Positions 1 to 64,000 of a stretch of DNA of 64,000 bases are shown here, piece after piece. The DNA comes from an uncultured Acidobacteriota bacterium (GTDB taxonomy: Bacteria > Acidobacteriota > Vicinamibacteria > Fen-336), in assembly GCA_963823195.1 (NCBI GenBank), contig CAWGKR010000001.1, positions 38,559 through 102,558 on the forward strand. Reading direction: 5' to 3'. How positions within the stretch are numbered: the stretch's first letter is position 1; each line of letters starts with the position of its first letter. Under the pieces are notes generated by a model. The model was not told the origin of the DNA and did not search any database. It saw nothing but the letters and a program-made list of their open reading frames with translations. Position numbers and translations under genes: made by a program.

Positions 1-88
1 CGCGGCGCAGGAGCGCCGCCGACTCCTCCGCCGTGTTCTCGCCGTCCAGCTCGCGGTGCAAGAGCGCTTCGTCCACGGGCTCCGTCAT
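1..88 (-). CDS. Putative anti-sigma factor, N-terminal part (runs off window edge)
   Basis: ATG at 88 overlaps the ECF stop (ATGA). Reads MTEPVDEALLHRELDGENTAEESAALLRR, resembling the N-terminus of zf-HC2-type anti-sigma factors. Confidence 0.6.
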   Translation of the reverse strand, partial: MTEPVDEALLHRELDGENTAEESAALLRR

Positions 89-627
89 GATTCGTTTCTC
101 CAGGGCTGAAGGAGGGCTGCCAGGAGCTGGCGAGCCGTGTACAGTCGCGACTTCACGGTTCTCTCGGGGATCAGGAGGACCTCGCTCAGCTCGTCGTAGG
201 ACAGGTCCATGAAGTGCCGGAGCACCAGGACGACGCGATACTCGATGGGCAGCCTCACGAGCGCCTCCTCGATACCGCGAGAGAGTTCCTCGGCCCGGGC
301 GTGGCGTTCGGGCGTCTCTCCTGCCGCAAGCTCTTCGCCGAGAGCCTCTTGAGGCTTTCGCCTCGATCGGAAGTTGAGGCATTCGTTGATCGCGATGCGG
401 TAGAGCCAGCTGAAGAACCGATAGGTCGGGTCGAACGTGGAGAGCTTCTCGAAGGCCTTGACGAAGGCGCCCTGGGTGATGTCGCGCGCGTCCTCCCGGT
501 CTCGCACCATTCGGAGCGCCACGGTGAAGAGGGGCCCCTGGTACCGGTCCACGAGAGGGGCGAACGCCTCCGTGTCACCGGCGACACATCGTGCGACGAG
601 ATCGGCGTCTTCGGAGCCATCGACCAT
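85..627 (-). CDS. ECF RNA polymerase sigma factor (sigma-24 family)
   Basis: DADLVARCVAGDTEAFAPLV, region 2 FFSWLYRIAIN, region 4 RVVLVLRHFMDLSYDELSEVLLIPERTVKSRL. Start placed at ATG 627, not the ORF-track 888. Confidence 0.93.
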   Translation of the reverse strand: MVDGSEDADLVARCVAGDTEAFAPLVDRYQGPLFTVALRMVRDREDARDITQGAFVKAFEKLSTFDPTYRFFSWLYRIAINECLNFRSRRKPQEALGEELAAGETPERHARAEELSRGIEEALVRLPIEYRVVLVLRHFMDLSYDELSEVLLIPERTVKSRLYTARQLLAALLQPWRNES

Positions 628-736
628 AAGTACACGCGACTCGTCGGAAAGTTGCGGAGCCGGAAACGCTCTCCGACGGAAGTCCAGTTTCTTGGATGCT
701 ATCATCCTCTGCGAGCGAGCTTGAGAAGGCGGCGAG

Positions 737-1162
737 ATGGAGGTCCGTGAGACGCTCCGGGTGCCCGGCTCCTCCGAGGGCATCCGGAAGGCGGCCGAGA
801 GCCTGGATTCCTTCTGGCAGAGCCACGGCCTTCCCGAGGGGGGAGGTTGGCCCTTCCAGGTCGCTCTCGACGAGGCTATGTCCAACATCGTTCACCACGG
901 GTTCGCGGGGCGCGAAGGGGCGTCCGAGATCGAGGTCGAGTTCCGGCTCGTGGGCGGCGACGTGGAGATTGCCCTGGCCGACGACGCCCCTCCCTTCAAC
1001 CCCCTCGACGCGGCGGAGCCCGACACGGCGCGACCCGTGGAGGAGCGGCCCATCGGCGGCCTCGGTGTCGCCCTGGTTCGGAAGTTGATGGACGTCGTCG
1101 AGTACGAGCGCCGGGAGGGACGCAACCACCTGCGCCTCCGGCGAAGACCCCTGGAGATCTGA
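737..1162 (+). CDS. RsbW/SpoIIAB-like anti-sigma serine kinase (HATPase_c)
   Basis: N-box ALDEAMSNIVHHG, D-box LADDAPPFNP, G-box IGGLGVALV. Confidence 0.9.
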   Translation: MEVRETLRVPGSSEGIRKAAESLDSFWQSHGLPEGGGWPFQVALDEAMSNIVHHGFAGREGASEIEVEFRLVGGDVEIALADDAPPFNPLDAAEPDTARPVEERPIGGLGVALVRKLMDVVEYERREGRNHLRLRRRPLEI

Positions 1163-1172
1163 AGGAGCCCCG

Positions 1173-1517
1173 ATGGAGGTGCGCGAAGAGAAGGAGGAGG
1201 GCGGTGTCCTGGTGATCGCTCCGGTGGGCCGCATCGACTCGATCACGTCGGTCGAGCTGGAGGCGACGCTCTTCGCGCGCGTCGCCGCGGGCGAGACGCT
1301 CCTGGTCATCGACATGGCGGGGGTCGAGTACATCAGCAGCGCGGGCTTGCGGGTCCTCCTGAGCCTCGCGAAGAAGCTTCGGGGGCGCGGCCGCGTCGCC
1401 CTGTGCTCGCTGGGCCGCCCGGTTCGCCAGGTCTTCGAGCTGGCGGGGTTCCTGCCGCTCTTCACGATCGAGGACTCGCGCGAGCCGGCCGTCGCCCGGA
1501 TGACGAGCGCCGGCTAG
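1173..1517 (+). CDS. STAS-domain anti-sigma factor antagonist (RsbV/SpoIIAA-like)
   Basis: IDMAGVEYISSAGLRVL with the phospho-acceptor Ser; 114 aa. Confidence 0.92.
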   Translation: MEVREEKEEGGVLVIAPVGRIDSITSVELEATLFARVAAGETLLVIDMAGVEYISSAGLRVLLSLAKKLRGRGRVALCSLGRPVRQVFELAGFLPLFTIEDSREPAVARMTSAG

Positions 1518-1536
1518 GAACCGACAGGGACCTGAA

Positions 1537-3180
1537 TTGAAGGCCCTCCACCTCAAGGTGACGCCGCCACAGGGCCCTCCCTTCGACCACGAGGTGTTGG
1601 GCTCGTCCCTCGTCGTGGGGCGCTCCCGGACCGCGGACCTCTCGATCGCGGATCAATTCCTGTCGCGGGTCCACGCGCGCTTTCTTCTGGAGGGCGCCGA
1701 TTGGTTCCTGGAGAGCCTCGGCTCCCACAACCCCACGCTGCGGAACGGCCAGCCCGTGGTCGCGCGGGTGCGTCTCGCTCCAGGAGACGTGCTGAGCCTG
1801 GGAGGGACCCGGATCGCAATCGAAGCCGAGCCCGCCGAGGGCGGGCCGGGAGAGATGGCCATGACCCAGATGTTCCGGCCCGCTTCGGAGCTGATGGACG
1901 CCGACGCCACCGCCAGCCGCCACGACGCGGGGCCGGAGGCCACCCTCGCACGAGTCACCTCGAGGCTGAAGCTCGTCAACGAGGTGCACCGCGCCTTCTC
2001 GCGCTCTCCGAGCCAGGATGCCCTCCTCGAGCTGATCCTGGACCACGCCTTCGACCACCTCCGGCCCGAGGAGGGGGCGATCTTCCTCGGCCCGCCCGGC
2101 GCGGACCTGAAGCGGGCGGCGAGCCGCCGCCTCGAGGGGGCCGCCCGGGAGTTTCTCTACTCGCGGAGCCTCGCGCGCCAGGTGACCGAGAAAGGACTGG
2201 CCGCCCTCGTCGAGGACGCCCTGGGCGACGCTCGCTTCGCCACCTCCGAGAGCATCGTGCTCTCGGGCGCGCGCAGCATCGTGGCGGCGCCGCTGCTGGA
2301 CGGCGAGGGGTGCCTCGGCATGATCGTCCTGGCGTCGCGGTCCCGCATCCATCGCTTCTCGGAGGACGACCTCGAGCTCCTCGTCTCCCTGGCGTCGGCC
2401 GCCGCGCTTCGCATCCGCAACTTCGGCCTCGCCGAGAAGACCGCGCGCCACCAGCTCCTGGAGAAGGAGCTGGCCCTGGCCCACGACATCCAGATGGGGA
2501 TGCTGCCGAAGGAGTTTCCGAGCCGCGCCGAGTTCGAGCTGGCCGCCGCCATGCGCCCCGCCCACTCGGTGGGGGGAGACCTCTACGAGTTCCTCGCCGA
2601 CGAGGAGCGTCTGTGGTTCATCGTCGGAGACGTTTCGGGGAAGGGCGTGGCCGCGGCGCTTCTCATGGCCGTGACCAAGACGCTGTTCCGCGCCTTCGTC
2701 CAGACCGAGGCGTCCCTCTCGGCCGCGATGGCCCGGATGAACCGCGAGCTCTGCCGCGAGAACGAGCGATCCATGTTCGTCACGGCCTTCGCCGGCTGTC
2801 TCAGCGTGCGTACCGGCGCGCTGGAGGTCGCCAACGCGGGGCACAGCATTCCGTATCGCGTCGGGGCCGATGGCTCCCCCCGTCGAGTCACGGAAGGAGC
2901 CGGGATGGCGCTGGGGGTGGTCGAGGATTTCGCCTACACCACGGGAGCCCTCCGGCTCGGCCACGGCGAGAGCCTCTTCCTCTACACCGACGGCGTCACC
3001 GAGGCGCGCGATCCCGGCGGCGGCGAGTTCTCCGAGCCGCGCCTCGAGGCGAGTCTGCGCCGTATGGCGGGGGCGTCGGCGACCGAGCTCGTGGAAGGCA
3101 TCCTGGGCGAGGTCCAGGCCTTCGCCGGCACGGGTCCACCCCACGACGACGTCACGGCGCTGGCGATTCGATACCTCTAG
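1537..3180 (+). CDS. FHA-GAF-SpoIIE (PP2C-type) serine phosphatase
   Basis: FHA (VVGRS..LSRVHA..SHN), GAF (SIVAAPL..RFSEDDLELL), PP2C (VGGDLY, GDVSGKG, FVTA, NAGH, YTDGVTEA, DDVT). Confidence 0.92.
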   Translation: MKALHLKVTPPQGPPFDHEVLGSSLVVGRSRTADLSIADQFLSRVHARFLLEGADWFLESLGSHNPTLRNGQPVVARVRLAPGDVLSLGGTRIAIEAEPAEGGPGEMAMTQMFRPASELMDADATASRHDAGPEATLARVTSRLKLVNEVHRAFSRSPSQDALLELILDHAFDHLRPEEGAIFLGPPGADLKRAASRRLEGAAREFLYSRSLARQVTEKGLAALVEDALGDARFATSESIVLSGARSIVAAPLLDGEGCLGMIVLASRSRIHRFSEDDLELLVSLASAAALRIRNFGLAEKTARHQLLEKELALAHDIQMGMLPKEFPSRAEFELAAAMRPAHSVGGDLYEFLADEERLWFIVGDVSGKGVAAALLMAVTKTLFRAFVQTEASLSAAMARMNRELCRENERSMFVTAFAGCLSVRTGALEVANAGHSIPYRVGADGSPRRVTEGAGMALGVVEDFAYTTGALRLGHGESLFLYTDGVTEARDPGGGEFSEPRLEASLRRMAGASATELVEGILGEVQAFAGTGPPHDDVTALAIRYL

Positions 3181-5452
3181 AGGTCGCTCGGGCTTGCTTG
3201 GCCCGTACTCCCGCGGCGACGGAGGGGAAGCGCGCCTCGCGTCGCAGAGCCTCGCACGCCGGGTCGTAGAGGATCGCCCACCAGGCCAGGGCGTTCCGTT
3301 CCTCGCAGGCCCTTTCGCAGGCCCGGAAGGCCGCGTCCCAATCGCGAAGGTGGACGAGCGCGGGCAGGAGGAAGTTCGGCGCGACGTATTCTCGGCCCGC
3401 CCGCTCGTCGAGCGCGGCCAGCACCTGCCGCGCATCCTGTGTTCGGCCGGAGGCGGCGTAGGCCAGCGCCAGCACGCTCTGGCCGAAGCTCGAGCCGGCG
3501 ACGGCGGCCAGCTCTTCGGCCGCCGCGACGGCCTCGTCGGGCCGACCGAGCCCCGCCTCGCAACGGCTGAGGCCCGAGAGCGGCAGCGGGGCCCTCGGGT
3601 CGATCTCGAGCCCCCGCCGAAATTCCTCGCGCGCCTCTTCGAAACGGCGGGCGGTCAGGAGCGACCAGCCGGCCACGCTCACGGCGTAGGGCGACAAGGG
3701 GTCGAGGCGCGCCGCCTCACGGGCGAGGGGCAGGGCCGCCTCGAGGCCGCCTCGCAGGCCCTGGAGCAGGGACATCCAATAGCGAGGGGCGGAGGCCCTC
3801 GGGCTCCGCTTGAGGGCGAGCGAGAGCTCGCGCTCCTCGCGCTCGAAGTCCCAGCCGAAGTAGTGCTCGATGATCCCCATCGAGAGGTTGGCTTCGGCGG
3901 ACTCGGGGGCCAGCTCCCGCGCGCGCTCGCCGGCCGCCCGCGCACGGGCGTAGGCCACGCGTGTGTCGATGCCGCCGTAGAAGGCGTGGATGCCGTAGGA
4001 GTCGGCCAGGCCCGTGTACGCCGATGCGAATTCGGGATCGCGGGCGATCGCCTCCTCGAACCTCCCGATCGCCTGCGGCGCCGCGCGCAGGTTGAAGGCG
4101 TGCCGCCCCTTCAGGTACAGGTCGTAGGCCTCGGCATCCCGCGTCGGGGGCGCCTCGCGCCGTCCTTCCGGAGGGCCCGTCAGGGTGACCCTCAGCCTCG
4201 CGGCGATCGCGGCGGCGATCTCGTCCTGGATGGCGAAGACGTCGGTGGCGTCCCTGTCGTATCGCTCGGACCAGACGTGGTGCCCGTCCCGGGCGTCGAT
4301 GAGCTGCGCCGTGATCCGGAGGCGACTCCCGCCACGGCGGACGCTCCCTTCGAGCACCGAGGAGACGCCCAGGGCCTGGGCGATCCGCCGCAGGTCCTCG
4401 CTCTTGCCCTTGAAGGCGAAGGAAGAGGTGCGGGCCGCAACCCTCAGCCCCGGAAGCTGCATGAGCGCGTTGATGATCTCCTCGGTCATGCCGTCGCTGA
4501 AGTACTCGGTGTCGGGGTCCGGGCTCATGTTGGAGAACGGCAGGACGGCGATCGAGGGAGTCTCGTCCTGCCCGGCCTCGAGAAAGGCGGACGAGGAGGG
4601 CGCCCTCAGCGCTTCGAGGGCGAAAGCCAGGTCTGCGGCGCTCTGGAACCGCGCGTCGGGGGACTTGTTCAGGCATCGCGCGACGAGCCGGGCCAGGGCC
4701 GGAGAGGCCTCGTGTTCGAGGCGATCCAGGCCCCGCGGCTCGTCCACCAGGATCGCGGACAGCCCCTCGACCGGCGAGCCCCGGGCGAACGCCCGCTCCC
4801 CGCTCACCATCTCGCAGAGGACGACCCCCAGGGCGAAGATGTCCGATCGCGCGTCGGCGGGCCGGCCCCGCGCCTGCTCCGGGGACATGTAGCCGACCGT
4901 GCCGAGGACCGTTCCCGGCACCGTCTTTCGGGACACCGTGGGCGCGTCGGCGCTCTCCTGCGCGCCCGATTCCAGGGCCTGTCGGGCCAGGCCGAAGTCG
5001 AGGATCTTGAGGAAGCCATCCTGGGTCACCAGGAGGTTCTCGGGCTTGAGATCGCGATGGACGACGCTTTTCGCGTGGGCCGCCGCCAGCCCCCGTGCTG
5101 CCTGGAGTGCCAGGTCCACGGCGCTCCGGGCGACGAGGGGGCCCGAATCCAGGCGTTCGCGCAGAGTCTCGCCCTCGACGAGCTCCATTACGAGATAGTG
5201 GATTCCGTCTTCGCAGCCGACGTCGAAGATCGCGACGATGTTCGGATGGGACAACGACGCGACGGTCTGGGCCTCGAGCTCGAAGCGCGCCAGGGCATTG
5301 GGGCTCTTCGCGAGGGACTCTGGAACGAGCTTCAGGGCCACGTCGCGGCGCAGCCGCGAGTCCCGCGCCCGGTACACCTCGCCCATGCCCCCCGCCCCGA
5401 GGGGTGAGAGGATCTCGTACGGCCCCAATTTCGTCCCGACTTGCAGGGTCAT
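3152..5452 (-). CDS. Hanks-type Ser/Thr protein kinase with TolB-like and TPR domains
   Basis: LGAGGMGEVY, VALK, HRDLKPEN, DFG, GTVGYMSPEQ, followed by SIAVLPFSNMS..YFSDGMTEEII and TPR-like helices. Start MTLQVG at 5452. Confidence 0.93.
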   Translation of the reverse strand: MTLQVGTKLGPYEILSPLGAGGMGEVYRARDSRLRRDVALKLVPESLAKSPNALARFELEAQTVASLSHPNIVAIFDVGCEDGIHYLVMELVEGETLRERLDSGPLVARSAVDLALQAARGLAAAHAKSVVHRDLKPENLLVTQDGFLKILDFGLARQALESGAQESADAPTVSRKTVPGTVLGTVGYMSPEQARGRPADARSDIFALGVVLCEMVSGERAFARGSPVEGLSAILVDEPRGLDRLEHEASPALARLVARCLNKSPDARFQSAADLAFALEALRAPSSSAFLEAGQDETPSIAVLPFSNMSPDPDTEYFSDGMTEEIINALMQLPGLRVAARTSSFAFKGKSEDLRRIAQALGVSSVLEGSVRRGGSRLRITAQLIDARDGHHVWSERYDRDATDVFAIQDEIAAAIAARLRVTLTGPPEGRREAPPTRDAEAYDLYLKGRHAFNLRAAPQAIGRFEEAIARDPEFASAYTGLADSYGIHAFYGGIDTRVAYARARAAGERARELAPESAEANLSMGIIEHYFGWDFEREERELSLALKRSPRASAPRYWMSLLQGLRGGLEAALPLAREAARLDPLSPYAVSVAGWSLLTARRFEEAREEFRRGLEIDPRAPLPLSGLSRCEAGLGRPDEAVAAAEELAAVAGSSFGQSVLALAYAASGRTQDARQVLAALDERAGREYVAPNFLLPALVHLRDWDAAFRACERACEERNALAWWAILYDPACEALRREARFPSVAAGVRAKQARATSRGIESPAP

Positions 5453-5601
5453 GATCGAGCGAACCGAAACGTCGATTCTAACGCCGAGGATCCCGGCGTG
5501 GCGGAACACCGCCGAGATGTCCGTCCTCCCGATCCGAAGTCGTTGACCCAAAACAGCTTGGTGATTGGCCCCGGAACGAAGGCCTGGCGGCGAGCTAACC
5601 G

Positions 5602-6204
5602 ATGGGCGTAGCCTCGCGTCTCATGGAGCGGATGGAGAGGAGCGACGCGGAGGCGGCGGCCCGAGCGCGCGACGGGGACACGGAGGCTTTCCGGGTTCTC
5701 GTCGAGCGCCACAGCCCCCTCGTGTTCCGGGTCGCCTACCGCTTGACGGGGAACGAGCACGATGCGGAAGACGTGGTCCAGGAGACGTTCTTGCGAGCCT
5801 ACAGCCGCCTCGAGCTCTTCGAGGAGCGCTCGCACTTCGGGAGCTGGCTCTATCGCATCGCCGCCAACTGCTCCTACGACGTGCTGCGGCGTCGGGCGCG
5901 CACCGACAAGCGCTTCGCGCCGAGCGACGATCTCGAGGACGGCTCCGACCGGTTCCCTTCGGAGGACCCCGCCCCGGATCGCCTCGCCTTCGGCGCAGAG
6001 GTGCGGCGACGGTTGGAGATGGCCTTGGAACGCCTGAGCGCGTCGGAGCGGTCGGCCTTCGTTCTCCGCCACTTCGAAGGCATGTCCATCGAGGAGATCG
6101 GAGGGGCCCTCGATCTGGACACGAGCGCCACCAAGCACAGCATCTTTCGGGCCGTGAAGAAGGTGCGGCGCGCCCTGGCGCCGTTCGCGGGCACGACGGC
6201 ATGA
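5602..6204 (+). CDS. ECF RNA polymerase sigma factor
   Basis: DAEDVVQETFLRAY, FGSWLYRIAAN, AFVLRHFEGMSIEEIG. True start may be 5623 or 5632. Confidence 0.92.
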   Translation: MGVASRLMERMERSDAEAAARARDGDTEAFRVLVERHSPLVFRVAYRLTGNEHDAEDVVQETFLRAYSRLELFEERSHFGSWLYRIAANCSYDVLRRRARTDKRFAPSDDLEDGSDRFPSEDPAPDRLAFGAEVRRRLEMALERLSASERSAFVLRHFEGMSIEEIGGALDLDTSATKHSIFRAVKKVRRALAPFAGTTA

Positions 6205-6959
6205 AGCACCTGGAGCCGGACGATCTCATCCTCGAGTTCTACGGCGAGCACGGAGAAGGCGATGCCGTGCGGGCCCACCTCGAGGCGTGCGCCGAGTGCG
6301 CCGCTTCCTACGACAGCCTTCGCAAGGATCTGGCCGCCGTGACGCTCGACGCGCCGGTGCGCGGTGAGGACTACGGTCGCCGGGTGTGGGAGCGTCTGGA
6401 GCCTGCCCTGGGACGGCGTGCCGCGGCCCTTCCTTCGTCGGAGGCGGTCCGGCGCCGCCCTGCGCTCCGCCGAGCCGGCGCCTTTCTTGCGATGGCCGCG
6501 GCGCTGGTGATCGCGTTCCTCTTCGGCCGAAGGATGGGACCAGAGCCGGCGGCGAACACGGCGGCGGCCACCGGCGAGCGCGTGCTGCTCGTGGCGGTGG
6601 GCGACCACCTCGAGCGCTCGCGCGTGATCTTGCTGGAGCTGGCCCACGCCGATCCCGACCACCCACTCGACGTGTCGTCGCGCCGCGTGCGGGCGGAGCA
6701 GCTTCTGGACGCGAGCCGGCTCTACCGCCAGAGCGCGGAGCGCGCCGGCGAAGCCGGGATCGCCAGCGTGCTGGGAGACGTGGAGCGCGTCCTCGCCGAG
6801 GTGGCCAACGCTCCCGAGACCCTGTCGTCCCCAGACGTGCGCGACCTCGGCGAGCGCATCGAGAGCGACGGGCTGCTCTTCAAGGTCCAGGTCCTGGGTT
6901 CGCAGGTGAAAGAACGGCAGCGGAGCCCCCGGAGCGGGGCTCCTGGTTCTGTTTCGTGA
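6201..6959 (+). CDS. Membrane-anchored zinc-binding anti-sigma factor
   Basis: ATGA overlap with the ECF stop; ZAS motif HLEACAEC; TM segment AFLAMAAALVIAFLFG; C-terminal helical domain. Confidence 0.8.
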   Translation: MKHLEPDDLILEFYGEHGEGDAVRAHLEACAECAASYDSLRKDLAAVTLDAPVRGEDYGRRVWERLEPALGRRAAALPSSEAVRRRPALRRAGAFLAMAAALVIAFLFGRRMGPEPAANTAAATGERVLLVAVGDHLERSRVILLELAHADPDHPLDVSSRRVRAEQLLDASRLYRQSAERAGEAGIASVLGDVERVLAEVANAPETLSSPDVRDLGERIESDGLLFKVQVLGSQVKERQRSPRSGAPGSVS

Positions 6960-6985
6960 CGCTCGGGAAGAAAGAGGGAAATCGG

Positions 6986-8221
6986 ATGAAGACCGGATGG
7001 TTGTTGGCGGGTGCGCTGGCGATGGCGTGGACGGTCGTGGGCGCCGTGGCCCCAGCCGTTGCCGAAGTGGAGACGGGAGACGCCGCGGCCGACGCGAAGC
7101 GGGACGCCGAGACCGCCGCATACGACCGCGGGACGGCGTCGATCGACGCGGGGCACTGGGGCGACGCCATCACGGCGTTCGAGGACGTCGCGCGCGGCGC
7201 CGGGCGCCGGGCCGACGGCGCCCTGTATTGGAAGGCCTACGCCCAGAGCAAGGCCGGGCAGCGTCCTGCGGCGCTCGCCACGCTCCAGGCCCTCGAGAAG
7301 GCTTATCCCCAGAGCCGTTGGCTCAAGGAGGGGAAGGCGTTGGAGCTCGAGATGCGTCAGGCGTCGGGGCAGGCGCCGCGACCCGAGGGAGAGGCCGACG
7401 AGGACCTGAAGCTCCTGGCCCTGAACTCCCTCATGGGCGCCGACCCCGAGCGCGCCATGCCCATGCTCGAGAAGATGCTCTCCTCCGGGTCGTCCCCGAA
7501 GCTGCGCGAGCGGGCGCTCTTCGTCCTGGCCCAGAGCGGCTCTCCGAAAGCGCGCGAGATCCTCGTGCGCACGGCGAAGGACGCGTCGAACCCCGAGCTG
7601 CAGCGCAAGGGCATCGAGTTCCTGGCGCTCTTCGGCGGGCCCGAGAGCCGTCAGACCCTCGAAGGTCTCTACACCTCCGCCTCGAGCCAGGAGGTGAAGA
7701 AGCAGATCCTCCACACCTATCTCATCACCGGAGACAAGACCCGTGCCCTTGCGGCGGCCCGCGGCGAGAAGGACCCCGAGCTGCGGCGCGAGGCGATCCA
7801 CATGCTCGGCGCCATGGGCGCGCAGGAGGAGGCCTGGGAGCTCTACCGCACCGAGACGTCCCCCGAGCTGCGCAAGGCCCTCCTCCAGGCGCTCTTCATC
7901 GGCGGCGCCGCCGACAGGATCGGCGAGCTGGCGCGCACCGAGAAGGACCCGGAGCTGCGGCGGGAGGCCGTTCGGACCCTGGGGTTGCTGGGACGCGAGC
8001 GGACCGGCGCGACCCTCGTGAGCCTCTACGCGTCCGAGACGGATGGCCAGATCAAGCGCGCGGCGCTCCAGGGGCTCTTCGTCCAGGGTAACGCCGAGGC
8101 GCTCGTGGAGATTGCCCGCAAGGAGAAGGACCGCGACCTCCGGAACGAGGCCGTGGCCCACCTCTCCCACATGAACTCGAAGGTCGGGACCGACTTCATG
8201 CTCGAGATCCTGAACAAATGA
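6986..8221 (+). CDS. Secreted TPR + HEAT-repeat protein
   Basis: Signal peptide MKTGWLLAGALAMAW; BamD-like TPR (ALYWKAYAQ..YPQSRW); repeated ARxEKDPELRREA units. Confidence 0.8.
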   Translation: MKTGWLLAGALAMAWTVVGAVAPAVAEVETGDAAADAKRDAETAAYDRGTASIDAGHWGDAITAFEDVARGAGRRADGALYWKAYAQSKAGQRPAALATLQALEKAYPQSRWLKEGKALELEMRQASGQAPRPEGEADEDLKLLALNSLMGADPERAMPMLEKMLSSGSSPKLRERALFVLAQSGSPKAREILVRTAKDASNPELQRKGIEFLALFGGPESRQTLEGLYTSASSQEVKKQILHTYLITGDKTRALAAARGEKDPELRREAIHMLGAMGAQEEAWELYRTETSPELRKALLQALFIGGAADRIGELARTEKDPELRREAVRTLGLLGRERTGATLVSLYASETDGQIKRAALQGLFVQGNAEALVEIARKEKDRDLRNEAVAHLSHMNSKVGTDFMLEILNK

Positions 8222-9321
8222 AGGGTGCTGCGGTGAGTGGTCCCAGGCTCCTGCTGTTGGCCCTCGCAGCCCTCGGCGCCCATGTCGCCCCCGGCGACGC
8301 GGCGTCCCCCGGTGCGTTCGTGAACGCCCAGGTCTCGAGCCTGGCCGCCGGCAACCTGGCTGAGACGTTCGAGTCCCTGAGAGCCGCTGCCCAAGGGCCG
8401 ATGTGGATCGGCTACGCCGTGCCCGCCACCGAAGGGAACCACACCGCGTGTGACGAGTGCTGCGGCGGCGGGACGGGCTGCGGCGGCCGTTGCCGTCTGG
8501 AGGAGGGGCACGGGTCGTCGGTCCAGAACGAGGCGGCCGTCGACGCGTCCCGGCCAGCGCGGCTCGAGGGCTCCCCCGAGATCCAGATCCTCTGGCGTGT
8601 GGCGGGACGGGAGGTCTCGAAGGTTCGCACCTTCGCGGCCACCTGCACGCTCGATGGCGGGGGGCTCCCGGTCCGCTGGCTCACCGACGTGAAGCCCGCG
8701 GAGAGCCTGGCGCTGCTCGCATCGTTCGTGGACCCGCCCCGCGGGGGAGGGCGCGACCTGTCCAACGGGGCCGTGACCGCGATCGCACTTCACGCCGACC
8801 CCGGCGCGGACACGCTCCTCGAGCGCTTTGCGGCGGCCGGCAGGCCCTTCGAGCTCCGGAAGAACGCTCTCTTCTGGATGGGCGTGGCCCGCGGCCACCG
8901 CGGCTTCGAGGACCTGCGACGCGCCGCCCAGGGGGACCCCGACCCGCGCGTGCGCGAGCACGTCATGTTCGCGTTGACCCAGTGCCGGGAGCCCGAGGCG
9001 GTCGAGATCGTCGTGGCCAGCGCCCACGACGACTCGAGCCCCCAGGTGCGGAGCCAGGCGCTGTTCTGGCTGTCCCAGAAGGCGGGGCAGCGTGCCGTGG
9101 GCGCCATCGCGAAGGCCATCGAGGACGATCTGGATACCGAGGTGAAGACGAAGGCTGTCTTCGCTCTCACCCAGCTTCCGAAGGACCAGGGCGTCCCCCT
9201 CCTGATCCAACAGGCGCGCGGGAGCCACAACCGCGAGGTGCGGAAGCAGGCCCTCTTCTGGCTCGGCCAGTCGGGGGATCCGCGGGCGCTGGCGCTCTTC
9301 GAAGAGATCCTGAGGCCCTAG
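8218..9321 (+). CDS. Secreted HEAT-repeat protein with Cys-rich N-terminal loop
   Basis: Hydrophobic leader; CDECCGGGTGCGGRC; HEAT units (VRSQALFWLSQ, VRKQALFWLGQ). Confidence 0.8.
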   Translation: MKGAAVSGPRLLLLALAALGAHVAPGDAASPGAFVNAQVSSLAAGNLAETFESLRAAAQGPMWIGYAVPATEGNHTACDECCGGGTGCGGRCRLEEGHGSSVQNEAAVDASRPARLEGSPEIQILWRVAGREVSKVRTFAATCTLDGGGLPVRWLTDVKPAESLALLASFVDPPRGGGRDLSNGAVTAIALHADPGADTLLERFAAAGRPFELRKNALFWMGVARGHRGFEDLRRAAQGDPDPRVREHVMFALTQCREPEAVEIVVASAHDDSSPQVRSQALFWLSQKAGQRAVGAIAKAIEDDLDTEVKTKAVFALTQLPKDQGVPLLIQQARGSHNREVRKQALFWLGQSGDPRALALFEEILRP

Positions 9322-9360
9322 CGCTCCGGACGAGGAGTTGGCCTACCATTCGTCGAAGAC

Positions 9361-11758
9361 ATGCTGATGGACATTCGTCATGCGCTGCGCGTGCTTTGGA
9401 AGTCTCCCGCGTTCACGCTCGTGGCGTTGGTCACCCTGATGCTTGGGATTGGGGCCAACGTCGTCGTCTTCGGAGTACTGAATGCGGTCCTGCTGCGCCC
9501 GCTGGATGTGAGCGACCCGCAGAATCTCTACCAGCTTCGCCTCAAGCCGTGGACGAGCTTCAAGCTGCTGACGACGTCGTATCCCGCGTTCGAAGACTTT
9601 CGGCAGCGCAACACCACGTTCAGCGAGATGGCCGCCTTCAATGGATATGCTCGGGCGAGACTGGGCTGGGGCAATGCGGTGAGGGGTGTTTCCGGCCAGG
9701 CCGTCACAGGCAACTATTTCGAGCTGCTCGGTGTGCGACCGGAGGTTGGACGGTTCTTCCAGGCGACGGACGAGCATGGTCCGAATTCGGCGCCCTATGT
9801 GGTGTTGAGTCACGATCTTTGGCGAAGCGCATTTGGCGCCGATCCCGGCGTCGTCGGAACGACCGTGCGGCTCGACAAGGATCCCTTCACGGTGGTGGGC
9901 GTGGCACCGGCGCAATTCCACGGCACGGAGAAATTCGTCTGGCCGGACTACTGGATACCCATCGTGAACTGGGGAGACTTGCACACCCGGAGCTCCCCAT
10001 CGGTGACGGTGCTTGGCCGGCTGAAGCCAGGCGTGACGCCCCAACAGGCAACGGACAATCTGAATGCGATCGCGGCCCAGTTGGCGAAGGAGTACCCAGA
10101 GACAGACAGCGGACTGCCACTGCGGCTGGTCCGTCCCGGACTCTTTGCGGACAACGGTGACGTCATTCGCGGGTTTCTTCAGGGCGTGACCGGGCTGGCT
10201 CTGCTCGTGCTGGTGGCGGCGTGCGCCAATCTGGCCAGCCTCTTCGCGGCCCGCGCGGCCGATCGCAGCCGGGAGCTGGCCCTCCGGGTGGCCCTCGGAG
10301 CGAGCCCGTGGCGGCTGGTGCGGCAATTGATGACCGAGGCGATGCGTGGTGTCGATGCTGGGCGGAGCCGCGGGGCTCTTGACCGCGAGCCTGCTGCTGG
10401 GTGCGCTGAACCGGTGGCAGTCGCCCTATGGCCAGGCGGCAGTCAGTGTCGATGCGCGCGTCTATCTGGCCGCTCTGACCTTCACCCTGGTGAGCGCGCT
10501 GCTCTTCGGGATGATTCCGGCGCGGCAGGTATGGCAGAGCAGTCCGTTGCCGGCGATGAAGGGCGGAGCGGCGGAGCCAATGCCCCTGCACCGGTTTGCC
10601 CTGCGGGACCTCTTGTTGGGCGCACAGATCGCAGTCTGCATGCTGCTGGTCACGGCTTCGCTCGTCGCGGTACGCGGCATGGTGCGCATGCTGCACGCTC
10701 CGCTGGGCTTCCAGCCGCAGGGCGTGATGCTGGCCGAGATGGACCTGAGCCTGGTGGAACCGGGAGGCGACGAGCCGCTCGAGAAGACGAAGGCAATGAT
10801 CGAAGCGGTGCGGAACATCCCCGGCGTCGCGACGGCGGGCGCGGTGAACCGAGTGCCCTTTACCGGCGGCCTGCATGGGGTTCCGGTCTTCCAGCCAGGG
10901 ACGACCGAGTTCACGCTCGACAATTCCGTGCTGGCGCCGTACGTGTTCACCATATCGCCGGGATACCTGGAGGCTGCCGGCACTCGGCTGCGGCGTGGAC
11001 GTGATTTCTCGTGGCAGGACACCGCCAGGACGCCGTATGTGGCGATCGTGAACGAAACCTTCGCGCGGAAGATGTGGGGCGACACGCCGGCGATCGGGCA
11101 GCGCTTCGTCTTGCGAGGCCATTTGACCGAAGTCGTGGGCGTGGCCGAGGACGGCAAGTACCACGACATGCAGGAGTCGCCCCAGCCGGTGGTCTATCTG
11201 TCCTTGTCGCAGGACGAGCCGAGCGACCTGATCTTCGTGGCGCGGTCGCGGCGGGCCATGAACGAGATGGCGGCGACGCTCGAGCGCACCCTGAGTGGTC
11301 TGGAACCGAATGCGCAAATCAAGGTGCGGAGCTGGCCCGACGCGCTCGGGGGGATGCTCTTCCCGGCACGCGCGGCCACCCTGTCACTGGGCGTCATGGG
11401 CCTGCTCGCGGCGATGCTGGCGGTGACGGGCATCTTCGGCATCGCGGCCTACAACGTGAGCCACCGGATGAAAGAGCTCGGCATCCGCGTGGCCCTGGGC
11501 GCGCGCACGAAGTACGTGATGAGCGCGGCGGTGGGGCGGCCCATCGTGCTGCTGGGGGTGGGCTCGTTGGTAGGGCTTCTGTTGGGCGTCTTCGCCAGCC
11601 GGTTGCTGGGAAAGATCGTGTATCAGGCGAATCCGCTGGATCCCGTGGTCCTGGGCGGCGCCGTGCTCACGATGGCACTGCTCGGCATTGCCGCGTCCGC
11701 CATTCCAGCCCTGCGAGCGCTTGCTGTCGATCCATCCAGACTCATGCGGGAAGAGTGA
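9361..11758 (+). CDS. ADOP-family (duplicated MacB/FtsX-type) ABC permease, one frameshift near 10345
   Basis: IRHALRVLWKSPAFTLVALVTLMLGIGAN; ELALRVALGASPWRLVRQLMTE; second half ELGIRVALGA. Split over ORFs 9361..11004 and 10346..11758. Confidence 0.88.
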
Positions 11759-11802
11759 GGCGGGCGGATGGAGAGCCATCGCCAAGGCACTCCCCGGTCC
11801 GC

Positions 11803-12591
11803 CTAGCGCTGCGCCGGCGCCGGCGAGGCGAGCGACTGCAGCCACGCCGCCTTCCAGGCTTCCGCCGTGCGTCCCGTGAGGCCCACGAAGTCGCCTTCGG
11901 CCGAGGTCAGCAGGCGCACCACCGCGCCCACGCCACGGTCGTCCACGAGAAACTTGGTGAGGGAATGGGAGAGCACGTAGAAAGGGCGCGCGACGCCCCA
12001 GCGGTCCTCCTCCAGGCGGGGAGGGTCGCCGTGATCGCCGACCCACGGGAGCACCGCTCGCCCCACGTCGCTGCCGACGAAGCGGCGCGCGGCGGCGTGG
12101 ATGTCGCGATCGCCGGCGCCCGTGAAGATGTGGGCGTCGTACCCTCCCCTGTTCTCGCTCACCCAGCTCTCGAGATACGAGGCGAAGCCTTCGGTGAGCC
12201 ACGTCCTGTCGCTATGGGACGGCACGAGGATGTGGACGATCTCGTGCAGGTACGGCGCAGACCGGCTGCGCACACGGTCCAAGGGGAGGATGACGGTATT
12301 CCGATAGGCGCGTGACATGCCGACGTCCTCGCCCACGATGAACCGCACGCGGCGCGTGCGGCGGGCCGACGCAGGGAGGCTCTCGGCGACGAGCGCTTCG
12401 ATGTCGGCCACACCCCGGTCCGCGAGGTCCGCGAACGCCGACGCCTCGGCGGGGGTCAAGGCGCCCCTGTCGCACTCGACGACGACCCGCGACGCCTCCG
12501 TCCGCATGCGCTCACCCGGCGAGTCGGCGGCGGCCAGCGATACGCGGCGTCGTTGCCACCGCGAGAAGGATCCCGAGGCGCGCAACGCCAC
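11803..12591 (-). CDS. Putative zinc metallopeptidase (HExxH...E, gluzincin-like)
   Basis: PYLHEIVHIL followed by WLTEGFASYLE; start uncertain. Confidence 0.65.
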   Translation of the reverse strand: MALRASGSFSRWQRRRVSLAAADSPGERMRTEASRVVVECDRGALTPAEASAFADLADRGVADIEALVAESLPASARRTRRVRFIVGEDVGMSRAYRNTVILPLDRVRSRSAPYLHEIVHILVPSHSDRTWLTEGFASYLESWVSENRGGYDAHIFTGAGDRDIHAAARRFVGSDVGRAVLPWVGDHGDPPRLEEDRWGVARPFYVLSHSLTKFLVDDRGVGAVVRLLTSAEGDFVGLTGRTAEAWKAAWLQSLASPAPAQR

Positions 12592-12609
12592 CCCGTGGCA
12601 ACGGAGGGA

Positions 12610-13639
12610 TCAGCGTCCCTGGAGCGTGGCGAGGGCGGCGAGGGCGGCTCCCCGCGCTCCGGCCATGTCCCGGTCGGGGACGAGGGCGAAGCGCGAGGCC
12701 TGGACCTGCTCCTCGCGAAGCTTCGTGTTCTCCCGCACCGTGGCGAGGAACCAGTCGCGGAACGCGGGCGCGGACTCGACCACGCCGCCGCCCACGAAGT
12801 AGGCGCCGGGATCGGTGAAGTTCGCGGCGATCGTGAAGAACCGCCCGATCGCCATGGCCTGCTGCTCGAAGATCTTCAGGGCCATGGGGTCGTTCCGCTC
12901 CCCGTACGAGCGGACGAGCTTGGCGGCCTGGGCCACGTCGGCGACCTTGCCGAGCTCGTGATCCGGGAAGCGCGTGAGCCAGTAGGGCAGGAGGTTGTGC
13001 TCGATCGCGGTGAGGGAGGCGATGCTCTCGACGTCGCCGTGGAAGCCGCAATTGCAGCGGGGAAGGGGCTGCTCGGGACCCAGGAGGCCGTCCATCGGGA
13101 TGTGGACGTGGCCCAGCTCCCCGGCCATGCCGGCGGCCCCCTTGACGATCCGGCCCGCCTCGATCACGCCGCCGCCGAGGCCCGTCCCCACGATCGCCGA
13201 TATCGACGAGGACCGCGCCCCCTTGTCGCCGAAGAAGGAGTGGTGGGCGTAGAGAGCGGCGGCGTTCCCGTCGTTGTTGTAGACGACGGGCAGGCCCAGG
13301 CGCCCCTCGAGGGCGCCGCGGAAATCGAGGCCGCGCCAGCCGGGGTGGGAGAAGTTCGTCGACCCGAGGGAGGAGATGACGCCGTCGGCGCTGGCCGGGC
13401 CGGGGGTGTCGAGGCCGACCGACCGCACCCGGTCCCGCGCGACGCCGGTCCGCTCCAGGATGCCGTCGAAGGCCTCGATCGAGCGCGTCGATCGCCACCT
13501 GGGGTCCCTCCTGGACCCGGCTGGGCGTCTCGACGAGGTCGGTCACGAGGAACCCGGCGGCGGGGTCCAGGATCGTGGCGTTGTTCTTGTTGCCGCCGTT
13601 GTCGAGGCCGACGACGACCCACCCGTCCTGCATCGCCAT
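12610..13639 (-). CDS. ROK-family sugar kinase, frameshift near 13490
   Basis: N-terminal VVGLDNGG; VYNNDGNAAA; GTGLGGG; AGELGH; CNCGFHGDVE. Confidence 0.88.
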
Positions 13640-13688
13640 AGCGGGCGGCATTGTATGCGGCGCCCTCGGTCGGCGCCAGGGGGAGGCC

Positions 13689-16341
13689 TCAGGGCGTCGC
13701 GGAGACGGGAGCGACGTTCCAGCCGTCGATCTCCACGACGGCCTTCGCCCCGCCGAGCTCCGCCGGGGAGTAGCGCCCGACGATCTCGCGCTTCTCGCCC
13801 GGCAGGAGGGAGACGTAGTTGTCGTCCCAGAATATGGGCGTCACGTCCTCGCCCCCCGGACCACGGGTCAACCGCGCGTGCACCATGAACGCCACGCTCG
13901 GGCTCGGGTTTTCGAGCGTCACGCGGACGGAGGCATCGCTCCCGGCGGTGTCGGCCAGGGCGGCGGTCGTCAGCGTCACCTTGGGAAGGGACGCGAGGCC
14001 CGACAGGTCGGCGTAGTCCGACTGAGGCGTATAGACCGTGTCGAGCTTCTTCGCCCAATCGAGGACGTCGGGCTTCGTCGAGAGCCAGTAGAAGTTCTCG
14101 CTCACCGGCCGTCCCCCGGCGTCGGCCAGTCGGAGGCGCAGGAAGTACGTCCTGGTCTCGGGCCCGACGGCCGGAACGTCGAGCGCCTTGACGCTGCTGT
14201 CGGCGGGCAGGTCGAGGGTCGTCTCTCGCGAGCCCAGCTCCTTGGCGTCGAGGGAGTAGAGCCTCGCGTCGACCTTCATTCCGGACAAGGGTTGAGCCGT
14301 TTCGTTGATCACCGCCACGGATCGGTCGTCGTACGAATACTGCACGTGGACCGGCTCGCACGCCTTCTTGGTGCCGAAGTAGCCGCCGGCGGGCACCAGG
14401 TAGTAGTCGTACAGGTGCCAGATGATCGACGGCCAGGCGTTGTTGAGCATCCACTGGATCACGCCCGTGGACACGAACTTGTTGCGGGCGTAGGCCTCGA
14501 ACATGGCGCGCTCGGCCTCGTAGGTCATCGCCTGGGACTTCCGGAGGAAGTCGTCGAGGCTCTCGGCCTTCCCGTAGCGGCGGTTCACGCCGTTGGCGAA
14601 GACGCCGATGGTCGTGAAGCGCTCCTTCCCGGCGTGGTAGTTCCAGACGTCGTCGATGGGCCAGAGATGATCGGCCGGGATGAAGCGCTTCAGGCTCTCG
14701 AGGGGCGGGATCGCCGGGCCCGGGCTCGTCTCGGTGTTGAAGCCGTGGGCGCCGCCGGCCTGCGCGTCGGTCAGCCAGTAGTTGGGCGGGACGTACTCGT
14801 AGGGCCCCGTCATCTTCACGCCGGAGGGCCCCGTCACCGTCGTCGGCGACTCCGACGCCGAGGAGAGGGCGGGGTTCGGCCAGCGGTGGTCCTTGAGGAC
14901 GCGCAGGTACATCTTCTCGACGTCCGCCGGGGGCGGGCCGTCGCTGCCGTAGAGCCAGACGAAGACGCTCGGGTGGGCGCGGAGCCGGCGGGCCTGGTCG
15001 GCCATCGACGCCGCGGCGATCAGGTGGTGCTCGGGCTTCCACTTGTCCCACATCTCCCACATGTCGCAGCACGTCCAGCCGGGCATGATCAGGATCCCCA
15101 GCTCGTCGGCCTGGTCGAAGAACTCGTCGCGCTCCATGCGCCCCTCGAGACGGATGGCGTTCAGCCCCATGTCCCGGGTGTAGCGCAGGGCGGCGTCGGC
15201 CTGGCGCGGGCGACCATCGGAGCAGCATGTCGGGGGCCCAGGCCGCCCCGCGGATCAGGACCTTGCGGCCGTTCACGCGGAAGAGCCGGTGGCCCTTGTC
15301 GGTCAGCTCCGACGTGACCTCCCGGATGCCGAAGCGCAGCGACGCGGAGTCGGACGCCTTGCCGCCGCTCTCGAACGCGAGCTTGGCGGTGTACAGGTTG
15401 GGCGTGCCCATCGTGTACGGCCACCAGAGGCGCGGATGGTCGAGCCGAAGCTCCGGATGCGCCTCCGGCGCGAGGTCCACCGTCCTCGTCTCCCCGGCCG
15501 CCAGCTCCACGGCCTCGCTGACGCGTCACGCCTTCGATCTCGACCTTCAGCGTTCCCTTCACCGGGTGGGCCGACGCGTTGGCGAGGTCGGCGCTCACGG
15601 TCAAGGCTGCCCTTCCGTGATCGGCGTCGAGCTTCGAGGCCACGAAGGGGTGCCGCAGCGAGACGTCGCCGCTCGTCGCGACGTAGACGTCCTTCCAGAG
15701 TCCCATGTCCTTGTCGGCCGGGGTGGGGTTCCAGTCGACCCAGGTGAGCGCGAGGTCGTCCTTCTCCGGGGCGAAGACCTCCACCGCCAGGGCGTTCGTC
15801 GTCGCCCCGCGCGTCAGCTTCGTCACGTCGAACTCGAAGAGCCGGAACGTGCCGGCGACGTCCTTGGCGTCGGCGATCTTCTGGCCGTTGAGCCAGACGT
15901 TGGCGCGGTAGTTGATGCCGTCGAAGTGGAGCCACGCCGTCTTCTCGCGGTACTCGGCCGGGAGCGTGAACTCCGTGCGGTACCACCACGAGCAGCGGAA
16001 GGGGCTGCCCGCGGGCATGGCCTGGTTGGAGAAGAACTCCTTGTCCGGGTAGTTCATCCCGGGGAACGACTTGAGGTTCGTGCCGAAGAACGGGTCGCCG
16101 TAGGTCTTGTCGGCCACGAGCGCCGCCACCACGGTGGTCGGGACGCCCGCGTGGTGCCATGCGCTCGTGTCGAAGCCCGCCTTCGAAAGATCCGCGCCTG
16201 TGGCCTTGACCTGGCAGGAGGACTGGAGGGCCCAGTGCGCCGTTCAGCGGCACCCGGCCCGCCTGTGCGTGGGCTCCCGACGCCGAAGCCAGGATCACCG
16301 CCATCGACAGGACGCCAGCGAGACCGTCGCAAGAGTGACAT
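13689..16341 (-). CDS. GH2 exo-beta-D-glucosaminidase (CsxA-like), several frameshifts (~15215, ~15525, ~16240)
   Basis: GLNAIRLEG, WLYGSD, GFNTETSPG, WMLNNAWPS..WHLYDYYL; N-terminal signal-like segment; three ORF pieces. Confidence 0.85.
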
Positions 16342-16445
16342 GGCTCTCCTCATTTCGCTCCCGCTCCCGGGCGAGCACGGTAATGCATGGTACCGAGGCG
16401 CGCGCCCATGTCAAGACTTTTGTCGAGTATTTAAAAAACGACCGG

Positions 16446-16454
16446 TGCTAGACT
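16446..16454 (+). promoter_or_regulatory. Extended -10 element (TGnTAGACT) upstream of aminotransferase
   Basis: TGCTAGACT in an AT-rich divergent intergenic region; same 9-mer at 25752 and 31777. Confidence 0.55.
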
Positions 16455-16479
16455 CGCGCCTCGCGAGGGGCGCCATTCC

Positions 16480-17616
16480 ATGCGGATCGATCTCTTCGAG
16501 ATGGAGCGGATGCAGTCGGTGCACTGGCACCGCGTCCGCTACGACCTTTCCGAGAGCGGCGTGGAGCCGCTGCGCCTCGACGAGCTGCTCGAGCTCAGCG
16601 GCGGCGCGCGTGAGTTCCAGCGCACGCGCCTCGGGTATCCGCTGTCGGAGGGATCGGAGGCGCTGCGCACGCAGATCGCCCGTTGGTATCCGGGCGCCGG
16701 CGTCCCCAACGTCACGGTGATGAACGGCGGCTCCGAGGCCAACCACCTCGCCCTGTGGACGCTCCTCGAGCCGGGGACGCGCCTTGCCTTCATGGTTCCC
16801 AACTACATGCAGGGCTGGGGTCTCGGCCGGCAGTACGGCGACGGCACCGACGAGTTCCGGCTGAAACCGGTGCGCCACGAGGGCGGGCGCCGCTGGGCTC
16901 TCGACCTCGAGTCCCTCGATCGCGCCGTGGGCTCCGCGCACGCGCGTCATCATGGTCTGCAACCCCAACAACCCGACCGGGGCGGTCCTCACCGCCGAGG
17001 AGATGGACGCCGTCGTCCGCGCGGCGCGGCGGAGGAACGCGTGGATCGTCTCCGACGAGATCTACCGGGGGGCGGAGGTCCCGGGACAGGAGACGACGCC
17101 GACGTTCTGGGGACGATACAACCGGGTCGTCGTGACGTCGGGGCTCTCGAAGGCGTTCGCTCTTCCGGGACTTCGCGTCGGCTGGATCGTCGCCCCCGCC
17201 CGCCTGATCCAGGAGATCTGGAAGCGCCACGACTACACGACGCTGACGCCCGGGATGCTTTCGGACCGCCTGGCCGCGCGGGTGCTGGAGCCCGCCGTGC
17301 GCGAGCGCGTGCTGCTGCGGACGCGCGCGATCATCCGCCGCAACCTGCCCCGGCTCGAGGAGTGGCTGGCCGCCCACGACGAGCCTCCTCGAGTACACGC
17401 CGCCCCGCGCAGGCGCGATCGTGTTCGCCCGTTACCGCCTGCGGATCGCCTCCCAGGAGCCTCGTCGACCGGATCCGGCAGCGGCGGTCGGTACTCCTCG
17501 TCCCCGGGGACCAGTTCCACGGCGGGCGCGGCCTTCGCTTCGGCTTCGGCCACGACATCGACCGGACGCTCGAGGGGCTGGCCCTCGTGAGCCGAGAGCT
17601 GCGACGGGCGCGCTAG
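16480..17616 (+). CDS. PLP-dependent aminotransferase class I/II, net-compensating frameshifts (~16935, ~17385, ~17458)
   Basis: YDLSESGV, CNPNNPTG, DEIY, SGLSKAFALPGLRVGW. The core motifs lie in the 16952..17590 frame. Confidence 0.88.
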   Translation: MRIDLFEMERMQSVHWHRVRYDLSESGVEPLRLDELLELSGGAREFQRTRLGYPLSEGSEALRTQIARWYPGAGVPNVTVMNGGSEANHLALWTLLEPGTRLAFMVPNYMQGWGLGRQYGDGTDEFRLKPVRHEGGRRWALDLESLDRAVGSAHARHHGLQPQQPDRGGPHRRGDGRRRPRGAAEERVDRLRRDLPGGGGPGTGDDADVLGTIQPGRRDVGALEGVRSSGTSRRLDRRPRPPDPGDLEAPRLHDADARDAFGPPGRAGAGARRARARAAADARDHPPQPAPARGVAGRPRRASSSTRRPAQARSCSPVTACGSPPRSLVDRIRQRRSVLLVPGDQFHGGRGLRFGFGHDIDRTLEGLALVSRELRRAR

Positions 17617-17623
17617 GCGGCCT

Positions 17624-18142
17624 TCACGTCGCGGGGTCTCCTTCGACGTCGGCCGCGACGACCTCGACGGTTCCACGCCCCGGGCGCCGGAGGAACGCGA
17701 TCAGGTAGGCCACGATGAGGAGGTTGGTCACCAGGATCGCGACGCGCGTGACGTTGATCCGCCGCGTCAGCTCGTAGATCTCGAGGGGCAGGAACGACCC
17801 CGTGAGGATGACGGTCAGGTACTCCGCCCATCGCTTCTCGAGCCAGAGGCCGATGCCTTCGGTGAGGAGCAGCGCCGAGTAGAAGAACGTCCCGGCCCCG
17901 ATCCGGCGGAGCATGTGGTCGTCGACCGCACCGGCGCGAAGCAGCAGCGCGTGGATGAAGCGGCTCTGCGGGTCGAACCGCAGCTCCGCGACCCACCGGT
18001 TCACGACCTCCGCCACGTCACGGTGGAGGAGCCGCAACGCTCCGATCCCCACGGCGAGGAGCAGCACGCCCTTGAAGAGCTTGAAGGCCGCAATCAGGCG
18101 CAGCGCGAGCGGGTGCGCGGCGTCACGTCCGCTCGTGGCCAT
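17624..18142 (-). CDS. DUF2127-like membrane protein
   Basis: LRLIAAFKLFKGVLLL..EGIGLWLEKRWAEYLTVI..LPLEIYEL. Confidence 0.8.
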   Translation of the reverse strand: MATSGRDAAHPLALRLIAAFKLFKGVLLLAVGIGALRLLHRDVAEVVNRWVAELRFDPQSRFIHALLLRAGAVDDHMLRRIGAGTFFYSALLLTEGIGLWLEKRWAEYLTVILTGSFLPLEIYELTRRINVTRVAILVTNLLIVAYLIAFLRRPGRGTVEVVAADVEGDPAT

Positions 18143-18249
18143 GGCGGATTATAGGCGTAGGAGGCCCGGGCGGCTGATATCATGCCCTGAGACCGCATCT
18201 CGTTCACTGAGGAGGATCAAAGCCTTGACCAAAGCCCTTCGGTACGACG

Positions 18250-18783
18250 ATGTTCGCGACCGTCACGCTCCTCGGCGCCGCCCTGCCAGCACGGGCGGAG
18301 GTCATGCTCACTCCCTTCTACGGCGCGGCGTTCGGTGGCTCCACCGATGCGAGCCGCACCACCTACGGCGGCGCCGTGGGCTTCCTCGGAGGTGGCGTCT
18401 TCGGGTTCGAGGGGGAGTTCTCCTACGTCAAGGACTTCTCCAGCAACGTGTCTTCCGACGTCCTCGCCTCCAACAACGTCCAGGCCCTGTCGGGAAACCT
18501 CCTCGTGGCCATTCCCGCGGGGCAGGTGCGGCTTTATGGCACCGCCGGAGTCAGCCTGCTGCGCCCCGATCTCAAGACGCGCGAGGGGTTCGTCGTCGTC
18601 AACGACGACAAGGTGGGATACAACGTGGGCGGAGGGCTCATCCTGTACTTCAGCGGCCACGTCGGGCTCCGTGGCGACTTCAGGTTCTTCCAGGCCTTCG
18701 GCAACCTGGAGTCCGGAAACGCCATCGACCTCGGCAAGCTCGACTACTGGCGCGGCGTCGGCGGGCTCACGATCAAGTTCTAA
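18250..18783 (+). CDS. Outer-membrane beta-barrel (OMP_b-brl) protein
   Basis: Signal peptide, alternating beta-strands, C-terminal ..GGLTIKF. Confidence 0.75.
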   Translation: MFATVTLLGAALPARAEVMLTPFYGAAFGGSTDASRTTYGGAVGFLGGGVFGFEGEFSYVKDFSSNVSSDVLASNNVQALSGNLLVAIPAGQVRLYGTAGVSLLRPDLKTREGFVVVNDDKVGYNVGGGLILYFSGHVGLRGDFRFFQAFGNLESGNAIDLGKLDYWRGVGGLTIKF

Positions 18784-18821
18784 CCCGCGATCTCGACACT
18801 CTCGACAGGCAAGGGGCTGGC

Positions 18822-20299
18822 TTGACGCAGTTCACCTGGATCGACGGCAGCATCATCGGCCTCTACCTCGTGGCGACGATGGTCGCCGGCCTCATGGTCC
18901 GGCGCTACGTCGGGAGCGTCGAGCACTACCTCGTCGCCGGTCGCGAGATGGACGTCCACCTCGGTATCGCCTCGCTCGCCGCCACCGAGTTCGGCATCGT
19001 CACGTGCATGTACACGGCGGAGAGCGGGCTATCGGTACGGCTTCGCGGGGGCGACGCCGGGGATCCTCCAGGCCCTCGCCATGTTCTTCGTGGGCGTGAC
19101 GGGCTTCTGCGTGAAGCCGCTTCGAGAGGCGCGGGTGATGACGCTCCCCGAGCTCTTCGAGAAGCGATTCGGCGTCGGGGTCCGGCGGGCGTCGGGAGTC
19201 GTGATCGTCCTGGGCGGCCTGCTCAACATGGGCGTCTTCCTCCGGATGGGGGGCGAGTTCCTCATGACCGTGACGCGGTTCCAGGGCGCGGCCGGCGGCC
19301 ACACCCTGGAGCTGACCATGACCGTGCTCCTCGTGATCGTGGCCGTCTACACGATCCTGGGCGGCATGTTGTCGGTGCTCGTCACGGACTTCCTCCAGTT
19401 CATCGTCATGAGCGTCGGTCTCATCGTCGTCACGGTCCTGGTCTTGTTCCGGGTCGGCTGGACGCAGCCTCGCCGACGTCGTGGACCGGCACTACGGCGC
19501 CGCCGGCTTCAGCCCCTTCGCGAACCCGCAGATGGGCTGGCCCTACGTCCTGTTCAACGCCTGCCTGAACCTGGCCGTGGTGCTCACGTGGCAGACCACG
19601 ATCGCCCGGGTCATGGCCGCGAAGGACGCCAAGACGGGGCAGCGGGTCTACACGGGCACCGCGTTCTTCTTCGTGGCGCGCTTCCTGATCCCGGGCATCT
19701 GGGGGATCGCGGCGCTCGCGGTCCTTCCCCCGGGCACCGCGGGGATCACGACGCTCACCGCCATGCCGACGTGGCTGTCGACGTTCCTCCCGACGGGCCT
19801 CATCGGCCTCATGCTGGCCGCGATGCTCGCCGCCGACATGTCCACCGACTCGAGCTACATGCTCACGTGGGCGAGCGTCATCTACAACGACATCGTCGCT
19901 CCCTGGCGACGGCCCGGCTGGACCGACAAGAAGGGGCTCCTCATGAATCGCTCCATCGTCGCCCTCATCGGCGTGTTCCTGCTTCTGTACGGGCTCTGGT
20001 ATCCCTTGAAGGGAGACCTGTGGTCCTACCTCGGCGTCACGGGCACCATCTACCTCGCGAGCATGTCGACGCTGCTCGTCGCCTGCTGCTACTGGTCGAA
20101 GGCCAACGACTGGGGAGCCTCGGGAGCGATCGCCCTTGGCGCGATCATTCCCGTCACCTATCTCGTGCTCGAGCAGCTTCCGTCCACGGGCGAGACGGTG
20201 CGCCGCGTGGTGGGTCCGTACTGGTCGGGGCTCGCGGCCTACGCCTGCGCCGCGGCGGCGATGGTCGTGGGATCGCTCCTCAAGCCGAGGTCCGCATGA
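18822..20299 (+). CDS. Sodium:solute symporter (SSS) family protein, frameshifts ~19030 and ~19470
   Basis: HYLVAGREM, TLPELFEKRF, YTILGGMLSVLVTDFLQF, GLMLAAMLAADMST; TTG start after AAGGGG. Confidence 0.88.
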
Positions 20300-20442
20300 G
20301 CGCGCGCTTCGTCTGGTGGCTGCTGAGCTGGGCCTGCGTCGTCTGGTACAGCACGCTGACGTTCTACGTGGCCTTCAAGGGGTTCGCCGACATCACCCGG
20401 ATGCTCAGGAAGCTCCGGTCCGGGCAAACGCCCCTCGAGTGA
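20296..20442 (+). CDS. Small single-TM protein coupled to the SSS gene
   Basis: ATGA overlap with the SSS stop; MSARFVWWLLSWACVVWYSTLTFYVAFKGFADITRMLRKL (48 aa). Confidence 0.65.
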   Translation: MSARFVWWLLSWACVVWYSTLTFYVAFKGFADITRMLRKLRSGQTPLE

Positions 20443-21772
20443 AGTCGGGGAACTTCGCCGGCGCGCTGCCGGCGGCCACCGACTGCTCGGAGAGCGGGGC
20501 CGGGGCGCTCCAGGCTGCGGCGTCGTAGACGTCCAGGTCGGGCGCCAGGCCCTTCCGCAGACACTCGATCAGGCGCCAGCTCATCACGTAGTCCATGCCG
20601 CCGTGGCCGCTCCGGCTCGCCGCCTTCTTGAGCTGGCGCCAGAGAGGATCCTCGAAGCGGTCCTTCTGCGCCTTCAGGCCCGCCCAGCGCTCGCCGCCCG
20701 GCTGTCCCTCGAGATAGAGGCGCGCCGGATAGTCGCGGAAGATCCCCTTCGTCCCGGCGACGAGGTTGATCCGGTCGTAGGGGCGCGGGTTCGCCACGGC
20801 GTGCTGGAGGACGATGGTCCGCCCTTCAGCGTCTTGATGAGGCTGGTGTTGACGTCGCCGCAGGTGTAGGTCTCCTGCCACTTCGGGTCTCCTGCCGGGA
20901 ACGCGGCGCTTCCGGTAGTCGGTGAGCCCCGCCTCGGGCGAGCTCATCGAGACGATGTGGTCGAAGCGATCGCCCCGGTGGATCCCCATGTACCGGGCCA
21001 CCGGCCCGAGGCCGTGGGTCGGGTAGAGGTTGCCGTTGCGGCCGACGTGCTCCGCCCGCCGCCAGAGTCCCTCCGACGCGTTCTCGAAGACGATCTCGCG
21101 CAGGTCGTGGTCGTAGGCCGCCTCGGCATGGAGGATCTCCCCGAGGAGGCCCGCTCGGATCATGTTGAGGACGAGCATCTCGTTCCAGCCGTAGCAGCAG
21201 TTCTCGAGGATCACGCAGTGGCGGCGGGTCCTCTCGGAGGCCTCCACGAGCTTCCAGCAGTCCTCGACGGTCTTGGCGGCCGGCACCTCGGTGGCGGCGT
21301 GCTTTCCCGCGGCCATGGCCGCGACGGCCATCGGGACGTGCCAGTCCCAGGGCGTCGCGATGTAGACGAGGTCGAGGTCGTCGCGCTTGACCAGCTCCTC
21401 GTAGTGGCGGTCCCCCTTGGTGTACGCCTCGGGTCGAGGGTGGCCGGCCTTCGCGAGGATCGCCTCGCCCTTCGCGACCTGCTCGGGAACCACGTCGCAG
21501 AGGGCCTTGATCTGGACCTTCTCGATGCCCACGAGGTCGCGGAGGTGGCTCAAGCCGCGCCGGCCGCAGCCGATGAGGCCGATGCGGACGACGTCGCGAG
21601 CCTCGAAGGGGACCCCCATCATCGTGTTCGTCGCCGCTCCAGCGGGCTCCGCCTGGGGCGAGGTGCCCTCGGCCTTGCCGCCGCTGAGCTCCACGAGCCC
21701 GAGGCCGGCCGCGGCCCCGGCGGCTTGAAGCAGGCGCCGCCGGCTGATGGAGATCTTCTCTCGTCGAGCCAT
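20405..21772 (-). CDS. Tat-exported GH109-like NAD-dependent glycoside hydrolase (Gfo/Idh/MocA fold); compensating frameshifts ~20890/~20828
   Basis: Tat motif SRRRLL; IGCGRRG; GNLYPTHGLGPV; GHGGMD; DVYDAAAWS. Confidence 0.85.
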   Translation of the reverse strand: MARREKISISRRRLLQAAGAAAGLGLVELSGGKAEGTSPQAEPAGAATNTMMGVPFEARDVVRIGLIGCGRRGLSHLRDLVGIEKVQIKALCDVVPEQVAKGEAILAKAGHPRPEAYTKGDRHYEELVKRDDLDLVYIATPWDWHVPMAVAAMAAGKHAATEVPAAKTVEDCWKLVEASERTRRHCVILENCCYGWNEMLVLNMIRAGLLGEILHAEAAYDHDLREIVFENASEGLWRRAEHVGRNGNLYPTHGLGPVARYMGIHRGDRFDHIVSMSSPEAGLTDYRKRRVPGRRPEVAGDLHLRRRQHQPHQDAEGRTIVLQHAVANPRPYDRINLVAGTKGIFRDYPARLYLEGQPGGERWAGLKAQKDRFEDPLWRQLKKAASRSGHGGMDYVMSWRLIECLRKGLAPDLDVYDAAAWSAPAPLSEQSVAAGSAPAKFPDFTRGAFARTGAS

Positions 21773-21781
21773 CGAACCCTC

Positions 21782-22760
21782 CTACGAGAGCGGGACGGGG
21801 CGGCCCTTGGCCGCGGCTTCCAGAAGGGCCACCAGGGTCGCGACGTTCCCCCGGCTCTCGGCGAGGGTGACCCGGCTCGGTCGGCCGAGAAGGATGGAGT
21901 CGGCCATGTCCTCGACCTCGCCGCTGTAGAGCTCCTGCCCCGCGACGTGTATCTCCTCCGTCTCGTCGCCTCGCGAGAGGATCATCGTCTCCTGGAGCCC
22001 CGGCTTGAAGGGGTGCGGGACGACGAGGGAGGCCTCGCTGCCGACGATCTCGACGTGCGTCCGGAGGGGGGCACGGAAGCTGCTGTCGACGAGGGCCAGC
22101 GCTCCGCTCGGGAAGCGGAGACCGCCGGCGAACGTCTCGTCGATGCCGGTGGGGCCGATGGCCTTCCAACCGAAGGCCTCCGACGGGCTCGGCGCCAAGG
22201 ACGAAGCGGGCGAAGCTCACCGGATAGCAGCCGACGTCCCAGAGGCTCCCGCCCCCCTGGGCGGGATCGAGACGCGGATCGGCCTCCTGCGTCAGCGAGA
22301 AGGAGAACGATCCCCTCACGAGGCGGAGCGTGCCGAGCGTTCCGGCCGCCACCAGCTCGCGGATCCGGAGCGTCTGGGGATGATGGCGGTACATGAACGC
22401 CTCGGCCACGACGACGCCGGCGCGACGGGCGGCGTCCTGGATGCGGTCGACGTCTTCGACGCTCAGGGCCAGTGGCTTCTCGCACAGGACGTGCTTGCCC
22501 GCCTCGGCCGCGCGGATCGTCCACGTCGCATGGCCCCCGTTGGGGACGGGGATGTACACCACGTCGACGTCCCGGTCGGCGAGGAGGTCCTCGTACGAGC
22601 CGTAGGCCCGGGGGATTCCCCACTGCTTGGCCGCCTCGTCGGCGCGGGACGCATCCCGGCTGGCGATGGCGACGAGCTCGTGGCGCTCCAACGCCTGGAT
22701 CGGCGGGATCAGGGCGCGGTTGATCCGGGCGACACCGAGGATTCCCCAACGCAGCGGCAT
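21782..22760 (-). CDS. Gfo/Idh/MocA oxidoreductase, frameshift ~22200
   Basis: LRWGILG, KHVLCEKP, EAFMYRHHP, GGSLWDVGCY. Confidence 0.88.
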
Positions 22761-22773
22761 GGCCCGCAGTGTA

Positions 22774-24786
22774 CTACCGAGCGGGCTCAGACGCCTGCTC
22801 GACGGCTCGAGCGATGGCGGGACGATCGGGATCGGTCCCGGGTCCCTCGGCCAGGTAGCGGCGCCAGTAGAGCACCATCTTCGCCGCCGCGCCGGGATCC
22901 GTCGAAGACAGGCGCTGGAGGGCGACGCCCAGGTTCTTGAGGACCTCGGGCTCGAGCTGGGGATCGTGGGCGACGAGGGGCTCCAGGGCGTCGACCACGG
23001 CCCGGTGTGCCGCCGGATCGCCCGTGTGCGGCGCGGCCGTGCTGACGACGACGCGGGCGAAGCGCCGGTACTCCTTCCAGTAATTGTCGACGAGATAGCG
23101 CTCCCAGGTCCCCGGCGCGAACCGCGCCCCTGCCGTCGGGTCGAAGCGCCGGAAGCTCTCTCCCGCCTCGCGCACCCAGGACGCGAGGTCGGGCTCGCGC
23201 GGCCGCGGCAGGACACGATCGGCGAGGCCGACGGGCCAGGGATGGTAGGCCTCCTCCAAGGTCTGGAGCCAGGGGACCTTGTTGACCAGTAGGATCGGGG
23301 CCGTCCCGATGTTCGCGTCGATGAACTGGCGGGCCGTGAAGTCTCCCGGTGGAAGCACGACGCCGGGGAGCTGCGCCGCCGCGAAGCCGCGGAACCACGG
23401 GCTCGTGAGCTGGCCGGTGGGGATGACGCGCACGTCTCGCCGCACGTTCTCGATCTGCTGCACGTACCGCACGCTCCCGATCGCCTCGTCGCTGGTGATC
23501 AGGAGGATCGCGTGGGGTGGCATCGACTCGAGGACTGCGGCGCCGTAGTCGCGGAACAGGCGGCGCTCCCGGAGATCGTTCGGTCCGAAGCCCGTGGCGA
23601 CGAGAGCCGCCGCGGCGCCGAGCGCGAGGGCGGCCTCGACCACCGACGCACGCCGTCCGGCGAGTCGCCCCAGCGCCGCGAAGCCCACTCCCGCCAGCGC
23701 GCAGGCCACCACCAGCGCCTGCTGCCAGAAGCGCTCCTGCACGGTGATGTGAAGGGGCTCGTCGAGCCGGACGTTGGCCAGGGTCGAGAACACGACCAGG
23801 TAGACGGCGAGGGTTGCGGACCAGAAGAGCACGAGCCGCCGTGACGGCGACGGGCGGCGGAGCTCGGTCCACGACACCACGACCAGCAGCGGCCCGGCCA
23901 GGAGCGTCGTCTCGTCGAAGCGCCGCAGGAAATGGGCGAGGCGCGGGAGCATCTCGCCGCCCTGCCCCACCTCGGCGCTCGCGAGACGGAAGGTGCCGTA
24001 CTCCCGCCGAAGGAGGTGCGTGAGGAAGCCGTCCCACGTCGTTGCGTCTCCCCAGGCGAGGGGTGGATGCGCCGCCGCGGCGAGAGGGAGATACGCGTAG
24101 GGGAGCAGACCGCCGCCGAACGCCAGGACCACGACGACGGCTCGCCGGAGGGAGAACGCCCTTCCCTCGAGCAGCACCAGGGCGGCCAGCAGGGGAGCGC
24201 CGAGGAAGATCAAGGTGTGGTGGTTGGTGAGACCAAGGCCCACGACGAACGCGGTCAGCGGCAGGACGGACGGACGGGGCGCCAGGACCGCTTCGACCGA
24301 CAGGTCGACGAGCGCCGCCGCGAACAGGTTGTTGAGCGGAAAGACCTCGGCCGAGACGGCGTAGGGCCACACCAGGGGCGAGAAGGCGAAGAGAGCGGCC
24401 GAGGCGATCCCCGCCCACGCGCTCCTCGCCCAGCGCGCGACCCCGTGGCACAACAGAGCCGCGGCCGCCGCGTCGCAAACGGCCGACAGGAGGTTGACCC
24501 GCCACGCGACGGAACCGAAGGGAAGGCGGGAGAAGACGTGGCCCAGGAGAGTGTGGAGGGGATAGCCGGGGGGATGAGCGACTCCGCGGACGCACGCCGC
24601 GACGAGCATCTCGCCGCTGTCGCCGCCCACGACCGTCGGGCTCAGGGTCAGGACGTAGACGACGAGGGACGCGAGCCCAGCCGCTCCGGAGGCGAGAAGG
24701 GCTCCTCGAGCCCCCGAGGGTCGCCGGGCGCCGGGCTCGGGTTCCTCGAGCTTCGGCGCCGTCTTGGTGCGCCTGCCGTGACGCAC
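22774..24786 (-). CDS. DUF2723 (TMEM260-like) GT-C membrane glycosyltransferase
   Basis: PTVVGGDSGE..GVAHPPGYPL, AEVFPLN, GLGLTNHHT; multiple TM segments. Confidence 0.82.
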   Translation of the reverse strand: MRHGRRTKTAPKLEEPEPGARRPSGARGALLASGAAGLASLVVYVLTLSPTVVGGDSGEMLVAACVRGVAHPPGYPLHTLLGHVFSRLPFGSVAWRVNLLSAVCDAAAAALLCHGVARWARSAWAGIASAALFAFSPLVWPYAVSAEVFPLNNLFAAALVDLSVEAVLAPRPSVLPLTAFVVGLGLTNHHTLIFLGAPLLAALVLLEGRAFSLRRAVVVVLAFGGGLLPYAYLPLAAAAHPPLAWGDATTWDGFLTHLLRREYGTFRLASAEVGQGGEMLPRLAHFLRRFDETTLLAGPLLVVVSWTELRRPSPSRRLVLFWSATLAVYLVVFSTLANVRLDEPLHITVQERFWQQALVVACALAGVGFAALGRLAGRRASVVEAALALGAAAALVATGFGPNDLRERRLFRDYGAAVLESMPPHAILLITSDEAIGSVRYVQQIENVRRDVRVIPTGQLTSPWFRGFAAAQLPGVVLPPGDFTARQFIDANIGTAPILLVNKVPWLQTLEEAYHPWPVGLADRVLPRPREPDLASWVREAGESFRRFDPTAGARFAPGTWERYLVDNYWKEYRRFARVVVSTAAPHTGDPAAHRAVVDALEPLVAHDPQLEPEVLKNLGVALQRLSSTDPGAAAKMVLYWRRYLAEGPGTDPDRPAIARAVEQASEPAR

Positions 24787-24795
24787 GTGGGCCTG

Positions 24796-25701
24796 CTAGG
24801 GCTTCTTCGTGAGGCTCGCGTACACGATGCCGACGAAGTCGTCGGGCTTCAGGAACCCCTTCCCCCATTTCTCGTCGTAGGAGGCCGTGGGCTTCGCGGC
24901 CTGGACCTGGGCCAGGGTCTTTCCCGCCTTGACGAGGGGGAGGACGCGGTCCCGGATCCCCGCGAGCATGTCGCGATAGTCCTTGAGCGCGGCGCGGTCC
25001 GCCAGGGGGCCGTGGCCCGGGATGACCTTGGTCTTGTCGTCGACGATGGTCAGCATCCGGTCGGCCGCCGCGATCATGCCGTCGAGCGACCCCCCGGTCG
25101 AAAGGTCGATGAAGGGATAGAGGCCGTTGAAGAAGAGATCTCCCGCGTGGATGACGTTGGCCTTGTGGAAGTGGACGAAGGAGTCGCCGTCGGTGTGCGC
25201 CGGAGGGACGTGGATCGCCTGCACGTCGTCACCGTTCACGTGGAACGTGGCGGTGCTGTCGAAGGTCACGATGGGCAGCGCCTTCTCGGGAGACGCCGGG
25301 ACCTTCTCGTTGAACGCGGCGAGGAACTGCTCGGTACTCATGCGCACGCGCACGTTGTCGTGGGCCACGATCAGGACGCCGGCTTCGCCCATGTCCTTGT
25401 TGCCGCCCGTGTGGTCGCCGTGCCAATGGGTGTTGAGGAGGAAGCGGATCGGCTTGTCGCTCACGGCCGCGACCGCGGCCTTGATCTTCGGCGTCAGCGG
25501 GGCGTACTCGTCGTCGATCAGGAAGGCGCCGTCGGCCCCCGCCGACAGGCCGATGTTCCCCCCGGAGCCCTGGAGCATGTAGACGCCGGGGGCGACCGTC
25601 GTGGTCGTGACCTGCACCTTGTCGAAGTTCTGCTCCTGGGCCGAAGCGACGACGGGAACGACGAGGCCCAGAGCCATCGCGGCGATCCGAAGATTTCGCA
25701 T
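24796..25701 (-). CDS. Secreted MBL-fold metallo-hydrolase (cyclase-like)
   Basis: NTHWHGDHTGGN, AHTDGD, HAGDL, IPGHG; signal peptide. Confidence 0.88.
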   Translation of the reverse strand: MRNLRIAAMALGLVVPVVASAQEQNFDKVQVTTTTVAPGVYMLQGSGGNIGLSAGADGAFLIDDEYAPLTPKIKAAVAAVSDKPIRFLLNTHWHGDHTGGNKDMGEAGVLIVAHDNVRVRMSTEQFLAAFNEKVPASPEKALPIVTFDSTATFHVNGDDVQAIHVPPAHTDGDSFVHFHKANVIHAGDLFFNGLYPFIDLSTGGSLDGMIAAADRMLTIVDDKTKVIPGHGPLADRAALKDYRDMLAGIRDRVLPLVKAGKTLAQVQAAKPTASYDEKWGKGFLKPDDFVGIVYASLTKKP

Positions 25702-25731
25702 CGAGCCCTCCTCAAGCGAACACGAGACGGG

Positions 25732-25760
25732 AGTCTAAACCAGAAGCGGGGTGCTAGACT
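25732..25760. promoter_or_regulatory. Back-to-back divergent -10 elements
   Basis: TAGACT on - (25732-25737) and TGCTAGACT on + (25752-25760). Confidence 0.5.
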
Positions 25761-25772
25761 GCGCCCGCCGTC

Positions 25773-27899
25773 ATGACCCCCCTCGGCAAGGCCGGCCCGC
25801 GTGTCCTGGTGGCCGCTCTCTACGCGGTCCTGACCGTCCTCCTTACGTATCCCCTGATCCTCCATCTGACCACGCACCACGTCGGGGAATCCGGAGGGGA
25901 CGCGCGTGTCTACCTCTGGAACCTCTGGTGGGTCAAGACCGCACTCCTCAAGCTCCACAGCAGCCCCCTCCAGACCGACTACATCTTCTACCCGACCGGG
26001 ATCGGCCTCGCTCTCCACACGCTGGCGCTCGGCCAGGGGCTCCTGTTCATCCCGCTGAGCGCCCTCTTCGGGGACGTGGCCGGCGCCAACGCCATCGTGT
26101 TGTCGACCTTCCTCGCGTCGAGCCTGGGTGCGTACGCGCTGGCCCGTCACCTCGGCGCGGGTCGCGAGGGGGCGTTCCTGGCCGGGCTCGTCTTCGCCTT
26201 CTGTCCCTACCGCCTGGCGCGGTTGGCCGGCCACTACGACCTGCTCAGCACCGAGTGGATCCCGCTTTACGGCCTCGCGCTCTCGAAGGCGCTCGAAACC
26301 GACCGCGGGCGCTGGCGGTGGGTGCTCGTCGCGGGCTTGCTGGGTGGGGCCTGCGGCTACGTCGATCTCACGTACCTGGTCTTCCTCGCCGTCGTGTCGA
26401 TCGTCGTGCTCGCTTTCCGGCGGCCCTGGCGCGAGCGAAGGCTGCTCCCGAGGGCCGGGGCCGTCGCGGTTCTCGTCGTGGCGATCCTTCTGCCGCTCCT
26501 GCTCTCGGCATGGAGAGACGCGAAGACGTGGCGGTACGCGCCCTACCCCGGCTCCGATCGATACGTCGCCGATCTCATCGGATACGTGACCCCCGGACCG
26601 CGACAGACGATCCTCGGCGATCGTATCGGCCGGGCCTTCGAGTCCAACGTCACCGAAACGACGGTGTTCGCCGGCTGGACCACCCTCGTTCTTGCGGGAC
26701 TTGCGCTCTCACGGAAGGACGTGCGGAGGGTCCTCGCGCCATGGATCGTCCTCGGGGCGATCGCCTTCGCCCTGAGCCTGGGGGACTCGCTCCACCTGGC
26801 GGGCCACGACAGCGGCGTGCCGATGCCCTTCGCTCTCGTTCGCCGCCTGCCGCCGCTCGAGCATCTCCGCGCGCCCTCCCGTTTCGCCATTCTCGTGGTG
26901 CTGGCGCTGGCCCTGCTGGTGGCCGCGGCCTGGACCCGCGGGCTGGAAAGAGCCGCCGGGACCCGCTCGCGCCTCGCCCTCACGGCCCTCGCGGGCGCCG
27001 CGATCGCGGCCGAGGCGGCCGCCCTTCCAGTCCCCATGTTCGCCGCGGGCGCCCCCGCGGTCTTCGCGGCCATCGGTCGCGAGGCCGGTGACTTCACGGT
27101 CCTCGAGATACCCGGAATCGATCAGATCCCGGGCCAGCTCATGTACCGCCAGACCATCCACGGCAAGCGCATCCTCATCGGAACCGCCGCCCGCGTTCCG
27201 ATCGAGAAGGCGTCGTACTTCTTCGGCCTTCCCCTCGTCCGCCCTCTCGTCGACCTCCGCAAGGGGAAGCTCTCACTGGACGACGCGATGCGCCCCGAAA
27301 CGCTGGGTCCCACCGCCGAGGCGGCGCGGTTCCTGGGCGTGCGCTACATCGTCATCGAGCGCGCCTTCGAGGGGCGCGGCATCGCGCGCTTCCTCGAGGC
27401 CGCCCTGCCCACGGAGCGCATCGAGGGAGACCCCGACCGTATCGTCCTGCGGGTGCGCCCCGAGGGTCTTCCGTCCTTGCCCTCGACTCTCGAGGCCGGC
27501 GCGTCCGCCTCGCGCCTCTACTTCGAGAGCGGCTGGTCGACGCCAGAGGCCGACGGCCCCGGCCTCGTGCGCCGCGCGCTCGGGACGCGATCGACGTTGC
27601 TCTTCCGGCGACCGGCAGACGGGGCCGGCGACGTCGTGCTCACCCTGGGCAGCGTCCCGGCGGGCGAGGCGCTCCGCGTCGACGCGTGGGTCGGAGGGCA
27701 GCGCGTGGGGATCGCGCCGGTGCTGGTCGGAGGCGCGAGCCTCCGCTGGCCGCTGCTCGCGGGCCCGCTCGGGGGAGTGGAGCGAATGGAGCTCCTATGG
27801 TCGGGTCCCGGCGCTCGCGTCGCCGCCGTTCGCTTCGAGGTCCCAGACCGTGATCACCGGGCCGCCGCGCTCCACCGCATCGAAGCCGGAGTACGGTAG
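25773..27899 (+). CDS. GT-C-type (YfhO-like) polytopic membrane glycosyltransferase, type A1
   Basis: GDARVYLWNLWW, IFYP, AFLAGLVFAFCPYRL, many TMs, C-terminal soluble domain. Confidence 0.6.
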   Translation: MTPLGKAGPRVLVAALYAVLTVLLTYPLILHLTTHHVGESGGDARVYLWNLWWVKTALLKLHSSPLQTDYIFYPTGIGLALHTLALGQGLLFIPLSALFGDVAGANAIVLSTFLASSLGAYALARHLGAGREGAFLAGLVFAFCPYRLARLAGHYDLLSTEWIPLYGLALSKALETDRGRWRWVLVAGLLGGACGYVDLTYLVFLAVVSIVVLAFRRPWRERRLLPRAGAVAVLVVAILLPLLLSAWRDAKTWRYAPYPGSDRYVADLIGYVTPGPRQTILGDRIGRAFESNVTETTVFAGWTTLVLAGLALSRKDVRRVLAPWIVLGAIAFALSLGDSLHLAGHDSGVPMPFALVRRLPPLEHLRAPSRFAILVVLALALLVAAAWTRGLERAAGTRSRLALTALAGAAIAAEAAALPVPMFAAGAPAVFAAIGREAGDFTVLEIPGIDQIPGQLMYRQTIHGKRILIGTAARVPIEKASYFFGLPLVRPLVDLRKGKLSLDDAMRPETLGPTAEAARFLGVRYIVIERAFEGRGIARFLEAALPTERIEGDPDRIVLRVRPEGLPSLPSTLEAGASASRLYFESGWSTPEADGPGLVRRALGTRSTLLFRRPADGAGDVVLTLGSVPAGEALRVDAWVGGQRVGIAPVLVGGASLRWPLLAGPLGGVERMELLWSGPGARVAAVRFEVPDRDHRAAALHRIEAGVR

Positions 27900-29408
27900 G
27901 TAGAAGGCATCGCCGGAATAGAAGTACGGTTTCACCCGCGAGGCCTTGACGAACGGATCGAACACGGCCTCGGCGCGTCCGTGCGCCGCGAGCCACGCGC
28001 GCACGTCGTCGCTCGGACGGCCGTAATAGACGTAGGGGTGGTCGTGGGTGACGAGGTAGCGGATGCCCGCGCTCCGGATGGCGTCCACCTTGCACGGAAC
28101 GACCTCGGGCTTGAACGCGGGCGGACGGCGATGGTCGTCGTTGATCGCCGGCGCTCCGTAGCCTTGGCAGACGAGGACACGGGATCGGGGCGGCAGGTGC
28201 TCGGCGACCCAGTCGGCGGCCAGGAGCCGCGTATCGGGTCGGGCCGCCAGATGGTCGTACTTCAGGACGCTGACGAGGGGCGGCAGGGCGAGCGCCGCTG
28301 CGGCCAGGGTCGCGACCGCCTTGCCTGCGTGAGGCAGGCCGGCGAGGACCGCTTCCGACGCCAGGATGGCGAGGGGGGGGACCATCGGGAGCGTGTAGCG
28401 TCCGAGCACCCACGTCATCGTGGCCATGCTGGCGAACGTCGGCGCGAGGAACGCCAGGAACAGCACGTCCGCCGGCCTCCTTCGCCAGAGCGCTCGGGCC
28501 AAGCCGGCCACTGCGGCGAGGTATCCCGGCCAGCCGAAGGCGCCGGGGAGCGTGACGGTCACGTGGGTGATCCAAGCTGGCGCTCCCGGGCTGCTGAAGA
28601 GCGCCTCCCTCTGCACGACGAGTCCCTTCACGACCTGATCGAAATGAATCACGCATGCCGGCGACGTGGCGGCGAAGGCCGCCGCCATCGCGCCGCCGCT
28701 CACGAGGAGCGAGCCCATGGCGCGCCGCCGGTCACCTTCCTCCGCTGGCCGCCAAAGACGCGGCAGGGCCGCGACCAGGGTCCCGATCAGGACGGTGCCC
28801 GCGTTGTACTTGGCCGAGGTCGCCAGGCCGGCGAAGAGGCCTGCCACGAGGTAGTCGCGACGCTTCTGGGTCCGAGCGGCGCGTAGGCCGAAGGCCAGGG
28901 AGAGGGTGACGAAGAACGTCATCGGAATGTCCACGGTGCCGTAGTGCGAGTCGCGGGCGTGGAGGAAGTTGACGGCCACGAAGAGGGCCGCCAGGAGCGC
29001 CACGCTGCGACGGCCGTACGCCTGGAACGCCGCCAGTCCCGCGGCAAACACCGTCGCGGCGCCGAAGGCCACACTGACGCCCCGGCAGATGCGGTACTGG
29101 AGCCCGGGGCGGCGAACGGCGACGTCCACCAGGAAATCCTCGGTGGTCGCGTATCGACCGGTCGCCAGGCCCGCGTACCGATAGGCGGCGAGGGCGAGGG
29201 CGTCGACGTCGAAGACTAGATGAGGGTAGTTGTAGTCGCCCGGGCTCAGGACACGGCCGAGGGACATCTGGAGGGACTTGCCCACGACCAGCTCCTCGTC
29301 GGGGCGCGCGATAGGGTGAGGCAGGCCGTAGTCGAGGCCCCAGAGACGGATCCCGGCGGCCAGGATCGTGAGTGCCCCGAGGGCGATCGCAAGAGCACCG
29401 CGACTCAC
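27795..29408 (-). CDS. GT39/ArnT/PMT-like glycosyltransferase, type B1
   Basis: GTG start; RLWGLDYGLPHPIARPDEELVV, GLATSAKYNAG. Confidence 0.72.
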   Translation of the reverse strand: MSRGALAIALGALTILAAGIRLWGLDYGLPHPIARPDEELVVGKSLQMSLGRVLSPGDYNYPHLVFDVDALALAAYRYAGLATGRYATTEDFLVDVAVRRPGLQYRICRGVSVAFGAATVFAAGLAAFQAYGRRSVALLAALFVAVNFLHARDSHYGTVDIPMTFFVTLSLAFGLRAARTQKRRDYLVAGLFAGLATSAKYNAGTVLIGTLVAALPRLWRPAEEGDRRRAMGSLLVSGGAMAAAFAATSPACVIHFDQVVKGLVVQREALFSSPGAPAWITHVTVTLPGAFGWPGYLAAVAGLARALWRRRPADVLFLAFLAPTFASMATMTWVLGRYTLPMVPPLAILASEAVLAGLPHAGKAVATLAAAALALPPLVSVLKYDHLAARPDTRLLAADWVAEHLPPRSRVLVCQGYGAPAINDDHRRPPAFKPEVVPCKVDAIRSAGIRYLVTHDHPYVYYGRPSDDVRAWLAAHGRAEAVFDPFVKASRVKPYFYSGDAFYLPYSGFDAVERGGPVITVWDLEANGGDASAGTRP

Positions 29409-31049
29409 GGGGTCGGGATCTCCTCGTCCCCCGGGAGGGGTGCCTTGGGTCCGTCGGGCGTCAACGTGTAGATGCGCTCGGACCCGAGCTCCGCTGCCAG
29501 GGCGACCCCCTCGGGTAGCGACGTCGCCAGGACGATCCGCTCGCGCTGGCGATCCTCGAGCCGGTCCATGTGGACGACCACGTAGCGGACCCCGGCCCCG
29601 CGCAGAGCGCGGCTCGCCCATCCCCCGGGCCATCGCGCGCCGACCATCCCGACGTGGATGCTCGGCGGCGGTGCGAAGGCCCCCCACCCGTTCACCATCT
29701 TCTGCCCGTGGACGATCGACCCGTAGATGTAGTCGCCGTCGTACGCGGACCAGGGGATCTCGAGGACCGTTCCGCGCGCCGCGTGGGACAGCCAGCGGGC
29801 CGCGTCGGAGGGCACCGGCATCCTCTGGAACATCCCCGAGGCGTGGACGACGCCCCCTTCGCAGGCGGCCAGGGCGATGAAGCCCCATCCCCAGAACCGG
29901 AAGGAGCGGAACCGTTCCGCGAGGCTCGCCCAACCCACGGCCGCGAGGACGCAGAGTGCGAGGAGGGCGATGGGGGCCATGCGATAGGGGGTGCGCAGGA
30001 GCCGATAGCCGGGGAGCCCCCGGAGAGCATCGTAGGGTCCGGGGATCGAGAAGGGTCCGACGGCGATCTCCGGTCCGAGCGACAGCAGCACGCCGGTCGC
30101 GGCCAGCGCCACGAAAAGGCGCGACCGGCCGGCGCCGCAGGACCAGGGCGGCCACCGACAGGGCGACGACGGCGGTGCCCGGATAGTAGGCGGGGCCCGC
30201 GCGGAAGACCCGTCGCAGCGGGGCGAACGTGGGGAAGGCACCGCGGGCGCTCGGTCGCAGGTACGAGGTCCAGAGCGCGCTCCAGCCGATCAGCTCCTGC
30301 CGCTTCCGGGCGAGGCCGAACGCCTGCTGCGCCCTCAGGTAGGGCAGGAACGCCGGTGCTGCCACGAGGGCGACAAGGGCCAGAGCCACCAGGACGCGTC
30401 TGAGCGCCCTTGGCGACGCCGTCCGGAGGTGGAGCAGCAGCGTCACGGCCAGGAAGGGAGCGAGGAGCGCCGCGTAGTACCCGCTGCTCAGGGCCTGCAG
30501 GAGAACGGCGACGCCCATCCCCGTCAGGTTGGCGATCGTCGGCGACGCGAGCGAGCGCAGCAGGAACAGGAGCGCGAAGGGGAGCCATTGGATCGACATC
30601 GTCTGGATGTGGACGGCGCTCTCGAGGCGATAGCAGGAGAAAGCGTAGGCGAGCCCCGCGAGGAAGGCCCCTTCGCGCGAGTCGGTGACGTGACGAGCCA
30701 GGAGGTAGGCTCCCAGACCCGATAGGGGAAAGGTCAGCAGCCAGACCACGTTGTAGGCCTCGAGCGGCGACGCGCCGAGCGAGAGCAACGGCGCCGCCAC
30801 GAACGACTGGGCGAGCAGGCTCTCGGTGGCGGCGAGGCTCTGGGGTTGCGGGTAGTAGATGTTCGCGTCGAACAAGCGCGCCGGCGTGGTGAGATGGGTG
30901 CTCACCCAGTGGAGGGCCCAGATGTTCCCGAGGGCGTCGCCGGGGATGCCGACCGTCGACAACCCCCGCACCAGGGGCCAGAACACGGCGACGGTGAGGG
31001 CCGCATAGGCCGCGACGGCGAGGAGCGCGTCGCGGCCGCCGCCCTTCAC
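29405..31049 (-). CDS. GT-C-type (YfhO-like) membrane glycosyltransferase, type A2, frameshift ~30150
   Basis: GDALGNIWALHW, IYYP, AFLAGLAYAFSCYRL; C-terminal half in ORF 29405..30241 (SIVHGQKMVNGW). Confidence 0.6.
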
Positions 31050-31756
31050 GAGGCCGGTCTCCGCCAGACCCGGAGCAGGTTCCGGGCGCCGTGAGCGGCC
31101 TCGCGCCAGCCCAGCTTGCTCGTGCCCTCGTGGCGATCCTTGAAGCAGATCGGGATCTCGCGTATTCGCGCCCCCTCCTGGCGCGCCGCCCACAGTAGCG
31201 ACTCCACGAGGAACGAGTAGCCGGTCGACTCGATCCTCTCCCAGGGGATCGCCTCGAGGACGTGGCGCCGGTAGGCCCGGAAGCCCGAGGTGCAGTCGTG
31301 GGCCGGCAGCCGGAAGAGGAGGTGAACGAAGCGGTTCGCCGACGCGCTGAGGAGCCGCCGGTGGAGCGACCAGCCCACGATCCGGCCCCCCGCGGTGTAG
31401 CGCGAGCCGATGACGACGTCGCTGCCTTCCAGGGCCGCGAGCAGCGCCGGGATCTGCGCGGGGTCGTGGGAGAAGTCGCAGTCCATGGTCACGACCGCCT
31501 CCGCGCCGGCCTGGAGAGCCTCGCGGAATCCCGCGCGGTACGCCGTTCCGAGGCCCCGCTCTCCCCGGCGACGCAAGGTCCGCACCCTCGGTTCCCGCGT
31601 GGAGCGCGCCTCCACGAGAGCCGCTGTGCCGTCGGGCGAGTCGTCGTCGACCACCAGGACCTCGATCCGCGAATCCAGCGAGAGGATGACGTCCAGGATG
31701 GCCATGACGTTGCCCGCCTCGTTGAAGGTCGGCAGCACGATCCAGGTCTTGAGCAA
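31046..31756 (-). CDS. GT2 polyprenol-monophospho-sugar (Dol-P-Man synthase-like) synthase
   Basis: VLPTFNE, VVDDDSPDGT, RGLGTAY, MDCDFSHDP, VIGSRY, DCTSGFRAY; TTG start. Confidence 0.9.
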   Translation of the reverse strand: MLKTWIVLPTFNEAGNVMAILDVILSLDSRIEVLVVDDDSPDGTAALVEARSTREPRVRTLRRRGERGLGTAYRAGFREALQAGAEAVVTMDCDFSHDPAQIPALLAALEGSDVVIGSRYTAGGRIVGWSLHRRLLSASANRFVHLLFRLPAHDCTSGFRAYRRHVLEAIPWERIESTGYSFLVESLLWAARQEGARIREIPICFKDRHEGTSKLGWREAAHGARNLLRVWRRPAS

Positions 31757-31764
31757 GCCACCGG

Positions 31765-31794
31765 ATTGTACGCTGGTGCTAGACTCCCGCCATG
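31765..31794. promoter_or_regulatory. Compact bidirectional promoter: TACAAT (-) and TGCTAGACT (+) followed 6 nt later by ATG
   Basis: attgta at 31765-31770 lies 8 nt before the GT2 TTG; TAGACT 31780-31785; ATG 31792-31794; no SD. Confidence 0.55.
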
Positions 31795-33847
31795 GTGCGT
31801 CGTGACGCGGCAGGGGCATCGGGTACGTCAAAGACCGGTGCGACTGCTGCTCGCTGCGCCACTCCAGCCGGTGCAAGACCGGTCCCGGTAGGCGTCGGAG
31901 CGCCGGGTAGCAGGCCCCAGGCGGTGGGTGGAGACCCTGCCGTCCGAGCGGGGCGTCAAGAGCCCGCGAGGCGGCGGAAGCCGCGCAGCGGGGAGCAAGC
32001 ACGCGGGCCGCAACATGAAGTGAAGCCTGCAGCCTCGACAGATGAACAAACCGGGGGCCGAGCCGCTCATGTCACGGCGAAGGCAACACCGGCGGTCCGA
32101 GATCCGAAGCGGGCCGTTGGCCTTGGCGGGGTAGGGGGCGCAGCACGTGTGCAAGGAGTGGAGCGGAACACGAGAGGCCCGTCTGCGCAGCCTGAGTCAA
32201 GGCAAGGCGCCTCGCATAAGCCGAAGGCGAAATCGAGCGTCGCGCAGCGGGAGTCCGAGGGGGTCGTAGTACCGATGATGGCCGCGAAGAACAACGCGGC
32301 TTTAGGGAAGGACCCCTGGGGTGGTCGTGTCGACGGAGCAGGTAAGCGCGAGGGAATGGCCGGCGAGACCGGACCTAACGACCCCGGCGGCTTTGTGCCG
32401 CGCGAGAAAGTGCGAGAACTGCAACGTCGGCTGTGGGCCGGGGCCAAGCGGGCTCCGGGACGCCGTTTTCACGCGCTTTACGACCAGGTCTGGAGGGGTG
32501 ACGTCCTCCGGGAAGCGTGGGAACGAGTGAGTCGGAACCGCGGCGCCGCGGGAATCGACGGCCAGTCGATCCGTGACGTCGAGCAGAGCGGAGTGGAGAG
32601 CTTCCTGGAAGGACTCGCCACCGAGCTGCGAACAGGCGAATACCGGCCGAGCGTGGTCCGACGCCGGTACATACCGAAGGCCGATGGGAAGAAGAGGCCG
32701 CTGGGGATTCCGACGGTACGGGACCGGGTGGCACAGATGGCGGCAAAGCTCGTGCTGGAGCCGATCTTCGAGGCGGATTTTCTGCCTGTCTCGTACGGCT
32801 TCCGTCCGAAGCGGAGCGCGCTGATGGCGCTGGAGGCGCTGAGGAAGCTCGGTGCCAAGGGTGGTCATCACGTGCTCGACGCCGACATACGTGACTACTT
32901 TGGAAGCATCGACCACGAGAAGCTGCTGAAGCTCGTGGCACGACGCGTCTCGGACCGGCGGGTCTTGAAGCTGCTGCGGCGGTGGCTCGAGGCAGGAGTG
33001 ATGGAAGAGGGCACCGTCAGTGCGACGGTGGCGGGCACGCCGCAGGGTGGGGTGATCTCACCCTTGCTCTCGAACATCTACCTGCACGTGCTCGACGTTT
33101 TGTGGACGCGCCACAGCGCTCCCCTCGGGACGCTGGTGCGCTACGCGGACGACTTCGTGGTGATGTGCCGCACCGCGAGGGAGTGCGAGCGGGCCGAGGA
33201 GCGCATCAGGGTCATCCTGGGGCGTCTCGGTCTCGAGCTTCACCCGGACAAGACGAGGCGGGTCGAGCTTTTCGATGGCAAGGAGGGCTTCGACTTCCTC
33301 GGCTGCCACCTGCACAAGCGTCTGAGCGGCAAGCTGTGGGAGCAGACGCGCAAGCGTCTCTATTTTCTGCAGCGCTGGCCGTCGCAGCGCTCGATGCAGC
33401 GCGTACGGCAACGCGTGAAGGAGCTCACTCCGAGATCGAGGTGCCACGCGGACGTCCGCGATGTCGTCGCCGATCTAAACCCCGTGCTGCGGGGCTGGGG
33501 CAACTACTTCCGCACCGGGAACGCCGCGCGCCGTTTCATCCAGCTCGACACCTACGTGTGGCGGAGGCTCCGCGCCCTGCGCATCAAGCGCCAGGGTCGG
33601 CACCTGCGCGCCGGAGAAATCGACCGCTGGACCCGGGACTACTTCCATAACCTCGGCCTTCACCGCCTGCGCGGAACCGTCCGTTACCCGGAGCAGCCCT
33701 TCTGGCAACAGGAGACCGCCTAATGCTCCGGCCCGAGAGGCCACCGGAAAGCCGTGTGCGGGAAATCCGCACGCACGGTTTGAACGGGGGTCTTGCTGTC
33801 CCACGCCTTTGCAACCCGCAAGGGAAAGGATAGAAGGATCTACCAAT
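31795..33847 (+). mobile_element. Complete group II intron (IIB-like, AGC triad)
   Basis: 5' GTGCG at 31795; DIII-like GAGGGGGTCGTAGTACC..GGAAGGACCCCT; DV AGCCGTGTGCGGGAAATCCGCACGCACGGTT (33750-33780); DVI stem with bulged A33842; 3' end ..CTACCAAT; RT ORF in DIV. Confidence 0.93.
32356..33723 (+). CDS. ltrA: Group II intron reverse transcriptase/maturase, no En domain
   Basis: RT0 NRGAAGIDG, KRPLGIPTVRDR, SYGFRP, GTPQGGVISPLLSNIYL, YADD, GFDFLG, domain X LRGWGNYF; ends with no HNH motif. Confidence 0.95.
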   Translation: MAGETGPNDPGGFVPREKVRELQRRLWAGAKRAPGRRFHALYDQVWRGDVLREAWERVSRNRGAAGIDGQSIRDVEQSGVESFLEGLATELRTGEYRPSVVRRRYIPKADGKKRPLGIPTVRDRVAQMAAKLVLEPIFEADFLPVSYGFRPKRSALMALEALRKLGAKGGHHVLDADIRDYFGSIDHEKLLKLVARRVSDRRVLKLLRRWLEAGVMEEGTVSATVAGTPQGGVISPLLSNIYLHVLDVLWTRHSAPLGTLVRYADDFVVMCRTARECERAEERIRVILGRLGLELHPDKTRRVELFDGKEGFDFLGCHLHKRLSGKLWEQTRKRLYFLQRWPSQRSMQRVRQRVKELTPRSRCHADVRDVVADLNPVLRGWGNYFRTGNAARRFIQLDTYVWRRLRALRIKRQGRHLRAGEIDRWTRDYFHNLGLHRLRGTVRYPEQPFWQQETA

Positions 33848-35900
33848 GCCCGCCGAAGGCCCTGCGTCCACTGGCGATCAGGGGCGCAGCCCGGGGCTCC
33901 CGGCCGACGGCGCGCGGGGTAGCACCTCGCGATGGCTTCCCTGGCTGCTGAGAGCCGCTCTCCTCCTGGAGCTCGGGAACCTGTTCGCCATCGCCGTCAC
34001 CAACGGCCTCCTCCAGCTCCCGCCCACCGGGGCGAATCGATCCGCGAGCTTCGCCGGCCACGCCGCCCTCGCGTGGCTCCTCGTGGCCCTGCTCGAGGCG
34101 CGCGGCTGGGGTGATGCCGACAGGGAGCGTAGGGGCTACAAGATCTCGCGGCTCGTGGTCGTCGGGCTCTGCTTCTGGGGAGCGCTCCTGTTCGTCCGGT
34201 CCGGTCTCCGGCTGAGCTCCGACGGCCCCCACTACTTCGTCCAGGCGAGGTCGCTGCTCTTCGATCACGACGTCGACTTCGCCAACGACTACGCCCGTGT
34301 CAAAGCCCCCGCCGCCCTCGCGAGCCAGTATCCCGTGGGCATGGCGCTTCTCTCGCTGCCGTTTCTGTCGCTGGCCCACGTGCTCCTGCTCCTGGGTCGC
34401 TGGCTCGGCTATCCCCTGAGCCCCGACGGCTTCGGATACCCCTACGAGACCGCCTTCGGCCTGGCCAGCTACGCCTTCGGCTGTCTCGGCCTGCTGGCCA
34501 TGCTCCGCGCCACGGCCCGCCTCTTCCCGGTGCGAACAGCCCTCGTCAGCGTCGTGACGGTCTGGATGGCCTCGTTCCTGATCTGGTACATGGCTTTCGA
34601 ACCCAGCATGCCCCACGCGATGTCCACGGCGTGGGCCACGCTCATGGTTTCGTACTGGCTCGAGAAGAGGCCGCTCACGACCTCACGTCAGTGGGCCCTC
34701 CTCGGCGCCATGGCCGGCGTGTCGGCCCTCGTCCGATGGCAGACGGGTGTCCTTCTGGCTGTCCCGCTGCTGGATGGGCTCCTCGAGTCGCGCCGCTCCT
34801 GGCTCAAGAGCGGCTGGGCCCTGGTCTCGTCGGCCGCGTGCTTCGCGCCACAGATGGTGTTCTGGCACCTCAAGGCCCACGGCGCCCTCGCGATGCCATT
34901 GACCCAGCACGGCGTGAGCTGGAGCCGGTTCAGCGTGGCCGAGGTGCTCTTCTCCACGAACCGGGGACTCTTCACGTGGAGCCCCGTGATCTACCTGGGC
35001 GTGGCGGGCCTAGTGATCTGGGCGCGGCGCGCGCCGCGCTTGGCGATCCTCTTCCTGTTCGGCTTCCTGCTACAGGTCTACGTCAACGCGAGCGTCGCGT
35101 ACTGGTGGTCCGGGTGGTCCTTCGGGAGCCGCCGGTTCGACAACTGCCTGCTGTTCTTCGTCGTGGGCTTTGCCGCGATGCTGGAGTTCGTGGCGCGCCG
35201 ACCCTGGCTTCCGCTGGCCGCGCTCTGCGCCTTCCTCTGCGCCTGGAACGCGGGCCTCATGCGACAGAGCCGAGAGGGACGGGTACCACCCGATCGCCTG
35301 ACCTCTTTCGAGGATGTCGCCGTCCGGAACGTGCAGATGTTCTACGCGGACGTGGGCCTGCCCTTCGCCGCTCCGGCGAACTGGTACTTCGCCTGGCGCT
35401 TCGGCGTCTCGCCGGAGCGATTCGATCGGCTGTTCGGCCACGAGGGCTTCGGCAACCTCCACCTTCCCTTCGACGCGGCCAGCGAGCCCTTCGTGGGCCG
35501 AGGCTGGAGCGAGCCCGGCGCCGATCCGAGCGGCCGGCCCTTCCGCTGGTGTGTCGGAGGCTCCTGCACGCTCCTCGTGCCCCTCAAGGCCGCGCGGCCG
35601 TATGCGCTGACGGTTCGCGTGCGACCGGCCACCGGCACCTCCCCCAACTGGGTCGGCCTGACGGTCAACGGCGCCGCGCAGCCGAAGCGAGCCCTGGCGG
35701 ACGAAGAGACGTTGACGTGGCAGCTTCTCCCGGCTCTCTGGCATCGCGGCACCAACGAGCTTCGCTTCGACTTCGATCGCTCGGCTCGGCCCTCGGAGCT
35801 GGGTCCTTCCTCCGATTCCCGTCCCCTTGCCGGCGCGATGTACGAGATGGAGCTTCTGGTCCAGGAGCCCGACGGCGGAGAGCGCGCCGATGCTCCCTAG
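33846..35900 (+). CDS. GT-C-type polytopic membrane protein, type C; start codon formed at the intron 3' junction
   Basis: SDGPHYFVQARSLLFDHDVDFANDY, EPSMPH, RGLFTWSPV, GSRRF; many TMs; C-terminal beta-rich domain. Confidence 0.6.
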   Translation: MPAEGPASTGDQGRSPGLPADGARGSTSRWLPWLLRAALLLELGNLFAIAVTNGLLQLPPTGANRSASFAGHAALAWLLVALLEARGWGDADRERRGYKISRLVVVGLCFWGALLFVRSGLRLSSDGPHYFVQARSLLFDHDVDFANDYARVKAPAALASQYPVGMALLSLPFLSLAHVLLLLGRWLGYPLSPDGFGYPYETAFGLASYAFGCLGLLAMLRATARLFPVRTALVSVVTVWMASFLIWYMAFEPSMPHAMSTAWATLMVSYWLEKRPLTTSRQWALLGAMAGVSALVRWQTGVLLAVPLLDGLLESRRSWLKSGWALVSSAACFAPQMVFWHLKAHGALAMPLTQHGVSWSRFSVAEVLFSTNRGLFTWSPVIYLGVAGLVIWARRAPRLAILFLFGFLLQVYVNASVAYWWSGWSFGSRRFDNCLLFFVVGFAAMLEFVARRPWLPLAALCAFLCAWNAGLMRQSREGRVPPDRLTSFEDVAVRNVQMFYADVGLPFAAPANWYFAWRFGVSPERFDRLFGHEGFGNLHLPFDAASEPFVGRGWSEPGADPSGRPFRWCVGGSCTLLVPLKAARPYALTVRVRPATGTSPNWVGLTVNGAAQPKRALADEETLTWQLLPALWHRGTNELRFDFDRSARPSELGPSSDSRPLAGAMYEMELLVQEPDGGERADAP

Positions 35901-37470
35901 AGCCCGGCCACCTTGGGTGGCGTGGGGAGGGCTCGGCGTGGTCCTCCTCCTGGGCGCCGCACTCCGGATCTGGGGCGTGACCTACGGACTCCCCAATCCC
36001 ACCGCGCGTCCCGACGAGGAGCTCGTCGTCGGAAAGGCCTTCGCGGTCTTCACGGCCGGGCGCCTCGACCCCGGCAACTACACCTACCCCAGCCTGCTCA
36101 TCTACCTCCAGGCCCTTGCCTTGTGGACCTACGCGAAGGGGGGCGCCCTCGTCGGATGGTACGCGCAACCCAGGGACTTCCTCGTCGACGCGGCGGTGGC
36201 TCGTCCGAGCCTGGTGTACCTGATCTGCCGGTCCGTGTCGGTCGTTCTCGGTCTGGGCACGATCGGCGCGGCCTGCCTTCTGGCCTGGCTGGGCTGCCGC
36301 CGCCGCGACGTCGCGGTGCTCGCGGCCCTCATCGTCGCGACGAACTACATCCACGTCCGCGACTCCCGCTTCGGGACCGTCGACGTCGGGATGACCTTCT
36401 TCATCGCCCTCTCGCTCTGTTTCGCCGTCAAGGCCGTGGATGGGCAGCGCGCCGCCGACTTCGCCCTCGCCGGACTCTGCGCGGGGCTGGCCGCCTCGGT
36501 GAAGTACAACGGCGGGATCGTCGTGATCGCTCCGGTGGCCGCCGCGCTCCTGGCTCGGCCCGCGCGAGTCGGGCCGGCCGCGGTGAAGATGCTGATCGCC
36601 GCCGGCGCCGCCCTGGCGGCCTTTGCCCTCACCTCTCCCTACATCCTCCTGCGGTCTTCGATCGTCCTGGCCGAGCTCGCCGCCCGCCGGCGCTACATGT
36701 ACGCAACGCCGGGGGAGCCGGCCCTTTGGGTGCACCTGCGGGAGACGTTCCCGGTGGGCCTCGGCTGGCCCCTCTTCGTGGCCGCGGGGCTGGCGGCCGC
36801 CTGGTGCCTCCGATCGCGCCGTGCTTTCCACGTGGTCGTCCTTGCCTACCTCCTCCCGATGTTGGCCTCGATCCTGACCACGACCCACGCGTTCCCCCGC
36901 TACCTCGTCCCCTTGGTGCCCGCCGTCGCGGTTCTCGCGGCCGAGTTCGTGGTCGTGGTTCTTCCCGCCGGCCGTCTGACGTGGCTCGCCCTGGCCCTGG
37001 CCCTCGCAGGGCCCGGCCTCTGGCGCTCCGTCGCCTTCGACCGCCTCGCGGCGCGAAAAGACACGCGCGTCCTGGCGGCCGAGTGGGTGGCGGAGAACCT
37101 GCCGGCGCGGTCGCCCGTCGGCGTTTGCAGGGGCTACGCCGCCACGGCGATCAACAGCGATTTCCGGCGTCCACCCGCGTTCAAGGTGTCCGTCCTCGAA
37201 TGCCAGGACGAGGCCGCCCTGGCGGCGATCCCTCGCTACCTGATCACGCAGGACCACCCGGTTCTGGGCCCCTGGTCCAGGATCTCGCCTGCTCTCGCCG
37301 AGCGGTTGAAGAATCGAGGCCGTCCGCTCGTCGTCTTGAGCCCGTTCCGGGAAGGCGCCGCCGACCAGGCCCGGTTCTACGCCGGGGACGCCTTCTATCT
37401 CCCGCTCTCGGGGCTCGAAGCCATGGATCGAGGCGGGCCGGTCGTCACGGTCTGGGACCTGGGCGCCTAG
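35890..37470 (+). CDS. GT39/ArnT/PMT-like glycosyltransferase, type B2 (paralog of 27795..29408)
   Basis: RIWGVTYGLPNPTARPDEELVV, GLAASVKYNGG, FYAGDAFYLP..RGGPVVTVWDL. Confidence 0.72.
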   Translation: MLPRARPPWVAWGGLGVVLLLGAALRIWGVTYGLPNPTARPDEELVVGKAFAVFTAGRLDPGNYTYPSLLIYLQALALWTYAKGGALVGWYAQPRDFLVDAAVARPSLVYLICRSVSVVLGLGTIGAACLLAWLGCRRRDVAVLAALIVATNYIHVRDSRFGTVDVGMTFFIALSLCFAVKAVDGQRAADFALAGLCAGLAASVKYNGGIVVIAPVAAALLARPARVGPAAVKMLIAAGAALAAFALTSPYILLRSSIVLAELAARRRYMYATPGEPALWVHLRETFPVGLGWPLFVAAGLAAAWCLRSRRAFHVVVLAYLLPMLASILTTTHAFPRYLVPLVPAVAVLAAEFVVVVLPAGRLTWLALALALAGPGLWRSVAFDRLAARKDTRVLAAEWVAENLPARSPVGVCRGYAATAINSDFRRPPAFKVSVLECQDEAALAAIPRYLITQDHPVLGPWSRISPALAERLKNRGRPLVVLSPFREGAADQARFYAGDAFYLPLSGLEAMDRGGPVVTVWDLGA

Positions 37471-38816
37471 ACCCTTGCCGTGATGACGAACTTCATGTTC
37501 TGGGCGATGCAGACGAGCACGAACCAGAGACCGCCGTAGGCGACGACGCGCGTCCACGAGGTCCAGCGGGCCAGCTCGAGGCCGATCGGGATCATGAGCA
37601 AGGGGTACATGAGAGTCCAGGTGCGGGCGGTCTCGGCCGGCACGATCCCGAGCACGGCCGTCAAGACGATCTGGCCAATGGCGAGAAAGGCAACCTGACG
37701 CGACGACGCCGCGAAGCGAGCGCGCGCAGCGACGAAGAAAGCGACGAGCGCGAAGCTGACCCAGCCGGAGCCCAGCGCGAAGTCGAGGACGTCGAACACG
37801 ACATGGATCGGATACGGCCGTTGGGCCCGCACTGAGTAGCCGGCGAGCAATCGAGAAGCCGTCCGGTAGGTCGCAATGGGGTCGTACCCGCTGAGGAGCC
37901 ACAGCGCCGCGTACGAGAGCCCGACGGTCAGGACGGCCAGGAGCGCATGCCGTGCGACGGTCCCGAGCGTGCCCATGCCGCCCCTTGCGACATGGAGGGC
38001 GGACAGGGCGCCGAGGACGATGCCGAGAATGAGGAACATCTGGCTGCAGAAGCAGGCGAGCGCGAGCGCGAAGCCAAAGCCCACGGCCAGGATGGCGCGA
38101 TCGTAGGCCAGCGCGGAGACCCAGAGCGCGACCAGGGCACAGGCCACCGCCGGATAGACCTGGTCGAACTGCGGAACGAACAAGACGAGGGAGGGGCACA
38201 GGGAGAAGTAACTGGCCCCGCAAAAGGCCGCGTCGCGATCGTGGCACAACATCAAGATCATCACGTACGTCGCCGCCACCGACAGCGTCGCCAGAACGGC
38301 CAGAAGGAGTCCCGCCGCGAGTGCCGCGAAAGCGTTCGCGCCGAAGAGGGCGATGAAAACCATGTGATAGAGAAGCAGGCCCGGGGGCTTGAACCGGGTG
38401 TGGGTTCGGAGGCTGGGCATCCGAGCGGCGTGGCCTCCCAGCCACTCCCGTGGGGAGAGGCCGTCGCGCAGGAGGTCCCCGGCGTCCGAGAAGTAGCTCG
38501 TTGCGATCGGGTCGCGGATGGCGTCGCCGATGCTGGCGACGTCGAAGGGGCGCCGATGCAGCCCCGCGGCCGTGAGCTCGAGCCCGAGCGTGGAAAGCAT
38601 GAGCAGCCCCACCGCAAACACGACCCGGCTGCGATCGCGTGCGTAGACCCGCTGGGCCAGGAAGAACGGTGCCGCCGCCAACAGCATGGCCGGAAACAGC
38701 CGCCATCCGTCGAGCCGCACCCAGCCCCACCGCCAGTACCAGGGTCCGTTCAGGCCCGGGGTGTGGAGAACCGTCAGGATTCCCAGGGCCCCGGCGATTC
38801 CAAGAACCACGAACAA
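37467..38816 (-). CDS. Polytopic membrane protein, putative GT-C glycosyltransferase, type D
   Basis: About 10 TMs; HTRFKPPGLLL loop, PQFDQ, ETARTW; start uncertain. Confidence 0.45.
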   Translation of the reverse strand: MFVVLGIAGALGILTVLHTPGLNGPWYWRWGWVRLDGWRLFPAMLLAAAPFFLAQRVYARDRSRVVFAVGLLMLSTLGLELTAAGLHRRPFDVASIGDAIRDPIATSYFSDAGDLLRDGLSPREWLGGHAARMPSLRTHTRFKPPGLLLYHMVFIALFGANAFAALAAGLLLAVLATLSVAATYVMILMLCHDRDAAFCGASYFSLCPSLVLFVPQFDQVYPAVACALVALWVSALAYDRAILAVGFGFALALACFCSQMFLILGIVLGALSALHVARGGMGTLGTVARHALLAVLTVGLSYAALWLLSGYDPIATYRTASRLLAGYSVRAQRPYPIHVVFDVLDFALGSGWVSFALVAFFVAARARFAASSRQVAFLAIGQIVLTAVLGIVPAETARTWTLMYPLLMIPIGLELARWTSWTRVVAYGGLWFVLVCIAQNMKFVITARV

Positions 38817-38871
38817 CTTGACGGCGGCCGCGGGCCGTCCGTCGCGACCGGCGCGGCCGTCGTCGGGCGCG

Positions 38872-39516
38872 CTAGGAGTGGGGTCGGGCGTAGAGAGCCC
38901 GGCGGTCGGCCTCGGGGATGCGCGTGTGGTAGACCACGTCCCACATCCCGCTCGTCAGGCCGTAACCGACGTGGGTCCCCTTGGGGCTGTGGTGGTAGAG
39001 GTGGTGCCGCTTGATGTACTGGAAGTAGCGCCCCTTGAAGGACGCGAAGTGGACCGAGTGGTGGACCCATTCCTCGGCGATGTAGGCCTGCATGATCCCG
39101 GCGACGAGGAGCGGCATCGTGTGGAACGGGGTCAATGAGGCGAGGCCGATGAACACGACGACGAAGGGCAGGGTGTCGATCGTGGTCCCGCTGATGTGGT
39201 TCCCGTCCCAGGGGCGCTTGTGGTGCTCCAGGTGCAGGTGGTCGAAGTACTTGTGGAGCTGATGGCGGAAGAACCCCGGCGCGTCGGGGAAGCGTCCGTG
39301 GAGGACGTACCGGTGGGCCCAGTACTCCAAGGCCGTCCAGGCCCCCACCCCCGCCGCGAAGTAGGCCAGGGAGATCCACCGCGTCTCCCGGCCGAGGGCC
39401 AGGACCAGCAGCGTCAGGACGTAAGAAGTGTAAAGGATCGACACGGGGTAGAGGCGGCGTCGAGCCTTGCGCGCCTCGGTTTCATGTTGAACCCCACCCC
39501 GTCCGACCCGCTCCAA
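38872..39516 (-). CDS. Fatty acid hydroxylase / sterol desaturase family
   Basis: His boxes EYWAHRYVLH, HLEHH, EEWVHHSVH, HHLYHH; start uncertain (TTG 39516). Confidence 0.88.
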   Translation of the reverse strand: MERVGRGGVQHETEARKARRRLYPVSILYTSYVLTLLVLALGRETRWISLAYFAAGVGAWTALEYWAHRYVLHGRFPDAPGFFRHQLHKYFDHLHLEHHKRPWDGNHISGTTIDTLPFVVVFIGLASLTPFHTMPLLVAGIMQAYIAEEWVHHSVHFASFKGRYFQYIKRHHLYHHSPKGTHVGYGLTSGMWDVVYHTRIPEADRRALYARPHS

Positions 39517-39560
39517 CGTAGCATCAAATGAAAGAGACAAGCTAGAACTCCAAAACATCA

Positions 39561-39590
39561 CTTGTACTGGACCCCCGTGCCCGGTGTCAA
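39561..39590 (-). promoter_or_regulatory. Candidate sigma70-type promoter for the hydroxylase
   Basis: TTGACA (39585-39590), 18-nt spacer, TACAAG (39561-39566), AT-rich leader. Confidence 0.4.
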
Positions 39591-39609
39591 GTGCCACCGG
39601 GGCAACGCT

Positions 39610-40905
39610 CTACGGACGCGCGGGGGCCGGCGACGGCACGGGGGGCAGGCCCAGGCGCACGGCCTCCTTGTCCACCGCTGCAAGGAAATCGTTGACGCGG
39701 GGCAGGCGCTTCCCGTTGATGAAGACCGTGGGGGTGGCCTTGACGCCAACTTGTTCAGCCTCCTGGACTTCGTCGGCCAGCCGCGCCTTCGTTTCGGGGG
39801 CCTCGAGGCACGCTTCGAGGCCCGGGGCCGCGAGGCCCGCGCCCGCGGCCAGTCGCGTGACGTCGTCCCGGCTCATCGGGCGGGCCGGCGCGGCGTAGAC
39901 CGCGTCTTGATAAGCCGCCAGCCGCCCCTGCTGCTGCGCGCAGATCGCCCCCAGGGCCAGGAAGCAGGCGCCTTCGTGCACGGTGTTTTGGAGCTTCGGG
40001 TTGCAGGTCTTGTCGAGTGGGTAGTTCTTGTAGAAGATCGCTACCCGCCCCTGGGACCTGGGGAGGTACTCCTTGAAGCCGCCGGCCAGGGCTCGACAAA
40101 ACGGGCACAGGTAATCGGAGAACTCGACGACGCGAACGGGCGCGTTGGCCGGGCCCGAGAAGGGCGTCTTGGTCAGGTTCAGGGCCTGGGGGACGGCGTC
40201 CTCGAAGTCCTTGATGGCTTTGTCGGTGACGTACTGCTCCCGCTTCTGGGGGTCGTCGAGGATCTCCTTCAGGCGACGTGCCTCCTCGGCGCCGGCCTGC
40301 GCCGTGGCCGGCTCTCCCAGGAGCCCCGCCGTGCGCCGCGCCTCCCGGTAGACCAGGGTCATGTTCGCGGCCAGGATGGACGCGGCGATCGCCCCGCTCG
40401 TCAACCCCCAACCGGCCACCACGAGGCGCCCGTCGGTCCTGAACAGCGCGGCCCATGACGTCGGGCGCCGGGAGACGGGCCACAGGACCAGGAGCGCGGC
40501 CAGGTTCACGACGTAGGTCGCGATGCAGAGCCTGCAGAAGGCCTTGATCGAGAACGCCTGGATGCCGAGCAGCACAATGTCGGTCGTCAGGGCGGCCAAG
40601 AGCCCCAAGACGGCCAGCCCGCCCGCGACCCCGAGGGTCTCGGGGTCCGCCACCAGCGCGAGGACCAGGAGGGCGGCCAGGGAGACGTAGAAGAAGAGGC
40701 CCACGGCCGCCAGCGGCACGCCCCCGACCACGGAGTAGGCGCTCCGCGCCACGGTCTCGCACCCGCTCTGGCTGCCCGCGCCGCAGACCGCCTCCACCGC
40801 CGCGACGGCCGGGCCTTCGCCGTAGTGTTGAAGGAGGAGGAGGCCGGAGAGGGCGGCACCGAGGAGCAGGAGGAGGAAGGCGAGGGCCGCGCGCCGCTGG
40901 TCCAT
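39610..40905 (-). CDS. VKOR-DsbA (thioredoxin) fusion protein
   Basis: VKOR loop C..SGCETV..S..GGVP, CxxC FCRLC; DsbA FSDYLCPFC and cis-Pro ATPT. Confidence 0.88.
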   Translation of the reverse strand: MDQRRAALAFLLLLLGAALSGLLLLQHYGEGPAVAAVEAVCGAGSQSGCETVARSAYSVVGGVPLAAVGLFFYVSLAALLVLALVADPETLGVAGGLAVLGLLAALTTDIVLLGIQAFSIKAFCRLCIATYVVNLAALLVLWPVSRRPTSWAALFRTDGRLVVAGWGLTSGAIAASILAANMTLVYREARRTAGLLGEPATAQAGAEEARRLKEILDDPQKREQYVTDKAIKDFEDAVPQALNLTKTPFSGPANAPVRVVEFSDYLCPFCRALAGGFKEYLPRSQGRVAIFYKNYPLDKTCNPKLQNTVHEGACFLALGAICAQQQGRLAAYQDAVYAAPARPMSRDDVTRLAAGAGLAAPGLEACLEAPETKARLADEVQEAEQVGVKATPTVFINGKRLPRVNDFLAAVDKEAVRLGLPPVPSPAPARP

Positions 40906-40945
40906 TCAGGGACGATCATACTAGACTTCCGACCGGCACCTGATC

Positions 40946-41935
40946 ATGGACGTCCGCATCCTGTTCGAGCGAGAGATCCGCCGGCTCATCGGGCCGCGCG
41001 AGGCCCTCGGTGCCGTCCGCGAAGCCTTTGCGCGCCTGGCCCGAGGAGAGGCGACCCTCCCCGGCGTGATCGGCCTCGACGTTCCCGGGCACCAGGGCGA
41101 GGTCCACGTGAAAGGGGCGCACCTGCACGGTTCCCGCTTCTTCTCGATCAAGACCGCCGCCGGCTTCTACGCCAACGTGGCGCGGGGGCTGCCCATGGCC
41201 AGCGGCCACGTGATGGTCTTCGACGCCGAAACGGGATTCCTTCGCGCGATCCTCTTCGACAACGCCTACCTCACGGAGCTGCGCACCGGCGCCGCGGGGG
41301 CCCTGTCGGCCGACCTCCTGGCAAGGCGGGAAGTCGACCGTGTCGCACTGCTCGGGTACGGGAGCCAGTCGCGCTACCAGCTCGAGGCGCTTCTCCTCGT
41401 TCGACGGCCGCGCCGAGTGGTCGTCTGGGGGCCGTCGGAGACGCGCGCGACCGCCGCCGCCCGCGAGATGGAGGATCGCTTCGGCCTGCCGGTGAGTGCG
41501 GTGCCCACCGGCCGCGAGGCGGCCGAGGGGAGCGACGTCATCGTGACGACCACGCCGTCCCACGAGCCGATCCTGCGCGCCGAATGGGTCGAGCCCGGCA
41601 CCCACGTCACGGCCGTGGGCTCCGACGGCCCCGACAAGCAGGAGCTGGATCCCGCCCTCCTGTCCAGGGCCGACAAGGTCGTGGCCGATCGTCTCGAGCA
41701 GTGCCTGCGCCTGGGCGAGATCCACCACGCCGTCGCCACCGGGGCCCTGACCCCCGCGGCCGTATACGGCGAGCTCGGCGAGCTGGCCGCGGGGCTCAAG
41801 GCCGGGCGTGCTTCCGAGGACGAGATCACCATCGCGGACCTGACGGGCGTGGGGATCCAGGACGCGGCGGTGGCCGACGTCGTCGTGGCGCTGGCCCTGG
41901 AGCGGGGGCTCGGCGAGACCTTGAGCGTCCCGTAG
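40946..41935 (+). CDS. Ornithine cyclodeaminase / mu-crystallin family
   Basis: LTELRTGAAG, LLGYGSQ, HVTAVGSD, DLTGVGIQD. Confidence 0.9.
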   Translation: MDVRILFEREIRRLIGPREALGAVREAFARLARGEATLPGVIGLDVPGHQGEVHVKGAHLHGSRFFSIKTAAGFYANVARGLPMASGHVMVFDAETGFLRAILFDNAYLTELRTGAAGALSADLLARREVDRVALLGYGSQSRYQLEALLLVRRPRRVVVWGPSETRATAAAREMEDRFGLPVSAVPTGREAAEGSDVIVTTTPSHEPILRAEWVEPGTHVTAVGSDGPDKQELDPALLSRADKVVADRLEQCLRLGEIHHAVATGALTPAAVYGELGELAAGLKAGRASEDEITIADLTGVGIQDAAVADVVVALALERGLGETLSVP

Positions 41936-42019
41936 GACGGGTCGCCCGGGAGTCGTGCTTTCGCAAAGCGTCCCTTTTCGGATTACGGTAGGGGCTTGAT
42001 CTTGGTCAAGGAGTCACCC

Positions 42020-44077
42020 ATGAGCGATACCCGGGCTACGGGCCACTGGATCCTCGCCGCGGCTTGCGGCCTCGTCTGCAGCCTGCCGGCCACCGCGGCG
42101 GAACCCCTTCCTCCCGCCTCCACCTCCGCACCGGGGTTCGACGTGGCTTCACTCGATCGCTCGGCCGACGTCTGCAGCGACTTCTACCAGTTCGCCTGCG
42201 GTGGCTGGCTCAAGGCCAACCCCATACCCGCCGACCAGTCGTCGTGGGGGCGCTTCAACGAGCTGGCCGAGCGCAACAAGAGCACGCTGAAGGACATCCT
42301 CGAGAAGGCGTCGTCCGGGGGGGCGAGCCGGGCGCCGATCGACCAGAAGATCGGGGACTTCTACGCGAGCTGCATGGACGAGGCGGCTGTCGAGAAGCTG
42401 GGCGTCGGCGCCCTCAAGCCCGAGCTGGACCGCGTGGCGGCCCTGACGGCCAAGACCGAGCTTCCCGAGCTGGTGGCCCATCTCCACGCCTCGGGGGTCG
42501 GCGTGCTGTTCGCGTTCGGCTCCACCCAGGACTTCAAGGACCCGAAGTCGGTGATCGCCGACGCCGACCAGGGTGGACTGGGCCTGCCGGAGCGGGACTA
42601 CTACTTCAAGGACGACGCGAAGTCGGTGGAGCTTCGGAAGGGATACGTGGCCCACGTCGAGCGGATGTTCCAGCTCCTGGGCGACGCCCCCGACAAGGCC
42701 GCCGCCGGCGCCAAGACCGTGATGGACTTGGAGACGGCCCTCGCCAAGGCCTCCCTCGGCGTCGTGGCCCGGCGTGATCCCGATAACCTGTACCACAAGA
42801 TGGCGCTGGGCGCGCTGGCCGCGATCAGCCCGAGCTTCGACTGGGGGCGGTACGTCAAGGCCACGGCCGCGCCGCCCGTCGAGAACCTCAACGTCGACGT
42901 TCCCGACTTCGTCAAGGGCCTCGAGGAGCAGGTCAAGACCGTGGGCCTGGAGCAGTGGAAGACGTACCTCCGATGGCACCTCGTTCACGAGGCCGCGCCG
43001 GCCCTCTCGTCGGCGTTCGTGGCCGAGAACTTCGCCTTCTACGGCAAGGCGCTGACGGGCGCCAAGGAGCTGCGGCCCCGCTGGAAGCGCTGCGTCGACT
43101 TCGCCGACAACTCGCTGGGAGAAGCCCTCGGCCAGAAGTACGTCGAGGAGACCTTCGGCGCCGACGGCAAGGCGCGAATGTCGAAGATGGTGGCGGCGCT
43201 CGAGAAGGCCCTCGATCAGGACCTGAAGGACCTTCCCTGGATGACCGACGTCACGAAGAAGCAGGCCCTCGGGAAGCTGAACGCGATCGCCAACAAGATC
43301 GGCTATCCCGACAGGTGGCGCGACTACTCGCCGGTCCAGATCACCCGGGGAGATTTCGTGGGCAACCTCGACCGCGCCGCGGCCTTCGAGACGAAGCGGC
43401 AGCTCGCGAAGATCGGCAAGCCGCTGGATCGGGGAGAGTGGGGGATGACGCCGCCGACGGTCAACGCCTACTACAACCCGCTGATGAACGACATCAACTT
43501 CCCGGCCGGCATCCTCCAGCCGCCGTTCTTCGACAAGAAGATGGACGACGGCGTCAACTTCGGCGCCATCGGCTCCGTGATCGGCCACGAGATCACCCAC
43601 GGGTTCGACGACCAGGGACGGCGGTTCGCGGCCGACGGCAGCCTCACCGACTGGTGGACCGAGGCCGACGCCAAGGAGTTCGAGAAGCGGGCGGACTGCA
43701 TCGCCCAGCAGTACGGCGGGTACGTCGCCGTCGACGACGTCAAGCTGAACGGCAAGCTGACCCTTGGCGAGAACGCCGCAGACAGCGGCGGGACCCGCAT
43801 CGCCTACATGGCGCTCATGCAGACGCTGGCCGAGGCGGACAGGGGACGGACCATCGACGGGTTCTCCCCCGAGCAGCGTTTCTTCCTGGGCTGGGGGCAG
43901 ATCTGGTGCCAGAACCGGACGCCGGAGATCGAGCGTCTCCGCGCGCAGACCGATCCGCACTCGCCGGGGAAGTACCGGGTGAACGGCGTGTTCGCCAACA
44001 TGCCCGAGTTCCAGAAGGCCTTCGGCTGCAAGGCGGGCTCGCCGATGGTGCGCGAGAACGCGTGCCGGGTCTGGTAG
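42020..44077 (+). CDS. M13 family (PepO/neprilysin-like) zinc endopeptidase, secreted
   Basis: DFYQFACGGW, VNAYY, FPAGILQPPFF, GHEITHGFDD, GENAAD. Confidence 0.95.
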   Translation: MSDTRATGHWILAAACGLVCSLPATAAEPLPPASTSAPGFDVASLDRSADVCSDFYQFACGGWLKANPIPADQSSWGRFNELAERNKSTLKDILEKASSGGASRAPIDQKIGDFYASCMDEAAVEKLGVGALKPELDRVAALTAKTELPELVAHLHASGVGVLFAFGSTQDFKDPKSVIADADQGGLGLPERDYYFKDDAKSVELRKGYVAHVERMFQLLGDAPDKAAAGAKTVMDLETALAKASLGVVARRDPDNLYHKMALGALAAISPSFDWGRYVKATAAPPVENLNVDVPDFVKGLEEQVKTVGLEQWKTYLRWHLVHEAAPALSSAFVAENFAFYGKALTGAKELRPRWKRCVDFADNSLGEALGQKYVEETFGADGKARMSKMVAALEKALDQDLKDLPWMTDVTKKQALGKLNAIANKIGYPDRWRDYSPVQITRGDFVGNLDRAAAFETKRQLAKIGKPLDRGEWGMTPPTVNAYYNPLMNDINFPAGILQPPFFDKKMDDGVNFGAIGSVIGHEITHGFDDQGRRFAADGSLTDWWTEADAKEFEKRADCIAQQYGGYVAVDDVKLNGKLTLGENAADSGGTRIAYMALMQTLAEADRGRTIDGFSPEQRFFLGWGQIWCQNRTPEIERLRAQTDPHSPGKYRVNGVFANMPEFQKAFGCKAGSPMVRENACRVW

Positions 44078-44079
44078 CC

Positions 44080-45111
44080 ATGGGAACCATTCCGGGCCTG
44101 CTCTTCGCAGCCGCGCTCGTCGCGCCGACCGCCCTGGCCGGCGATGCGACCGAAGCGCCCGCCCCCGCGACCGTCGTGGCCACGATCGGCGGCGCGCCTG
44201 TCACCCGCGGGGAGCTCGAGGAGGTGGCGGCGGCCAAGCTGCTCCCGATACGGACCGAGGCCTGGAACGCCGAGGTGCGGATCCTCCACGATCTGGTGGG
44301 CGACCGCCTGCTGGCGCAAGAGGCGGCGGTCCGGAAGGTGTCGGTCGACGAGCTGTTGAAGGCCGAGGTGTCGGACAAGGTCACGGCCGTCACCGACGCG
44401 GAGGTGAACGCCAGCTACGAGGGGATCAAGGACCGCTACAAGGAGAAGACGGAAACGGAGCTGAAGGGGCTCATCGCCGACAGCCTGCGGCAGCAGCGAG
44501 AGGGTGCGCGGCGCAGCGAGTACCTCCGGGACCTGCGGGACCGCGTCGGCGTTCGTGTCTTCCTCGAGCCGCCCCGTGCCACGGTCGCCGAGGGAGGAGG
44601 CGCCGCGAAGGGTCCGAAGGACGCCCCGGTGACGATCGTGGAGTTCTCGGATTTCCAGTGCCCTTACTGCGCGCGCGTGGGTCCGGCCATGAAACGGCTC
44701 GAGGAGACCTACGGCGACCGGCTCCGTATCGTCTTCCGGAACTATCCGCTCCCGATCCACCCGAACGCGCCCAAGGCCGCCGAGGCCGCCCTCTGCGCCC
44801 GGGACCAGGGGAAGTTCTGGGAGATGCACGACAAGCTCTTCGCCAACCAGCAGAAGCTCCAGGTGGCCGAGCTCAAGACGACCGGTGCCGAGATCGGCCT
44901 CGACCCGCAGGCCTTCGCCCAGTGCCTCGATTCGGGGAAACACGAGGCCGCCCTGCGCGCCGACGAAGAAGAGGGGACCGCCTACGGGGTCTCGGGGACG
45001 CCCGCCTTCTTCATCAACGGCCGCTTCGTCTCCGGCGCCCAGCCCTACGAGAACTTCGCCCAGATCGTCGACGACGAGCTCCAGCGCAAAGGCGTCGCCA
45101 AGGCCAAGTAG
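44080..45111 (+). CDS. Secreted DsbA-like oxidoreductase with N-terminal SurA-like helical domain
   Basis: Signal peptide; FSDFQCPYC; GVSGTPAFFING. Confidence 0.85.
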   Translation: MGTIPGLLFAAALVAPTALAGDATEAPAPATVVATIGGAPVTRGELEEVAAAKLLPIRTEAWNAEVRILHDLVGDRLLAQEAAVRKVSVDELLKAEVSDKVTAVTDAEVNASYEGIKDRYKEKTETELKGLIADSLRQQREGARRSEYLRDLRDRVGVRVFLEPPRATVAEGGGAAKGPKDAPVTIVEFSDFQCPYCARVGPAMKRLEETYGDRLRIVFRNYPLPIHPNAPKAAEAALCARDQGKFWEMHDKLFANQQKLQVAELKTTGAEIGLDPQAFAQCLDSGKHEAALRADEEEGTAYGVSGTPAFFINGRFVSGAQPYENFAQIVDDELQRKGVAKAK

Positions 45112-45134
45112 GGCGCTGACCTGGACCGCTACGG

Positions 45135-45260
45135 GCTGCGAGAAGCGAGCGGTGCTACCAGTCAGGCGCCACTGTACGACTGCGAGCGAAGCGGAATTCA
45201 CTTCAGCGTAGCGAGCGGGGTTTCAAGGGGGGGCGACGCAGCGCCCCTTTGCCTAATTAA
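45135..45260. repeat. REP/MITE-like intergenic element with GC hairpin
   Basis: CGAGCG(A/T)AGCG-like motifs and hairpin GGGGCG-acgcag-CGCCCC between convergent genes; single copy in window. Confidence 0.4.
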
Positions 45261-45964
45261 GTCTCAAGCGAGAACGGCGTGAAGTTCGTGTTGCGGTCGT
45301 AGTAGTCCTCGTGCTCGGCGCGCTTCAGGAAGTTCACCACGCGGTACGTCACGGGCGTGTTCACGACCTCCCAGCCCACCTTGAGGAGGTAGTTGCCGAG
45401 CATGACCTGGAGGACCAGCTCCCGGGGCCACAACCCCAGGAACGCCATCGGGTAGAAGATCAGGGAGTCCACGGCCTCCCCGACGATCGTGGAGCCGATC
45501 GTGCGCATCCACAGGTAGCGGCCGTTCGTGAGGAGCTTCATCTTGGCGAGGACGAAGGAGTTGCAGAACTCACCGGAGAAGTAGGCCACGAGGGACGCGA
45601 GGATGATGCGCCAGGTGGAACCGAAGACGTTCTCGATGGCGGTCTGCCCGGTCCAGCCCGGGGCGGGCGGGAAGCGCAGGACGACGGCGATCATGAACGC
45701 GGAGAACACCAGCGCGCCGAAACCCGACCAGACGACCTTGCGGGCCCTCGCGTAGCCGTAGACCTCGGTCAGCACGTCCCCGAAGATGTAGCTGATGGGG
45801 AAGAACAGCACGCCGGCGGTGAACGTGTAGGGATAGCCGAAGACGTGAACCTGGCAGGCTTTCGCCGCCCCGATCAGGTTCGAGCAGAGCAGCACGGTGA
45901 CGAACGCCGCCATCACGAGGTCGTAGTACTTGTAGGTCCGTGGTGCTTCGTCCGGTGTGGCCAT
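45257..45964 (-). CDS. yhhQ: Queuosine precursor transporter (VUT/DUF165)
   Basis: LLCSNLIG, FPISYIFGDVLTEVYGY, STIVGEAVDS, LKVGWE. Confidence 0.9.
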   Translation of the reverse strand: MATPDEAPRTYKYYDLVMAAFVTVLLCSNLIGAAKACQVHVFGYPYTFTAGVLFFPISYIFGDVLTEVYGYARARKVVWSGFGALVFSAFMIAVVLRFPPAPGWTGQTAIENVFGSTWRIILASLVAYFSGEFCNSFVLAKMKLLTNGRYLWMRTIGSTIVGEAVDSLIFYPMAFLGLWPRELVLQVMLGNYLLKVGWEVVNTPVTYRVVNFLKRAEHEDYYDRNTNFTPFSLET

Positions 45965-46043
45965 GGCTCGACGCTCCCGCAGAGACGTCTCTGATCGGCC
46001 GGGACTCTACGCCATGGGTGCGGCGATCACAACTGTAACGGGC

Positions 46044-46340
46044 TCAGGCCTTCTTCCTGCTGCTGCGCCGGGCGGGCCGGGGCGCCGCCTTTGGGGCGGC
46101 CTCCGTCGCGCGCTCGACCTCGATGGTGCACTCGCTGAGCAGCGCCGCCACGGCCCCCACCGCCGCCAGGGCGGGCGCCGCCAGCGCGCCCACCACCCCC
46201 ACGGTCATCGGGAACTCCACCACCGTCTTGGAGCCCTGCTTGATGACGACGCGGCGGACGTTGCCCTCGTGCAGGATCTGCTTCACGCTCTTCAGCAGGT
46301 CGTCTCCCTTGACCTTGAAGGTCTGCCAGGTCTGGCTCAC
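46044..46340 (-). CDS. DUF4342-like protein
   Basis: KVKGDDLLKSVKQILHEGNVRRVVIK..MTVGVVGALAAP..CTIEVER. Confidence 0.8.
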   Translation of the reverse strand: MSQTWQTFKVKGDDLLKSVKQILHEGNVRRVVIKQGSKTVVEFPMTVGVVGALAAPALAAVGAVAALLSECTIEVERATEAAPKAAPRPARRSSRKKA

Positions 46341-46401
46341 GTGGGCCTCCTCTTCGTAGCTGTCTACGAGTCGCGGGCGCCGAAAGTTCGACGAGGCGGC
46401 T

Positions 46402-46854
46402 CTATGGCAGGTGAACCGTAGCGTCGGCTGCGACGGCCTCGCACGCCCTCGCGGCGTGCGCCTTCATGCTGAACTCGCTGTGGAACGCGAGGCGAACCTT
46501 CGTGCTCCGGCCGATCACGTAGGTGACGCGCTGTGCCAGGCCGACGACGGGCCACCGCACGCCGTACGCGCGGAGGATCTCGCCCTTCGGATCGCCGACG
46601 AGCGGGAACGGCAGGTCCAGGCTGGCCCGGAAGCGGTCGTTGGTGTCCTGGGTGTCCTGCGACACGCCCACGACGTCGCACCCGGACCGCTGGAGGTTCG
46701 CGAACTCCATTCGGAAGATCCCCGCCTCCCGCGCGCAGCCGGGGGTGAAGGCCATGGGGAAGAAGAACACCACCGCCGATTTCTGTTCGAGGAGCTTGTA
46801 CAGGGAGCCGCCCGGGATGGAGAAGTCGGGAGCGACTTGGCCAGCCTTCAACAT
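46402..46854 (-). CDS. bcp: Peroxiredoxin (BCP/PrxQ)
   Basis: APDF, FFPMAFTPGCAREA, GVSQD, RVTYVI; start at ATG 46854. Confidence 0.85.
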   Translation of the reverse strand: MLKAGQVAPDFSIPGGSLYKLLEQKSAVVFFFPMAFTPGCAREAGIFRMEFANLQRSGCDVVGVSQDTQDTNDRFRASLDLPFPLVGDPKGEILRAYGVRWPVVGLAQRVTYVIGRSTKVRLAFHSEFSMKAHAARACEAVAADATVHLP

Positions 46855-46874
46855 GAGCCGGGCCCTCGACCGAA

Positions 46875-46949
46875 TGGTGGGCGCTGTAGGATTTGAACCT
46901 ACGACTTCCACCGTGTGAAGGTGGCACTCTACCGCTGAGTTAAGCGCCC
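46875..46949 (-). tRNA. tRNA-Val (CAC)
   Basis: GGGCGCTTAACTCAGCGGTAGAGTGCCACCTTCACACGGTGGAAGTCGTAGGTTCAAATCCTACAGCGCCCACCA; cloverleaf, encoded CCA. Confidence 0.97.
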
Positions 46950-46962
46950 GACAGCAAGAGCG

Positions 46963-46992
46963 AGTCTAGCGGCCCCCTCCCGGGGGCGTCAA
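46963..46992 (-). promoter_or_regulatory. sigma70-type promoter of tRNA-Val
   Basis: TTGACG (46987-46992), 18 nt, TAGACT (46963-46968). Confidence 0.75.
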
Positions 46993-47008
46993 GCTCCCGG
47001 GGGCCGGG

Positions 47009-49300
47009 TCAGTGCGCGTGGCAGACCTCGGTGGGCTCGGTCCCCGCGATGAACGCCTCGGAGATCGTCTTGGTGCAGCTCGGACCCGCGAGGAGACCCG
47101 TCTCCTTGTCGATGTCGACGAAGACGACGTTCTCGCCGGGGACCTCGAAGGGGCGCGACTTGGTCCCGGCGGTCGCGGACTTCATGAAGTCCACCCAGAT
47201 GGGAAGGGCCGCTCGCGCGCCCGAGAGGTTGATGGGGGTGTTGTCGTCGTATCCCACCCAGACGACGCAGAGCAGATCGGGCGTGTACCCGGCGAACCAC
47301 GCGTCCCGGAGGTCGTTGGTCGTTCCCGTCTTCCCGGCGGCGTCGGCGGTGAAGCCGAGGGTGCGGGCCGAGGCCGCGGTCCCCTCGTTCAGGACGCTGC
47401 GCAGCATGTTCGTCACCAGGAACGCCGTCTCGGGGTGGATCACCTGGGCGGGCGGCTTCGGGTTGTGCTGCTCCAGGGTCTCGCTCTTGTCGTTCACGAC
47501 CTTGAGGACCGCGACAGGGTCGATCTTCAGGCCGCCGTTGGCGAGGACGTTGTAGGCGGTGGCCATCTCGAGGGGCGTCGCCTCGAAGGCGCCCAGGGCC
47601 ACGGCGGGGTAGGGCTTGATCGTCGCCCCGATGCCGAGCTTCTTGGACCAGAGGGCCGCGACGCGATCGTATCCGACCATCTCCGCCACCTTCACCGTCG
47701 CGACGTTCAGGCTCTTGGACAGCGCGCGCCTGAGGGTCACGTTCCCCAGGTACTCATCCTCGTAGTTCTGGGGTGTGTACTCCTTGTCCTCGAAGAAGAA
47801 GACCGCCGGCGTGTCCTCGACCACCGTGGCGGGCGTGATGGGGGGAAGGGCCGGGTCGTCGAACGCGGCCTCGAAGGCGGCGAGGTAGACGAAGGGCTTG
47901 AAGGTGCTGCCGGGCTGCCGCCGCGCCTGGATCACGCGGTTGTACTGGCTGGCCCCGTAGGAGCGCCCGCCCACGAGAGCGAGGATCGACCCCGTCTTCG
48001 GCTCGAGGACGATGACGCACCCCTGGACCGGCGGCCCCGCCGTCTTGCGCTTGGCCATCTTCTCGATGTTCGTCAGCCCGGTCGCGAGGGCCTGTTGCGC
48101 CAGGGACTGGAGGTGGAGGTCCAGTGACGTGTAGATCGAAAGGTTCTGGGTGGTGAGGTCCTTGCTGTCGTAGTGCTGCTCGAGCTGGGTGCTCACAAGG
48201 TCCACGAAGTACGGCGCCTCGGCGCTGTCGAGTGTCGGCGATTCCACTCGGAGGGGCTGCGTGAGGGCCGCGTCCATCGTGGCCTCCTCGATGAACCCCG
48301 ACTCGCGCATCGCCTTGATCACCTGGTTGCGGCGCTCGACGGCTCGCTGCGGGTGGCGGTACGGGTTGTACGGGTTCGGCGACTGGATCATCCCGGCGAG
48401 GAGCGCCGCCTCGGTGAGCGCGAGGTTCCCGACGTCCTTGTGGAAGTACATGCGGGAAGCCTCGCCGACGCCGTTGATGCTGAAGGAGCCCGCCTGCCCC
48501 AGGTAGATCTCGTTCAGGTACAGCTCCAGGATCTCCTGCTTGGTGGCGCGCCGCTCCAGGACGAACGCCAGGAGGGCCTCCGACGCCTTGCGCTTCATGG
48601 ACTTCTCGGGGGTCAGGAAGAAGTTCTTCACCAGCTGCTGCGTGATGGTGCTGCCGCCCTGGATGTAGCTCTCGGCCCGCACGTTGCGCACCGCGGCGCC
48701 GATGATGCGCATGGGGTCCAGGCCGGGATGGCTGAAGAAGCGGCGGTCCTCGATGGCCAGCACGGCCTTCACCAGCGTGTCGGGGAGCTCCTCGTACTTG
48801 ACGTAGCGCCGCTTCTCGCGGCTCTGGTCGAAGAGGTAGGTGATGAGCTCCGGCTCCAGCGTCTGCGTGGCGTAGCGCTTCTTGGATTTCTGGCCGCGCA
48901 TCTCCTTCACGTGGTCCTTCTCGAAGGCCACGGTCACGGGCTCTGAGGCGGAGTCGGTGCTGGAGCGGGGGAGCAGTGTGACCGACTTGTCCCCCGGCGT
49001 GAACTCTCCAGGGGCGGCCGGCACCTCGTGCTGCTCGTACTTGAGGTTGTTCAGCACCTTCAGCAGGTCGGCCTGCGAGAGCACAAGGCCGTCCCGGAGG
49101 ACCAGCGGCCGGGCGAACAGCCGGGATGGCACCATCCACCGCTCGCCCTTGAGGCGGCGATCCACGAGCGCGCCGTACTTCACGTACTGGTAGATGAGCG
49201 CCGACACGCCCAGGACGAAAGGGAGCGTGACGACGGTGAGGAGGAGTGCGACGACACGCAGGCGCGTCGTCGAGTAGATCTGACGGCCGGGCTCGCCCAA
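47009..49300 (-). CDS. Class A penicillin-binding protein (PBP1A/1B; transglycosylase + transpeptidase)
   Basis: AIEDRRF, GGSTITQQLVKN, RKASE, QPGSTFKP, SLN, GKTGT. Confidence 0.95.
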   Translation of the reverse strand: MGEPGRQIYSTTRLRVVALLLTVVTLPFVLGVSALIYQYVKYGALVDRRLKGERWMVPSRLFARPLVLRDGLVLSQADLLKVLNNLKYEQHEVPAAPGEFTPGDKSVTLLPRSSTDSASEPVTVAFEKDHVKEMRGQKSKKRYATQTLEPELITYLFDQSREKRRYVKYEELPDTLVKAVLAIEDRRFFSHPGLDPMRIIGAAVRNVRAESYIQGGSTITQQLVKNFFLTPEKSMKRKASEALLAFVLERRATKQEILELYLNEIYLGQAGSFSINGVGEASRMYFHKDVGNLALTEAALLAGMIQSPNPYNPYRHPQRAVERRNQVIKAMRESGFIEEATMDAALTQPLRVESPTLDSAEAPYFVDLVSTQLEQHYDSKDLTTQNLSIYTSLDLHLQSLAQQALATGLTNIEKMAKRKTAGPPVQGCVIVLEPKTGSILALVGGRSYGASQYNRVIQARRQPGSTFKPFVYLAAFEAAFDDPALPPITPATVVEDTPAVFFFEDKEYTPQNYEDEYLGNVTLRRALSKSLNVATVKVAEMVGYDRVAALWSKKLGIGATIKPYPAVALGAFEATPLEMATAYNVLANGGLKIDPVAVLKVVNDKSETLEQHNPKPPAQVIHPETAFLVTNMLRSVLNEGTAASARTLGFTADAAGKTGTTNDLRDAWFAGYTPDLLCVVWVGYDDNTPINLSGARAALPIWVDFMKSATAGTKSRPFEVPGENVVFVDIDKETGLLAGPSCTKTISEAFIAGTEPTEVCHAH

Positions 49301-49355
49301 ATCGATTCGATTATATCGAGTTTGCGCCGCGCTCCCCGGCGAGCACGGCGGCGCG

Positions 49356-50258
49356 CTACTTGGACGAGATCGTGTACTTCACGAGGACGCCGTCGGCGAA
49401 CACCGTCTCGATGCGGTCGTCGCCTCGCGTGTAGACGACCGTCGAGACCTTCAGCGTCCCCTCGGGGTGCTCGGTGGCGCTCACCGGCTTCCCGAGCATC
49501 CGGTCGACCTCGCTGCGGGTCAGGCCCTTGCGGAGCGATCCCGAATCATCGTCGCGAGGGCGGGCGTCGGCGTTCTTGTGGTCCGCCTCGGGGCGCGGCC
49601 GGCGGGACTCGACCCATGGGAAGTCCACGTAGTCGTCGAGGGCGCGCATCACCCCCTCGGGCGTCAGGGCGCCCGGGGGAATTCGCTTGTTGGCATAGCG
49701 CACGTTGAAGCGGGATCCCTTGCCCATGGCCAGGTCGTGTTCCCGCTCCCTCTTGTCCTTGTCGGCGATGTCCTGCAACACCTGGGTACGGGCCTGCTCG
49801 CGCTCGCGGTCGCGCCGAACGTCGTCCAGCTCGCGCTGGTACTGGCGTCTCCGGTCCGGGTCGGTCTCGCTCTTCACGAGCTTCTCGAGGTCCTTCTCCC
49901 GGTTGCTCTTGGTCACGGGGGGGATGCTGGTGCCGCCGGCGCTGTCGCCGAACGTGCCCCATCCACCACCGCCCAGCTGCAGCTCGATGAGGTCGTCTTT
50001 CACCTTGACCCGCGTCACCGGCACCTGGTCTCCCGGCCGCAGGACGACACCGTAGTACCCGAGCCGCTGGCCGTGCTCCTGCATGTCGACGGGCTGCGGG
50101 TCCTCGGGACGGACGTCGACGCCCTTGGCGCTCGCCGGCATGTCGATCCGCACGACGACGGTTCGGCCCTCGAAGTAGTGGCGTAGCGCGTCCTCGTTCT
50201 GGGCCAGCAGGGTGGGGGCGCAGGACAGCGTCAGCGCCACGGCGGCGGCGTATCTCAT
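49356..50258 (-). CDS. Secreted hypothetical protein with C-terminal SmpA/BamE-like motif
   Basis: Signal peptide; charged coiled-coil middle; LRKGLTRSEVDRMLGKP..W/Y..V.F.DG.L. Confidence 0.6.
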   Translation of the reverse strand: MRYAAAVALTLSCAPTLLAQNEDALRHYFEGRTVVVRIDMPASAKGVDVRPEDPQPVDMQEHGQRLGYYGVVLRPGDQVPVTRVKVKDDLIELQLGGGGWGTFGDSAGGTSIPPVTKSNREKDLEKLVKSETDPDRRRQYQRELDDVRRDREREQARTQVLQDIADKDKREREHDLAMGKGSRFNVRYANKRIPPGALTPEGVMRALDDYVDFPWVESRRPRPEADHKNADARPRDDDSGSLRKGLTRSEVDRMLGKPVSATEHPEGTLKVSTVVYTRGDDRIETVFADGVLVKYTISSK

Positions 50259-50289
50259 CGGAAGGGGCTCCTTGGGGCCCCAGTCTACT

Positions 50290-51171
50290 TCAGGGAATGG
50301 CGAACTTCTCCCCTTGCGCGAGCTTGTGGAAGCGCTCCTGGAGGGATCGCGACAGGCGGTCCTTCAGCTCGTCGGGGTAGCCCCTCGTCCAGAAGACGTT
50401 GTCGGCAGCCTCCCGATAGGTGTCGAAGTGCTGCGGGAAGACGTACCGTGGCTCGAGGCGGTTGATGAGGATCATCGAGCGGTCCACGTGCATGTTGTGG
50501 ACCGTGGGGGAGACGAAGAGCACGTCGACGTTCTCGAGGCTGAGATGCTCCTCGGTGAGTACCGAGTCCCCCGGCTGCACGAAACGCTTCCCTTGGATCG
50601 TCAGGACGTAGCCGCAGTTGTGCTGGATCCCCTTGATGAAATCCGGCTCGCGCGTCAGGACGGTGAAGTCCTGGTTGCCGTGGATGGCGTGGATCGGCTC
50701 GACGTGGACCCCGCGGACGTCGAAGGGCTGGAGGGGCGTCGGCACGATCAAGCGCTCGCGAGGGATGCCGAGCCCGGGCTCGGCGTCCAGGCAGGTTTGG
50801 GGGAGGACGAACGTGCACCTCGATTTCTCGGCCAGCACCTTCAAGGTGGGCGCGTTGCAATGGTCGCCGTGTTGATGGGTCACGAACACGACGTTCAGGA
50901 GGGGCGCAAGCTGCTCCGGAGAGATGGGGGGCGCGTAGACCTTCTCGTCCGGCATGAGGTCGAGGTCCGTTCCCACGAGGAGGTCGTCGGCCTTGATGAG
51001 CCAACCGGCGTTCCCAACCCACCAGACGGCGACGCCCTTCCGATGGGCCTCGATCTGGCCGGCGACCTGGGGCGTCGGCTTGAGTACGTACGGCTCCTGC
51101 GCTACGAGAAGCGGGGAAACCCCTGCTCCCAGGAACAGCCCGACGACTCCTGCGCCGGTGATGCGATTCAT
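50290..51171 (-). CDS. Secreted MBL-fold metallo-hydrolase (UlaG-like)
   Basis: WWVGNAGWLI, VTHQHGDHC, GDS, PQHFDTY. Confidence 0.82.
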   Translation of the reverse strand: MNRITGAGVVGLFLGAGVSPLLVAQEPYVLKPTPQVAGQIEAHRKGVAVWWVGNAGWLIKADDLLVGTDLDLMPDEKVYAPPISPEQLAPLLNVVFVTHQHGDHCNAPTLKVLAEKSRCTFVLPQTCLDAEPGLGIPRERLIVPTPLQPFDVRGVHVEPIHAIHGNQDFTVLTREPDFIKGIQHNCGYVLTIQGKRFVQPGDSVLTEEHLSLENVDVLFVSPTVHNMHVDRSMILINRLEPRYVFPQHFDTYREAADNVFWTRGYPDELKDRLSRSLQERFHKLAQGEKFAIP

Positions 51172-51191
51172 CGCAGCCCCCCTCGGACGAA

Positions 51192-51539
51192 CTACAGGAT
51201 TTCCTTCAGCCGTTCCGCCGGACGAGCCAGGATTGCCCGCGTGCCCTTCTCGACGATCGGCCGCTGGATGAGATCCGGATGCTGGACCATCAGATCGAGC
51301 GCCTCCGCCTCCGTCAGGTCCCGCTCTCCGAGCCTCAGCTTCTTGTAGATGTCTTCCTTCTTTCGCAGGAGGTCAGGAGCCTTCATACCCATCTTCCGGA
51401 GCAGCTCCTTGAGCTTGGCCCTGGGTATGGGATCCAGGTAGTAGTCCACGGCTTCGAAGTCCACGCCGCTCTCCTTCAGCGCCGCGTGGACCTCCCGACA
51501 CGTGGTGCAGGTCGGTTTCTGGTAGACGACGATCTTCAT
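51192..51539 (-). CDS. ArsC/Spx/MgsR-family thioredoxin-fold protein
   Basis: VYQKPTCTTCR..HPDLIQRPIV. Confidence 0.85.
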   Translation of the reverse strand: MKIVVYQKPTCTTCREVHAALKESGVDFEAVDYYLDPIPRAKLKELLRKMGMKAPDLLRKKEDIYKKLRLGERDLTEAEALDLMVQHPDLIQRPIVEKGTRAILARPAERLKEIL

Positions 51540-53119
51540 CGCGTGAGCTCCGGTGCCATCCAAGGGACCCAGTAGGCCTGGACACAGGCGAGGAGGCCAA
51601 TCAAGCCCGCGAGCAGGATGCTATGCCAGAACGTGGCGCGGAGGATCTTGCCCTCGTGGCCGATGAGGCCCACGGTCGTGACGCCGACCGCGATGTTCTG
51701 GGGCGAGATCATCTTGCCGATGGCGCCGCCGGAGGAGTTGGTCGCGGCCAGCAGGAAGGGGTTGAGGCCCAACTGATGAGCGGCCGCCACCTGAAGGTTG
51801 CCGAACAGGAGATTGCTGGCCGTGTCGCTGCCGCTCAGGAAGCAGCCCACCCAGCCCACGTAGCTGCTGAAGAACGGGAAGGCCGTGCCCAGGCCGGCCA
51901 TGGCCGCGCCGAGGGTGTAAGCCATGCCGGAGTAGTTGTAGAGATACGCGAGGCTCACGATGACGACGACGGTGAGCCCCGGGAACGCCAGTTGGCGCAG
52001 CGCCTTCCCTCCCGCGGCCCCAACGACCTGCGGCCGCACGCGCAGGCAAAGGGCGGTGAGCGCGATCGTTGTCAGAATGGCGGTCCCCGTCCCCAGTGGC
52101 TGCAAGGAATAGAGGGCTGCGTACGGCCTCTGGTAGAGCGTGATGAAGACGCCCTTGTGCAGGCTCGGAATCGGAACGGTGATCGCGCCGACGGACGGCA
52201 GCTTGAGGTAGGACCAGAGGACCATGACGACGGAGAGCAGGACCCAGGGGAGCCAGCCGGCCAGGGCTTCCCGTGTGGAGATGGGCGAGGCAGCGCCGCC
52301 GCCGAGTCTCGGCTGCGAGAGGCGCAGGAAGCCGATCAGCGCCGCGATGGCGGTGAGCGCCGCCAGGATGTCGGCCGCGTACGGGCCCCACAGGTTGGAC
52401 ACGAGGAACTGGCCGAGGGCGTAGCTCCCCCCGGCGACCAGGGCCGCGGCCCACGCGCGCTTCAGCCCGTCGCCCCGTGCGACCACCCAGACCAGGTACG
52501 TGGGCAGAACGAGAGACAGGACAGGAACCTGCCTCCCGACCATGGCTGAGAGCTTCGAAAGATCCAGCTCCGTGACTCCGGCGAGGGCCACAATCGGGAT
52601 ACCCATGCCCCCGAACGCGACGGGCGCCGTGTTCGCGATCAGCGCGACGACCACCGCGCGCTCCGGCGTGAAGCCCAGGCCCACGAGCAGGAACGCGGTC
52701 ACGGCCACGGGCGCGCCGAAGCCGGCGCACCCTTCGAGCAGGGCGCCGAAGCAGAATGCCACGAGGATCGCCTGGATGCAGGCGTCGCCGGAGGCGTGTC
52801 GCTCCATCCACCGCCGCAGCAGGTCGAAATGGCCCGTGTCCTGCGTGAGGTTGTAGAGCCAGAGCGCGCTCCCGACGATGTAGAGGATCGGCGCCACGGC
52901 GTACAGGCCCCCGAAGACGGCGCTCCAGAGCGCCAGCCCCGGGGGCATGCGCCACATGCCCACCGCGAGTAGCCCCGCGACGCCCAGGCCCGAGGCCGCC
53001 GCGACGAGGCCGCTCTTGCGCAGGCCCCCCATCAGGACGAGGACCACGACCAGCGGGATCGCGGCCGCGAACGCCGAGAGCCCCACGGAATGAAGCGGGT
53101 CGAGGGGCTGAGGCCACAT
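51536..53119 (-). CDS. lctP: L-lactate permease
   Basis: FGALLEGCAGFGAPVA, LIANTAPVAFG, LSGSDTASNLLFG, GKMISPQNIAVG. Confidence 0.92.
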   Translation of the reverse strand: MWPQPLDPLHSVGLSAFAAAIPLVVVLVLMGGLRKSGLVAAASGLGVAGLLAVGMWRMPPGLALWSAVFGGLYAVAPILYIVGSALWLYNLTQDTGHFDLLRRWMERHASGDACIQAILVAFCFGALLEGCAGFGAPVAVTAFLLVGLGFTPERAVVVALIANTAPVAFGGMGIPIVALAGVTELDLSKLSAMVGRQVPVLSLVLPTYLVWVVARGDGLKRAWAAALVAGGSYALGQFLVSNLWGPYAADILAALTAIAALIGFLRLSQPRLGGGAASPISTREALAGWLPWVLLSVVMVLWSYLKLPSVGAITVPIPSLHKGVFITLYQRPYAALYSLQPLGTGTAILTTIALTALCLRVRPQVVGAAGGKALRQLAFPGLTVVVIVSLAYLYNYSGMAYTLGAAMAGLGTAFPFFSSYVGWVGCFLSGSDTASNLLFGNLQVAAAHQLGLNPFLLAATNSSGGAIGKMISPQNIAVGVTTVGLIGHEGKILRATFWHSILLAGLIGLLACVQAYWVPWMAPELTR

Positions 53120-53201
53120 GGCGGAGGGAGTATAGCGGCAGCGCCGCGTACCGGAGGTAGACTCAGGGCAGTACGGGAGGAGGCGCCCCTTGGGAGGCAC
53201 G

Positions 53202-54170
53202 ATGCGTGCGGTCCGGATCGCGGAATACGGTGGCCCGGAGGTCCTCCGGGTCGAGGAGTCGGAGATCCCGGCTCCGGTCGCCGGACAGCTCCTCGTCCGC
53301 CTCGAGGCGGCCGGAATCAACTTCATCGACGTCTATCAGCGCAAAGGGCTCTACAAGGTGCCGCTTCCCTACGGCATGGGTCTCGAAGGTGCCGGCATCG
53401 TCGAGGGCGTGGGGGCCGGCGTCTCCGACTTCGCCCCCGGGGCTCGCGTCGCTTGGATGGGCACGCCCGGCTCCTACGCGACCCACGCGATCGTCCCGGC
53501 GGACAAGGCGGTCGCGGTTCCCGCCGGGATCGACGGAAGCGCCGGTGCCGCCGCCATGCTCCAGGGGATCACGGCGCACTACCTCTCCCACTCCACCTAC
53601 GGCCTCGTCCAGGGCGATACCTGTCTCGTCCACGCGGGGGCCGGCGGCGTCGGGTTGCTGCTGACCCAGGTGGCGAAGCTCCTCGGCGCCCGCGTGCTGA
53701 CCACGGTCTCGACCGACGAGAAGGCCGCGCTCTCGCGCGAGGCTGGCGCCGACGAGGTGATCTTCTACGGCCGTGAGGACTTTGCCCAGGCGGTCCGGCG
53801 CCTCACGGGCGGCGTCGGCGTCCAGGTGGTCTACGACTCCGTCGGAAAGGACACATTCGACAAGAGCCTCGACTGCCTGGCGCCCCGCGGCATGCTCGTT
53901 CTCTTTGGCCAATCGAGTGGCCCCGTCGCGCCCCTCGACCTTCAGGTCCTGAACGCCAAAGGCTCGCTGTTCGTGACGCGACCCACGGCCTTCCACTACA
54001 CGGCGTCGCGCGAAGAGCTCCTCTCCAGGGCCCGCGACGTCTTCGGATGGATGGCCGACAAGCGCCTCAAGGTCCGCATCGGCGCCACCTTCCCCCTGGA
54101 TCACGTGGCAGAGGCCCATCGCCAGCTCGAGGCGCGGAAGACGACGGGGAAGGTCCTGCTCCTGCCCTAG
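53202..54170 (+). CDS. qor: NADPH:quinone oxidoreductase (zeta-crystallin-like)
   Basis: GINFID, GLEGAG, LQGITAHYL, AGAGGVG, YDSVGK, TTGKVLL. Confidence 0.92.
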   Translation: MRAVRIAEYGGPEVLRVEESEIPAPVAGQLLVRLEAAGINFIDVYQRKGLYKVPLPYGMGLEGAGIVEGVGAGVSDFAPGARVAWMGTPGSYATHAIVPADKAVAVPAGIDGSAGAAAMLQGITAHYLSHSTYGLVQGDTCLVHAGAGGVGLLLTQVAKLLGARVLTTVSTDEKAALSREAGADEVIFYGREDFAQAVRRLTGGVGVQVVYDSVGKDTFDKSLDCLAPRGMLVLFGQSSGPVAPLDLQVLNAKGSLFVTRPTAFHYTASREELLSRARDVFGWMADKRLKVRIGATFPLDHVAEAHRQLEARKTTGKVLLLP

Positions 54171-54230
54171 GGCGTGGCCCGCCGCGGGTTGGCGATGTAG
54201 TCGCTGGCGCGCGCCGGAGCTGCGCGTGCG

Positions 54231-54566
54231 TCAGCTCGTCTTCGGGGACGGGGACGGGGTCGGGGACGGGCTCGGCGACGGACGCGGCTTCGGCGTCGGC
54301 TTGGGGCTGGGCGTCGGGCTGGGAGTCGGGCTCGGGCTCACGATCACGTTCACCTGCGGGTTGCGCTGGCGCCAGTCGCTGCACGCCCTGACGTAGCGAT
54401 CGTAGTCGAGCGACGCCCTCGACGGCGCGTCGATCGCGGCACAGCCGCAGGCGTCGATGTAGGACCAATACGCGTCAGACGCTCGGGATGGAGGGTTCGT
54501 GCACTCCTGCGGCGTGGCCGGATCGCCCAGAGCCACGGTCAGCGCCATCAGGGCCAGAACACGCAT
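54231..54566 (-). CDS. Small secreted Cys-containing protein with Pro/Ser/Thr tail
   Basis: MRVLALMALTVALG leader; 4 Cys; duplicated PSRAS..Y..Y..AC motif; SPSPTPSPTP tail. Confidence 0.6.
   Translation of the reverse strand: MRVLALMALTVALGDPATPQECTNPPSRASDAYWSYIDACGCAAIDAPSRASLDYDRYVRACSDWRQRNPQVNVIVSPSPTPSPTPSPKPTPKPRPSPSPSPTPSPSPKTS
54241..54340. repeat. Low-complexity tandem repeat encoding (PS/PT/PK)n
   Basis: Imperfect 6/12-bp units (ggggac, gggctc, gtcggg). Confidence 0.7.
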
Positions 54567-54584
54567 CTCCACCTCCGGGTTCGC

Positions 54585-55595
54585 CTACGAAGCCATGTAC
54601 GTCCCGTCCTCGACGACGGTTCCGTCCGGCGCGGCCCTGGACGGAGCGTCGAGGAGCGCCACGTGAAGCTCGGCGCGACCGTAGCGGTACTGGACCCAGG
54701 CGCCGATCAGCAGTATCCCCAGGAGGATCGCGAGGACCCCGACCAGGCCTCCCTCGGGGCCGAAAGCCGCGCCCGTCCATACCTCGGGCCCCGCGTCGCT
54801 CGTGGCGATGGCGCTGGTGCGGAAGATCGTCATGCCGCTCACGGGGAAGCCGAAGGCGCAGCACTGGAAGAAATTCCACGCGGCGTGGAGCCCGACCGAG
54901 AGGCCGAGGCGCCCCGTGAGCATGTAGCCGACCGACAGGAGGATCCCCGCCAGCGTGATGTTGAACGTGCTCACGAGCGTTGCGTTCGGGTTCTGGACAT
55001 GGGTCAGGCCGAACACCCCTGAGGACAACAGGCAACCCGCCACGAGAGCCGGGCCAGGGCCCACAGGCCCGATCCGCAGGGACTCCGACAGGTTGCGGAG
55101 CAGGTACCCGCGCGTGACCAGCTCCTCCGAGAGGCCCGCGGCCAGGAACAGAACGAGCGGGCCGAGAAGCGCCACGGCGAAGGGGATTCTCGACTCGCTG
55201 CGGAAGAACCCCGTCACGCGAGCCCAGCCCAGGCTCCACTCGAGCAGAAACACGAAGGACATGAGCAGCGCGCCAAGAGCGAAGCCGGCGGCCGCGTCCT
55301 GGAGGAACGGTGTCGAGAGTCCCAGGCCCAGATCGGCCAGGGGCCGCCGGTCGATCCACCGCGTCGTGACGACGACGGAGATGGCCACGGTGGCCAGCTC
55401 CCCGCAGACGCCCACGTAGACCGACAGGGGACCGTGGAGCCAGCGCGTCGGGAATCCGAAATGCACGGCGACGCGGCTCCCGAGGTAGAGGGACCCCGCG
55501 AGCAGGCCGTTCAGAAGCAGGAAACAAAGGATGCGCCAGGGCCCGCGCAGTCGTCGTTCGTCCCGGTTCCAGAAGACGCCGAGCAGGCGGCTCAA
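54585..55595 (-). CDS. CPBP (Abi/CAAX) intramembrane glutamic endopeptidase
   Basis: SEELVTRGYL, FGLTH, GLHAAWN. Confidence 0.9.
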   Translation of the reverse strand: MSRLLGVFWNRDERRLRGPWRILCFLLLNGLLAGSLYLGSRVAVHFGFPTRWLHGPLSVYVGVCGELATVAISVVVTTRWIDRRPLADLGLGLSTPFLQDAAAGFALGALLMSFVFLLEWSLGWARVTGFFRSESRIPFAVALLGPLVLFLAAGLSEELVTRGYLLRNLSESLRIGPVGPGPALVAGCLLSSGVFGLTHVQNPNATLVSTFNITLAGILLSVGYMLTGRLGLSVGLHAAWNFFQCCAFGFPVSGMTIFRTSAIATSDAGPEVWTGAAFGPEGGLVGVLAILLGILLIGAWVQYRYGRAELHVALLDAPSRAAPDGTVVEDGTYMAS

Positions 55596-56539
55596 GACGC
55601 CGAGCCGGGCTGTCGCTGCCTCGCGCGTAGCTCGCGCGGGAGCAGGCTGCCGTAGAGAAACTCGCTGACGGGCACCGCCACACCGGCGGCGCGCCCGAGC
55701 CGGACGATCGCCCCGGTCTGGTGCTCCAGCTCCGACGGCTTGCCTCCGAGCAGGTCGCGCTGCATCGAGGCCGTGGTGTCCTCGGGCAGGCTGTCCACGT
55801 ACCGGAGCGTCCGCTCGACCGCGCCCTCGTGAAGCGCTACGCCGCGACGGCGTCCCACGTCGAACACCTCGCGCATCGCGGCCTCGAGGAGGCGCCGCGA
55901 CTCGGGCACGCGCCGAAAGGCCCCCACGGGCATCCCCGTCGCGGCTCCGACGCCGCCCACCGGTGCAATGAACAGGAACTTCTCCCAGAGCGCGACCTCG
56001 ATGTCGTCGGGCGTCTCCACGGCGAGCCCCTCACACGATTCGAACGCCGCGCGCAACGCGGCCACGCGATCGCTGCGGCGCCGGTCGCGCTCCCCGAACT
56101 CGACGCGCGGCGCCACGCCCGCGTGGCAGATCCGGCCCGGCCCTGCGACGTAGCTGACGATCCGGCAGAGGCCGGCGACCACGCGCTCGGGGCCCACGAC
56201 GGCCGCGGTTTCGTCCGCCGCTTCCACGCCGTTCTGGAGCGGCACCACGAAGCTGTCGGCTCTCAGCATCGGCAGGAGGGCGCGCGATGCCTCGGTGACC
56301 TCCCCCGCCTTCACGCACGACAGGACCGCGTCGACGGTGCCGGCGAGAGCCGGCTGGTCGGTCGCGTCGGCCGGGGAGACCGCGAAGTCTCCCGCGATGC
56401 TCTGGACGTGCAGGCCGCTGGCGCGAATGGCTTCGAGGTGCGCGCCCCTGGCGATGAACACGACCGAGTGCCCGGCCTGGGCGAGGCGCCCCCCGAAGTA
56501 GCCCCCCACGCCTCCCGTGCCGAAGACCGCCAGCCGCAT
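55592..56539 (-). CDS. panE: 2-dehydropantoate 2-reductase
   Basis: MRLAVFGTGGVGGYFG, LQNG, LWEKF, SMQRD..SE. Confidence 0.92.
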   Translation of the reverse strand: MRLAVFGTGGVGGYFGGRLAQAGHSVVFIARGAHLEAIRASGLHVQSIAGDFAVSPADATDQPALAGTVDAVLSCVKAGEVTEASRALLPMLRADSFVVPLQNGVEAADETAAVVGPERVVAGLCRIVSYVAGPGRICHAGVAPRVEFGERDRRRSDRVAALRAAFESCEGLAVETPDDIEVALWEKFLFIAPVGGVGAATGMPVGAFRRVPESRRLLEAAMREVFDVGRRRGVALHEGAVERTLRYVDSLPEDTTASMQRDLLGGKPSELEHQTGAIVRLGRAAGVAVPVSEFLYGSLLPRELRARQRQPGSAS

Positions 56540-56694
56540 CCGCAGCATTCTAGCCGCCCGCCATTGACAGCCGGGGTCGCCATGCCGATATTGGAGGCGA
56601 GACTTCTGGCCTGTCGACGCCTCGCCCTGCATCAGAGCAGGGGCGGGGCTTCGTCGTTTCTGGGCCCGACGACCACGATCGAGAGCGAGGAGCC

Positions 56695-57574
56695 ATGCAC
56701 GTGCCTACACGGGGCGCAGACCTCTTCTATTCGACCCGTGGCCAGGGGCCCGCGTGTTTCGTCCTGAGCGGCATCGGCCCGAAGCCCTACGAGCGCCTGA
56801 CGCCTCCCCCGCTGAGCGAACGGCTGACCCTCGTCCACGTCGATCTGAGGGGGAGCGGGCGGTCGACGGGGGACCCCACGGACCTCACCTTCGACGTCCT
56901 CGCCGCCGACCTCGATGCGATCCGTGTCGACCTGGGACTCGATCGCGTCGCCGTGCTGGGGCACTCGATCCTGGGGATGCTCGCCATCGAGTACGGCCGC
57001 CGGTGCCCGGGGAGCGTCTCCCACGTGATCGCCGTGGGCACGCCGCCCTTCGGCGATCTCGCGCGAGTCTCGGCGATGGCCGACGCCTTCTTCGAGCAGG
57101 ACGCGTCGGAGGACCGGAAGCGCGTCCTGAGCGAGAACCTGGCGAGGCTCGCCCCGGGCGCTCCCGTCATGGAGACGGTCCTGGCCCAGACGCCGATGCG
57201 CTTCTTCGACGCCCGCTTCGACGCTGCCCCGATCTTTGCCGACCGGATCGGCGGCCCCGGCCTTCTCATGCACGTCATGGGGACCCTCGCGCCGGCCTGG
57301 GACGTCGCCCGCGACTCCGAATCCCTGCGCGTCCCGATCTTCATCGCCCACGGGCGATACGACTACACGGTCCCCAGCGCCCTGTGGAGCGACGTCCTGG
57401 TGAAGCTCCCAAACGCGGACGCTCCAGGTATTCGACCGCAGCGGGCACCATCCGTTCTTCGAGGAGCCGGAGCGATTCGCCACGGCGCTGATGGAGTGGA
57501 TGGACAACCGCCGGCCCTTGGCCAAGAATGGGCAGGCTTCGAGCGAGGCGGCCACGCCTCGGGGGTGCGGGTGA
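56695..57574 (+). CDS. Alpha/beta hydrolase (proline iminopeptidase-like), frameshift ~57420
   Basis: DLRGSGRS, LGHSILG, GRYD; after the shift FDRSGHHPFFEEP. Confidence 0.8.
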
Positions 57575-58591
57575 GCCAGGCGAATCCGTTCGAGCAGCGC
57601 GGTGGAGACGTCGTCCCGATTCGCCCGGAGACGCCCGCCCGGCAGCAGCGCAACCCGGTCCACGAGCTGGACCTCGGTGCCTGTCCTCGCGCAGCGCGTG
57701 AACCGCAGCGCCGTCGAGCGCCGAACGGCCACGCTTCCGGGCCGGCGCACGGTCAAGAAGGAGTGGCAGGCCGCCTGGCTGCTTCGGGCCGTCACGCTCA
57801 TCGACCTCACGACGCTCTCGGGAGACGACACGCGCGGCAACGTGCTTCGCCTCTGCGCCAAGGCGAAGAGCCCGGTGCGCCAGGAGATCCTCGCGGCGCT
57901 GGGCATGGAGGGCGTGGATCTGCACACCGGCGCCGTCTGCGTCTACCACTCGATGGTGGCGACGGCCGTGACGGCGCTCCAGGGGTCGGGCATCCCCGTC
58001 GCCGCCGTGTCCACGGGGTTTCCGGCCGGACTCAACCCCATGGCGCAGCGGATCGCGGAGATCCGCGCCTCCGTCGAGGCGGGCGCCCACGAGATCGACG
58101 TCGTCATCACCCGGGGCCACGTGTTGAACGGGGCCTGGGAGGCGCTCTACCAGGAGATCCGCGCCTTCCGGGAAGCGTGCGGCGACGCGCACATGAAGGT
58201 AATCCTCGGGACGGGCGAGCTGGGGACGCTCACCAACGTGGCGCGCGCCAGCCGGGTCGCCATGATGGCCGGGGCCGACTTCATCAAGACCTCCACCGGC
58301 AAGGAGCCGGTGAACGCGACGCTTCCGGTCGGCCTGGTGATGGCCCGGATGATCCGCGCGCATCGCGAGGCCACCGGCTTCTCCGTCGGGTTCAAGCCCG
58401 CGGGGGGGATCCGCACCGCGAAGTCCGCCCTCGAGTGGATGTTCCTCATGAAGGAGGAGCTGGGGGATGCCTGGCTGCGCGCCGACCTCTTCCGTTTCGG
58501 CGCCAGCGGGCTGCTGACCGACATCGAGCGGCAGCTCGAGCACCACGTGACGGGACGGTACGCGGCGGCGCACCGTCAGCCGATGCCCTAG
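57571..58591 (+). CDS. deoC: Deoxyribose-phosphate aldolase (long type), N-terminal frameshift ~57670
   Basis: IDLTTL, AVCVY, STGFP, GAHEIDVV, MKVILGTGEL, FIKTSTGK, GFKPAGGI. Confidence 0.93.
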
Positions 58592-58601
58592 GAGCAGGTG
58601 G

Positions 58602-60983
58602 ATGTCGATCAAGACGCTCTTCGAGACGTTGGAGTACGGCCCCGCACCCGAAAGCTCGGCCAAGGCGAGGGAGTGGATCCAGGCCCATCAGGGCGAGTTC
58701 AAGCTCTACGTCGGCGGCGAGTGGGTCCGTCCGAAGGCCGGCTCCTACTTCGAGGTTCTCGATCCGGGGGCGGGGCACGCCATCGCCCGGGTCGCCCAGG
58801 CCGAGGCCGCCGATCTGGAGCGGGCGGTGAAGGCGGCTCGGAGCGCGCTCCCCGAGTGGAGCGTGGCGCCCGGCCACGCGCGGGCTCGGCATCTCTACGC
58901 CCTGGCGCGGGCCGTCCAGAAGCACTCGCGGCTCCTCGCGGTCCTGGAGACGCTGAACAACGGGAAGCCCATCCGCGAGAGCCGCGACGCCGACATCCCC
59001 CTCGCCGCCCGCCACTTCTACCACCACGCGGGCTGGGCGCAGCTCATGGAGCGCGAGTTCCCGGGCTACGGGCCCCACGGCGTCGTGGGCCAGATCATCC
59101 CCTGGAACTTCCCGCTGCTCATGCTCGCGTGGAAGATCGCGCCGGCCCTGGCCGCCGGGAACACGGTGATCCTGAAGCCGGCGGAGTTCACGCCGCTCAC
59201 GGCGCTCGCTTTCGCGGAGTTGGCCCACGAGGCCGGGTTGCCGCCGGGCGTCCTGAACGTCCTCACGGGCGACGGCGCCACCGGGAAGCTGATCGTGGAC
59301 CATCCCGGCATCGACAAGATCGCCTTCACGGGCTCCACGGAGGTGGGACGCGCGATCCGCCTCGCCACCGCGGGCTCGGGAAAGAAGCTGAGCCTGGAGC
59401 TGGGGGGCAAGAGCCCGTTCGTGGTGTTCGAGGACGCGGACCTCGACAGCGTCGTGGAGGGCGTGGTGGACGCCATCTGGTTCAACCAGGGGCAGGTCTG
59501 CTGCGCCGGGTCGCGGCTCCTGGTGCAGGAGAGCGTCGCGGAGCGGCTGCTCACCAAGCTGCGGGCCCGGATGGAGAGCCTGCGCATCGGATCGCCGCTG
59601 GACAAGAGCGTGGACATGGGGGCGATCGTGGCGCCGGTCCAGCTGGGGCGCATCCGCGGGCTCGTGGAGAAAGGCCTCGCCGAGGGCGGAACGATGTGGC
59701 AGCCATCGTGGGCTTGTCCCACCGAGGGTTTCTTCTACCCGCCCACGATCTTCAGCGACGTCGGCCCGTCCGCGACGTTGGCGCAGGTCGAGATCTTCGG
59801 CCCGGTCGTCGTGGCGATGACGTTTCGGACGCCGTCCGAGGCGGTGCTCCTGGCCAACAACACGCCTTACGGCCTGGCCGCGAGCCTCTGGAGCGAGAAC
59901 ATCAACCTCGCCCTCGACGTCGCCCCGAAGATCAAGGCCGGAGTCGTGTGGATCAACTCGACGAACCAGTTCGACGCGGCGTCCGGATTCGGTGGGTATC
60001 GCGAGTCCGGCTTCGGCCGCGAAGGGGGGCGCGAGGGATTCTGGGAGTACCTGAAGCCCGTCGTTTCGCCCACCGCCGCCGGCGTGCCTCCCCCCCGCGT
60101 CCTCGTCCCGAGGCCCCCCTCGGTCGAAGGGACCGCGCCTCCGGCCATCGACCGGACGCCGAAGCTCTTCATCGGCGGGAAGCAGGCTCGCCCCGACTCG
60201 GGGTACAGCCGGAAGGTTCTCTCGCCGACCGGGGAGGTCCTGGGCGAGGTCGGCGACGGGAACCGAAAGGACATCCGGAACGCGGTGGAGGCGGCCCACG
60301 CCGCCGCGGGCTGGGGCACGGCTACGGCGCACCTGCGCGCGCAGATCCTGTACTACGTCGCCGAGAACCTCTCGGCCCGCGCCGAGGAGTTCAGGCGCCG
60401 GATCCAGGCCATGACGGGAGCGGGAGCAAGCGCCACGGCCCGGGAAGTGGAGGCGTCGATCTCGCGCCTCTTCACCTACGCCGCCTGGGCCGACAAGTAC
60501 GACGGCGCCGTCCACAGCGTGCCCATCCGGGGCCTGGCGATGGCGATGAACGAGCGCATCGGCGTCATGGGGCTCGCCTGTCCGGAGTCGTTCCCGCTTC
60601 TGGGCCTCGTCTCTCTCGTCGCGCCGGCCATCGCGATGGGGAACACGGTCGTCGCAGTCCCGTCCGAGGCCCATCCCCTGGCGGCGACGGATTTCTACAG
60701 CGTGCTGGAGACGTCCGACCTGCCGCCCGGCGTGGTCAATATCGTCACGGGAGAGAAGGACGCACTGGCCAGGGTTTTGGCGGAGCACGAGGACGTCGAC
60801 GCGGTCTGGTATTGCGGCACCCGGGACGGCGCCGCCGCCGTGGAGCGCGCCTCCATCGGCAACATGAAGCAGACGTGGACCGAGTGGGAGTCGAGGGACT
60901 GGCTCGGCGCCGTGGGCGAAGGGCCCGAGTTCCTGCGCCGCGCGACGCAGGTCAAGAACATCTGGATCCCGTACGGGGAGTGA
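58602..60983 (+). CDS. ALDH16-like aldehyde dehydrogenase with duplicated NAD-binding domain
   Basis: PWNFP, FTGST, LELGGKSP, GQVCCAG, then a second partial ALDH domain; 793 aa. Confidence 0.88.
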   Translation: MSIKTLFETLEYGPAPESSAKAREWIQAHQGEFKLYVGGEWVRPKAGSYFEVLDPGAGHAIARVAQAEAADLERAVKAARSALPEWSVAPGHARARHLYALARAVQKHSRLLAVLETLNNGKPIRESRDADIPLAARHFYHHAGWAQLMEREFPGYGPHGVVGQIIPWNFPLLMLAWKIAPALAAGNTVILKPAEFTPLTALAFAELAHEAGLPPGVLNVLTGDGATGKLIVDHPGIDKIAFTGSTEVGRAIRLATAGSGKKLSLELGGKSPFVVFEDADLDSVVEGVVDAIWFNQGQVCCAGSRLLVQESVAERLLTKLRARMESLRIGSPLDKSVDMGAIVAPVQLGRIRGLVEKGLAEGGTMWQPSWACPTEGFFYPPTIFSDVGPSATLAQVEIFGPVVVAMTFRTPSEAVLLANNTPYGLAASLWSENINLALDVAPKIKAGVVWINSTNQFDAASGFGGYRESGFGREGGREGFWEYLKPVVSPTAAGVPPPRVLVPRPPSVEGTAPPAIDRTPKLFIGGKQARPDSGYSRKVLSPTGEVLGEVGDGNRKDIRNAVEAAHAAAGWGTATAHLRAQILYYVAENLSARAEEFRRRIQAMTGAGASATAREVEASISRLFTYAAWADKYDGAVHSVPIRGLAMAMNERIGVMGLACPESFPLLGLVSLVAPAIAMGNTVVAVPSEAHPLAATDFYSVLETSDLPPGVVNIVTGEKDALARVLAEHEDVDAVWYCGTRDGAAAVERASIGNMKQTWTEWESRDWLGAVGEGPEFLRRATQVKNIWIPYGE

Positions 60984-60998
60984 TCGGGGGTTTCGAGG

Positions 60999-61733
60999 AT
61001 GACGGCACGACTCAAGGACAAGGTGGCGATCGTCACCGGGGCGAGCGCGGGCATCGGTCAGGCCTGCGCCCGGGCCCTCGCGGGCGAGGGCGCCAGGCTG
61101 GTGCTGACCGCGCGACGCAGCGAGCGGCTCGAAGCCCTGGCGGCCGAGGCCAAGACGCTCGGCGGAGAAGCCGTCTTCGTCGCCGGTGACGCCCGCGAGG
61201 AGGCGACCGCGCGCGCGGCGGTGGACCGCGCCACGACCGCTTTCGGGCGGATCGACATCCTGATCAACAACGCGGGCATGGGCAACTACAAGAACCTCGT
61301 GGACACGAACGCCGACGACTACGACGAGATGATGGACTCCAACGTCCGTTCCACGTTCCTGTTCGCGCGCCACGCGGTGCCCGTGATGATCCGCCAGCGC
61401 TCGGGGCTCGTGCTGATGATCTCGTCCATGGCCGGCGTCTACGGCTTCGCCGGCGAGGCCGTCTACTGCGCCACGAAGTTCGCCCAGGTCGGCTTCGCCC
61501 AGGCGCTGGACAAGGAGCTGCGTCCCCACGGCATCAAGGTCGGCGCCATCTGTCCCGGGGGCGTGAAGACCGAGTTCGCCATTGGCAAGGGCCGCACCGA
61601 GGCCGGCGTGGCCCAGTCCGGCATGCTCGAGGCCGACGACGTGGCGCAGGCCGTGCTCTTCGCCTGCACGCAGCCGCCGGGCTCGCGGATCATCGAGCTC
61701 CAGATGCGAACGATGGCGGAGGGGTTGACCTAA
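60999..61733 (+). CDS. SDR family oxidoreductase
   Basis: TGASAGIG, NNAG, SS, YCATK. Confidence 0.93.
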   Translation: MTARLKDKVAIVTGASAGIGQACARALAGEGARLVLTARRSERLEALAAEAKTLGGEAVFVAGDAREEATARAAVDRATTAFGRIDILINNAGMGNYKNLVDTNADDYDEMMDSNVRSTFLFARHAVPVMIRQRSGLVLMISSMAGVYGFAGEAVYCATKFAQVGFAQALDKELRPHGIKVGAICPGGVKTEFAIGKGRTEAGVAQSGMLEADDVAQAVLFACTQPPGSRIIELQMRTMAEGLT

Positions 61734-61792
61734 GGGCACACGAGAGAGGCGCCCGGAACCTCGGTCGGCTCCGCGGTGGGAGACCGCCAGCC

Positions 61793-62728
61793 ATGAACGA
61801 CCCGCAAGAACACCTGCCCCTCTTGAAGGCCCAGCTCGGCCGGGTCATCCTGGGGAAGGGCGAGGCGCTCGACCACGTCCTCGTGGCTCTCCTCTCGGCG
61901 AGTCATCTCCTGATCGAGGACGTGCCCGGCGTCGGGAAGACGACCCTCGCCAAGGCCCTGGCGCGGTCCTTCGCCGGCGACTTCAAGCGCGTGCAGTTCA
62001 CGCCGGACCTCCTGCCCAGCGACATTCTCGGCTCCTCGATCTTCAACCCGAAGGACGGAACGTTCACCTTCAGGGAAGGCCCGGTCTTCACCAACGTCCT
62101 CCTGGCCGACGAGATCAACCGCGCCTCGCCGCGAACGCAGTCCGCCCTGCTGGAGGCCATGGGCGAGCGGCAGGTGTCCCTCGAGGGGGAGACCCGCAAG
62201 CTCGCGACGCCGTTCCTCGTGATCGCCACCCAGAACCCGGAGGACTTTCACGGCACGTATCCCTTGCCGGAAGCGCAGCTCGACCGCTTCGGCCTCCGGA
62301 TCACGCTGGGCCGCCCCGACGCCGAGCAGGAGCTGGCGATGCTCTACAGCCAGTTCGACCACCACCCCCTCGAGGACATCGCGCCGATCGTGGACGTGGC
62401 CACGGTCCTGGTGCTGCAGTCCAAGGCCCGAGCGGTGCGCGTCGAGCGCTCGATCGGGAAATACATCGTCGGCCTCGTGGAGGCCACCGGGAGACACCCG
62501 TCCGTGCAACGCGGCTGCTCGCCCCGCGGCACGTTGTCGCTCTTCCGCGCGGCCCAGGCGCGCGCGCTCCTCAGGGGCAAGGACCATGTGGTTCCGGAGG
62601 ACGTGAAGATCGAGGCCGAGCCCGTCCTGGCCCACCGTCTGGCGCTGGAAACGAAGGCGCGCTACGCAGGGGTGTCGAAGGAGTCCGTGGTGCGCGACGC
62701 ACTGAACAAGGTCCCCGTCCCGGCCTGA
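61793..62728 (+). CDS. moxR: MoxR-family AAA+ ATPase
   Basis: EDVPGVGKT, RVQFTPDLLPSD, DEINR, ATQNP, QLDRF. Confidence 0.95.
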   Translation: MNDPQEHLPLLKAQLGRVILGKGEALDHVLVALLSASHLLIEDVPGVGKTTLAKALARSFAGDFKRVQFTPDLLPSDILGSSIFNPKDGTFTFREGPVFTNVLLADEINRASPRTQSALLEAMGERQVSLEGETRKLATPFLVIATQNPEDFHGTYPLPEAQLDRFGLRITLGRPDAEQELAMLYSQFDHHPLEDIAPIVDVATVLVLQSKARAVRVERSIGKYIVGLVEATGRHPSVQRGCSPRGTLSLFRAAQARALLRGKDHVVPEDVKIEAEPVLAHRLALETKARYAGVSKESVVRDALNKVPVPA

Positions 62729-62731
62729 GCC

Positions 62732-64000
62732 ATGGCCCAGGGCAGTCTCTTCGCACGCTCTCTCGACGCCTCGCGTCTCGCGACGCTCGCCCTCAAGGTG
62801 AACCGCGAGCGCCTCACCGCCCGCGGACGGTACGTGCTGTGGCTGGCGTTGGCGCTCGGGTTCGTCGGTGTGGACACGACACAGGCCCTCGTCTACGTGC
62901 TCTTTGCCCTGGCCGCCGGGCCTCTCGTTCTCGCGGGCCTCTGGATGCTCCGTCCCCGTCCCCGGGTCGAGGCCCGCGTCGAGCTCCCTCACAAGCTCAC
63001 CGCCGGCCGCGACCTGGCGGTGCGCATCGACGTGACCTCGTCCGGGACGCGCGCGAGCGGGCCCCTCGTCGCCGGGTGGGGATGGAAGGGTCGGGTGTCC
63101 GTCGGTCTCCGCTTCGAGCCGGGCGAGACGTTCCTCGAATGCTCGCCGGGCCGGGACGGACAGGCCCTGCTGAGCGTGCGAGCCGAGCGGCGTGGACGCT
63201 ACGAGCTTCCTCCGATCGGCGTCGGACGCACGGACCCGGTCGGTCTCCTCTCGACGCGGCGCGTGTGGAGGCCCGGCAGGGTCGTCCATGCCTGTCCACG
63301 GTTCTTCCACATGGAGGACCTGGCGCTGCCTCCCGGCCGACGCTACCAGCCTGGGGGCATCGCGCTCGCGTCTCGCCTCGGGGACTCCACCGAGTTCGTC
63401 GGGACCCGCGACTATCGCCAGGGCGATCCCCTCCGCCACATCCACTGGAGATCGTGGGCGCGGCGCGGCAAGCCGGTGGTCAAGGAGTTCGCCGAGGAAT
63501 ACTTCTCCCGCGTGGCTCTGGTTCTCGACACGTTCCTGCCGCGCCGGCCGAGGCCCGGGGAGACGCGGGCGTTCGAGGCCGCGATCTCGACCCTCGCGTC
63601 GATCGCCGACCACATGGGGCGGCGCGAGGACGTCGTGGACATATTCCTGGCCGGATCGAAGCCCCACGAGATCCGCATGGGCCGGAGTCTCGGCACGCTG
63701 GACACGGTGCTCGAGGAGCTGGCGTGTCTCGAGCCGTCCCACGAGCCGGCGTTCGAAGGCGTCGAGCCCTGGGTGATGGATCGGCTCGCGCGACTCACGA
63801 CCATCGTCGCGGTGGTCCTCGACTGGGACGAGGCGAGGGAGACCTTCCTGAGGGGAATTCGTGACCAGGGCGTGGCGGTGAAGATCTTCGTCGTGCGAGG
63901 GCGCCCCACCCGGCGCCCGCTCGGAGCCGCCGACGACTCGCTCGGATCCATCACGGTGATGACCCCCGAGGAGGTCGAGAGCCGCATCGCCGCGACCGAG
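62732..64000 (+). CDS. DUF58 domain protein (MoxR partner), runs off window end
   Basis: ERRGRY, EFVGTRDYRQGDPLRHIHWRSWARRGKPVVKEF. Confidence 0.88.
   Translation, partial: MAQGSLFARSLDASRLATLALKVNRERLTARGRYVLWLALALGFVGVDTTQALVYVLFALAAGPLVLAGLWMLRPRPRVEARVELPHKLTAGRDLAVRIDVTSSGTRASGPLVAGWGWKGRVSVGLRFEPGETFLECSPGRDGQALLSVRAERRGRYELPPIGVGRTDPVGLLSTRRVWRPGRVVHACPRFFHMEDLALPPGRRYQPGGIALASRLGDSTEFVGTRDYRQGDPLRHIHWRSWARRGKPVVKEFAEEYFSRVALVLDTFLPRRPRPGETRAFEAAISTLASIADHMGRREDVVDIFLAGSKPHEIRMGRSLGTLDTVLEELACLEPSHEPAFEGVEPWVMDRLARLTTIVAVVLDWDEARETFLRGIRDQGVAVKIFVVRGRPTRRPLGAADDSLGSITVMTPEEVESRIAATE

Follow-up and report, generated by a model that had tools for sequence, protein, structure and literature searches.

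A group II intron family apparently targeted to the start codons of leaderless-type genes

How does a group II intron come to lie directly behind the first codon of a gene, and how could the gene and the intron still be expressed? This question is raised by an element in the window, the 64,000-nt stretch of Acidobacteriota DNA analysed here, which follows the ATG of a gene with leaderless promoter geometry and itself terminates in a second ATG.

Intron boundaries at the host start codon

Matches to the Rfam families D1D4-4 and D1D4-6 and to domains V/VI identify the element as a group II intron (Table 1). The −10 box is followed by the 6-nt spacer CCCGCC (31786–31791), the host ATG (31792–31794) and, directly thereafter, the intron start GTGCG (31795–31799); at the other end, AAGGA (33834–33838) precedes TCTACCA (7 nt) and ATG (33846–33848). 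The preliminary description had located all these elements correctly. Its reading of the site as the start codon of a gene with leaderless promoter geometry holds, as does its observation that an SD-like AAGGA and the ATG opening the host ORF are carried by the intron 3′ end. Five copies in the source genome, with 99–100% identity, share the arrangement TAnnnT, 6–8 nt, ATG↓GTGCG ... CCAATG↓N (↓, junction), and the same pattern recurs in related genomes at 72–92% identity.

The 3′ boundary had initially been placed one base early, with only AT of the terminal triplet counted as intronic and G as exonic. The arithmetic that the resulting junction, ATG↓GCC, is out of frame was sound, whereas the boundary beneath it was not. 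In 14 of 15 distinct introns, the base that follows the terminal ATG pairs with EBS3, and G-C, U-A, A-U and C-G are all used; because of this covariation the intron is assigned to 31795–33848. Judged from these sequence comparisons, the 3′ splice site is after the G of the terminal ATG, the whole of which is intronic. The predicted splicing product is ATG↓CCC, in frame; it equals the 1-nt boundary shift previously proposed to restore the frame, and the claim that canonical splicing is out of frame falls. With the corrected boundary, the fold has a bulged branch A (33842) 7 nt ahead of the 3′ splice site, and AAGGA is situated within the 3′ strand of the domain VI basal helix, in line with its earlier assignment to domain VI, the folding of which might, as the preliminary description proposed, gate translation.

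Table 1. Coordinates of the intron, its pairing segments and the adjoining host gene in the window
Feature	Position	Strand	Basis
Extended −10 element of host gene, TGCTAGACT (TGcTAGACT)	31777–31785	+	TANNNT survey; EBS2 covariation
IBS1: C−4 and host start codon ATG, last 5′ exon bases	31791–31794	+	EBS1 covariation
ORF of 643 codons from host ATG through ribozyme domains I–III into reverse transcriptase/maturase	31792–33723	+	ORF list; frame conservation
Complete group II intron, 2054 nt, GUGCG to CUACCAAUG	31795–33848	+	Rfam; five copies with same ends
EBS2 segment CAGAUGAAC, core GAUG 32041–32044	32039–32047	+	unpaired in Rfam D1D4-6 alignment; covaries with −10 hexamer
EBS1 terminal loop UCAUGUCA; CAUG 32068–32071 pairs with C−4 and AUG	32067–32074	+	Rfam, covariation
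EBS3, G after GGGGUA; pairs with C33849, first 3′ exon base	32134	+	covariation
Canonical intron-encoded protein, 482 aa from internal ATG	32275–33723	+	Pfam, TIGR04416
Domain V, 5-nt terminal loop GAAAU	33750–33780	+	Rfam RF00029, fold
Domain VI, long	33786–33845	+	fold; basal-helix compensatory changes across copies
Intron 3′ terminus AAGGAUCUACCAAUG: SD-like AAGGA, −10-like hexamer AAGGAT, 6–7 nt spacer, terminal AUG	33834–33848	+	
3′ exon: 684-aa GT-C-like (PMT_2) membrane protein from its codon 2	33849–35900	+	ORF, GC3

The host ORF (33846–35900), opened by the terminal ATG, shows a weak Pfam PMT_2 match, and its GC3 of 0.86 is the highest of the frames. The search for a close orthologue of this gene found none, the best match having 37% identity.

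Target rule and pairings across the family

The placement was examined in 126 distinct 5′ junctions from other genomes and metagenomes, 109 of which came from a metagenome search that did not presuppose an ATG. A start codon precedes the intron in 124 of them (113 ATG, 11 GTG; 2 other), so that the start-codon targeting suspected from the single locus is borne out by the alignment of other copies. TANNNT is present 5–9 nt upstream in 106 junctions, with a spacer of 6 nt in 64, 7 in 28, 8 in 8 and 5 or 9 in 6. Since these 106 of 126 junctions and all five genomic copies compare with a background of 1.0% of 35,428 CATG sites in the source genome, the placement is not a matter of chance (binomial p about 1e-190; the intron copies are phylogenetically related, and this and the following p-values overstate their independence). 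G at hexamer position −2 occurs in 54/105 cases and TGn in 20/105, an enrichment of the extended −10 element. In addition, an intron-less allele, of the kind that the preliminary description had proposed to look for, was found for the site of a sister copy: a genome of the same genus (G001) has TATAATtccgccaccATG↓CCCATGCTC uninterrupted.

On the downstream side, all of 27 intron 3′ ends, from Myxococcota, Acidobacteriota, Planctomycetota, Gemmatimonadota and other phyla, adjoin ORFs in phase with the terminal ATG. Of 58 regions downstream of family copies, 49 show their highest GC3 in this frame, and the Pfam domain begins at residues 2–12 in all eight downstream ORFs tested; the ORFs of 8–12 of the 58 are short, which counts against our preferred explanation. 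These sequence comparisons support start-codon targeting as a property of the whole family in several phyla. The family is widespread and apparently undescribed, and is found directly behind the start codons of leaderless-type genes; it would specialise in a single generic target, the start codon of leaderless genes, across many unrelated genes.

Covariation establishes the pairings of the intron with this target. Position −4 and the fourth EBS1 base have a mutual information (MI) of 0.74 and are paired in 86 of 91 cases by four Watson-Crick types (EBS1 covariation, p 3e-13), and introns behind GTG carry CAC or the wobble-pairing CAU in EBS1. EBS2 is the strand just 5′ of the EBS1 hairpin. It covaries with hexamer position 5 (Fisher p 2e-9), and its pairing tracks the hexamer, not a fixed distance from the splice site; the corresponding IBS2 is short, consisting of the last two −10 bases and 31786. 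In the window copy, EBS2 pairs at two of three positions, with a U·C mismatch at 31784, which we count against our preferred explanation. Together, the three pairings amount to 8–9 bp: EBS1 binds N plus ATG, EBS2 the 3′ end of the −10 box, and EBS3 position +1. In most subfamilies, no intron segment is complementary to the invariant TA at hexamer positions 1–2. Pairing alone is insufficient to define the target, because only 1.6% of 1174 vacant sites fitting the pairing rules have this TA, compared with five of five occupied sites.

Proposed mechanism and alternative readings

Taken as a whole, we consider it likely that this is an intact and recently mobile intron specialised in leaderless start codons, expressed from the host promoter with its ORF fused to the host ATG, and leaving the host gene two routes of expression. 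Reverse splicing would place the intron in the coding strand, at the precise boundary of the start codon with codon 2. EBS1 (CAUG) would guide it through −4 and ATG/GTG, EBS3 through +1, and EBS2 (GAU/GAG), as third guide, through the final two hexamer bases and the one that follows; a genuine −10 element would be required too, either for targeting or for persistence. With A31792 as the presumed transcription start, the intron would begin at transcript position +4 and be transcribed from the host promoter. Ribosomes may start at the 5′-terminal AUG of the host and read through domains I–III into the reverse transcriptase/maturase. For the host gene, splicing could restore AUG↓codon 2, while in unspliced RNA the last 15 nt of the intron could provide AGGA as an SD-like sequence, together with a substitute AUG in the frame of codon 2. 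The earlier suggestion of a 5′ exon of about 3 nt is supported, as the RNA 5′ exon may be AUG alone. Such an exon would form only 3 bp with EBS1, which renders exon ligation doubtful and is counted against the preferred explanation; the preliminary description took the short exon to suggest non-canonical or absent forward splicing.

The intron protein comprises a reverse transcriptase with YADD and maturase domain X (Pfam RVT_1, 1.6e-35; GIIM, 2.3e-17; TIGR04416, 415 bits); the Pfam search detected no endonuclease domain, and the nearest solved structures are group II reverse transcriptases. Comparison of the copies reveals a feature missed by the preliminary description: the intron reverse transcriptase shares its reading frame with the host ATG, and this frame is conserved family-wide. 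Across domains I–III, frame 0 is free of stops in 73 of 88 distinct copies and frames 1 and 2 in none of the 88. Domain I varies in length by multiples of three (82/86 and 72/77), and separate length classes all differ in this way. The copies also conserve, upstream of the reverse transcriptase, an internal SD-like GAGGGG followed by an in-frame ATG or GTG. This canonical start may thus be the main source of the protein, in which case keeping the upstream frame open could have no other use than to prevent early termination or polarity.

Bacterial group II introns usually insert between genes (PMC12584367), and this one lies in a 35-nt gap between divergent genes. An ordinary intergenic insertion, with both ATGs coincidental and the GT-C gene starting elsewhere, was nevertheless rejected and retains practically no credibility, as it is already refuted by the junction survey, in which all five genomic copies and 124/126 junctions lie behind ATG or GTG. 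The downstream ORFs in phase, with Pfam domains from residues 2–12, also speak against it, and no other in-frame ATG, GTG or TTG is present upstream of the first membrane helix of the host ORF. TANNNT might instead be merely a binding site, recognised by EBS2 and perhaps by the intron protein, so that targets need not be leaderless. The covariation of EBS2 with hexamer position 5 and its adherence to the hexamer would fit this view, yet we think it improbable: pairing reaches just positions 5–6 and the next base, the TA without an intron complement is invariant, and it is rare among pairing-compatible vacant sites yet present at all five occupied ones. Moreover, identical introns in the source genome are found behind TAGACT, TATAAT, TAGCGT and TACGAT with spacers of 6–8 nt, the extended −10 G or TG is enriched, the spacers (6, then 7, then 8) match distances from a −10 element to the transcription start, and an SD sequence has no room.

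The preferred reading also gives the intron 3′ end a role in host expression, which can be weighed on 45 3′ ends found without bias. Of these, 37 end in ATG and 8 in GTG, an SD-like 4-mer is present in 42, and NANNNT at a spacer of 6 occurs in 45/45, with hexamer position 2 always A and position 6 always T. It is conceivable, though we favour it less, that the host is expressed from spliced RNA only, the terminal AGGA and AUG being by-products of domain VI and of target mimicry. AGGA indeed belongs to the domain VI basal helix and co-varies with its partner strand, splicing would restore the ORF exactly, and the 3′ end resembles the intron's own target to the extent that, at 3 of the 126 junctions, the intron has inserted behind the terminal ATG of another copy. 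Against this, all 45 introns terminate in a start codon (ATG or GTG) that is in phase with the host ORF, this triplet is not a duplication because it can differ from the 5′ exon triplet, efficient ligation of a 3-nt 5′ exon is doubtful, and no known ribozyme contact calls for the last three bases to be a start codon. A replacement leaderless promoter (NAGGAT, 6 nt, ATG), from which the host would be transcribed afresh instead of being translated from an SD sequence, appears less probable still. The fixed A2 and T6, despite a variable hexamer middle, and the use of the 3′ end sequence as a target by related introns would suit such a promoter. However, hexamer position 1 is T in just 21/45 and A in the window copy, the window 3′ end has no extended −10 TG, and positions 2 and 6 are also held constant by the helix of domain VI and by UCUACC, the branch-site motif. 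A consensus scan, which requires a −35 box, found no promoter at the intron 3′ end.

Relation to known group II introns

A 5-nt domain V loop is the stated hallmark of classes E/F (PMC3753933), and, judged from RNA features only, the intron looks like a member of these classes. In common with IIE/IIF introns such as Cl.be.I2, Pe.th.I2 and Ge.ur.I1-1 (Toro 2002; Simon 2008; Nagy et al. 2013, PMC3753933), it possesses, besides this loop, a small ribozyme of about 600 nt without the ORF, a protein with reverse transcriptase and X but no endonuclease domain, EBS1 in a terminal loop with EBS2 in an unpaired strand just upstream, and a long, structured domain VI as in IIF. The introns studied were chosen for EBS-IBS pairings of at least 5 bp, whereas the window family has 3–4 bp. 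The class E/F papers examined report no start-codon or promoter target, and they describe neither fusion of the ORF to the 5′ exon nor a start codon at the intron terminus.

Insertion within or beside translation start or stop codons, with regeneration of the codon, was described for a specialised IIB1 lineage (Avi.groEL, EcKTE56.groEL), in which the groEL UAA is replaced by UAG (Michel et al. 2007). Membership of this lineage is very unlikely. The lineage is reported to have IIB1 structure and to be defined by a 300–700 nt insertion at the base of domain I, near its 5′ end, where the window intron has a hairpin of about 45–60 nt; the lineage homes to one gene, and the mechanism of codon colonisation is stated to be unknown. 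The window intron, in contrast, combines the class E/F features listed above with a generic promoter and start-codon motif.

Group IIC introns (class C), found behind transcription terminators or attC hairpins, share with the window family a protein without endonuclease domain and very short EBS1/IBS1 and EBS3/IBS3 pairings, plus one target feature that is not gene-specific. Both occupy many dispersed sites per genome because of these short pairings and the generic feature. This feature is a DNA hairpin in IIC and a −10 element with a start codon here; the window family also has EBS2, its domain V and ribozyme are not IIC-like, and it inserts at the front of genes, whereas IIC inserts behind them.

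Bacterial group II introns as a rule carry a free-standing ORF in domain IV. The yeast mitochondrial coxI introns aI1 and aI2 carry ORFs in frame with the upstream exon that are translated through ribozyme sequence; their 5′ exon is a long coding one, and the fusion protein is cleaved by a protease. In the window intron, by comparison, the exon part would be the initiator codon alone, in a leaderless bacterial mRNA.

Intron boundaries and splice sites

The sequence motifs listed in the preliminary description are all present as described. TGcTAGACT (31777–31785) is followed by six bases, the ATG of the host gene (31792–31794) and GTGCG from 31795, and at the 3′ end AAGGA (33834–33838) and seven further bases precede the ATG at 33846–33848, which opens a 684-codon host ORF with a weak Pfam match to PMT_2 (GT-C). 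D1D4-4, D1D4-6 and domain V/VI matches in Rfam lie between the two ATGs, with scores of 62.9 bits for RF02003, 51.9 bits for RF02005 and 45.5 bits for RF00029, all above the gathering threshold. The intron protein contains RVT_1 and GIIM domains and a YADD motif and scores 415.5 bits against TIGR04416 (cut-off 300); the profile search of this protein gave no match to an HNH/endonuclease domain. Five copies with 99–100% identity are present in the source genome, each reading ...CCATG/GTGCG at the 5′ junction and ...AAGGATCTACCAATG/N at the 3′ junction.

Because an ATG is present at both ends of the intron, DNA comparison alone is unable to fix the splice sites, whereas the RNA pairings with the exons are able to do so. 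Introns inserted after GTG carry CAC or a wobble in EBS1, and the fourth base of this loop covaries with exon position −4 relative to the insertion point (mutual information 0.74; 86/91 paired as G-C, C-G, U-A or A-U; p 3e-13). In 14/15 distinct introns, EBS3 pairs with the base that comes after the terminal ATG, and all four Watson-Crick pairs occur. Together, the EBS1 and EBS3 pairings define the intron as 31795–33848, ending in AUG. A longer IBS1 reaching positions −5 and −6 was rejected, since the exon bases there show no covariation and the loop bases of the EBS do not vary.

In the preliminary description, canonical splicing was thought to be out of frame. However, the EBS3 covariation sets the 3′ site after the G of the terminal ATG, so that splicing is predicted to yield an in-frame ATG/CCC junction; the frame conflict had resulted from a 3′ site set one base too early. 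The proposed location of AAGGA in the domain VI stem is borne out by the fold, in which it forms the 3′ strand of the basal helix. UACC is left after the AAGGAUC helix, and A33842, the predicted bulged branch point of domain VI, lies 7 nt from the EBS3-defined splice site.

Exon-binding elements of the intron and a tRNA gene in the window
Feature	Position	Strand	Sequence or score	Partner
EBS2	32039–32047		unpaired strand CAGAxx	part of the −10 hexamer
EBS1	32067–32074		terminal loop UCAUGUCA	start codon (through CAU)
EBS3	32134		base after GGGGUA	base following the terminal ATG
tRNA gene	46878–46949	−	Rfam 71 bits	

Start codons and −10 boxes as insertion sites

Copies with the same ends and 72–92% identity occur in related genomes, and a scan of reference genomes by the 3′ end recovered 27 true copies. 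These 27 copies come from Myxococcota, Acidobacteriota, Planctomycetota, Gemmatimonadota, Rokubacteria and Proteobacteria. Metagenomes were scanned using a 5′ pattern without exon bases, and pooling with the other sets gave 126 distinct 5′ junctions, with ATG in 113, GTG in 11 and another triplet in 2. Thus, insertion at a start codon, claimed earlier for the window copy, extends to the whole family (124/126 junctions). Third-position GC peaks in the frame of the terminal ATG in 49/58 downstream regions, signal peptides are found at the start of many downstream ORFs, and a Pfam domain starts at residues 2–12 in the eight downstream ORFs tested. On this coding evidence, the ORFs downstream of the intron can be regarded as real gene starts. 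At six loci (L012, L040, L067, L099, L121 and L260), the ORF behind the terminal ATG has only 7–15 codons; these may be sites with a promoter and an ATG and no protein gene, or decayed genes.

In the unbiased set of 45 complete copies, 37 end in ATG and 8 in GTG. This last triplet is unlike the 5′ triplet in 9/45 copies, which argues that it is intron sequence, and a 3-bp target-site duplication as the origin of the two ATGs was rejected on the same count. Seven metagenomic copies (L174, L178, L182, L197, L236, L246 and L259) are ORF-less mini-introns of the same lineage. Such mini-introns (9/45 complete copies) measure 737–988 nt, use the same site type, share the terminal ATG and presumably depend, as non-autonomous derivatives, on the protein from a full-length copy. 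A full-length copy was also found in the cultured myxobacterium Nannocystis pusilla Na p29 (L051; NZ_JAPNKE010000002.1), located behind TATGTTcccgccATG and followed by a lipoprotein-like ORF.

Upstream of the start codon, 106 of the 126 junctions have a −10 hexamer TANNNT, with a spacer of 6 nt in 64, 7 nt in 28, 8 nt in 8, and 5 or 9 nt in 6. In the genome background, only 1.0% of CATG sites have TANNNT at that distance. In addition, the G or TG of an extended −10 box is enriched at the junctions, and the interval between the hexamer and the start codon offers no space for an SD sequence. These flanks identify the insertion targets, as judged from sequence, as leaderless promoters. A −35/−10 consensus scan gave no promoter match; promoters of the extended −10 and leaderless types have no −35 box for such a scan to find.

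The intron recognises part of the hexamer by pairing. The third base of EBS2 (U/G) matches hexamer position 5 (A/C) with a p of 2e-9, the observed combinations being U-A (54), G-C (12), C-G (2), U·G (5) and about 8 mismatches, and this match follows the hexamer register at any spacer. The pairing spans only 3–4 bp and leaves the TA at hexamer positions 1–2 outside. It was preferred to a 6-bp pairing with the whole hexamer, also considered with position 3 bulged, which fits the GAUUUA subfamily alone and fails for GAUUCA, GAUAAA, GAGAAA and the GAUGAA of the window copy. Identical introns in the genome reside behind TAGACT, TATAAT, TAGCGT and TACGAT. Of the 1174 vacant sites that satisfy all pairing rules, 1.6% have the TA, compared with 5/5 occupied sites. 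Accordingly, a working −10 box appears to be needed besides pairing, which could reflect access to melted DNA, or transcription and persistence of the inserted copy.

The window copy is intact and identical to L001, its sister copy in the same genome. Two other copies there, L004 (G000:C5:502607-504664) and L005 (G000:C3:119877-121928), carry single-base indels that break the protein frame and 5–20 substitutions; the indels represent either decay or long-read assembly error, a matter relevant to the earlier warning about indels in this contig. L004 also has a 3-nt insertion in the first hairpin that keeps the frame. A same-genus genome provided an intron-less allele of the L001 site (TATAATtccgccaccATG/CCCATGCTC), as sought in the preliminary description. 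For the GT-C gene of the window, no intron-less orthologue was found, the relatives containing only paralogues with ≤37% identity, and the database lookup returned no record of the exact host protein elsewhere. Identical copies at different loci and the empty site in a same-genus genome imply recent mobility. In other genera, the Bcp/peroxiredoxin gene occupied by L001 is preceded by a GGAGG leader, with the second ATG as its start (L289–L291). In the genus of the window, the leader at this locus is gone, and a new ATG-CCC lies ahead of the old start, close behind TATAAT. The comparison indicates that a gene with a leader became leaderless and that the intron then invaded.

Open reading frame from the host ATG and expression of the host gene

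An ORF (31792..33723) runs from the host ATG through domains I–III into the reverse transcriptase, an arrangement shared throughout the family. Over the initial 465 nt, the frame of the host ATG (frame 0) is stop-free in 73 of 88 distinct copies, compared with about 4.5 stops each in frames 1 and 2, which are never open. Furthermore, the variable hairpins fall into length classes separated by multiples of three, at 83, 86, 89, 92, 95, 101 and 104 nt in one segment and from 214 to 238 nt in the next, with the rule kept in 82/86 and 72/77 copies for the two segments. As a multiple-of-three rule is not imposed by RNA structure alone, ribosomes probably read frame 0 from the extreme 5′ end.

The likeliest reason for the open frame is synthesis of the protein, in whole or in part, from the captured leaderless AUG. 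The proteins of the yeast mitochondrial introns aI1 and aI2 are translated from the upstream exon, and the likeness to the window intron is the protein start in the upstream exon, which is proposed for the latter. At the same time, an internal GAGGGG with an in-frame ATG/GTG is also conserved in the family, suggesting that a canonical start may coexist, and the open frame might instead serve mainly against early termination. Protein synthesis from the captured AUG is the preferred explanation here.

Three routes to expression of the host gene are possible, namely splicing, the SD and AUG in unspliced RNA, and a terminal leaderless promoter. Splicing would restore the leaderless mRNA. If the transcript starts at A31792, the 5′ exon consists only of AUG, and with three base pairs to the intron, poor ligation may follow. 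In the unspliced RNA, AAGGA, 7 nt and AUG occur about 120 nt past the stop codon of the intron protein. This spare start signal, already pointed out in the window copy, recurs in the unbiased set, with a terminal ATG/GTG in 45/45 copies and an SD-like 4-mer near the 3′ end in 42/45. A −10-like NANNNT six bases ahead of the terminal AUG is likewise present in 45/45 copies, and related introns have inserted behind such a 3′ end in 3/126 junctions; combined, these two features suggest that the terminal bases might act as a leaderless promoter. The three insertions, L194, L238 and L283 from metagenomes, are tandem or nested, each intron having inserted immediately after the (A/T)AGGATctaccaATG terminus of another copy, which suggests that the 3′ end of the intron mimics its own target.

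Relation to known introns and a broader reading

Classes E/F have a 5-nt terminal loop of domain V in place of the GNRA tetraloop (PMC3753933). The window intron shares this loop (GCGG-GAAAU-CCGC) and, at 2054 nt with a 1449-nt ORF, has a ribozyme of about 605 nt, within the 450–700 nt of class E/F. Its protein has no D/En; the likeness to class E/F was judged on the domain V loop, the ribozyme size and the endonuclease-less protein. Group IIC introns insert immediately after a terminator or attC hairpin. In contrast, the 5′ flanks of the window family are −10 boxes and lack a hairpin with a T run, and a covarying EBS2 is present, whereas Group IIC has none. According to PMC12584367, the IIB1 lineage of Michel 2007 likewise inserts in or next to initiation or termination codons and is defined by a large insertion of 300–700 nt at the domain I base, close to the 5′ end; the window intron has only a variable hairpin of about 45–60 nt after GUGCGUC. 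How the few introns on start or stop codons came to settle there is stated to be unknown (PMC12584367). The literature search on group II introns at start or initiation codons, whose coverage ended short of the texts of Michel 2007 and Simon et al. 2008, yielded only the Michel 2007 lineage as cited, and a search on group II introns and leaderless genes gave no link in the papers covered. In a 2015 review (PMC4424553), bacterial group II introns are given three kinds of target, namely specific homing sites, terminators and attC sites; a start codon or promoter is absent from this list.

A broader reading, which we consider rather improbable as a whole and offer tentatively, would combine a fourth target specificity, an RNP guided to the melted strand of open complexes, and two-cistron, splicing-independent expression of the host gene. 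At leaderless promoters, the RNP would target the non-template strand melted by RNA polymerase in open complexes. Such guidance would explain the true −10 box (TA, extended −10 G) required beyond 8–9 bp of pairing, as well as a spacer distribution like that of −10 to transcription-start distances. After insertion, the leaderless gene would become a two-cistron transcript. Its first cistron would be the reverse transcriptase, translated by 70S ribosomes on the captured 5′-terminal AUG, and the second would be the host protein, made from the intron-supplied SD and AUG, rendering host expression independent of splicing a 3-nt 5′ exon.

To the question of how introns settle on start codons, this family gives a concrete and testable answer: the pairings are short and cover the −10 box end, the start codon and the base after it, and a real promoter is needed in addition. 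The retroelement takes the promoter and start codon of the host together and returns a replacement start signal, which would lower the cost of residence in many unrelated genes, including housekeeping ones. Its insertion sites can serve as markers of leaderless genes in uncultured, GC-rich phyla, and with a 5′ exon of 3 nt, exon binding in group II splicing becomes a pointed question. A short, rule-based target could serve intron-based gene targeting at gene starts. The copy in cultured N. pusilla is a possible experimental system for the family.

Elsewhere, the minus strand of the window carries an ORF of 1132 codons (27795–31193), in which an Arg/Pro-rich and seemingly out-of-frame middle part lies between two GT-C-like halves; it may represent two genes or a frameshift.
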